This document shows, piece by piece, positions 1-64,000 of a stretch of DNA of 64,000 nt (position 1 is the stretch's first letter; every line of letters begins with the position of its first letter). The translations under genes were made by a program, and so were the position numbers. The DNA is from Eledone cirrhosa (taxonomy: Eukaryota). The DNA lies in contig OZ024750.1 of assembly GCA_964016885.1 (NCBI GenBank), positions 43,834,001-43,898,000 of the forward strand. The letters are read 5' to 3'. The notes under the pieces were generated by a model that saw only the letters and a program-made list of their open reading frames with translations, was not told where the DNA came from and searched no databases.

Positions 1-3000
1 ACTATGTAGGGGCATGTGCCAATAGAGGGGGTGTAAAAGCCTCAAAAGGTTAATCGGCCGATTTGACCTGGCCGATAGATATCGACTAGATTTTCCGACT
101 GTACCACTATGGACGTGGACCAATCGCAGCGGAACATCTAGGTCGTACCTAGATAGGGTCCTAGTTAGAGAGAAGGATAGGGACACATTTAGCTGTCCAA
201 AAATGTTCATGGTTGACTATTCGGATCACAAGTTAGTGACCTGCATAGCCAACCTTGATAGAACCCATAGACAGGGACCCGGTTACTGGAAGCTGAACTT
301 GTCCTTACCGAGAAGCAAAGCTTACAGTAAACGGATTAGCACGTTAGTTAAGCAGAGTTTGACAGGGGCAATTGTCAACAACAGGTGGTGGAGCTCTCTT
401 AAGAGAGCAATTAGAATAGAATCGATAGGTTTTAGTCAGGAATTAGCAAGGGATAGGAACAAGACGGAAAGGGAATTAGTAGATAGAGTAGAAGAGGCGA
501 TTAGGAGTGGCAATGTAGCCGGCGTGCTGGCATCAAGAATGGCCTTAGACCAGTTCTTTGAGGTGAAGCATGAAGGCTGCGTTGTCAGGAGTAAAATAAG
601 TGCTCTGGGTAATGAGGGAGCCAAAGCTGTGAGCTGGGCCCGATTGACAGAGGCAAAAAGTGGGAACAAGTCCACGATTCGGTCTTTGAAGGACTAGGAT
701 GCGCGTGTGATCCTTGAACCTGGGCAGATGTGTGCGGCCTTTCAGCGGCACTTTGCACGACTGTTCGAGAGGGGCGGCGCGCCGGGTGAGAATATGGATT
801 TCAATCCATACCTCGACGGTCTGCCGCGCTTCTCGGACGCGGAGGCGAAGTCCTGCGAAAGGACGATTTCAGCTGCTGAGATAGGGGCGGCGCTGAGCCA
901 ATGCGGCAAACGCAAATCCCCGGGTCTCGATGGTCTACCATACGAGCTATATGTAGCGATGCCGGACTTGTTCTCCGATATCCTCGAAGCGGTCTACTGC
1001 AACTGGCAGCAGAACGGGAGAATTCCCAGTTCTGTGACCAAGGGCGTAGTTACGCTGGTGAGGAAGGATGAGAACAAGGGGGATGACATAAGTAACTTCA
1101 GGCCCATAACTCTGCTAAATACAGAGTTAAAGATTTTGGCCAAGGTGTTAGCGAAGAGGTTGGCGCTTGTCGTTGGAAACCTGGTGGGAGAAGCGCAGAC
1201 ATGCGCAATCCCGTCCAGGTCCATTCACGACAATCTCCACTTTATGCGATACATCATAGAGAGGGTAGGGAATGAACCCGGCTTTGGTGGGGCCCTGATC
1301 AACTTGGATCAATCTAAGGCTTTCGATAGGGTTGACCATCGTTACCTGGATGCGGTGCTCGCGGCGGCAGGCTTCGGACCCGTTTTCAAGGGTTGGATTG
1401 CTGCGATGCACAGCAGCAACGTCTGCTCAAGGGTCAAGGTGAACGGCCACCTCTCGGAGCCGTTCCAAATCATGCGATCCATCCGACAGGGATGCCCTCT
1501 GTCCTTCCTACTGTATGTGCTGGCTCTTGAGCCACTACTGCGGAAGTTGGAGCGGTTGCAGGGCATCCCTTTGGAACCGGGATTGCAGAAAGCGGCGTCG
1601 GCCTACGCCGATGACGTGACAGTAATGGTGTCGAAAACCTCGCAAATCGGTGAGATCGGCACCTTACTGGAGGAATATGAAAGGTTTACAGGAGCCAAGC
1701 TGAACCGGGACAAGTCCGTCGGTTTGCAACTCGGAACATGGAGAGGCAAACCGATGCCCTCCAACGACGTCGTCGGACGCTGGACGGAGGGCCCGGTGAA
1801 GCTGCTTGGGGTCTGGTTCGGACCAGACCTCCAGGTGGAGAAAAACTGGAACGAGGTAACGGCCAGGGTGTTTGCACTCACCCAGAAGTGGGCCCAGTGC
1901 AAACTATCCCTGAAAGGTCGAGCGGAGGTGGCGAATACTAATATAGCATCCGTCATCTACTACCGCTTGACCATCGTGCCTTGCCCAGTGAAAAGACTCG
2001 CCAAAATGGAGTGCGCGCTGTTCCAATTTCTTTGGAACAAGCGGACCCCTTTGGGGAGGAGATCCATCTGCTGTCAACACCCTTCGAAAGGAGGGCTGGG
2101 GATGCCGTGGCTACAGATGCGTAAACACGCATTAAGGCTACGGCACCTCCAGGTATTCCTCACCGGTCAACCGGTGTGGGCCCCGTTTGTGAGGCGAGCC
2201 TTTCCCAGACTCGTCTCGCTCACCGAGCTGCAATCCTGGGTCAAGCAAAGACCGAGAAAAGTGGGCGACTTGCACATTGAATGTGCCCAGGCGCTCACGG
2301 CCCTCTGGAAAGCGAACCCGGCAATCAGTGGAGACTCCACCTCGACATTCTATAGAGGGTTGGTACGCAGCAGGTGCGACGATGCTCTCGGAGAAGCTCT
2401 AGGCATGGAGGAAGATGAACTGGCCAGTCTGTTCGGTAGGACGTTTGGCCCTGGACCGATGGACAACTTCCAAAAGTCCCTTGCTTGGCAGTGCTACCGA
2501 GGGGCTCTACCCGTTCGAGACAAGCTCCACAGGCATGGGAGCCTGGGTAGAGATCCTTTGAATAAGATCTGTCCGAGATGCCTGCATGATGACGAAACCG
2601 TTGCGCACGCATTCGTACACTGCCCAGGCATTGCTGACCTGTGGGGCTATGTGGAACGACTACTGTCGAGGGTGGGACCAATCCGGTTGACCACCGAGTC
2701 CATTGTCACGATCGAACCGCCTCCCCCTTTCAAAAACGAAGGAGAGGTGGCTTTTCTCTGTGTGATAGCCATGGCTAAAGAAGTTGTATGGTGGACGAGG
2801 CTGAAAGGGCTGAGATCAGACACCTTTCTCTCCGGCCAACAACTGGTCCCCTTTTTCAAATACCATTTTAAAAGAAGGATCAGAATGGAGAGAGAGGTGC
2901 TCTACCCCAGCAAGTTTTATGAAAGGTGGGTGAAAGTAGGGAGAATGGCCAGAGTGAATGGGTCTTCTCTCTATATCAGCCTGTAGGTGAAAGAAGAGGA

Positions 3001-3221
3001 AAAAGAGGAGACGAGGGAAGCACCTACTCTTTGTGCTCCTGAGGAGAAGGGTTGCACATTTTTTCCGGGGTGTGTGCGACCCATGTTAATGCCCCCTCCC
3101 TATTGAGGACTTCGTTTGTTGTTGTTATTTCATTGTTATATTTTTGTACTCGTTAATTATATGTAAACTTCCCCCCTTGTATCTATCCCTACCTTTTGTG
3201 CCCTAGTGGCAAATAAAGAAA
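1..3221 (+). mobile_element. Tx1/L1-clade non-LTR retrotransposon (ORF2 + 3' UTR), 5' part outside window
   Basis: APE endonuclease C-terminal motifs (WTW...SYLDRVL, YSDH), RT motifs (KSPGLDGL, FRPITLLN, LDQSKAFD, RQGCPLS, YADD), C-terminal CPRC..ETVAHAFVHC zinc knuckle; 3' UTR ends ...GTGGCAAATAAAGAAA. Confidence 0.93.
26..2986 (+). pseudogene. Tx1-like ORF2 (endonuclease-reverse transcriptase) with one in-frame TAG at 695-697
   Basis: ORFs 203..697 and 707..2986 are in the same frame (KD*DARVILEP); probable frameshift in the G-run near position 26-31. Confidence 0.88.
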
Positions 3222-3224
3222 CCA

Positions 3225-3972
3225 CTCTATATATACTATTGTACTTTCACAGTAAAGACTTTACCCCACATAATATCTCACATAACATTTACATGACTCT
3301 ATATATACTATTGTATTTTCACAGTAAAGTCTTTACCTCACATAATATCTCACATAACATTTATATTACTCTATATATACTATTGTATTTTCACAGTAAA
3401 GGCTTTACTTCACATAATATCTCACATAACATTTATATTACTCTATATATACTATTGTATTTTCACAGTAAAGGCTTTACCTCACATAATATCTCACATA
3501 ACATTTATATTACTCTATATATACTATTGTATTTTGACAGTAAGTGCTTTACCTCACATAATATCTCACATAACATTTATATTACTCTATATATACTATT
3601 GTATTTTCAGAGTAAAGGCTTTACCTCATATAATATTTACATTACTCTAAATATACTATTGTATTTTCACAGTAAAGGCTTTACCTCACAAAATATCTCG
3701 CATAACATTTACGTTATTCTATATATACTATTGTATTTTCACAGAAAAGGCTTTACCTCACATAATATCTCACATAACATTTACATTACTCTATATATAC
3801 TATTGTATTTTCAGAGTAAAGGCTTTACCTCATATAACATTTACATTACTCTATATATACTATTGTATTTTCACAGTAAGTGCTTTACCTCACATAATAT
3901 CTCACATAACATTTACATTACTCTATATATACTATTGTATTTTCACAGTAAAGGCTTTACCTCACATAATAT
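3225..3972. repeat. Minisatellite, 72-bp unit (60-bp variants), about 11 copies
   Basis: Unit CTATATATACTATTGTATTTTCACAGTAAAGGCTTTACCTCACATAATATCTCACATAACATTTATATTACT repeated in tandem. Confidence 0.95.
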
Positions 3973-4102
3973 CGAATCTGAGATGTTGTTGTTATTTATT
4001 TTGAGAACAATGCCTTAACATCAGTATGAGTGGCCGGTTTCAACAGGAGAGAAGAGAGATAATTCTGGCCGGATATGGTCTCTTTAAATGCTAAAGGGTT
4101 AA
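3225..4102 (-). mobile_element. piggyBac-like MITE with internal tandem expansion
   Basis: Ends TAAATGCTAAAGGG-TTAA; reverse complement aligns by eye with the TTAA-flanked element at 40832-41060. Confidence 0.7.
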
Positions 4103-4206
4103 AGTCCCACTGATAACATAAATTAATCACGTGAACACGGGACCACAATGTATTATGAAAGTTGCTTTAGACGGCAGAAGGTTTTGGCGTCTGCTACTGC
4201 AATAGG

Positions 4207-4587
4207 GTGATGATGGTGGAGATGGTGGTGATGATGGGGGAGATGGTGGTGATGATGGTGGAGATGGTGGTGATGGTGGTGATGATGGTGGAGATGTTAG
4301 TGATGGTGGTGGAGATGGTGGTGATGATGGTGGTGATGGTGGTGATGATGGTGGTGATGATGGTGGTGATGATGGTGGAGATGGTGGTGATGATGGTGGT
4401 GATGATGGTGGAGATGGTGGTGATGATGGTGGAGATGGTGGTGATGATGGTGGAGATGGTGGTGATGATGGTGGAGATGGTGGTGATGATGGTGGAGATG
4501 GTGGTGATGATGGTGGTGATGATGGTGGAGATGGTGGTGAAGATGTTAGTGATGGCACTGATTGTAATATATATAAATCATTACCAT

Positions 4588-4672
<85 letters not shown>

Positions 4673-4680
4673 CGCGCGCA
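4207..4680. repeat. (GAT/GGT)n compound trinucleotide repeat followed by (GT)n(GC)n
   Basis: Directly visible. Confidence 0.95.
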
Positions 4681-4873
4681 ATAAAAACAGAAATCAGATG
4701 TTGGTACAGAGTTAGTTCATTGTTTTACGATTTATTTCAGAGGGTAGATTGAACAGTGGAGATCGATGTATCGACTAGCATGTTAATGGTTAAGTTACTA
4801 TCTATTTCTAGTCTAGAAAACCCCATTCAATCGGCCGTTCCCCTCGGATACATACATACATATATATATATAC

Positions 4874-4939
<66 letters not shown>

Positions 4940-4979
4940 GATATTAAACAATTGGAAACTATATTTATAAAACCATATT

Positions 4980-5045
4980 TATTTCATTATACATATTTCG
5001 GGGATACCATATTAAAAATATGGCATGCCTTCTTCAGATAAAATA
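4980..5045 (-). ncRNA. Type I hammerhead ribozyme (family A) in Penelope-like terminal fragment 4940-5090
   Basis: Minus strand: UAUUUUAU-CUGAAGA-AGGC-AUGCCAUAUU-UUU-AAUAUGGUAU-CCCC-GAAA-UAUGU-AUA|AUGAAAUA; 8-bp stem I, 10-bp stem II, minimal stem III. Confidence 0.78.
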
Positions 5046-5173
5046 CAATATATAAGCAGTTTTATAAATAATTTTGACGTACCATAAATATTGATCAACT
5101 TTTATGTAAGAAGTTAGTTGTAACCCAACAATTTTAAATAAAACTTTTGCATATATATATATATATATATATT

Positions 5174-5208
<35 letters not shown>

Positions 5209-6001
5209 GAGAGAGGGAGAGGGAGAGAGAGAGAGAGAGAGAGTGGAGAGAGAGAGAGAGAGAGAGAGATGGGCCTAGTTTAGGAGGATACACCTGACGA
5301 CAGGAGGTGTGATTGTGCTGGGTAGGTGCCGCAGTTTTCCGTCTATTGTATTTTATACTCAGTTCTTTAGTTAACCAAAGGTGATCAAGTTGTCACAGTG
5401 AAGTCGAACGGAGAAACTCATGATCAATAAACGAGACTCATAACTATACGGCTATACGAAATAATATTACCACCTTCTCATATTCATAGAACACCTTCTC
5501 ATGAGCAGAATTTACCACAAATTCGTCAGAAATTCAAAGATTAGATATAGAGTTTTAAGCCAAGGTACAATTCAATTTTACATGGCTAACAATGAAACAA
5601 AACGTTGAAATAATCGTTGCAAGCAAAGAAATTCTGGGGATGCGAATCAGAAAATGTGTTTTCATATTTCCTTTTAAGAGTAAGAGAAAGAAAAATGTCT
5701 GCTTTCATGTTTTATCTATTTGGTCTCTATTGAATTGATATATACTTACCTCGATAATGGCTCCATAGTTATCAAAATATTATCGATGATTTCATTGTCT
5801 GCCTTTTTCATACATACATTTAGGAATATAAATAGTGGTGTGTGGGTACACTTATATATATATATGTATATATATATACTTACATGCATGACAAACTGCA
5901 GACTCAAACACATGCACATTTATAAAAATATATTTTTCTCTATTATTTATATCTACATGAAATTAAATTCCTCATTATTCCGCTTCTTCGAGCTTATGTG
6001 A

Positions 6002-8045
<2,044 letters not shown>

Positions 8046-8414
8046 TTATATTTTATTATATTATATTCATATGTGAATATATGAACCCATACCGTATATA
8101 CTAAATTATTTTTCCCTTGTAAGCGAATGTTTGATTTCTTTTTTTTTACGTTGTTCTATTTTATTTTCGTTGTCTTCCACTTTGTTTTTATTACTATATA
8201 TTGTGTCTATATCTGCTATCATTGTTATTGAGTTTTCACCTTGTATTTAAATTACCATTAAATTACTGTTGTTGCTGGCGCCAGAAAGAGGCCTTATAGC
8301 TCATATGCATTCATTACTTAGACTGTTATCTGATAGAGACAGTTTTCGCTCTAAAAGAAAAGTTATTCATTTAGCTTAAGTAATTGTAGATATATATTAT
8401 TTTGGAGAGAATCA

Positions 8415-8500
8415 GTGAACGAGAGAAAGAGAGAGAGAGGGAGAGATAAAGAGACAGAGAAAGAGAGAGAGAGAGATAAAGAGACAGAGAGAGAGAATGA

Positions 8501-8540
<40 letters not shown>

Positions 8541-8578
8541 GAGATAAAGAGAGACTGAGAGGGTGAGTGAGAGAGTGT

Positions 8579-8642
<64 letters not shown>

Positions 8643-8667
8643 AGAAGAGAGAGAGAGAGAGAGAGTG

Positions 8668-8721
<54 letters not shown>

Positions 8722-8753
8722 AGAGAGAGAGAGCGAGAGCGAGAGAGCGAGAG

Positions 8754-8789
<36 letters not shown>

Positions 8790-8862
8790 TGAGAGAAAAC
8801 TGTTTCTGCTTAAATGAACATAGGTGTTGTTTGGGGTGGAAGTGGAGTAATGTAGAAAGTGA

Positions 8863-8895
<33 letters not shown>

Positions 8896-8900
8896 GGTGA
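8415..8900. repeat. (GA)n microsatellite
   Basis: Directly visible. Confidence 0.95.
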
Positions 8901-9104
8901 CAAAGAGAAAATTTCCTATCGATTCGAATATTCGATTCAATTCAACTTTTATCCCTTTCCAAAATATTCAGTCGAAGGAGTTGATAATGAGATAGAAACA
9001 CGACTATACATATGAATATATTTAATATATATCATACATACCTACATACCTTCGTACCTACCTACCTACCTAAATACATACATACGTACATGCATATATA
9101 GGTG

Positions 9105-9156
<52 letters not shown>

Positions 9157-9263
9157 CACACACACACACATTTTTCTTCGATGGTTGATTTTGCAGGAAA
9201 TATTTGTCAGATGTTTGCACATATTATGTGTGGTACATGCTTATGTAGCTATTAAATAAATAA

Positions 9264-9304
<41 letters not shown>

Positions 9305-9382
9305 CATACACACACACATATATGTGTGTATATATATATATATAAATAAATTTATGTATATGTATCTAACTATCTCTCTCTC

Positions 9383-9413
<31 letters not shown>

Positions 9414-9417
<4 letters not shown>

Positions 9418-9529
9418 CGAAGGAAATGTGGTAAGGAACCAGGTGGACCATAACGCACCAAAGTACTCAATACTTGGGGTAGTAGAGTGGGTAATAGGAA
9501 CCAGTAAGACCCCAGGGGTCTTACTGGTT

Positions 9530-9534
<5 letters not shown>
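9414..9534 (-). mobile_element. Fold-back mini-element (family T) in (TA)n
   Basis: Shared constant segment (GTGGTAAGGAACCAG..CCATAACGCACC..AGTACTCAATACTT) plus perfect 20-bp inverted repeat 9494-9513/9515-9534. Confidence 0.85.
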
Positions 9535-9573
<39 letters not shown>

Positions 9574-10010
9574 TATGCATATATGTAAATATATTAATAT
9601 GTGTAGAAGTAAACACAGTAAACCCGTATTTTATTTGTATATGTAAATATATATATTTATATACATATATATGCATATATATACATATATGTGCATATAT
9701 ATATATATATATGTGCATATATATATATATGCATAAATATATATATATATGCATATATATATATATATATGCATATATATATATATATATGCATAAATAT
9801 ATATATATATATGCATATATATATATGCATATATATATATATGCATATATATATATATATGCATATATATATATATATATGCATATATATATATATATGC
9901 ATATATATATATATGAATATATATATATGCATATATATATATATAAGTTATTCCGGGTTGAATCGGAGGTATCCATATGTGAGTGCGCATATGTGGGGTG
10001 ATACATTCCC

Positions 10011-10050
<40 letters not shown>

Positions 10051-10158
10051 TTATATATATATATATATATATAAATCTATATATATGAATATATAAATTT
10101 CATTAACAATTCCGTTCATCTATTTGAAGAACACTTATAGCTAACATTTGTATTGTAG

Positions 10159-10269
10159 ATACCGCCGCCATTATTCAGTATAACTTGATATTATATGGCT
10201 GCCAAATTCAATTTCACACTATAGAGAATCATGGAAGTGTAATATGTTTTTCGACTGTTGTGACTTGGG
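10159..10269 (+). other. Candidate internal coding exon
   Basis: GCTAAC branch-like motif, TTGTAG acceptor, G|GTGAGA donor, 111 nt, open in phase 1 (TAAIIQYNLILYGCQIQFHTIENHGSVICFSTVVTW); no recognised homology. Confidence 0.25.
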
Positions 10270-10834
10270 GTGAGATCATACATTTGAAGAAAATAAGCTG
10301 TCATATCACAAATCGCCAATAGACAGTAACTAGTCTATCTTCTATTATATCTGTATTATATTTAGTTACTTATCATTTAGTAGATATATAATTTCATATA
10401 TACGCTCATATACATATAGCCGTAAAGAGATACATGAAAACACACACACACATATATATATATATATATGCACATAGACTTAGTCACACATAAATATGTA
10501 TGTATAAATATATTTATACATACATACATACATACATATATATATACATATATATGTATAAATATATTTATACATACATACATATATATGTATAAATATA
10601 TTTTAACATACATTCATACATATGTATAAATATATTTATACGTATATACATACATATGTATAAATATATTTATACGTATATACATACATATGTATAAATA
10701 TATTTATACATACATACATATGTATAAATATATTTATACATACATACATATGTATAAATATATTTATACATACATATGTATAAATATATTTATACATACA
10801 TATGTATAAATATATTTATACATACATACATACA

Positions 10835-10865
<31 letters not shown>

Positions 10866-11415
10866 GTATAGATATATTTATACATACATATGCATAAATA
10901 TATTTATACATACATATGTATAAATATATTTATACATACATACATATAAATATATTTATACATACATACATATAAATATATTTATAAATACATACATATA
11001 AATATATTTATACATACATACATATAAATAAATATAATTTCAGCGAGATTGTATTTCGGTGGTGGCCAAAAACAAAACGAAACGCAATCTTCGAGATGTG
11101 CGGCAAGCGCTCAATGGACTAAAAGAAGACCAGAGCAATTAACATACGTTATAGAGGCCAGACAAAATGAAAACAGAGGTCGTGAAGCCATTAGCCACCA
11201 GAAGAAACGATTGTCAGCAATAAAATGTTTTGAACATAGTTTTGATTATTCTGTAATTTATATTCTTGCTCTGTAAAACATCTGATGTATTTACATTGAG
11301 CTATGTTTCTTACTGGTAATAAGGTAGTAATGAATTACTGACCTTTCCAGTTGATAATTATATATAGTGTATATATAAGTATAAATAATATTATTATTAT
11401 TATATATATATATGA

Positions 11416-11608
11416 GGGCGGTGGATTGGCAGTATCGGTGGACGGTCGGACGCCATGCTTTCCAGCATAGTTACGTCCCTTTACGATCTGAGTTCAAATC
11501 CCGCCAAGGTTGACTTTGCCTTTCATCCTTACGGGGTCGATAAAATAAAGTACCAGTAATGCACTGGGTAATTGCTGGCCTTGTGCCTAAAGTAGAAACA
11601 ATTATTAT
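11416..11608 (+). mobile_element. tRNA-derived SINE (main family, about 190 bp)
   Basis: A box TGGCAGTATCGG, B box GTTCAAATCCC, conserved central GACTTTGCCTTTCATCCTTACGGGGTCGATAAAATAAAGTACCAG, (ATT)n tail. Confidence 0.9.
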
Positions 11609-11627
11609 TATATATATATATATATTA

Positions 11628-12298
11628 CTAGCAGAAAAACCACCCTTTGGGTGGTTTTCTGTTAGCATGTGTAGTGTGTATATTGATATTATACGCAAGT
11701 ATATATATATGTAGAATATGACACATCAAATAAAATCGTAATTGACAATATAAACAGCAATTGAACGAAGACTGTGTTACACTGTCCTATGTAATCAGTA
11801 ACGTAATCCATGATACATTAAAAAAGACGATATTATATATAAACTGCATTAGGAGAACATTAGTGACAGAATATTAATGTTTATTTAAGCGATCGCCACC
11901 GGAAGTGTTGACATTTGAACATTTTAAAGAAGTGAATCTTTAAATAAGTAATAAAATATATTTAATGAACAGCCACGAAATTTAGTTGATAAATTATGTA
12001 ATATTCATTCATTAGTTATTCAATGGATTGGCAGTATCGGTAGAGTGTCGGACGCCATGCTTTCTAGCATAGTTACGTCCCTTTACGATCTGAGTTCAAA
12101 TCCCGCCGAGGTTGACTTTGCCTTTCATCCTTACGGGGTCGATAAAATAAAGTACCAGTAATGCACTGGGTAATTGCTGGCCTTGTGCCTAAAGTAGAAA
12201 CAATTATTTATTCAAAGTAATCCAACTTATTTTACTAATGGGATAAACAATTATAAACCGTACGCAGTCCCGCGCTTCTTACTTTATTATAGTTTAGA
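11628..12298 (-). mobile_element. Non-autonomous Helitron-like element (contains SINE 12024-12208)
   Basis: Minus strand begins A|TCTAAACTATAATAAAG and ends hairpin (CAGAAAACCACCC-AAA-GGGTGGTTTTTCTG)-CTAG|T. Confidence 0.55.
12024..12208 (+). mobile_element. SINE (main family)
   Basis: Same A/B boxes and body; short TSD-like TTATTCAA. Confidence 0.9.
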
Positions 12299-12580
12299 TT
12301 TACTGTCAATATATACTCTTCATTTCTCTTAAACTAAAATGTGCATTAGTATTAGTTTTACAAGGCATAAAGTCAGAAATATTCCTTGTTGAAGGAGTTT
12401 GTTATATCGACGAGTCTAGGAAGGCGGAAAATCTTAAATGGTGTCACGGAAAATCTGTGTCATAGAGACAATGTCCGCTCTACTGTTATCTCTCTTCTGT
12501 ATTAGATTAACATATTGTTACTCTCTGCCTTATACTAATATATCAACATTGACTCTAAGGCTTATACTGTTTCATTATTA

Positions 12581-13518
12581 CCCCGTCGAGGTTAACTTTC
12601 CTTTTCATCCTTACGGGGTCGATTAAATAAAGTACCAGTAATGTACTGGTTAATTGCTGGCCTTGTGCCAAAAGTAGAAACAATTATTATCGGTAGAGTG
12701 TCTGACGCCATGCTTTGCAGCATAGAGTTACAGGCCTTTACGATCTGAGTTCAAATCCCGCCGAGGTTAACTTTGCCTTTCATCCTTACGGGGGTTGATA
12801 AAATAAAGTACCAGTAATACACTGGGATAATTGCTGGCCTTGTGCCAAAAGTAGAAAATTATTTCTTTCTGGAATGCCAGTATCGTTAGAAGGTCAGACA
12901 CAATGTTTTGCAGCATAGAGTTACGGCCTTTTATGATCTGAGTTCAAATCCCGCCGAGGTTAACTTTGCCTTTCATCCTTACGGGGTCGATAAAATAAAG
13001 TACCAGTAATGCACTGGGGTCGATTTAATCAACTTCCTCCTCGCCTCAATTGCTGGCCTTGTGCCTATATAAGGAACCATTATTTCTTTCTGGATTGGCA
13101 GTGTCGGTAGAGCGTTAGACACCATGCTTTGTAGCATAGAGTTACCGTCCTTTACGGTCTGCGTTACCGTCCTTTACGGTCTCACCTAGGTTAACTTTGC
13201 CTTTCATCCTTACGGGGTCGATAAAATAAAGTACCAGTAATGTACTGGGATAATTGCTGGCCTTGCCAAAAGTAGAAGCAGTATTATTTCTTTCATGAGT
13301 GTAGGATTGGCAGTATCGGTAGATGGTCGGACACCATATGTCGCGACATAGAGTTATGGCCCTTTACGTTCTCAGTTTAAATCCCGCCGAAGTTATCTTT
13401 GCCTTTCAACCTTATGAGGTCGATAAATATAGCACCAGTAATGAACTGGGGTGGATTTAATCGACTTTCCGCTCCCCTTCAAATTCCCGGCCTTGTGCCT
13501 AAAGTAGAAACACTTATT
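12581..13518 (+). mobile_element. Head-to-tail cluster of five SINE copies
   Basis: Central SINE domain recurs near 12590, 12765, 12960, 13190 and 13390. Confidence 0.88.
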
Positions 13519-13529
13519 TCCTTCATTTC

Positions 13530-14035
13530 CCTCACACTTTCTACCTCAATATATATTCTCAGTTTATCCCTCGGTTTACCTCACACTTTCTACCTCAATA
13601 TATCTCCTAAGTCCCTCCTTTAACCTCACACTTTCTACCTCAATATATCTCCTAAGTCCTTCCTTTAACCTCACACTTTCTACCTCAATATATCTCCTAA
13701 GTCTTTCCTTTAACCTTACACTTTCTACCTCAATATATCTCCTAAGTCCCTCCTTTAACCTTACACTTTCTACCTCAATATATCTCCTAAGTCCCTGGGT
13801 TTACCTCACACTTTCTACCTCAATATATCTCCTAAGTCCCTCCTTTAACCTAACACTTTCTACCTCAATATAGCTCCTAAGTCCTTCCTTTAACCTTACA
13901 CTTTCTACCTCAATATATCTCCTAAGTCCCTCCTTTAACCTCACACTTTCTACCTCAATATAGCTCCTAAGTCCTTCCTTTAACCTTACACTTTCTACCT
14001 CAATATAGCTCCTAAGTCCTTCCTTTAACCTTACA
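13530..14035. repeat. Minisatellite, 45-bp unit, about 11 copies
   Basis: Unit TAACCTCACACTTTCTACCTCAATATATCTCCTAAGTCCCTCCTT. Confidence 0.95.
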
Positions 14036-14190
14036 TGTCAATCTGTAAGTTTTGCTAATATTCTCATAAATTCCGTAACTAGAATTAAACACCATGTGTT
14101 CATATTGTCAAATATTTCACTGGTAATGTTTCTTTCTCTTACAGTTGCAGTTCTATTTAAAGTTACCTTTCAATAGGATTCTCTCTAACA

Positions 14191-14420
14191 CAGATATTCT
14201 CAATCTTTTGGGCCACCACTCCTCATGGCCACGTAATACCCTCAACACCCCCTCGACCCTATTTGCCTACAAGCAAATTGTAAATACTATATAATAAATA
14301 AAATTGTGAATTTATATATAATAAATAATATAATATATACTATCATTTTATATCTAATATACTATTATGTATCATCTCTACCCCACCACGGGACGGTAGC
14401 CCCCACTTTGAGATCATCTA
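14191..14420. mobile_element. hAT-like MITE (degenerate)
   Basis: CAGATATTCTCAATCTTTT ... CCCCCACTTTGAGATCATCTA termini; right part matches 27331-27455 in reverse (CAGAGGTTCTCAAAGTGGG). Confidence 0.5.
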
Positions 14421-14461
14421 CTCTAATATATAAATATTTCTATATTGATGATGTGTCCGTA

Positions 14462-14806
14462 GATAATAGTTTCTGGTTTAGGCACAAGGCCAACAATTTT
14501 GGGGGAGGGCAAAGTCAATTAAATCGACTCCAGTACATTACTGGTACTTTATTTTATCGACCCCGTAAGGATGAAAGGCAAAGCTAACCTCTGTGGGATT
14601 TGAACCCAGAACATAAAGGGACGTCTGCCACGAAAAATAATGGTTTCTGATCTAGGCACGAGGCCAGCAATTTTGAGGGAGGAGAAAGTCGATTAAATTG
14701 ACCCCAGTACATTACTGGTTCTTTATTTTATCGACCCCTTAATGATAAAAGGCAAAACTAACATTGGAGGGGTTGAAACTCAGAACGGAAAGAGACGTAA
14801 CTATGC
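14462..14806 (-). mobile_element. Two 5'-truncated SINE copies
   Basis: Reverse-complement SINE central domain at about 14540 and 14715. Confidence 0.85.
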
Positions 14807-15291
14807 CATAGAAATTATATCACAGAAAATATATTCCAAATTTCAACATCCTCTGCAAGAGAGCTCTGTGAACATTAAACTTCATCAGCCGTGGATCGAA
14901 ACTTGATATTTGATTTCTAACATCTTGTGACACCTCTAAGTAAATAGGTATCAATAACATAGAACCAAATCTGTGGTTCAAAGGAAGGAACATATATCTT
15001 TCTAAGAAAACACAATAATCATGTGACAAGCAGTTAATGCTTTCTTCCACAAGGAAGTGATAAATTGATATCATCCTCCCAACCTTTCTCTCTCAAGAAA
15101 GTGTTGACAAGATGATCAGTGGTTGGTCAAACACTATCTATCTATAACTACCTAGTAACCTGCCTATGTGCCCATTAATCTCCGGACAATGAATACAACA
15201 ACTACATATATGTCTATCTGTCTGTTTGTTTGTCTGACTATCTGATTTACAGGCGAGCTATCTATCTATATATCTTTCTATCTATCTGTCT

Positions 15292-15338
15292 TTTTGTATT
15301 TGTCCCCTTATTTTGTGCCCCTGTGGCTAATAAAGAAA
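15292..15338 (+). mobile_element. Tx1-like extreme 3' end in (TATC)n
   Basis: TTTTGTGCCCCTGTGGCTAATAAAGAAA matches the 3' end at 3195-3221. Confidence 0.75.
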
Positions 15339-15524
15339 CATATCTATCTATCTATCTTTTTATCTATCTGTCCATCTGTCAGCCTGTCTGCCTGTCGATC
15401 TAATGTTATCTATTTATGTATATTTAGAAATATGTCTATGTTCGGACAATAAAACCAACTGACGATAGCAGCCCGAAGACAGACAAACAGACATACAGAC
15501 AGACATAGATAGATTTATAGATGT

Positions 15525-15715
15525 ATTTCTTTATTTGCCACAAGGGCGCACAAGAAAAAGGGACCAAAGAAGGACACATGCCGGGGATTTTACATACAAT
15601 CTTGTAAAAATATTGAAACAAACAAATTTAACATTCGAAATCCCCAATAGGGGGGAGGCGCCACAAATGGGATGTTTAATACCCCGTCGATAGAACAACC
15701 CTCAACTTCAGGAGC
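15525..15715 (-). mobile_element. Tx1-like 3' UTR fragment
   Basis: Reverse complement GCTCCTGAAG..GGGTTG..CCCTATTGGGGATTTCG..GTGGCAAATAAAGAAA parallels 3035-3221. Confidence 0.75.
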
Positions 15716-15925
15716 GTGTTATTAGATAATAGATAGTGAGAAAAAATTCATCGTAAGTTAGTGATTAAAGTAAATATGGAAGCAAATTAATATTTAAATG
15801 AATAAAAAATGAGTGACAAGTGGAAAATTGAGGATTCAAGTATCTTTAAATAGAATGTTGTAATCACGGAATAAATACAATATTCTTTACTATAGAGCCC
15901 GAAAATTGTCTCAGCTACTATGCTA

Positions 15926-15988
<63 letters not shown>

Positions 15989-16134
15989 TATAAACATACA
16001 CACATATATATAATGATACATATCATGTGTGTATATATATATAGTAATAATAATAAATTTGAAGACTAAAATCCAAAGAGGGCTCGATAAGGATAAATAT
16101 ATATCAAATATATAAGAACCGTAGAGAAAATATT

Positions 16135-16383
16135 TATTAAAATAACAGATTAAAGTTTAAGCAAAGAATCGCTGCTTTCACCCTTAACGGGATCTTCTGA
16201 AACTAACAAAGTGAATCTGTGAACGCAGAAGTGAATATTTCAAAAAACGTTGCAACCGGAGGAAGACAGGAAGACGATACTTTTGTTCGTGGAAACGTTC
16301 CCTGGCAAAAAACAGGAAAACACGAATAGAAAACGTCATTATTTGGAGCGGTGAAAAACAATTACACGCAAAGACAAAACCAC

Positions 16384-16385
<2 letters not shown>
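16135..16385 (+). repeat. Unclassified dispersed repeat, inverted copy at 58795-59040
   Basis: TAAAGTTTAAGCAAAGAATCGCTGCTTTCACCCTTAACGGGAT...GGAAACGTTCCCTGGCAAA shared; both copies abut (TA)n. Confidence 0.8.
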
Positions 16386-16446
<61 letters not shown>

Positions 16447-16664
16447 ATAGCGCTGGAGCCACTTTTTTAACATAAAAACAGGTAGAATTCCCAAAACTAA
16501 TCAGATCAGAGCAAACAACACGGACGCTCTATCTCAAAATTATTTTTGAAAAGCATTTAGAAATGCGCAACCGTAAAACTTAAAACCAAAACTGAATACT
16601 CATTTATTCCTAATTAAACTATTTTTCACTGTGAACAATTTGTCAGCATTTTCAATTCCGTTTA

Positions 16665-16738
<74 letters not shown>

Positions 16739-16941
16739 TACATGAATGGATCTGTTTTTTTCTCAAAAAAAATTTGTTACGATCCTCATACTTTCTAAAT
16801 TCTCATTCTTTCTTCTGATGCAAGACTAGCGTCCGAAACAAAAAGACACTATTTCTGCTATTTCAAGCGTTAAACTAATATATTCTTTCCTTATACTGTA
16901 CCGTTTGTGTTGTTATTTCTGTTTTACATACATACATACAT

Positions 16942-16984
<43 letters not shown>

Positions 16985-17464
16985 ATAAATATATATATAT
17001 GTGTGTGTGTATGTGTAAATTTACGAATATGTAAAGATATTTAATGCGTATAATGACTTCTACATGCGCGTGCGTGCATGTGTGTGTGTGTGTGTGGTGG
17101 TATATATGGCGCGTCTCTTATTTGGCATCAGTTTGCAAAAATGAGAGTAAAATAAATTTATGAAAAATGTAAATAAAGAGGAAATGAACATGATACAGAT
17201 CTATAGAAGATATATTCAAAAATCTGGTTGATATACCGCCAAAGGCGACGAGATTTCTTTTGTAGTTGTACATTTATTTATATATGCCGACATTGAGGTA
17301 TCACATTTCATTGGTAATGCCAGGTAAATACTGTCGCAATGTGCATACCTTCTAATTGGTCATTTGCGGATATTCAGAATTCACTTCCGCTTATAAACAA
17401 ACCCGGAAGCTACATTGCAAAGACGGTCCTCTGTCAATGTTCTACAAACGTGGCCGTCTTTCTC

Positions 17465-19830
<2,366 letters not shown>

Positions 19831-20439
19831 AATGAGAGCTAGACAGATATATAGATATGTCTATGTGTTTGTGTCTACATTATATGTGAATCTATATAGT
19901 TACAAGCCTAGGTCGCTGTGGACTACCATTTTCAACACAAATTAATCTCATTGTTTGAAGCTAAATTGCCATCAGCGTATATTAGGATAAGAAACCTTCT
20001 TTGATAACAATATTTACATTTTTGAAATATATATATATATATATATATATGTAAGTAGAAACCAACTGACGCATTAATACCTACACATAAACACATTCAT
20101 ATACACAAACATGTATATATAACGTACGTGTGATTATATATATATGTGTATATATATGTGTATATGTATATATATATATGTAAATAGAAACCAACTGACG
20201 CATTAATACCTAGACATAAACACATTCATATACACAAACATGTATATATATCGTACGTGTGATTATATATATGTATATATATATGTGTAAATATATGTAT
20301 ACAAATGGTATATGTAAATTTAAATATTCTATTATCCTTCCTTCATTCTTCTCTCATATGACTGCGCCCAGGCTGGGGAACTCCCCAGTGTGTCAATCTT
20401 ATATCTATTTCATCGTCTTATATTCTAGTGATTCAGTGA

Positions 20440-20501
<62 letters not shown>

Positions 20502-20607
20502 GTCATATACTGTACTATATGTAGTGAGTTTACTAAACCGATTCGCTGGAACTGCATAAATAGTGCAATGTTAGCGATTTATTTCAGTTATTTTCTGCGT
20601 TAAATAA

Positions 20608-20792
20608 CTGTCTCTACTTTAGGTACAAGGCCAGCAAATACCCAGTGCATTACTGGTACTTCATTTTATCGATCCCGTAAGGATGAAAGGCAAAGTCAAC
20701 CTCGGCGGGATTTGAACTCAGATCGTAAAGGGACGTAACTATGCTGGAAAGCATGGCGTCTGACACTCTACTGATACTGCCAATCCACCGCC
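20608..20792 (-). mobile_element. SINE (main family) with 18-bp TSD
   Basis: Full SINE; TTTTCTGCGTTAAATAAC on both sides. Confidence 0.9.
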
Positions 20793-21019
20793 TTTTTCTG
20801 CGTTAAATAACCTTATCTTTGCTGTATTTGTGGTAGAGTAAATGTTAAACTTTTATTGTTTTCGCAACATATCGCAGCCATTATTGTATTGTGACAATTG
20901 TAAACAAATGTATATTTCCTTTATTCAGAGGTCATAAAAAATGCAGTTCCATGATCGAGGTATATCATTCAATTTGGTTGATTAAATATAATTTATACCG
21001 TATACAGTTTAAAATGTCA

Positions 21020-21700
21020 GGTCACTCTCGAGTGCTACTGGTAGCATGTAACCCAGTACAACTTGTCGCATTCGGGTCGTTGTCGACTAAACCGGCAACC
21101 CCACCAAGTTTACTTGGTGAGGAAGGTGATGTTGGTCATCCTGCAGGACAAAACACAAAACCTGACAAAGGGCAGAAGAACTCATGAGTCAACGGCCATC
21201 TAAAAAAAAAAAAAAAAAATACTGCCAACTCAATGGGTGGCAGAAGTTCCAACTGCACACATCGAAAGACTGGTGTAGTGGTTCTGAGAACAATGCGGCT
21301 TTGCAGATGATTAATTCAAATTGCCAATGGAAAGGCGCTCCCGCTCGAGTTAGAAGAGAACTATTGACCTTCAGGAGAAGCAGCGACCCCTGATTGTATT
21401 CAGCAACCGAAACAAACATGAACTACACCAAATTCAATGCTCCTAGGGGCGGCCCTAGTTCTTCTTGTCCTCACCGCACTGCAAAGTCTATACAAAATCA
21501 TGAATGTGCCCTCCCAAAGTCGAAAGGAAAGTTAGTACAGGATGGCAGTAGGGCAAAGAGCAGACTGTTGAGCTGCAAACTGTATACTAATGTAGCAACT
21601 ATAAACCTAAGAACTTTACGCATAGAAAGCAAGCGCAACGACTTAGTGAACAACTGCAGAACTCATACAGTCCCAATATTGTAGGCCGCAAAATCTACAA
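21020..21700 (+). mobile_element. RTE-group LINE 5' fragment (UTR + APE N-terminus)
   Basis: ORF 21394..21684 contains VATINLRTL, an APE motif I-like sequence; ends in a stop. Confidence 0.55.
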
Positions 21701-21749
21701 AACTCGTATACTGTGGAGATATTTACGTGACAGAGAGAGAGTAACATCT

Positions 21750-22030
21750 GGATTCAACAGCTGGAGTGAAGGACATAATCGGGATCATTAAGAAGGGTAA
21801 TCATAGATGGGCAGACCAGGTCTCTCATTTCAGAGACAACAGGTGAACTATTAAAGCGACAGTGTGGGTAGCAAGGTAGTAGAGAAGAACCAGAGCGTGG
21901 CAAAAAGGCAAGATGCGAAGATCTGACCCGATACCTCGGCCCCACATGACCTAATATTCCCAGAGATAGGAAGCGTGGATGGTCAACCAGGGAGTGGTTT
22001 CCGCAACAGGAGTGAGAACACCCTGGAATT
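21750..22030 (+). mobile_element. Decayed RTE LINE 3' fragment
   Basis: Translates as GVKDIIGIIKK..RWADQVS..RDNR*T....W..R..RR.R, like the RTE C-terminus. Confidence 0.55.
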
Positions 22031-22502
22031 TTGATAAAGGATACCATAGAACATAGACTGCATTATAACCCTAGAATATCTATCGTTTATGAAATGTAGT
22101 GTATATAGCTGGAAATAAGATAGCTAGGCTAATGAATTATAGCACAAATGAAAACAATGCTAATAGAATTTGTAAGAGAATAGAGCGTAAATTAGTGGAT
22201 AAGAAGGAAACTGTTTGCAAGGGCAGCAAATAGGATTTATAAACGCAGGAAGAGAAAGCGTAGAAAATTAAAAGTAATTAGAATGTTGCGAGATAGTTAC
22301 AAACTGTGAAACTGGTGATAGTTAGATGGTGATGAACATAAAATACCAGTTAACATGGAATTATTTATGTGGTCTCCCTAAGTGCTGAAAATAGTAGCCA
22401 ATTCCTTCTTAAATTTTACTCTAATTTACAGATTAAACGCGGCCGTATATATATACGGTAACAGATGCACTTCCAATACTCCGTGATTCCCTACCATCAG
22501 AC

Positions 22503-22917
22503 AATAATAATTGTTTCTACTTTTGGCACAAGGCCATCAATACCCAGTACATTACTGGTACTTTATTTTATCGACCCCATAAGGATGAAAGGCAAAGTTA
22601 ACCTCGGCGGGATTTCAACTAAAACCGTAAGGGGCCGTAACTCTATGCTGCAAAGCATGTTGTCCGACGCTCCACCGATACTGCCAAAACACCGATACTG
22701 ATTTCTACTATAGGCTCAAGGCCAGCAATTTTAAGGGGAGGAGGAAATCGGTCAAATCGACCCCAGTAGATTACTGGGGCTTAATGTTAACGACCCCGTA
22801 AGGATGAAAGGCAAAGCTAACCTCGGCGGGATTTGAACTCAGATCGTAAAGGGCCATAACTCTATACTGCAAAGCATGGTGTCTAACGCTCTATCGATTC
22901 TGTTAATCCACCACCCG
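22503..22917 (-). mobile_element. Two tandem SINE copies
   Basis: Reverse-complement SINE bodies at about 22506-22695 and 22700-22915. Confidence 0.88.
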
Positions 22918-22937
22918 AATAATAATAATAATAATAA

Positions 22938-24897
22938 GGGTAGATTATAAAAAAGCATTCGATAGTTTGCCACACAGTTGGATTGAAAAATGTTTAGAGA
23001 TTTTCAAAATATCTCCCGTTGTCAGAGGTTCTTGTCATTCAGTATGAAGACATGGAAAACGACCAAAAATCACTGGAAGCTGGAGAAGGTAATATTAATT
23101 GTGGAATTTTTCAGGGTGACTCTTTATCACCGCTTTTATTCTGCATCGCACTTATACCATTAAGTAAAATGCTCAATGAAACAAAACATGGATATAAAGT
23201 CTATGACAAAATCATTAATCACTTGTTCTACATGGATGACCTGAAACTATTTGCAAAAAATGATGAACAATTGCAAGGGCTATTATCCACTGTGGAGCAG
23301 TTCAGTGATGACATTAAAATGGAGTTTGGACTAGATAAATGAGCCAAAGCAACGTTCACCAGAGGAAAGCTGCTGAAAAGTTCAGACATTAATCTTGATC
23401 GGGGGAATGTGATAAGAGAACTTGATCAAGAGGAAACTTACAAATGTGTTTGTGAAGGAGATGGAATCAAGCACTCGACAATGAGGGAAAGGATAAGGAA
23501 GGAATGTTACCGCAGAGTAAGAGCAATCTTAAGAACGGAATTGAATGCAAGGAGTAGGATCGATGCCATAAACACGCTTGCCATACCAGAAGTAACCTAC
23601 AGTTACAATGTCAGCAACTCGTCAAGCACAGAGATACGTAGGCTCGATACAAAAATTAGACAATGCTTAACCATGCACAGAATGCATCACCCTAAGGCAG
23701 ATACAGATAGAATATATCTCCCTACGAAAGAAGGAGGACGTGGGTTAATCCAGTTAGATATTGCGTTGAAAACTGCAACAATTGGATTATCTACATACCT
23801 AAGGCAATCACATGATTGGATGATCAAACTCGTTTTGAAACACGAAAGCATCAAAAGATCATACTCCATTACAAAAGATGCACAAAGATACAGTAATAGA
23901 CTACAAATTTCATTTACTGCTGAAATGGAAAACACAGAAAATCAAAGCAGGTAAAAGTAACTGCAAAGAAAGAACTGCTACAGAAACTGGCTAAGAAATG
24001 GCAAGAAAAGCCTCTGTATGGAAAATACCCAGAAAGAGCTAACAATCCTGATGTTGATAAAACATTAACCCATCAGTGGTTGGCATCCTCTGGACTGAAA
24101 TCGGAGACTGAAGGACTGATTATATCAGCACAAGATCAGTGTCTGCCAACAAAAAATTACCAAGCCAACATAATAAAAAATGGATGCAGCGCATTATGCC
24201 GTGTATGTAAAAAACAACCAGAGACCATTGATCATATAATTTCAATGTGCAGTCCTACAGCTCCAACCGAATACCTAAACAGGCATGACAGAGCTGCACA
24301 ATACATACATTGGATAATGTGTAAGCATTTTGACCTGCTCGATCAAAAGAATTGGTGGGAGCATCAACCACCTCCCATACTTGAAAAAGATCACATCTCA
24401 ATCTTGTGGAACTTTAGCATCCAAACAGACCGGAAAATAGATGCAAATAGACCTGATATAATACTGAAGGACTTTAAAAAGAGGGTATGCCTGCTAATTG
24501 ATATGTCTGTTCCAATAGACAAGAATGTATCCATAAAAACATTTGAAAAATTGAGCAAGTATAAGGACCTGGAGATAGAAATTGGAAAAATGTGGAAATT
24601 GAGAACTAAAACAATACCAGTGGTTGTAGGCGCTCTAGGCATGATACCTAAGGGGTCTAATGATTACTTATCGCAAAGTAATCGTATAGGAGAAATACAA
24701 AGATAGTACTAATGGGAACTGTCCATATACTAAGGAAGATTCTGTCAATATAAGTACATCACAAGTCTAAACACCTAAAGATGCATGTGTGTGTATGTAT
24801 GTTCTTTCTTGAACATGGCGGACCTTGTTGTCTTTTTAGGTCACTGGTTGTGACTTGGTGATAACTTGTATGAACATAAAGCAAGATAAATGCAACT
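22938..24897 (+). pseudogene. 5'-truncated R4/Dong-like non-LTR retrotransposon (RT + CCHC + restriction-like endonuclease), decayed
   Basis: DYKKAFDSLPH, GIFQGDSLSPLLF, YMDDLK, CRVC..ETIDHIISMC, RHD, NRPDII..LIDMSVP, EKLSKY; several stops and frameshifts; (TAA)n on both flanks. Confidence 0.88.
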
Positions 24898-25354
24898 ATA
24901 ATAATAATAATAATAATTGGGGATCTTTGAGCTAGATCATATTTTGCTCGCAGAAATGAAAGAAAAATTTAAAGCAAAGGTTCTCGACCCATTTCGGCCA
25001 AATGCCCCCTTTTGTCCCTCGAAATCACGAAACGCTCCCCTACTTTTCTATTTTTCAATATACTACTGATTTTGATATCAGTAGATTACTGGGCCAAATC
25101 AAGTTATGTTAGAATCTTTAAAAAAGACTCGCACGAATTAAATACAAAAAATTTTCAGTCCAAAACGAAAGCAAGCTATTTCAAATTATATATTTCTGAA
25201 AAAAAAAAAAAATTTGATCTCAGTCGAAAAAGCTTTTTTTAATTTAAATTCTATATTTCACTGTTAGTTGTAAAATTTTGAGTGGATAGACAATTCTACA
25301 ATTCAAACTGTAAAGTCAAAATACAAAAGATGCAAAATATGAAGAATTTCTTAC

Positions 25355-25490
25355 CTTTCTCTGAAATCATAAATTCAGGGGAAAAATAGTACATTGCAAA
25401 ATAAAATACCTCGTAGCAAAATAAAATACTTAGTAGCAACGAATGAATTGAGAAGCTTGGAGACAGTGAGAAAGCCATATCTGTATCCCT
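25355..25490 (-). other. Candidate coding exon with hydrophobic N-terminus
   Basis: ATG at 25478, MAFSLSPSFSIHSLLLSILFCYEVFYFAMYYFSPEFMISEK, strong AAG|GTAAGA donor; no recognised homology. Confidence 0.25.
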
Positions 25491-25540
25491 TATATATATA
25501 TACATAGATAGATACACACATACACATAAATGCGCATGCA

Positions 25541-25588
<48 letters not shown>

Positions 25589-25721
25589 TGTGTGTGTGCC
25601 TTGGTTTTGGTACAGAAAGAATTTGTCTCCAGTTTTTATTGCCAGGTCAAAGGCCACTGCTCACTTCAACAATGCCAAATAACGCCATATATATATATAT
25701 TTAAATGAAGAGAGAAAGTGG

Positions 25722-25952
25722 GAAGGATGAAAGGCAAAGAGGTAAGGATGAAAGGCAAAGTTAACCTCGGCGGGATTTGAACTCAAAATGGTAAGGGCCG
25801 TAACTCTATGCGTCAAAGCATGGTGTCCGACCCTCTACCGATACTGCCAATCCACCACCCTTTAATAATAATAATAATTGTTTCTACTTTAATCACAAGG
25901 CCAGTAATTTGAAGCATGGTGTCCGACGTTCTACCGATACTGCTAATCCATC
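25722..25952 (-). mobile_element. Two partial SINE copies
   Basis: Reverse-complement SINE head and body segments. Confidence 0.8.
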
Positions 25953-25969
25953 AAAATAATATTAATGAC

Positions 25970-27045
25970 TTCTTTTATTGGCCTCAGTGGCCCTAGATAT
26001 TGGGGCCAATACACGGAGTGGGGTTAGCACCAAGTAAAGAAGTGAGGACATCACCGAAGAGGAAATAGTATAAATAACAATAAGAGAAATTGTAATAAAT
26101 AGACATAAAAATATAAAACAATAACAAAGGTCAACAAGGACAGGGTCGCCAATGGTCGGGTTGGCTTCATTTTAGGATAATTCCAGGGATAATGCCATAC
26201 TAAACTCCAGCTTACTCTGTTACCTCACCAACATTGAAAGTACCCTCTCCCGTTTTATTTCTTATTTAGAGAAGCATAGTGTCTTGAAGCCCATTCAGCC
26301 CTGTCAATCTACCTGCTCTCACTTATATTTCATAAAACACACCAGAGCCATCCCCTCCATCTCTATTCTCACCTTCGACTTCAAGTAGATATTGAAGAAG
26401 TTGATGAGAACTTAGATGGAGAAGAGGATTCCTGTCCGCATTCGTTTTAGTCAAGTCCACCATATAGTTTCCTTTGCCATAGCTACCTGGCATAAAAAGA
26501 CTTGCTCTCTCTCGTTTCTAAAAGAAAGGCGCTGGTTCAATTTTCTCTATAGATCTGGCTGATAGTCGGATGTGTCTAAATCGTGATAGCAGTGGTGCGA
26601 CACAAGCCCACAATTCTTTAATGCACGATGTTTTCCTTACTTTGTGTGCATCTCGCCCAGGTCCAACTGTTGGCATTTTCGCGCCTGTAGAACTTGTCTC
26701 AAACTAGAAGAGCCCGTCTGTAGCACTGCCATGCCAAGGATAAGTCCATGATCACTAACCACCGAGGGGAAGTATCAGACTTTCCAATTTTGCCATATCG
26801 GTCCACGTTTAAAAGAAATCAGTAGAGGAAAACATGATTCTCCACCCTTTAGTCCCTTAGACCGTAGAGGAAAGTATGAGTCGACTGTCATCTCAACCTT
26901 GTCCACCATATAACCATCAGATAGAGAACAACTGCTCGCCTTTCTCTGTTAGAGAGTAGAGGTGTGAAATGCACATTGGACTCGGCCGATAGGGGAGCCT
27001 GTCCTACACGCGTCACGATCTCTACAGGTCCATCTGACAACATTT
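25970..27045 (-). pseudogene. Old Tx1-like LINE 3' fragment
   Basis: Reverse complement TCCTTGGCATGGCAGTGCTACAGACGGGCTCTT encodes SLAWQCYRRAL as in ORF 707..2986; ends GGCCAATAAAAGAA. Confidence 0.7.
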
Positions 27046-27479
27046 CCGTATACATAGAAATATAGAATGTATTTCGAACCAGTATCGCAGTTCTGTAGCA
27101 TTAACCTGGCCAATCATTTCTGGAAGTTATCTATAATCGTTCCTAACCCGAAATACTTCCGAAACAGAACTGATAGTCCATAGTGATAGATATCTAAAAC
27201 TACTGATAGTGACCCGCTACGAATGGATTTGACCAGATTTTACGATCTTATTTGAGATAGAGAAAAATATTAATAATTAGGATTTCTAAAATAACAGCAG
27301 AAATATGCGGTGTGATGACAATCGGTTTTAGCAGAGGTTCTCAAAGTGGGCGCTAATGCCCCCCCCCCCTGAGGGGTGTTGAGAAGGTCCAGCGATCGCT
27401 GGGGCCTTAGAGGGTGGTGGGTACGGTAGAGATGATATAGTACATTAGATATCAAGCGATAAATATTATATATAAATAA

Positions 27480-28272
27480 AATAATTGTTTCTACTTTAGG
27501 CACAAGGCCAGTAAAACACCAGTGCATTACTGGTACTTTTATTTTATCGACCCCGTAAGGATGAAAGGCAAAGTCAACCTCGGCGGGATTTGAACTCAGA
27601 TCGTAAAGGGACGTAACTATGCTGGAAAGCATGGCGTCCGACCCTCTACCGATACTGCCAATCCACCGCCCTTATAATAAAATAATATGTATAATTGTTT
27701 CTACATTTGGCACAAGGCGAGCTATTACCCAGTGCATTACTGGTACTTCTTTTATCGACCCCGTAAGGATGAAATGCAACGTTAACCTTGGCGTCATTTA
27801 AACTCAGAATTGAAAGGGCCGTAACTATGCGTCAAAGCATGGCGTCCGACCCTCTACCGTTACTTCCAAGCCACCATATAATTGTTTCTACTTTTGGAAC
27901 AAGGACAGCAATAACCCAGTACATTACTGGTACTTTATTTTATCGACCCCGTAAGGATGAAAGGCAAAGTCAACCTCGGCGGGATTTGAACTCAGACCGT
28001 AAAGGGACGTAACTATACTGGAAAGCATGGCGTCCGACACTCTACCGATACTGCCAATAATAATGATAATAATAATTATTATTATGGTGGATTGGCAGTA
28101 TCGGTAGAGGGTAGGAAATGCTTTGCAGCATAGAGTTACGTCCCTTTATGGTCTGAGTTCAAATCCCGCCGAGGTTGACTTTGCCTTTCATCCTTACGGA
28201 GTCGATAAAATAAAGTACCAGTAATGTACTGAGTTATTGCTGGCCTTGTTCCAAAAGTAGAAATAATTATTA
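27480..28272. mobile_element. SINE cluster: three minus-strand copies then one plus-strand copy
   Basis: About 27480-27672 -, 27690-27875 -, 27878-28057 -, 28085-28272 +. Confidence 0.88.
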
Positions 28273-28344
28273 TTTGATGATGATGATGATTTCTAAAGCT
28301 ATTTATGCAGTGTCTGTAGATGTCTGTTGATGTGTAGCCATGTG

Positions 28345-28816
28345 CCGTGTGTGTGTATGTGTGTATGTGTGTATGTGTGTATGTGTGAATGTGTGTATGT
28401 GTGTGTGTGTATGTGTGTATGTGTGTGTATGTGTGTGTGTATGTGTGTATGTGTGTATGTGTGTGTGTATGTGTGTATGTGCGTGTATATGTTTATGTGT
28501 GTATGTGTGTACATACATGTGTGTACATACATGTGTGTATGTGTGTATATATGTATATCTGTATCTGTAGGTGTGTGTACATACATGTGTGTGCTGTGTG
28601 TATGTATATATGTGTGTATGTATATATGTGTATGTATATGTGTACGTATATATGTGTACGAATATATGTGTACGTATATATGTGTACGTATATATGTGTA
28701 CGTATATATGTGTACGTATATGTGTACGTATATATGTGTATATATATATGTATATATGTGTATGTTTATATGTGTATGCATATGTATATATGTATATATA
28801 TATATATATGTATATG

Positions 28817-28847
<31 letters not shown>

Positions 28848-28937
28848 GTATATATGTATATATGTGTATATATATGTATATATAGGACTAATTTTATTCA
28901 TATGTAACCCATGTACAACCACGTAGCGCTCCATTTT

Positions 28938-28997
<60 letters not shown>

Positions 28998-29339
28998 GCA
29001 TATATATATATATATGTGTGTATGTAGTGGGGGGGGGGGGGTATGTGAGCTATGTCATATAGGGAGATTGAGTGAATAAAACGCCAAACTTTCTGTTCGA
29101 CATAGGACTGTGTAAAGAATGGTAGCACAAGAGTCCACAATAGCTTGATTAACCAATTGTATTCGATTTGTGGGTAAAATTCTTCAGTAGGTAATATTTT
29201 TTTTATTCAAAAAACTTTTAAAACGAAAGAAAGAGAAAAAATGTTCTATTCATGTCCTCTATTTTGTAGTTAATGTAGAAATAAGGACTTATTTTTAAAT
29301 GTAAAATTTTCTAATATATATATATATATATATTTATAT

Positions 29340-29386
<47 letters not shown>

Positions 29387-29393
29387 TATATAT

Positions 29394-29440
<47 letters not shown>

Positions 29441-29623
29441 TATATATATATACATATATATACACACACACATATATATATATATACATATATATACACA
29501 CACATATATATATATACATATATATACACACATATATATATATATATACACACACATATATATATATACATACACACATATATATATATATATATATATA
29601 CATACACATATATATATATACAT

Positions 29624-29657
<34 letters not shown>

Positions 29658-30275
29658 ACACACATATATATATATATACATACACACATATATATATATA
29701 CATATATATACACACACATATATATATATACATATATATACATATAAATACACACACATATATATATATATATACATATATATACACACACATATATATA
29801 TATATATACATATATATACACATATATATATATATATATATATACATATATATACACATATATATATATATATACATATACATACACACATATATATATA
29901 TACATATTTATATACACACATATATATACATATATATACACACACACATATATGTATATACATATATATACACACACACATATATATATATACATAAATA
30001 TACACACATACACAAACACATATATATATATATATACATGTATATACATACACACACACATATATATATACATATATATACACACACATACATATAAATA
30101 TATATATACACATATATATATATATACACACACATATACATATACAAACACACACATATATACACATATATATGCCACATATATATACACACATATATAT
30201 ATACAAACACACACATACACACACATATATATACACACACACACATAAACCCACACATATATACACACACACACG
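28345..30275. repeat. (TG)n/(TA)n/(CA)n microsatellite blocks
   Basis: Directly visible. Confidence 0.9.
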
Positions 30276-30317
30276 TGTTGTTGTTTATGATGTAGTTATT
30301 GTTCCTCCTACTTACTC

Positions 30318-32067
30318 CACAACACACCACACCAATACCACACCAGACCACACCAGACCACACCACACCACACCACACCACACCACACCACACCACACCA
30401 GACCACACCACACCAGACCACACCACACCACACCAGACCAGACCACACCACACCACACCACACCACACCACACCACACCAGACCACACCACACCACACCA
30501 CACCACACCAGACCACACCACACCACACCAGACCACACCACACCAGACCACACCACATCACACCACACCAATACCACTCAACACCACACCAATACCACAC
30601 CACACCACACCACACCAATACCACACCAATACCACACCACACCACACCACACCAATACCACTCAACACCACACCAATACCACACCACACCACACCACACC
30701 ACACCACACCACACCACACCAATACCACACCACACCACACCACACCATACCACACCACACCAATACCACACCACACCAGACCAGACCAGACCAGATCAGA
30801 CCACACCACACCACACTACTCCAGAACACACCACACCACACCGCACCACTCCAGACCACACCACACCAGACCAGACCACACAAATACCGCACTACTCCAC
30901 ACCAGACCAGACCAGACCAGACCAGACCAGACCAGACCAGATACCCCACGACAGACCAGACCAGACCACTCCACACCAGACCAGACCACTCCACACCAGA
31001 CCAGACCACTTCACACCAGACCACACCACACCACACCACACCACACCAGACCTGACCACTCCACACCAGACCAGACCACACCACACCAGACCAGACCACA
31101 CCAGACCACACCACACCAGACCAGACCACACCAGACCAATACCACACTATTCAACACCACATGACACCACACCACTCCACACCAGACCACACTACTCCAG
31201 ACCAGACCAGACCAGACCAGACCAGACCAGACCAGACCAGACCAGACCACACCACATCACACCACACTACTCCACACCACACCATACTACACTACACCAC
31301 ACCACACCACACTACTCCACACCACACCATACTACACTACACCACACCACACCACACTACCCCACACCTCACCAGACCACACCAGACCACACCACACCAC
31401 ACTACTCCACACCACACTACTCCACACCACACCACACCAATACCACTCTACTCCAGACCAGACCAGACGAGACCACACCACTCCACTCCACACCACTCCA
31501 CACCACACCACTCCACACTACTCCACACCACCCCAGACCAGACCACACCACACCAGACCACAACACACCAGACCACAACACACCACACCACACTACACTA
31601 CTCCACACCAGACCAGACCACTCCACACCAGACCACACTACACTACTCCACACCACATCATACAACACCACACCTGACCAGACCACACCACACCACACCA
31701 CACCACACCACACCAATACCACACTACTCCACACCACACCAGACCAGACCACACCACACAAGACCACACCACTCCACACCAGACCACACCACACCACACC
31801 ACACCACTCCACACCAGACCACACCACACCACACCACACTATACCACACCAATACCACACCACACCAGACCAGACCAGACCAGACCAAACCACACCACAC
31901 CAGACCACACCACACCACACCACACCACTCCACACCAGACCACACCACACCAATACCACACCAGACCACACCAGACCACACCACACTATACCACACCAAT
32001 ACCACACCACACCAGACCAGACCAGACCAGACCACACCACACCACACCAGACCACACCACTCCACAC
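30318..32067. repeat. (CACCA)n/(CAGAC)n pentanucleotide satellite, about 1.75 kb
   Basis: Directly visible; strongly strand-asymmetric. Confidence 0.97.
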
Positions 32068-32180
32068 CCCGTAAGGATGAAAGGCAAAGTTAATCTCGAC
32101 GGTATTTTAACTCAGACCGTAAAGGGACGTAACTCTGCTAGAAAGCATGGCGTCCAGCCCTCTACCGCTACTGCCAAATC
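32066..32180 (-). mobile_element. SINE 5' half, cut off by the pentamer array
   Basis: CCCCGTAAGGATGAAAGGCAAAG...CTGCCAA. Confidence 0.85.
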
Positions 32181-46434: not shown

Positions 46435-46563
46435 AACTCCAGGTAGGAGCAACATGAATTAAAGTATCTTGCTCAAGGACATAACGCACCACCCGGTCCA
46501 GGAATCGAACTCACAACCTCAAGATTGTGAATCCTATTCGCTACCCACTGAGCCACACGCCTT
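46435..46563 (-). mobile_element. tRNA head + CORE-like segment of the second SINE family
   Basis: Reverse complement GGCGTGTGGCTCAGTGGGT (A box)..GAGTTCGATTCC (B box)..CCTTGAGCAAGATACTTTAA. Confidence 0.7.
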
Positions 46564-46574
46564 CGCATGTGATA

Positions 46575-46622
<48 letters not shown>

Positions 46623-46637
46623 GTATATATATGTATG

Positions 46638-46671
<34 letters not shown>

Positions 46672-46697
46672 TATATACACATATATATACATATACA

Positions 46698-46846
46698 TAC
46701 ATTCAAGGGCGGTGGCGCAGCATGGCCTCAGCCGGATGGCTGGAGCAGGTAATAGAGTATATATATGTATATATATATTCTTTTACTCTTTTACCTGTTG
46801 CATCCAACCGGCTGAGGCCATGCTGGGGCACAGCCCTTGAATGTAT
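46698..46846. repeat. Imperfect inverted repeat (tail-to-tail SINE-like ends)
   Basis: TACATTCAAGGGC..CAGCATGGCCTCAGCCGG ... CCGGCTGAGGCCATGCTG..GCCCTTGAATGTA. Confidence 0.8.
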
Positions 46847-47461
46847 GTATATGTATATATATGTACATATATATATATTCCCCATCGAGTGCTAAGTGCA
46901 TTCCGAATCTGCATTCGTTAGCTTGGACGCGACACAAAGCTTCGTTAATGCTGTACTAAAATTTGTATGTATATATATATTTTTCCACATTCCCGAATAT
47001 TTTTCGCGGATATAGAGGTTATCTCCCTTGCTGGATTCCATGTGCGTTTTCAGCTAGGGTTGGCTTTTTTATTCGTTTGGACAAAGCTCGTTGATAAAGT
47101 ATTTCCTGTCCGCCGCTCTCTAGAAGTCTTATATATTTTTATGTGGGCTGATAGTGGGCGATTTAAGGATTTACAGAAACCCAAGAAGCTAGATTTACCA
47201 TCTTTCTAGTGGGTCCGGGTAAGCTTTTTACATTCATATGATTTATTGATTTATTGATATTTTATCTGAGTGACCCGAATCTTCCTGATCGTAATTTTTC
47301 GGTCGTATGGTTGATTTTAGACATAATCTATGTGTGTTGGTATTTTAACGATAGTTATAGCTCTGATTTATCTGAATTATTGAGCCCTCTGCCACTCATG
47401 TCGAATTTTGTTTATCGTGAACTCGTGCGCCGATTTTTCGATACTCGATTATTCTACTATA

Positions 47462-47526
<65 letters not shown>

Positions 47527-47579
47527 GTATATATATATATGTATATATATATGTATATATATATATGTATATATATGTA

Positions 47580-50559
47580 TGAATAACTTTGAATAACTTT
47601 GAAATGTTTTGGCCAGTATTGGCCCAGGCCATGTCTAACTTAATAGCACCACCTGGCGAAGTCTTTCAATTCAGGATTTGGGCACCATGGCCCATTCGAG
47701 AAGAGAATTACTGTTTGCGGAGACATATCCGGGTGTGGGTGGTTTGTCCGGGATTACTTGGAGGAATTTGTCCAAAGACTTCTTGAATTTTGTGTGGTCA
47801 GTTTCTGTTTTGACGTGTCCTGGTGTGATGTTGAAGAGAGCAGGGCCGATTGAGGTGAAATAATTGTGCCGTATGGTTGTTATGAGTTGCGATTTAGATT
47901 TTTGAATGGGACGGATAGCACGGGGCCCAAGCCTTGGGTGTATCTTGAAGGCGATGCCAACATCATTTGGGCAGTGATGATGGAACATTTTCCACATCAT
48001 GCAGATAATATAACGCTCACGGCGACGTTGGAGTGAGTAAAGTTTCAGGTTTTCTAATCGACACCAGTAGTCAAGGTCTGACATGCCATCTATCTTTTTC
48101 GTGATTGCCCTTTGAGGAGCTTCAAGTTTCATGATACTTTGTTTCGTGTGGGGAGACCACAGTGGACAACAGTATTCAAGGTGTGGTCGGGCAAAAGTAG
48201 AGAAGAGAAGGATAATGGTGTGGGAATCTCTCTACTGGAAGGTTCTGAGGATCCAGGAACACATTCTGCGGGCCATGTCAACTTTGCTGCTTATATGCGT
48301 GGTCCAGCTTATGTTGCTGTCCACGGTTACTCCCAAGTCTCTGATGTTGTTAGATGCCACGAGAGTTTCCCCGGAGAGAAGGGAGTACGGGAGTTTCAGA
48401 GCATCCTCTTTTCCAAAGTGGATCAGTTCGAATTTGTCTTCGTTCAGTAACATGTTGTTCTTTTCCGCCCATTGGGTAACAGCCAGTAGGTCTGACTGAA
48501 GGCTTATCCGGTCATCCACGCCATTGATGACCTTTTGGAGCTTGGAATCATCGGCGAAAATTTTAATGTTGCTGTGTTTGATGATGTCAGTGATGTCATT
48601 AATATAGATGATGAAGAGAAGTGGGCCCAACACAGTGCCTTGTGGGACCCCACTACTGACTTTGGCTGGGCTGGATTTGACTCCTTCAACTACAACATGT
48701 TGGGTTCTGTTTGACAGGAAGCTCTTGATCCACTGCAGCAGCTTTCCAGTGACACCAATATTGGACAGCTTTCTCAGTAGAATGTTATGATCAACCCTGT
48801 CAAAGGCCTTGCTGAAATCAAGGTAGATAACATCAGTGTTGGAACCCTCTCCCAAGGCTCTCAAAATGTCATCAAAGTGATGCAGTAGCTGCGTCAGGCA
48901 ATCCCTTCCATTACGGAATCCATGCTGGTTGGAGTTCAGCATATTGTTACTCTCAAGGAAGTGGGTCATTCGCGATCTCACCACTCTCTCAAATACCTTA
49001 ATGATATGAGAGGTGATTGAGATTGGACGGTAATTCACGGCAAGGGATTTGTTTCCCTTTTTGAAAACTGGGACAACAGACTGGGATAGAAGGTTTTCTG
49101 GCACATATCCAGCATCCAGTGAGTTCCGCCACAGATTGGCAAGAGGAGATGCAAGTTGGTGTTGACACGCCTTCAAGACACAAGCAGGGAACCTATCGGG
49201 ACCTACTGCTGAATTATGCTTGATTTCCTTTATTGACGCTAAGACATCAGGGGCGCCAAACGTTATGTCCGATAAGGTGTAATGGGGAGTAACATCGCCG
49301 ATACAGCCCAGATCGGCCATATCAGGATTGCTGAAAACAGAGCAGTATTGTTTCTGCAGTATCTCACCCATTGTTTTAGCATTGTCTTGAAGAGTGCCAT
49401 TTTCATCAATTAGAGGGCCAACAGTAGAGCCAGTGATTTTGTGTTTTTTTGCAAATGAAAAGAACACTTTGGGATTGAGTTTGATCTTCTCAATGGCCCA
49501 GGCCTCTTCAGCTCTTCTCTGATTGTTGATGAGAGACATTATGTTGTTTTGGAGGTTATGTTTTTTAATCTCTAGTGATGAAATGGCAGTCAAGTTGATG
49601 TGTTGCTGCTGACAGTATTTCAGCTTGTTGATTTTTTTGTTCGTTCTCTTAATTTTTCTGATGAGCGTTTTTCTATTTCTAGGGATTCTGCTCTTAGATT
49701 TGTTTATAGTTCTTAATGGGGTGTGTTTTGCACATATGTTTGTAACAGTGTCCACAAATGTCTGCCAGGACTTTTTGATGTTAGTGGGTGTATGAGTGTG
49801 CGTGAAGGACCAGTCGACATGTGCAAGATCATGACTGATCGCTTCCCAGTTTGCATTGTGGAAATCCATAGCGTCAAACGGATGGACAGGAGAGATGACA
49901 TTGGGTTTGTATATTGGACGGTGGAATCTCAGATCACAGAGAACCATGTCATGATCAGAGAGTAGAGTTTTCTCCACTGCAATATTGTGGATATTGTCAG
50001 TGTGATTGCTGAAAATTAAGTCTAGGACGTTTTTGTAGCACCTCGTTGGTTCGAGCACCAGTTGGGATAGGAAGAAATCATCCATGAAGTCAAGAAGCGA
50101 TTCCACTGCTTCCCTGTCAGAGGTTGCGGCAGAAGAACCTGGTGGCAGGCTGTTTGTGGACCAGTCAACTCCGGGGAGGTTGAAGTCCCCCATCATTAAG
50201 ATGTTGTCAGGGTGACACTCTTGGATGAAACACTTTATGCTGTTGAGGCATTCCTTGAAGCATGGTACAGGCGTTTGGGGTGGCCTATAGAGCCCAACTA
50301 CTATTAGTTATTGGTTTGACTGAATACAGTGACTGCTTCACAGTATCCATTAGTGAATATGTTCATAGCCTCTGTTGAGAAAGAATTATGGACATAAATG
50401 GCAGTTCCACCCTTTCTTCTGCCAGCGCGATCAGCACGGATGGCTTTGAAATTTTTCACTTTCACCTCGGCTTCCACGTGGAGGTTACTGAGATGGGGTT
50501 CAGTGAGGACGAAGAAAGGGATGTGGTTTGGATGGACATCAATCCAGTCCTCCAGGAAT

Positions 50560-50560
<1 letters not shown>
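47580..50560 (-). pseudogene. CR1-group LINE ORF2 (APE + RT), nearly full length, one frameshift and one stop
   Basis: [32 protein letters not shown]; YRPISIT, YLDFSKAFD, GVPQGTVLGP, FADD; frameshift near 50305, in-frame TAG at 48232-48234; 3' tandem (TTCAAAGTTA)n tail; (TA)n both sides. Confidence 0.92.
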
Positions 50561-51440
<880 letters not shown>

Positions 51441-51965
51441 ACATACACACATACATAAAATCTATGAGTATATGAACAATTCAATATTGAGGCCAATAAA
51501 TAAATAAATAATTAATAAACTTGTACGAGAAAGAAATTGGAATATTGAATAAATTACAAGACTGATTAATTTCGATCGTTGTTGATCTTCATCAGTTTGC
51601 AGACGCATCATTTCCAAAGACTGCTTATCATTATTGTTTTTATTATTGATGGTGTTGTTGTTATTGTTAATCTTTTTCCTCTTTTTCTTTTCTTCTTCTT
51701 CTACTTCTTTTTCTTTTTCTTTTTCTTTTTCTTTTTCTTTTTCTTTTTCTTCTTCTATTATTATTATTTATTGGGGAAGAAAATAGAAAGCAAACGGAAA
51801 TGAGGAAGTAAAAACATTAGCATATATAATTATCAATTATGTCTTTTTAAAAAAAAAAAATTACCTCCCCGTTCTCCTTCCTATAATCATGTATCATCCA
51901 TGTAGTATTAACACATACAAGAAAGAGAGAGAGAGATGGAAGTAATTTAAAGTTTATTTACTTAC

Positions 51966-52116
51966 ATTTTACAGTGCCATCACTTCTGGTATCAACGTTT
52001 CAGATAAACCATTATTCCTGTATTGCTGTATCACCTTTTTCACAGTTCTTTCGTCTCAGATATTCTTGTACTTGATTTTGGCATATCAGAACCACATTTC
52101 TATACTTCCATGTTGG
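51966..52116 (-). other. Candidate exon (UTR/non-coding or stop-containing)
   Basis: TTTTGTTACAG acceptor and AAT|GTAAGT donor, 151 nt; every frame has a stop (best PTWKYRNVVLICQNQVQEYLRRKNCEKGDTAIQE*). Confidence 0.3.
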
Positions 52117-52250
52117 CTGTAACAAAATAGAATGGATTGGAAACATAGTACACACACATACACACAGACACACATACACACACAGATACACACACACACG
52201 TATATCAATGCCCAAACGCGACCCCACATATATACATATATGTGTGTGTG

Positions 52251-52279
<29 letters not shown>

Positions 52280-52282
<3 letters not shown>

Positions 52283-52471
52283 ACGAAGGAATTGTGGTAA
52301 GGAACCAGATGGACCATAACGCACCAGAGTACTCAGCACTTATGGTAGTAGATTTTTGAAATAGGAAAAAGTATGACCTCGACGGCAGAGCTCAAGCAGC
52401 TTCGACGGCTATTTCTGGACAGAAATAGCCGTCGAAACGGCTTGAGCTCTGCCGTCGGTGTCATACTTTTT

Positions 52472-52476
<5 letters not shown>
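52280..52476 (-). mobile_element. Fold-back mini-element (family T), 56-bp arms
   Basis: Arms 52361-52416 and 52421-52476, GGAC loop; flanked by (TA)n. Confidence 0.88.
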
Positions 52477-52528
<52 letters not shown>

Positions 52529-53087
52529 CTGTGTCAGCTTCAATCGGGGGTAACCACAGTAAGTAAAGTACTCAATACATAGTAGAATATATATAATATT
52601 TATTATAGAAGTGGCTTCTACAGGACTAGAACTGTGAAAGACGAGGTTAATATAAGTATATTGAGAAACATGTGAGGAATCAAATCCCTCATCCCTCGAG
52701 GAACCCAACTACATCCATAACTGTGATTCCCTTTTACATGTTTTCTTTTGTCATGTACAAGAAAGACACACATGCTAACAAAACAAAACAAAACTGACGA
52801 ACGTTTGTCGTTTTTGTCATTAATTCTTCATTTAGATAGTTAATGTTAATTATAAAACTACTTTGAATACCCGTATCTTTCTTCTGTCCTTCCCTACCCC
52901 ACTCTTTTCCCCAGTCTCTATCTGTCTCTCTTTTCAACTCATAAGCTCCTCTGTGAACAAATTCATAAGATCATCTTTATGTGTCAAGTAATGTAATCGA
53001 AGATAGTCAATTTCCAGGATCTATACTCACCCAAACACACACACAATACAAATCAATATCTCCACATAGTACCGACAATAAAATAGT

Positions 53088-53264
53088 TGTTTTTACATTT
53101 GGCAACAAGGCCAGTGCATTACTGGTACTTTATTTTATCGACCCCGTAAGGATGAAAGGCAAAGTTAACCTCGACGGGATTTGAACTCAGACCGTAAAGG
53201 GCCGTAGCTCTATGCTGGAAAGCATGGCGTCCGACCCTCTACCGATACCGCCAATTCACCGCCC
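53088..53264 (-). mobile_element. SINE flanked by about 100-bp direct repeats
   Basis: 52984-53087 repeated at 53265-53360. Confidence 0.88.
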
Positions 53265-53462
53265 TCAAGTAATGTAATCGAAGATAGTTAATTTCCAGGA
53301 TCTATACTCACCCCCACCACACAAATCAATATCTCCACATGATACTGACAATAAAATAGTGAACATAACTAGAGGAAGTTTATATTCCTCTTTCTGCTCA
53401 TTTGCATATATTATTCATTTCTGAAGAAGCTACTCCCCAGGTTAATTAAATAGTGTGGTTAA

Positions 53463-53828
53463 TTCTTCTTCTTCTTCTTCTTCTTCTTCTTCTTCTTCTT
53501 CTTCTTCTTCTTCTTCTTCTTGAGAGGGGCGTGGGGGCAGAGTCCTCAACCACTCCCCCCAGCAGGTCCTGTCAGAAGCAACCGTCTCCAATTGATCGAC
53601 CTGGAGCGCCAAGTGTGACCGGCCGAGCTCATGGATGTTATCCAACCATTTTGCTCGGGGTCTACCCCTGGGTTTCCTGCTGGCTGGTTTTGCCCGTAAA
53701 ATCTGTCCAGCGATTCTTTCTTGAGACATTCTAACCCCATGACCATAGTATCGGAGCTGTGATCTCTCAATTCGGAGAAGTAGCGGCTCTACCAGGAGGA
53801 ACTCTCTGATCTCCATAATCCTTGGTAA
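53463..53828 (-). mobile_element. RTE LINE 3' fragment with (GAA)n tail and TSD
   Basis: LLRIERSQLRYYGHGVRM...RKPRGRPRAKWLD; TAATTAAATA(G/T)TGTGGTTA on both sides. Confidence 0.85.
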
Positions 53829-54356
53829 GGCTAATTAAATATTGTGGTTAGTCCTTCTTGATCACAGTATACCAGAACCTTCCTTAACACAAATATAAAA
53901 GTTCATTCCGAAAATTTATCTGTACTTCCTTCAATTCTTGTATGAACCAAATATTTTCTCTATACATTCTTGTAATTCGTTTTAGTAAAACCCAGTCTTC
54001 GGCCGTCTCTGTTGAGTATTTGTGTTACCCCTTACTAACAATGATGGCATTACTATTTGTCTGACATGAAATATTAAACTTAAACCATGATGTGGTAGAC
54101 ATAATCCCTCACCTGGTTTAATGCCAACACCTGGATCTGTAATGCAGTCTGCTCGGGTTGACTTCTAAAAGAATAATTTCAGTTGTCGTTTCAAAGAGTT
54201 TTAAATCATGTCACACAGCCAAAATTTTACTTTGATATCAAGCTTTATAATTAAATAAATATGGAGTATGTCGATTCCAGAAGAAAGGCTTATTTGCAAT
54301 ATTGTGTTTTTTTGTGTTTATTCTACAATATTCTACAACTTTCCAGTATAGAATAA

Positions 54357-54545
54357 TTGTTTCTACTTTTGGCACAAGGCCAGCAAATACCCAGTGCATT
54401 ACTGGTACTTTATTTTATCAACCCCGGTAAGGATGAAAGGCAAAGTTAACCTCGGCGGGATTTGAACTCAGATCGTAAAGGCCCGTAACACCATGCTGCA
54501 AAGCATGGCGTCCGACCCTCTACCGATACTGCCAACCCACCGCCC
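54357..54545 (-). mobile_element. SINE with 19-bp TSD
   Basis: CTTTCCAGTATAGAATAAT on both sides. Confidence 0.9.
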
Positions 54546-54658
54546 TTTCCAGTATAGAATAATGTTGTGCCACAAATCAGCCCCACCTACGCCAGCTCGT
54601 TTCCTGTCTGAAATAGGTTCTCATCACCTCTTCAAAAGGCACACTTCCTTTGTATATA

Positions 54659-54725
<67 letters not shown>

Positions 54726-56472
54726 GTTTATGTGTTTCGGTAATGATTACTACATTGACCGAATATTTTTTGTCGCTTTTATTTTATCTACCACAACTAA
54801 AGTCCAGATAAAATTAAATATTCCTTTACAAGTATCTCAGGCATCCAGGATTTAAAAATTATTTGCTGAATCAACAAGTCATGGACTATCAGATGGATAT
54901 TTCGTGCGAAATACATTCGGAGCTGTTTTAAAGGAATCGTGATATACTTGAGGAAAGATTCAAACTGTGTCTGATTGTTGGGACAACTCTGATCTTGTTT
55001 TCACAGTATTAGAACCTCGTCAGCGAAGCATACACAACACATTTTATCGTTTTAACTACAAAAGATCAGACACATTTTCCAATGCATAATAACTTTAACA
55101 TTTAATCAGTTGACATGTCTGAGTTATCTCTATTGCCCAGTTTCAGATGCATTTTCATTAATGGTAATGACTTTCTTGTCATATGAATTAGCTAATTATA
55201 CTTGTAAGTTCACTATATTAATTATGTTGGCCTCCTATTTAACTGAGGTTCTTCAGTGTTTTGTCTTGAGAGCCTGCTACATACAGCCTGGCTTTTTAAC
55301 AATCCAGGGTCAATTGAATAATATGAGAGTGGAGTTGAATCAATGGAGAGCGTCTGTCTCCCCTTTAAATTAAAACATGTCTACTTCTTAAGTAAGAGAT
55401 CAATAATGAATTTCTAAACAGCAGATACAAAGCCTATTATAGATTCATGCATGAAGAGAAGGATGTGTATTTACAAACTCCGCCATTGAGAATCCACTCA
55501 TCTTTCCTCTGTTGATTATCTTTTAATGAATCAATACCGGAAATTGGATGCAACTATAAAGTTAATAGCCACAAGTATAAACCTATACTGAACATCACAT
55601 TATCTACAGTGAACCATGCACAACAATTTTAGGAATTAAGTTTTTATTTTTGAAGTTTTTTTTATTGTATTTTCTTTTTCTGTTGTTCCAGGCTGACTGG
55701 AAGAAGTAAATGATTGAAAACTCTATTTAAAATCACTGTTGTTAGTTTAGATTAAACATTTGTCTTTTACAGTCCGTATTTAAGTTGGCAATCAGTTTTC
55801 TTACTACATAAATACTTTCTACAATTGAATCATTCTTCAGTAATTGTTTCTGTAATTACTGACCAAATAAACGACTAAATATGATAAACAGACTTAGAAA
55901 ATACAAACAGTTCCTGTATGTTTAGGGACATGGAGACGGTTAGGTTTAGGGTTAGTTAATAAAGGTGTGGTAGAATTGAAAATATTTGAAAATATTTTAT
56001 GAATAGTATAATTAATCTTAGAATCATTATGTTGTTGAATAACCATCAATACATATTTTTCATTTAACAACGACCACAAAGATTATGAGTACTGTACTTT
56101 ATTCCGGACAAAACATAAAAAAAGAAAATACGTGGAAAAATCTGAGAATTCGGCGGGCAGCTAGAAATTGATGCCTATTCTCCCGAAAGCTAAACACACG
56201 GTCTTGAAAAGATAAAGGCACTTTAGAAAAATATAGTTAGGTCAAAGGTCCGTACTTTATTGCTGGTCCTCATGAATTGACCAGGAAAAAGAACGACGAT
56301 TGATGAGGGTAATGATCAAACGCATTTAAACCCTGATTCACCAGTTTTCGTTAGGTTGACAGAATTATTCAAATGTAAAACGGGATACTGTACAGTACGT
56401 CATGCGGCAGTGTGACATCTGTGTTTTAATCTCGCTTTGTTTCTATCGGGAGTTAGGTCCTGTAGATAATAT

Positions 56473-56654
56473 AACTGTTTCTATTTTAGGCACAAGGCCA
56501 GCAATCACCCAGTGCATTACTGGTACTTTATTTTATCCACCCCGTAAGGATGAAAGGCAAAGTCAACCTCGGCGGGATTTGAACTCAGATCGTAAAGGGA
56601 CGTAACTATGCTGGAAAGCATGGTGTCTGACCCTCTACCGATACTGACATTCCA
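56473..56654 (-). mobile_element. SINE with 12-bp TSD
   Basis: CTGTAGATAATA on both sides. Confidence 0.9.
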
Positions 56655-57084
56655 CTGTAGATAATAAAACGATTGGATAAACAAATAGTAACATGGTTTC
56701 CATGGTCCGATCTAATAATCGGCTTCTTTTTATTCTCTTTCTATAAGCTGCCGTCGCAGACCAGAACCAGTTTCTTCGAATGCCAACATTTTGCTTAGCT
56801 TCCGTTCTGCGATCTCTTACGTTAACGAAGGCAATAAATTGAGAGAAAGCAGACGATATATGTATGAGTACAAATTGCCCTACATGCATCACACATGCCA
56901 GTGCAGACGGAATTTTGAATACATTTTATGTGATTCTTAATTTCTAGCAAGAGAAATGAAATCCTGATTGTGTAATCAGAAAATGGCAAATTACAGTTTG
57001 GTATTACTTTCCTGAGAATAAGGTACAGGGAATTTAGATTTTAGGATTCTTCCATAACAGTAACATATACACATACATACTTGT

Positions 57085-57085
57085 G

Positions 57086-57140
<55 letters not shown>

Positions 57141-57280
57141 CACATTACATATATATATATTTGTAATTATGTGTCTGTATGTATATATATTTATAAATAT
57201 ATACATACACACACATAATTAAAAGTAGATATTTATATGTATGTAATGTGAGGGTATGTATATATATATATATATGTATG

Positions 57281-57314
<34 letters not shown>

Positions 57315-57467
57315 TGTATGTATGTATGTATGTATGTATGTATAAATGTATATATATATATGTGTGTGTATATATGTATATATATATATGTGTGTGTATA
57401 TATGTATATATATGTTATTATATATATAATTACAAGTAGATATTTATATGTATGTAATGTGTGTGTA

Positions 57468-57529
<62 letters not shown>

Positions 57530-57681
57530 CGCATGTATGTATGTATGTATGTCTATGTATGTATGTATATATATATATGTATGTATGTATATATATACAT
57601 ATATATGTATGTATGTATATATATATATATGTATGTATATATATATATATGTATGTATATATATATATATATATATATGTG

Positions 57682-57715
<34 letters not shown>

Positions 57716-57931
57716 TGTATGTATGTATGTATGTATGTATGTATGTATGTATGTATGTATGTATGTATATGTATGTATATGTATGTATATATATGTATAT
57801 ATATATATGAATGTATGTATGTATGTATATATGTATATAGGTATATATGTATGTATATATATGTATATATATGTATGTATGTATATGCATATATATATGT
57901 ATATATATATATATATATGTATATATACGTA

Positions 57932-57965
<34 letters not shown>

Positions 57966-57970
57966 GTATG

Positions 57971-58001
<31 letters not shown>

Positions 58002-58104
58002 CCTCGTTCAGCCCATCGATAGGGGTTCTCCTACCTGGATATAAAGTAGTGGCCGTACTCAAAAACGAGTTGGCAGCCACCATATATATGTATATATATA
58101 TATG

Positions 58105-58151
<47 letters not shown>

Positions 58152-58241
58152 GTATATGTATATATTTATAAATATATAAATATATATATATATATAAATA
58201 TATAAATATATATATATATATAAATATATAAATATATATAT

Positions 58242-58310
<69 letters not shown>
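57085..58310. repeat. (TATG)n/(TA)n arrays
   Basis: Directly visible. Confidence 0.92.
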
Positions 58311-58313
<3 letters not shown>

Positions 58314-58794
58314 CGTCACTTTCAGCTTATATCTAGAGCCTAAAAGTCAACCACACCCAATATAAGTTACATTAGGAGATCCTAGCTAGGGCTAGATCGT
58401 ATAACGGAAATAAAAGACTATGTAACCGCTGCGCCGCTGAGGCCCTGGAAATACTCTACGCCAAAGACCACATCTTAAACAAAATATCTGAAGCAATTTC
58501 GGCTTGTAAACATAAATTGCACAAAACTTTCCCGTACCCTAACGGATAGTACGAACTATACGCGGATATTTTACGCCTTGATGTGGTAGCTAAGTATATG
58601 TTTATACCATTACTTATTTGTATAGATAAGTATATATTACCTGTATGTTTTGTGAATGTACGTATACTTTCTCGTACGTATATTTGCTTGTATATGTTAT
58701 GGCGTATATATTATATATACTGGTACATGTGCATTTGGTTGTGTATACGTGAGTTTTGCGCCTGTGTGTGTATGCGGGTTTGTACGTATGTAGG

Positions 58795-59040
58795 GTGTGT
58801 GTATTTGTTGCGTGTAATTCTTTTCATCGGTCCAAATAATGACGTATTATCCTCGTTTTTTTCCGTTCTTTGCCAGGGAACGTTTCCACGAACCAAAGTA
58901 TCGTCTTCCTGTCTTACGTCGGTTGTAACGTTTTTTGAAATATTTACTTCTGCGTTCACAGATTGATTTTTTTAGTTGAAGAATATCCCGTTAAGGGTGA
59001 AAGCAGCGATTCTTTGCTTAAACTTTAAATTGTTATTTTC
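58795..59040 (-). repeat. Dispersed repeat, inverted copy of 16135-16385
   Basis: Direct by-eye alignment. Confidence 0.8.
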
Positions 59041-59256
59041 CTAAATATATAAATATATATATTTATATACATATTTATATATTTATATACATATATTTAT
59101 ATACATATATATATATATATATTTATATTTATTTATATATATATATTTATATTTATTTATATATTTATATATTTATTTATATATTTATAGACATATTTAT
59201 ATATATATATGTTTATATTTATTTATATATTTATATACATATTTATATATGTATAC

Positions 59257-59288
<32 letters not shown>

Positions 59289-59769
59289 TTTCATGTAAAC
59301 AAACATTCGGCTCAATCTGACGTCACCAGCCCTGTTTTTCCACATGTGCGGTTTATTTTCATAATCACGTATGATGTTAAACTAACCTGCTTTTAAATTT
59401 TCTTTTTGGCATATTAATCAGTGAGAATCTGACTATCGTGTTGAGATCTGCTCATGATCGTATTCCAACCGGGACCATCTCCACTGGAAGTTTACTATAC
59501 AGAGCATTTGGAGTTGTCCCAAATTGAAGGATGAGTATTTAACACTTTATTTTATCATGAGTTATGGATCTATTGATTTTTCAATGGATTTCAATAAATT
59601 CTGTTGGATAAATCTATATCCTGATTCTTTTTGAATTGAGTTTTAATTATTTTTCCTACATCTTACGCTAACTATTTTCCCATTTTGACGCTATAGTCAC
59701 TTATATATTATGGAATACTTTTGGCTTCGTGCTATAATACTTTCTATACCTTTCATGTATATATATACC

Positions 59770-59929
<160 letters not shown>

Positions 59930-59937
59930 TATATATT

Positions 59938-60010
<73 letters not shown>

Positions 60011-60095
60011 TTATATTTATATATATACATATATATACATCTATATATATTTAGATATATATATATTTATATATATATTTATATATATATATATT

Positions 60096-60126
<31 letters not shown>

Positions 60127-60142
60127 ATAAATATATATAAAT

Positions 60143-60193
<51 letters not shown>

Positions 60194-60545
60194 CATATAT
60201 ATGTATATATATATATATATATATACATATATATGTATATATATATATATATATATACATATATATGAATATGTATATAAATATATAAACATGTATATAA
60301 ATTTATACATATGTATATAAATATGTATATAAAGTTTCTGAATTTGTTTAGCAAGATTCTTTATCTGAAATCGTGTGTTGAAACCGATATTGTTATACTT
60401 TGGGAGGGTCATGTTGCCAATAAGAAACACACGCACCAGTTGCTTTCACTTCAATTTAATTTAATATATATTTATAAATTTACAAATTTATAAATTTCTG
60501 GTTGGTTGGTTGGTTCCACAACCAGATAGTTGTTTATATATATAT

Positions 60546-60590
60546 AGTCATAGTTCTTTCGTCACACACTCTGTGACCTCTTCAGTGACT
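60546..60590 (-). ncRNA. Type I hammerhead ribozyme in the pLTR (family C)
   Basis: AGUCA-CUGAAGA-G-GUCACA-GAGUG-UGUGAC-GAAA-GAA-CUA|UGACU. Confidence 0.85.
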
Positions 60591-60884
60591 GGGGATTTCT
60601 TTCTTCGTTTCTGTGCCTTTCCTTTCTTCTATCCTACGCCATTTTGTTTGTGTGTGGGTTGCGTGCTCAGTTTGCGCATGCGCCACATCCGGGTGTCTGT
60701 GTGTGTTTGTGTTCATTTTTCTATTTTTCTATTTATATTTGTTTGTTTATTTATTTATTTATTGTTGGTTGGTTGTTTGTTCTATGTGTGTGTGTGTTTT
60801 CATTTTGTCTTGTGTGTGTTTTCATTTTGTGTGTGTTTTCAATTGTAAGTTGTTTATATATGTGTGTGTGTTTTCATTTTGTCC

Positions 60885-63800
60885 TTAATTGTAAGTTGTG
60901 ATGTTGCTGTTCCACTCATATTTTCTATTTAATTTTGGTTTTAATTCTTTTATGCTTACTGCCTCTGTAATTTGCCTAAACATTGCGTCTTTCTTGTGTG
61001 TGGATTCTATTTTTATTTCTATGCTCTCTAATTTACCCCTGTGTTCTATCTTAGCATGTTGGTAGAGCACAGATGATTCTTTAGTATCTTGGAGGTCTCG
61101 CCAGTGTTCATTTATTCGTTCCCCTATACTACGAGCTGTCTCACCTATGTACACTATATTTTTGTTTCTACATTGTCCCTCAGTACATCTTATGCTATAT
61201 ACTACATTTCTAGTTTTACAGTTAATATGGGGGCTTATTTTACAGGTTATACATTTCTTATCTATACATGAGGGTCTTTGGAACGGGTATGTCTTGCTAA
61301 TAAGTGTTTTTACGGAGGTACCAGGTCTTTCTACTATCTTAATATTGAGATTATGTTTCTTTAGGGCCCTTCTAAATTTGTAGGCTAGTTCACCTCTAGG
61401 GGTTGTATTGATGAACATTACACTCTGGTATTTATTGCTATCATACCATGAGTTTATTCTATTGGCCTTGTTCTTAGTTCTTTCTATTCTATTCCAAAAT
61501 TTGCTCCTATACAAGGGGCAGGTCCCATTTATGTCATTATTTACCATTTTTTCCCATTTGGTTCTGGCTCCTTTATACACTCTGATTCTATCTCTCTGAT
61601 TGTAGCCAGAGAACTGCATACGGTGGATGAAGTGTTGTATGTGTCTCTCTAGTTCTTCGGGGTTGCACATGCGGGACACATTTCTCATCACCCGTATCAA
61701 ATCCGCAATCAGTATGTTGATTTTGGTATGGTCCGAAATGGCCGAGTTTCGGTGGATCAGATGTTTGGAAGTCATGGGTTTGGCATAATGGGAATGGAGG
61801 ATTTGTTTTTGGTTGTTAATAGTATCTAACCAGAGCTCTGTGTCTAGTACAGGTAATCGATGGTTGGGGTGTCTACTTGGGTAGTCTATAGTAACTCTAA
61901 TGCTCTGGTGGATGGAGTTTGCTATTTGCTGGATGCTTTCCATTGTGTTTTTCTCAGGTTCCTGACTGTTCTTTAGTGGGGGTGTCTTAACTACGATGTT
62001 TATATCATCTACGTAGCGGGAGTACATTATCAGGGTTAATCTGTCTTCTAATTGTTCTTTAAGTTTTTGTTTAAGTCTACTGTCCCACCATACCATGAAC
62101 AAGTTAGCTATGTCGCCTGCAATGCTAACACCAATGGCTGCTCCTTCCTCTTGGGCATATGTTTTACCATTAAATTTGAACATATGTTCCTTAAGGGTTA
62201 ATTTTATGCTGGCCCCTACCGCATGTGCAATCATTTTCTTCAGTTCATCGTGGTTTTCGGGTGTCCGTATGGCTCTGGTCCACCCGTTCCATCTATCTGT
62301 GTGGGTTTTCTTGGCCATTGAGGTAATGGTAGGTGGTCTGCCTCTTGCTGGTCTTGTAGGGCACAGGTTGCTAAGGTCATAAGTGTCTAGGTAACTATTA
62401 CTATGGGTAAGCTTAAGTAGAAGTCCCAGCTCACTGGTATCAATCCCACGGAACTCAACCTTGCTCTCGCTGATCATTTCGACGCATTTCTCCACAGCAA
62501 AATCCACGTCAATAGATGGATACAGGGACACAACATCCATACTGCCTATTATGCAGTTTGTTAGGTCCCCAGATCGGTTACCCGCGTCGATTCTGCTGAG
62601 GAGGTCCTCCGTGCTGTCACACACATCTGGGGACATCTCAATGATGGGGCGTATGATCAGGGAGAGGAAGTAGGACAGTCTGTAGTTACTAGCAATGTTA
62701 GCCCCACAGACTGGCCGTGTTGGTGGTCCCGCGACAGGGTCCCAGCCCGTTTTATGGTCCTTTCGAAGCCCATACAACGCCGGCACGTCATTGTTCCAGG
62801 CCTGGAAGTTGTTGGCAGTCCTTTTGTTGGGCTGCATTATATTTGTCCACATCACCATATGGGCATTGAGGGTTTTTTCTCTGTCCTCATGCTCCTGTGG
62901 TGTTACCTCTCTTGTGTTAGTGATGTGGGGTTGCATTGCCTGGATGTAGTTTGGCAGGCTGTCAACCGACATTCTGCCAGACTTGTCTGTTGGAAAGCAT
63001 GCTATCTCTCCATTACGCGAGCGCTGCATGAGCTTACGCAAGCCATTTGCAGATTCTTCTCCCAGTTGCTGGGCCTCTATTCTATTATGCTTCTTGCTAT
63101 ACTGTTCTATAATATTTCTAAGTTCGGATTTAGCTATACTAAATTGTGCTTCTGTTTGTTCATCGACCTGCGACGGCAACTGCGTGCGTTTGTTAAATGG
63201 CAAAGTCGTGGCGTGGACTCGTCGTAGGTCGAATGATTTATCGGAGGGATTATAAAACGGAGAGTTCCAGGCTGCTGCTTTATGTGTACTTGCGCTATTG
63301 TTAGTTGTGTTGTTTCTATTTCCACCAACAGCAGCAGCCTCAGCTTCATGGTTGTTTCTATGTCTCTCATAATTACTCCTGTCTCTTTCCACTGGCTCAA
63401 TGTTGTTATCTACCCTATTTTGTGTGTCTGTGTGTTCGTCTTGGTTATTCTCTTTGTCCTTAGTCTCCCTACTCCTTTTAATCCTATTACTTTCTCTTAT
63501 TTCTCTGATTTCTGTGCTACTGTCATTACTTGTTTTCTGTGTCTGTGTGTTTGTTAAGATTGTAGTGGTGGTGAGAGGCATTGAATGTGTGTGTGTTGTT
63601 GTTGTTGATGTGTGTTGTTGTTGATGTGTGTTGTTGTCTCCGTGTGTGTGTGTGTTATCGTTGTTGTGTGTGTTGTTATTGTTGTTTGTGTTTGCGTGTC
63701 TGTTGTTGTTGTATCTGGGTATGTTGCTGTTGTTGTTGTTGTTGATGTGTGTGTTGTTGTTATTGTTGTCTCCGTGTGTGTTGTTATTGTTGTTTGTGTC

Positions 63801-63998
63801 TGCGTGTCTGTTGTATCTGGGTATGTTGCTATTGTTGGTATTGTATCTGGGTATGTTGCTATTGTTGTTGTTATTGTTGTTTGTGTCTGTGTGTCTGTTG
63901 TTGTTGGGATGTGTGTTGTATATGTGTGTGCGTATATTGTTGCTTTTGTTTTTGTTTTTGATGCTCCAGCGTAGTTTCGTAAATGATTTTTCTATTTC
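60885..63998 (-). CDS. Penelope-like reverse transcriptase / GIY-YIG endonuclease, uninterrupted, N-terminus beyond the window
   Basis: TDKSG, YGLRKDHK, PPTRPV, SMDVVSLYPSI, GAAIG, YSRYVDD, LPVLD; Cys linker CIDKKCITC; NVVYSIRC...YIGETAR..ERINEH; frame stays open from 63581 to the window edge. Confidence 0.93.
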   Translation of the reverse strand, partial: EIEKSFTKLRWSIKNKNKSNNIRTHIYNTHPNNNRHTDTNNNNNNNSNIPRYNTNNSNIPRYNRHADTNNNNNTHGDNNNNNTHINNNNNSNIPRYNNNRHANTNNNNNTHNNDNTHTHGDNNTHQQQHTSTTTTHTHSMPLTTTTILTNTQTQKTSNDSSTEIREIRESNRIKRSRETKDKENNQDEHTDTQNRVDNNIEPVERDRSNYERHRNNHEAEAAAVGGNRNNTTNNSASTHKAAAWNSPFYNPSDKSFDLRRVHATTLPFNKRTQLPSQVDEQTEAQFSIAKSELRNIIEQYSKKHNRIEAQQLGEESANGLRKLMQRSRNGEIACFPTDKSGRMSVDSLPNYIQAMQPHITNTREVTPQEHEDREKTLNAHMVMWTNIMQPNKRTANNFQAWNNDVPALYGLRKDHKTGWDPVAGPPTRPVCGANIASNYRLSYFLSLIIRPIIEMSPDVCDSTEDLLSRIDAGNRSGDLTNCIIGSMDVVSLYPSIDVDFAVEKCVEMISESKVEFRGIDTSELGLLLKLTHSNSYLDTYDLSNLCPTRPARGRPPTITSMAKKTHTDRWNGWTRAIRTPENHDELKKMIAHAVGASIKLTLKEHMFKFNGKTYAQEEGAAIGVSIAGDIANLFMVWWDSRLKQKLKEQLEDRLTLIMYSRYVDDINIVVKTPPLKNSQEPEKNTMESIQQIANSIHQSIRVTIDYPSRHPNHRLPVLDTELWLDTINNQKQILHSHYAKPMTSKHLIHRNSAISDHTKINILIADLIRVMRNVSRMCNPEELERHIQHFIHRMQFSGYNQRDRIRVYKGARTKWEKMVNNDINGTCPLYRSKFWNRIERTKNKANRINSWYDSNKYQSVMFINTTPRGELAYKFRRALKKHNLNIKIVERPGTSVKTLISKTYPFQRPSCIDKKCITCKISPHINCKTRNVVYSIRCTEGQCRNKNIVYIGETARSIGERINEHWRDLQDTKESSVLYQHAKIEHRGKLESIEIKIESTHKKDAMFRQITEAVSIKELKPKLNRKYEWNSNITTYN

Positions 63999-64000
63999 TG

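Follow-up and report, generated by a model that had tools for sequence, protein, structure and literature searches.

The insertion at 9.5 kb of the window (the whole stretch of DNA analyzed, 64,000 nucleotides) spans 9416 to 9534, 119 bp in total, and lies between two (TA)n tracts. Table 1 lists its parts together with the related loci. The right part of the insertion is a perfect 20-bp inverted repeat with a central A (9494-9534), which cannot be extended. A scan of the window for inverted repeats (arms of at least 20, spacer of 0 to 3, at least 5 G+C per arm) gave, as the sole other hits, two overlapping matches at one microsatellite edge (32833-32834). The palindrome had been pointed out in an earlier note, which is borne out here, and so is its observation that CCGTC directly precedes the homologous G-run in sister copies (34629-34633 and 43817-43821; the positions in the note are off by 1 to 3). 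The note had regarded the 41 bp at 9494-9534 as the insertion. The real insertion includes a 78-bp unique tail to the left of the palindrome. It consists of a main copy with a tail of approximately 80 nt and an inverted copy without the tail, and both arms, not just one, end at the GTC/GGGG base (the slash marks the predicted cleavage position).

Table 1. Features of the 9.5-kb insertion, its sister loci and the other Penelope-like element (PLE) in the window
Feature	Position	Strand	Remarks
(TA)n target tract, left flank	9387..9415	.	
Main-copy tail, unit +61 to +139	9416..9493	-	ends TA at the terminal reverse-transcription start
GAGTACT motif in tail	9462..9468	-	kept in 6/6 copies
Main-copy arm, unit +41 to +60	9494..9513	-	ends at the GTC/GGGG base
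Central base of palindrome	9514..9514	.	non-templated A or CpG-decayed C of +40
Inverted copy, unit +41 to +60, tail-less	9515..9534	+	stops at the internal start, TTCCTAT
(TA)n target tract, right flank	9535..9567	.	
Short copy of the other PLE	33575-34185		hammerhead at 33765; same two-part anatomy
Sister copy, 34 kb	34437..34653	-	main arm to +6; inverted arm rearranged, runs through the site
Sister locus, 42.7 kb, main copy	42699..42755	-	ends in the tail, near +83
Final 21 tail nt, then 90 nt with GAGCACT	42757..42867	+	putative 5' UTR of parent PLE
First 42 codons of Hydra-clade PLE-like ORF (KNIP..., KRLRWR)	42868..42993	+	18/42 identical to Hydra-1_Obim by eye
Five bases between ORF piece and family arm	42994-42998		belong to neither
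Family arm, unit +41 to +59	42999..43017	+	joined behind ORF piece; second junction at the GTC/GGGG base
Sister copy, other subfamily	43727..43921	+	both arms to +1; 4 bases at the turn
Sister copy, 46 kb	46147..46293	-	turn at +1 to +4; inverted piece merely ~10 nt
Sister copy, complete 139-nt unit	52282..52420	-	common 5' end (+1, GTC) to terminal start; read-test reference
Half hammerhead in inverted arm of 52-kb copy	52433..52456	+	CGAA, 5-bp stem III, GAGCTC-palindrome loop, GTC; without the CUGANGA half
Other PLE, 5'-truncated	60335-63400	-	833-codon open frame, RT + GIY-YIG; CX4CxxC linker as in Neptune/Nematis types

Six loci of the family, a short repeat of high copy number, are found in the window (9.5, 34.4, 42.7, 43.7, 46.1 and 52.3 kb), and a TA tract stands at the start of all six. 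The longest copy, at 52 kb on the minus strand, is 139 nt when read in the GAAAC..GTC orientation; its first G was numbered +1, which places the hammerhead-type site at +40/+41. Two 3' ends are fixed in the family, +60 (TTCCTAT) and +139, and the usual locus has a main piece running from +139 toward the 5' end plus an inverted piece from +60. Seven of the 12 arms in the window have their 5' end at +1 to +6 and three at +41 (the two arms of the 9.5-kb insertion and, at 42.7 kb, the inverted one); one further arm ends near +83 in the tail and one is rearranged and runs through the site. The 52-kb copy forms a palindrome with 58-bp arms (52361-52476). In the centre of the 34-kb copy (34570-34630) one piece of the arm is duplicated and the strand switches at ACGGC, a sign of repeated template switching. 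An 8- to 13-nt part of the arm (52366-52378 and homologous places) varies widely from locus to locus and is closely alike in the two arms of any given locus, suggesting many source elements.

Identification of the family as a MITE was rejected, since a MITE has terminal inverted repeats and a fixed structure, and here the repeat does not include the tail and copies differ in their turn. Non-LTR retrozymes (bioRxiv 10.64898/2026.07.22.740005; PMC7761336) are likewise short, non-coding, PLE-related and hammerhead-related. Retrozymes are tandem units with a full hammerhead each, whereas the family consists of single inverted insertions with a half hammerhead, and this identity was also rejected. 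The ATG frame in the tail (MVHLVPY..., 6/6 copies) was considered as an ORF start and discarded after no match was found among 120 proteins compared. The core pattern of the family had 0 matches in metagenome, viral and prokaryote contigs. In the openly accessible literature, searched mostly at the level of listings, we found no description of the family or of genomic copies ending at a PLE hammerhead site; Repbase or Dfam may list the family.

The tailed main copy with an inverted tail-less copy is an anatomy described for PLEs (PMC8557442, PMC3846280), and the 5'-truncated, tail-less inverted partner is that of EN+ PLEs. Poseidon PAc (PMC11167929) and the A. vaga Penelope (PMC3846280) are alike in having two fixed starts downstream of the hammerhead, a tail on one arm and an inverted partner; in the Anolis PLE two internal reverse-transcription starts define the tail (PMC11167929). 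The tail of the family differs from theirs in length (79 nt, not 30-40) and probably in nature, a 5' UTR rather than an ORF. Close likeness is also seen to Hydra-clade PLEs. For these, PMC8557442 gives (TA)n as the target, an RWK motif, and canonical hammerheads whose form is GAA-AC..GT-H and whose stem III is real. The family shares with them the (TA)n insertion, found at 6/6 loci, the GAA-AC..GT-H half with a real stem III ahead of the TA-rich end, the GAG(C/T)ACT near the ends (GAGCACT published, GAGTACT in the tails here) and the inverted 5'-truncated partner, recorded for Penelope-13_HM. The 584,000-character supplement of PMC8557442 contains the pattern T[TA]GAG[CT]ACT 5 times, and 3 of these stand near the ends of the 6 Hydra consensus sequences. 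In contrast to Hydra-clade PLEs, the family unit has 139 nt, is non-coding, lacks the CUGANGA half and has one dominant 5' end inside the ribozyme region; in place of a canonical hammerhead near the 3' end, the window copies carry a half only. Six short family motifs are absent from the supplement of PMC8557442, and the family is therefore not among the families given there.

The 42.7-kb locus is the only one of the six that holds parent coding sequence, and 42 codons are all of the PLE ORF that is linked to the family. The ORF start with KNIP and RW(K/R) resembles that of Hydra-1_Obim (PMC8557442); by-eye comparison places RWR at codons 38-40, as the N-terminal RWK of the Hydra clade. This identification rests on the supplement of PMC8557442, compared by eye. 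For the 50-residue peptide, searches of two protein collections, of the Atlas and of Pfam and two contig scans gave no relative, and its motifs occurred in 0 of 267 proteins compared. The regions that would carry the DKT motif, the CxCX5C linker and the CCHH-less nuclease of the Hydra clade are absent from the window, in which PLE protein queries matched only the loci of another PLE. Tail and linker together place 169 nt ahead of the ATG, as compared with 173 in Hydra-1_Obim (the latter counted by eye). From the 42.7-kb locus and the Hydra-clade comparison we infer that the main-copy tail at 9.5 kb is the beginning of the parent's 5' UTR, and that a head-to-tail junction of a Hydra-clade PLE lies within the 139-nt unit, the order being half hammerhead, 20-nt arm and the start of the next 5' UTR. 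The 21-nt tail piece at 42.7 kb reads as an exact reverse complement of the first bases of the main piece and could be a separate copy of the tail end. If so, the contiguity argument would be weaker; the presence of Hydra-type sequence in the insertion would be unaffected.

The earlier note did not use the 42.7-kb locus, and its junction therefore counts as an independent case, although a single one. The final 19 nt, ending in TA, match the family arms at 14-16 of 19 positions and the preceding 19 nt at 6-8 of 19. The five bases abutting the site agree with three arms at 0/5 and with a fourth at 1/5, and the 20-mer at the junction is found within 5 mismatches in the window in family arms only. 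At 5 nt upstream of the site there is an in-register 6/8 match. Likeness of the 40-nt head to the ORF gave p = 0.026, 0.069, 0.27 and 0.83 in four comparisons. The head was not accepted as decayed ORF codons on these values; because of them and the upstream match, the junction is not beyond doubt. The order, ORF codon 42 followed by +41 to +59, fits a cDNA begun at +60 that ran up to an end at +41 and from there jumped to the ORF.

The motif ahead of the site at 52433-52456, CGAA-ACGGC-loop-GCCGT-C, has the GAAA, stem III and NUH triplet of a type I hammerhead. The same half motif is present at 34.5 kb (one arm) and at 43.75 kb, and it is conserved together with its palindromic loop across two diverged subfamilies. 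It has the form of Hydra-clade PLE hammerheads and lies at their position. An exact CUGANGA core was found in none of the six copies on either strand, and the window copies therefore cannot self-cut. Six one-mismatch look-alikes in four copies gave no match to the hammerhead descriptor. The same descriptor did recover two complete motifs elsewhere in the window, both belonging to another PLE. Stems I and II are not closed by sequence further upstream in the RNA, as the unit starts 16 nt before CGAA. In the copies at 52 kb and 46 kb, what resembles stem II is formed by the turn of the inverted duplication. Rfam models gave no match in the window at gathering score, yet the complete motif at 60585 was likewise missed; scans by E-value gave hairpin and microsatellite noise only. 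No parent with an intact hammerhead was found in protein searches, contig scans and the supplement of the Hydra-clade paper. The GUC cleavage site predicted in the earlier note has only the 3' half of a hammerhead behind it.

The other PLE in the window served as an internal control. Its RT/GIY-YIG frame lies at 60.9-63.4 kb (both Pfam scores are below the cut-off), and the best match of the protein is an Octopus vulgaris protein with 66% identity. It has a complete minimal hammerhead in the pLTR, and its tail encodes the ORF start. This PLE was rejected as the parent of the family: it shows no DNA likeness to the family and its ORF start is of another type. In its short copy at 33575-34185 the internal start is used for the main piece and the terminal start for the inverted one, opposite to what is usual in the family studied. 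A small TA-flanked piece at 42388-42425 resembles the 3' hammerhead half of this PLE and ends a few bases past its cut site.

The earlier note had proposed that a sharp peak of truncations at GTC/GGGG would support its idea, and we looked for such a peak in public data. Two contig sets (X1, 13,531 records aligned; X4, 298) and two RAD-seq read sets (X20, 19,842; X21, 20,498), four of 22 runs and all under one organism label, were aligned to 52282-52476 at 80% likeness. X4 was not taken as evidence of expression. A peak was found, 40 nt upstream of the proposed one: the sharp loose end stands before 52420 (+1), with 141 contigs in X1, 12 in X4, 1225 reads in X20 and 1240 in X21. The letters at this end are GTC before it and mixed beyond it, and depth rises 5.6- to 5.7-fold between 52415-21 and 52436-42. 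Across the mirrored site 52380/52381, depth drops by just 0.9% and 1.4% in the two read sets. No joint at the GTC/GGGG site was found among the 15 of 79 joints listed and no loose end there among the 24 of 491 listed. The loose ends behind 52352 (3440 in X20, 3456 in X21) read in plurality CCCCGAC in both sets, which continues through the site. At the left end, TA is what the loose ends read in three runs out of four. The RAD reads over-count a few loci, X1 may be the source sample, and the likeness of the reference itself ends at 52420 and diverges at 52353-52360. Ends at +41 are under-seen in this test, because a 20-nt arm is at the limit of alignment. It was concluded that +41 is ruled out as the main 5' end, and a minor peak at +41 is compatible with the data.

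One contig joint in X1 (1 of 12 listed, of 86) runs from 52378 to 52420 with the letters CCGTC, so that the main piece ends at the site within one base. If one RNA made both arms, its template was uncut, since the inverted arm still reaches +1. Other contig joints end approximately 4 nt short of the site and carry additional A's. Main pieces end at 52305, 52324, 52329, 52330, 52332, 52335, 52352 and 52378, joined to an inverted piece starting at 52419-52425. The inverted piece is therefore not a fold-back copy of the main piece. Fold-back of a single cDNA was rejected as a general mechanism, as inverted arms stand beside main pieces that never reach the arm.

The dominant +1 end has the context (T/C)AGT(C/T) (52418-52425), and the plurality letters upstream are AATTTA at approximately 0.5 agreement. 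By eye, YAGTY resembles the Drosophila initiator, with CGAAA at +18 and a 5/6 match to the DPE set at +28 (Drosophila consensus, PMC4581360; this numbering counts the A before GTC as +1). Such a context with downstream elements would suit an internal promoter, as in Penelope. Candidate explanations for the +1 end are initiation of transcription, a splice acceptor, or cutting by a different ribozyme upstream. HDV-like and twister folds were tried at +1 by eye and did not fit. One contig reads ATTCA/GTC, which breaks the NUH rule for an upstream minimal hammerhead cutting at TTTA/GTC.

The central base at 9514 bears on how exactly the 9.5-kb arms stop at the site. On the main-copy strand it is a T, which may be the CpG-decayed C of GTC (+40). 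In the seven CpG columns of the family, TG or CA stands in 9 letter pairs as compared with CG in 35; the 9 include base 9514 itself and one misaligned row. This base does not discriminate between readings: run-off would account for a non-templated A, and a decayed C would go with stalling or deletion. The earlier note had the copy stopping precisely at the scissile bond with one extra base at the turn. Both arms do end at the homologous base, but since the T may be a decayed C, "precisely" is good only to within one base, and the base, which is present, is perhaps not additional.

The following mechanism would account for these structures. The PLE enzyme would nick both strands of a (TA)n tract and prime twice on the RNA, once at +139 and once at +60, in a manner resembling twin or dual priming. 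The 3' ends of the two cDNAs would then be joined, often via short shared letters. The 139-nt unit would cover the head-to-tail junction, with the unit end carrying the hammerhead followed by the 5' UTR of the next unit. We consider this much, two cDNAs primed at (TA)n and joined, from a unit across that junction, to be likely. Most copies would derive from a shortened master, beginning at +1, that has no CUGANGA half and is unable to self-cut. A minority would come from parent RNA cut at +40/+41, on which both cDNAs would run off at +41, leaving one non-templated base at the turn; a template RNA cut there is our proposed reason why both 9.5-kb arms end at one base. Taken as a whole chain, in which hammerhead-cut RNA from an unseen parent was the run-off template for a minority of copies, the 9.5-kb palindrome included, the explanation is our preferred one and is put forward as possible, short of probable. 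L1 twin or dual priming (PMC2837659) is similar in that two opposite cDNAs are joined at their 3' ends; the family lacks poly(A), has a fixed second priming site and targets (TA)n.

The same two-cDNA insertion could also be made on uncut RNA if the reverse transcriptase stalled after the G-run, at the base of a hairpin ending at +39. We regard this as possible, a close rival that is only a little less likely than the preferred reading. It requires no unseen ribozyme half, and the hairpin ACGGC..GCCGT closes beside the site (-7.2 kcal/mol; an alternative hairpin, -6.9). Stalling predicts an end at +40, which suits the central base if that is a decayed C, and the contig joints agree with it, one ending at the site with its other arm reaching +1 and the others falling short with additional A's. 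The hairpin is weak, however, and 8 of the 11 window arms that reach the base go through it. Two separate stops within one base are required at 9.5 kb, and stalling leaves unexplained why a +41 junction and a forward jump into the ORF occur at the sole locus with coding sequence. Loss of the centre from a longer palindrome, like that of the 52-kb copy with its 58-bp arms, is improbable. Long palindromes can lose their centre, and CCCC-G and C-GGGG share CG, at which slippage or hairpin processing could produce CCCC(G)GGGG by symmetric deletion, followed by CpG decay to A. The arms at 9.5 kb are nonetheless perfect, with no sign of repair, and neither the 42.7-kb junction nor the contig joint, which are not palindromic, would be explained.

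Finally, the site could mark nothing more than a boundary between modules, or a stop by chance. The 19-nt arm would then be native to the parent ORF, the 40-nt head would be decayed coding or promoter sequence, and GAAAC..GTC would be no relic of a hammerhead. The frame 42868-43017 is open through the arm without a stop, and the initiator-like +1 context with its downstream elements would agree with a promoter. Published Hydra proteins have aromatic residues after RW(K/R), where the frame here has RR; moreover, the likeness of head and ORF is not clearly significant, and the half motif is kept with its palindromic loop in two diverged subfamilies. We consider this reading likewise improbable.

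The fossil of run-off on cut RNA proposed in the earlier note is partly supported; it gains from the Hydra-type half motif and from the 42.7-kb junction and one contig joint at the same base; it is weakened by the missing core in 6/6 copies and by the main end at +1. The further claim of in vivo evidence for ribozyme activity is not reached, because the core is absent from all six copies, the sharp end lies 40 nt upstream and a hairpin could explain the stops without cleavage. The link of the insertion to hammerhead cleavage is real but unproven, and it offers a lead on an open question. The in vivo role of PLE hammerheads is stated as unknown in PMC8557442 and PMC7761336. In the sole biochemical study, on the Anolis PLE, the hammerhead was dispensable in vitro, and, according to PMC11167929, RNA-seq ends at its site were not found; some family copies, in contrast to PAc, end at the predicted cut site. 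Genomic 5' junctions have been used as a record of RNA cutting in R2 (HDV-like ribozyme, PMC3774820), where they follow the cut sites and carry non-templated bases, and in Perere-3 (twister ribozyme, PMC8501958), which is alike in both respects. There the ribozyme lies downstream of the cut, is retained in the copy and has been assayed, whereas the core of the family would sit upstream and escaped our searches, and only a minority of ends lie at the site.

Genomic copies record each cDNA stop, and counting ends at the cut site would test cut RNA as a template. The family further illustrates how two fixed starts give rise to the inverted repeats and tails of PLEs. A wider and, on balance, unlikely proposal is that an octopus-type genome holds a fossil record of PLE hammerhead cleavage. 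A Hydra-clade parent would cut its tandem transcript at +40/+41, and its own enzyme would copy the cut end from two fixed starts and could jump back into the ORF; a derivative without the catalytic half would have escaped cutting and spread to approximately one copy per 10 kb. If this is true, the two 5'-end peaks, +41 and +1, read out cut and uncut templates genome-wide. If stalling is the right reading, the insertion is an ordinary PLE fragment.

The window contains no tRNA genes. Other TA-flanked fragments with GTATTGAGTAC or TAGAGCACT words are found at 52545-52600 (minus strand), at 33360-33515 (minus strand) with 34238-34310, and at 44510-44540, and are possibly tails of further Hydra-clade families. 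Two inverted duplications of unrelated sequence lie at 46706-46836 and 44050-44290. Three RT frames of non-LTR retrotransposons are present at 698-2986 (plus), 22998-24706 (plus) and 48232-50307 (minus), one of them with an AP-type nuclease.
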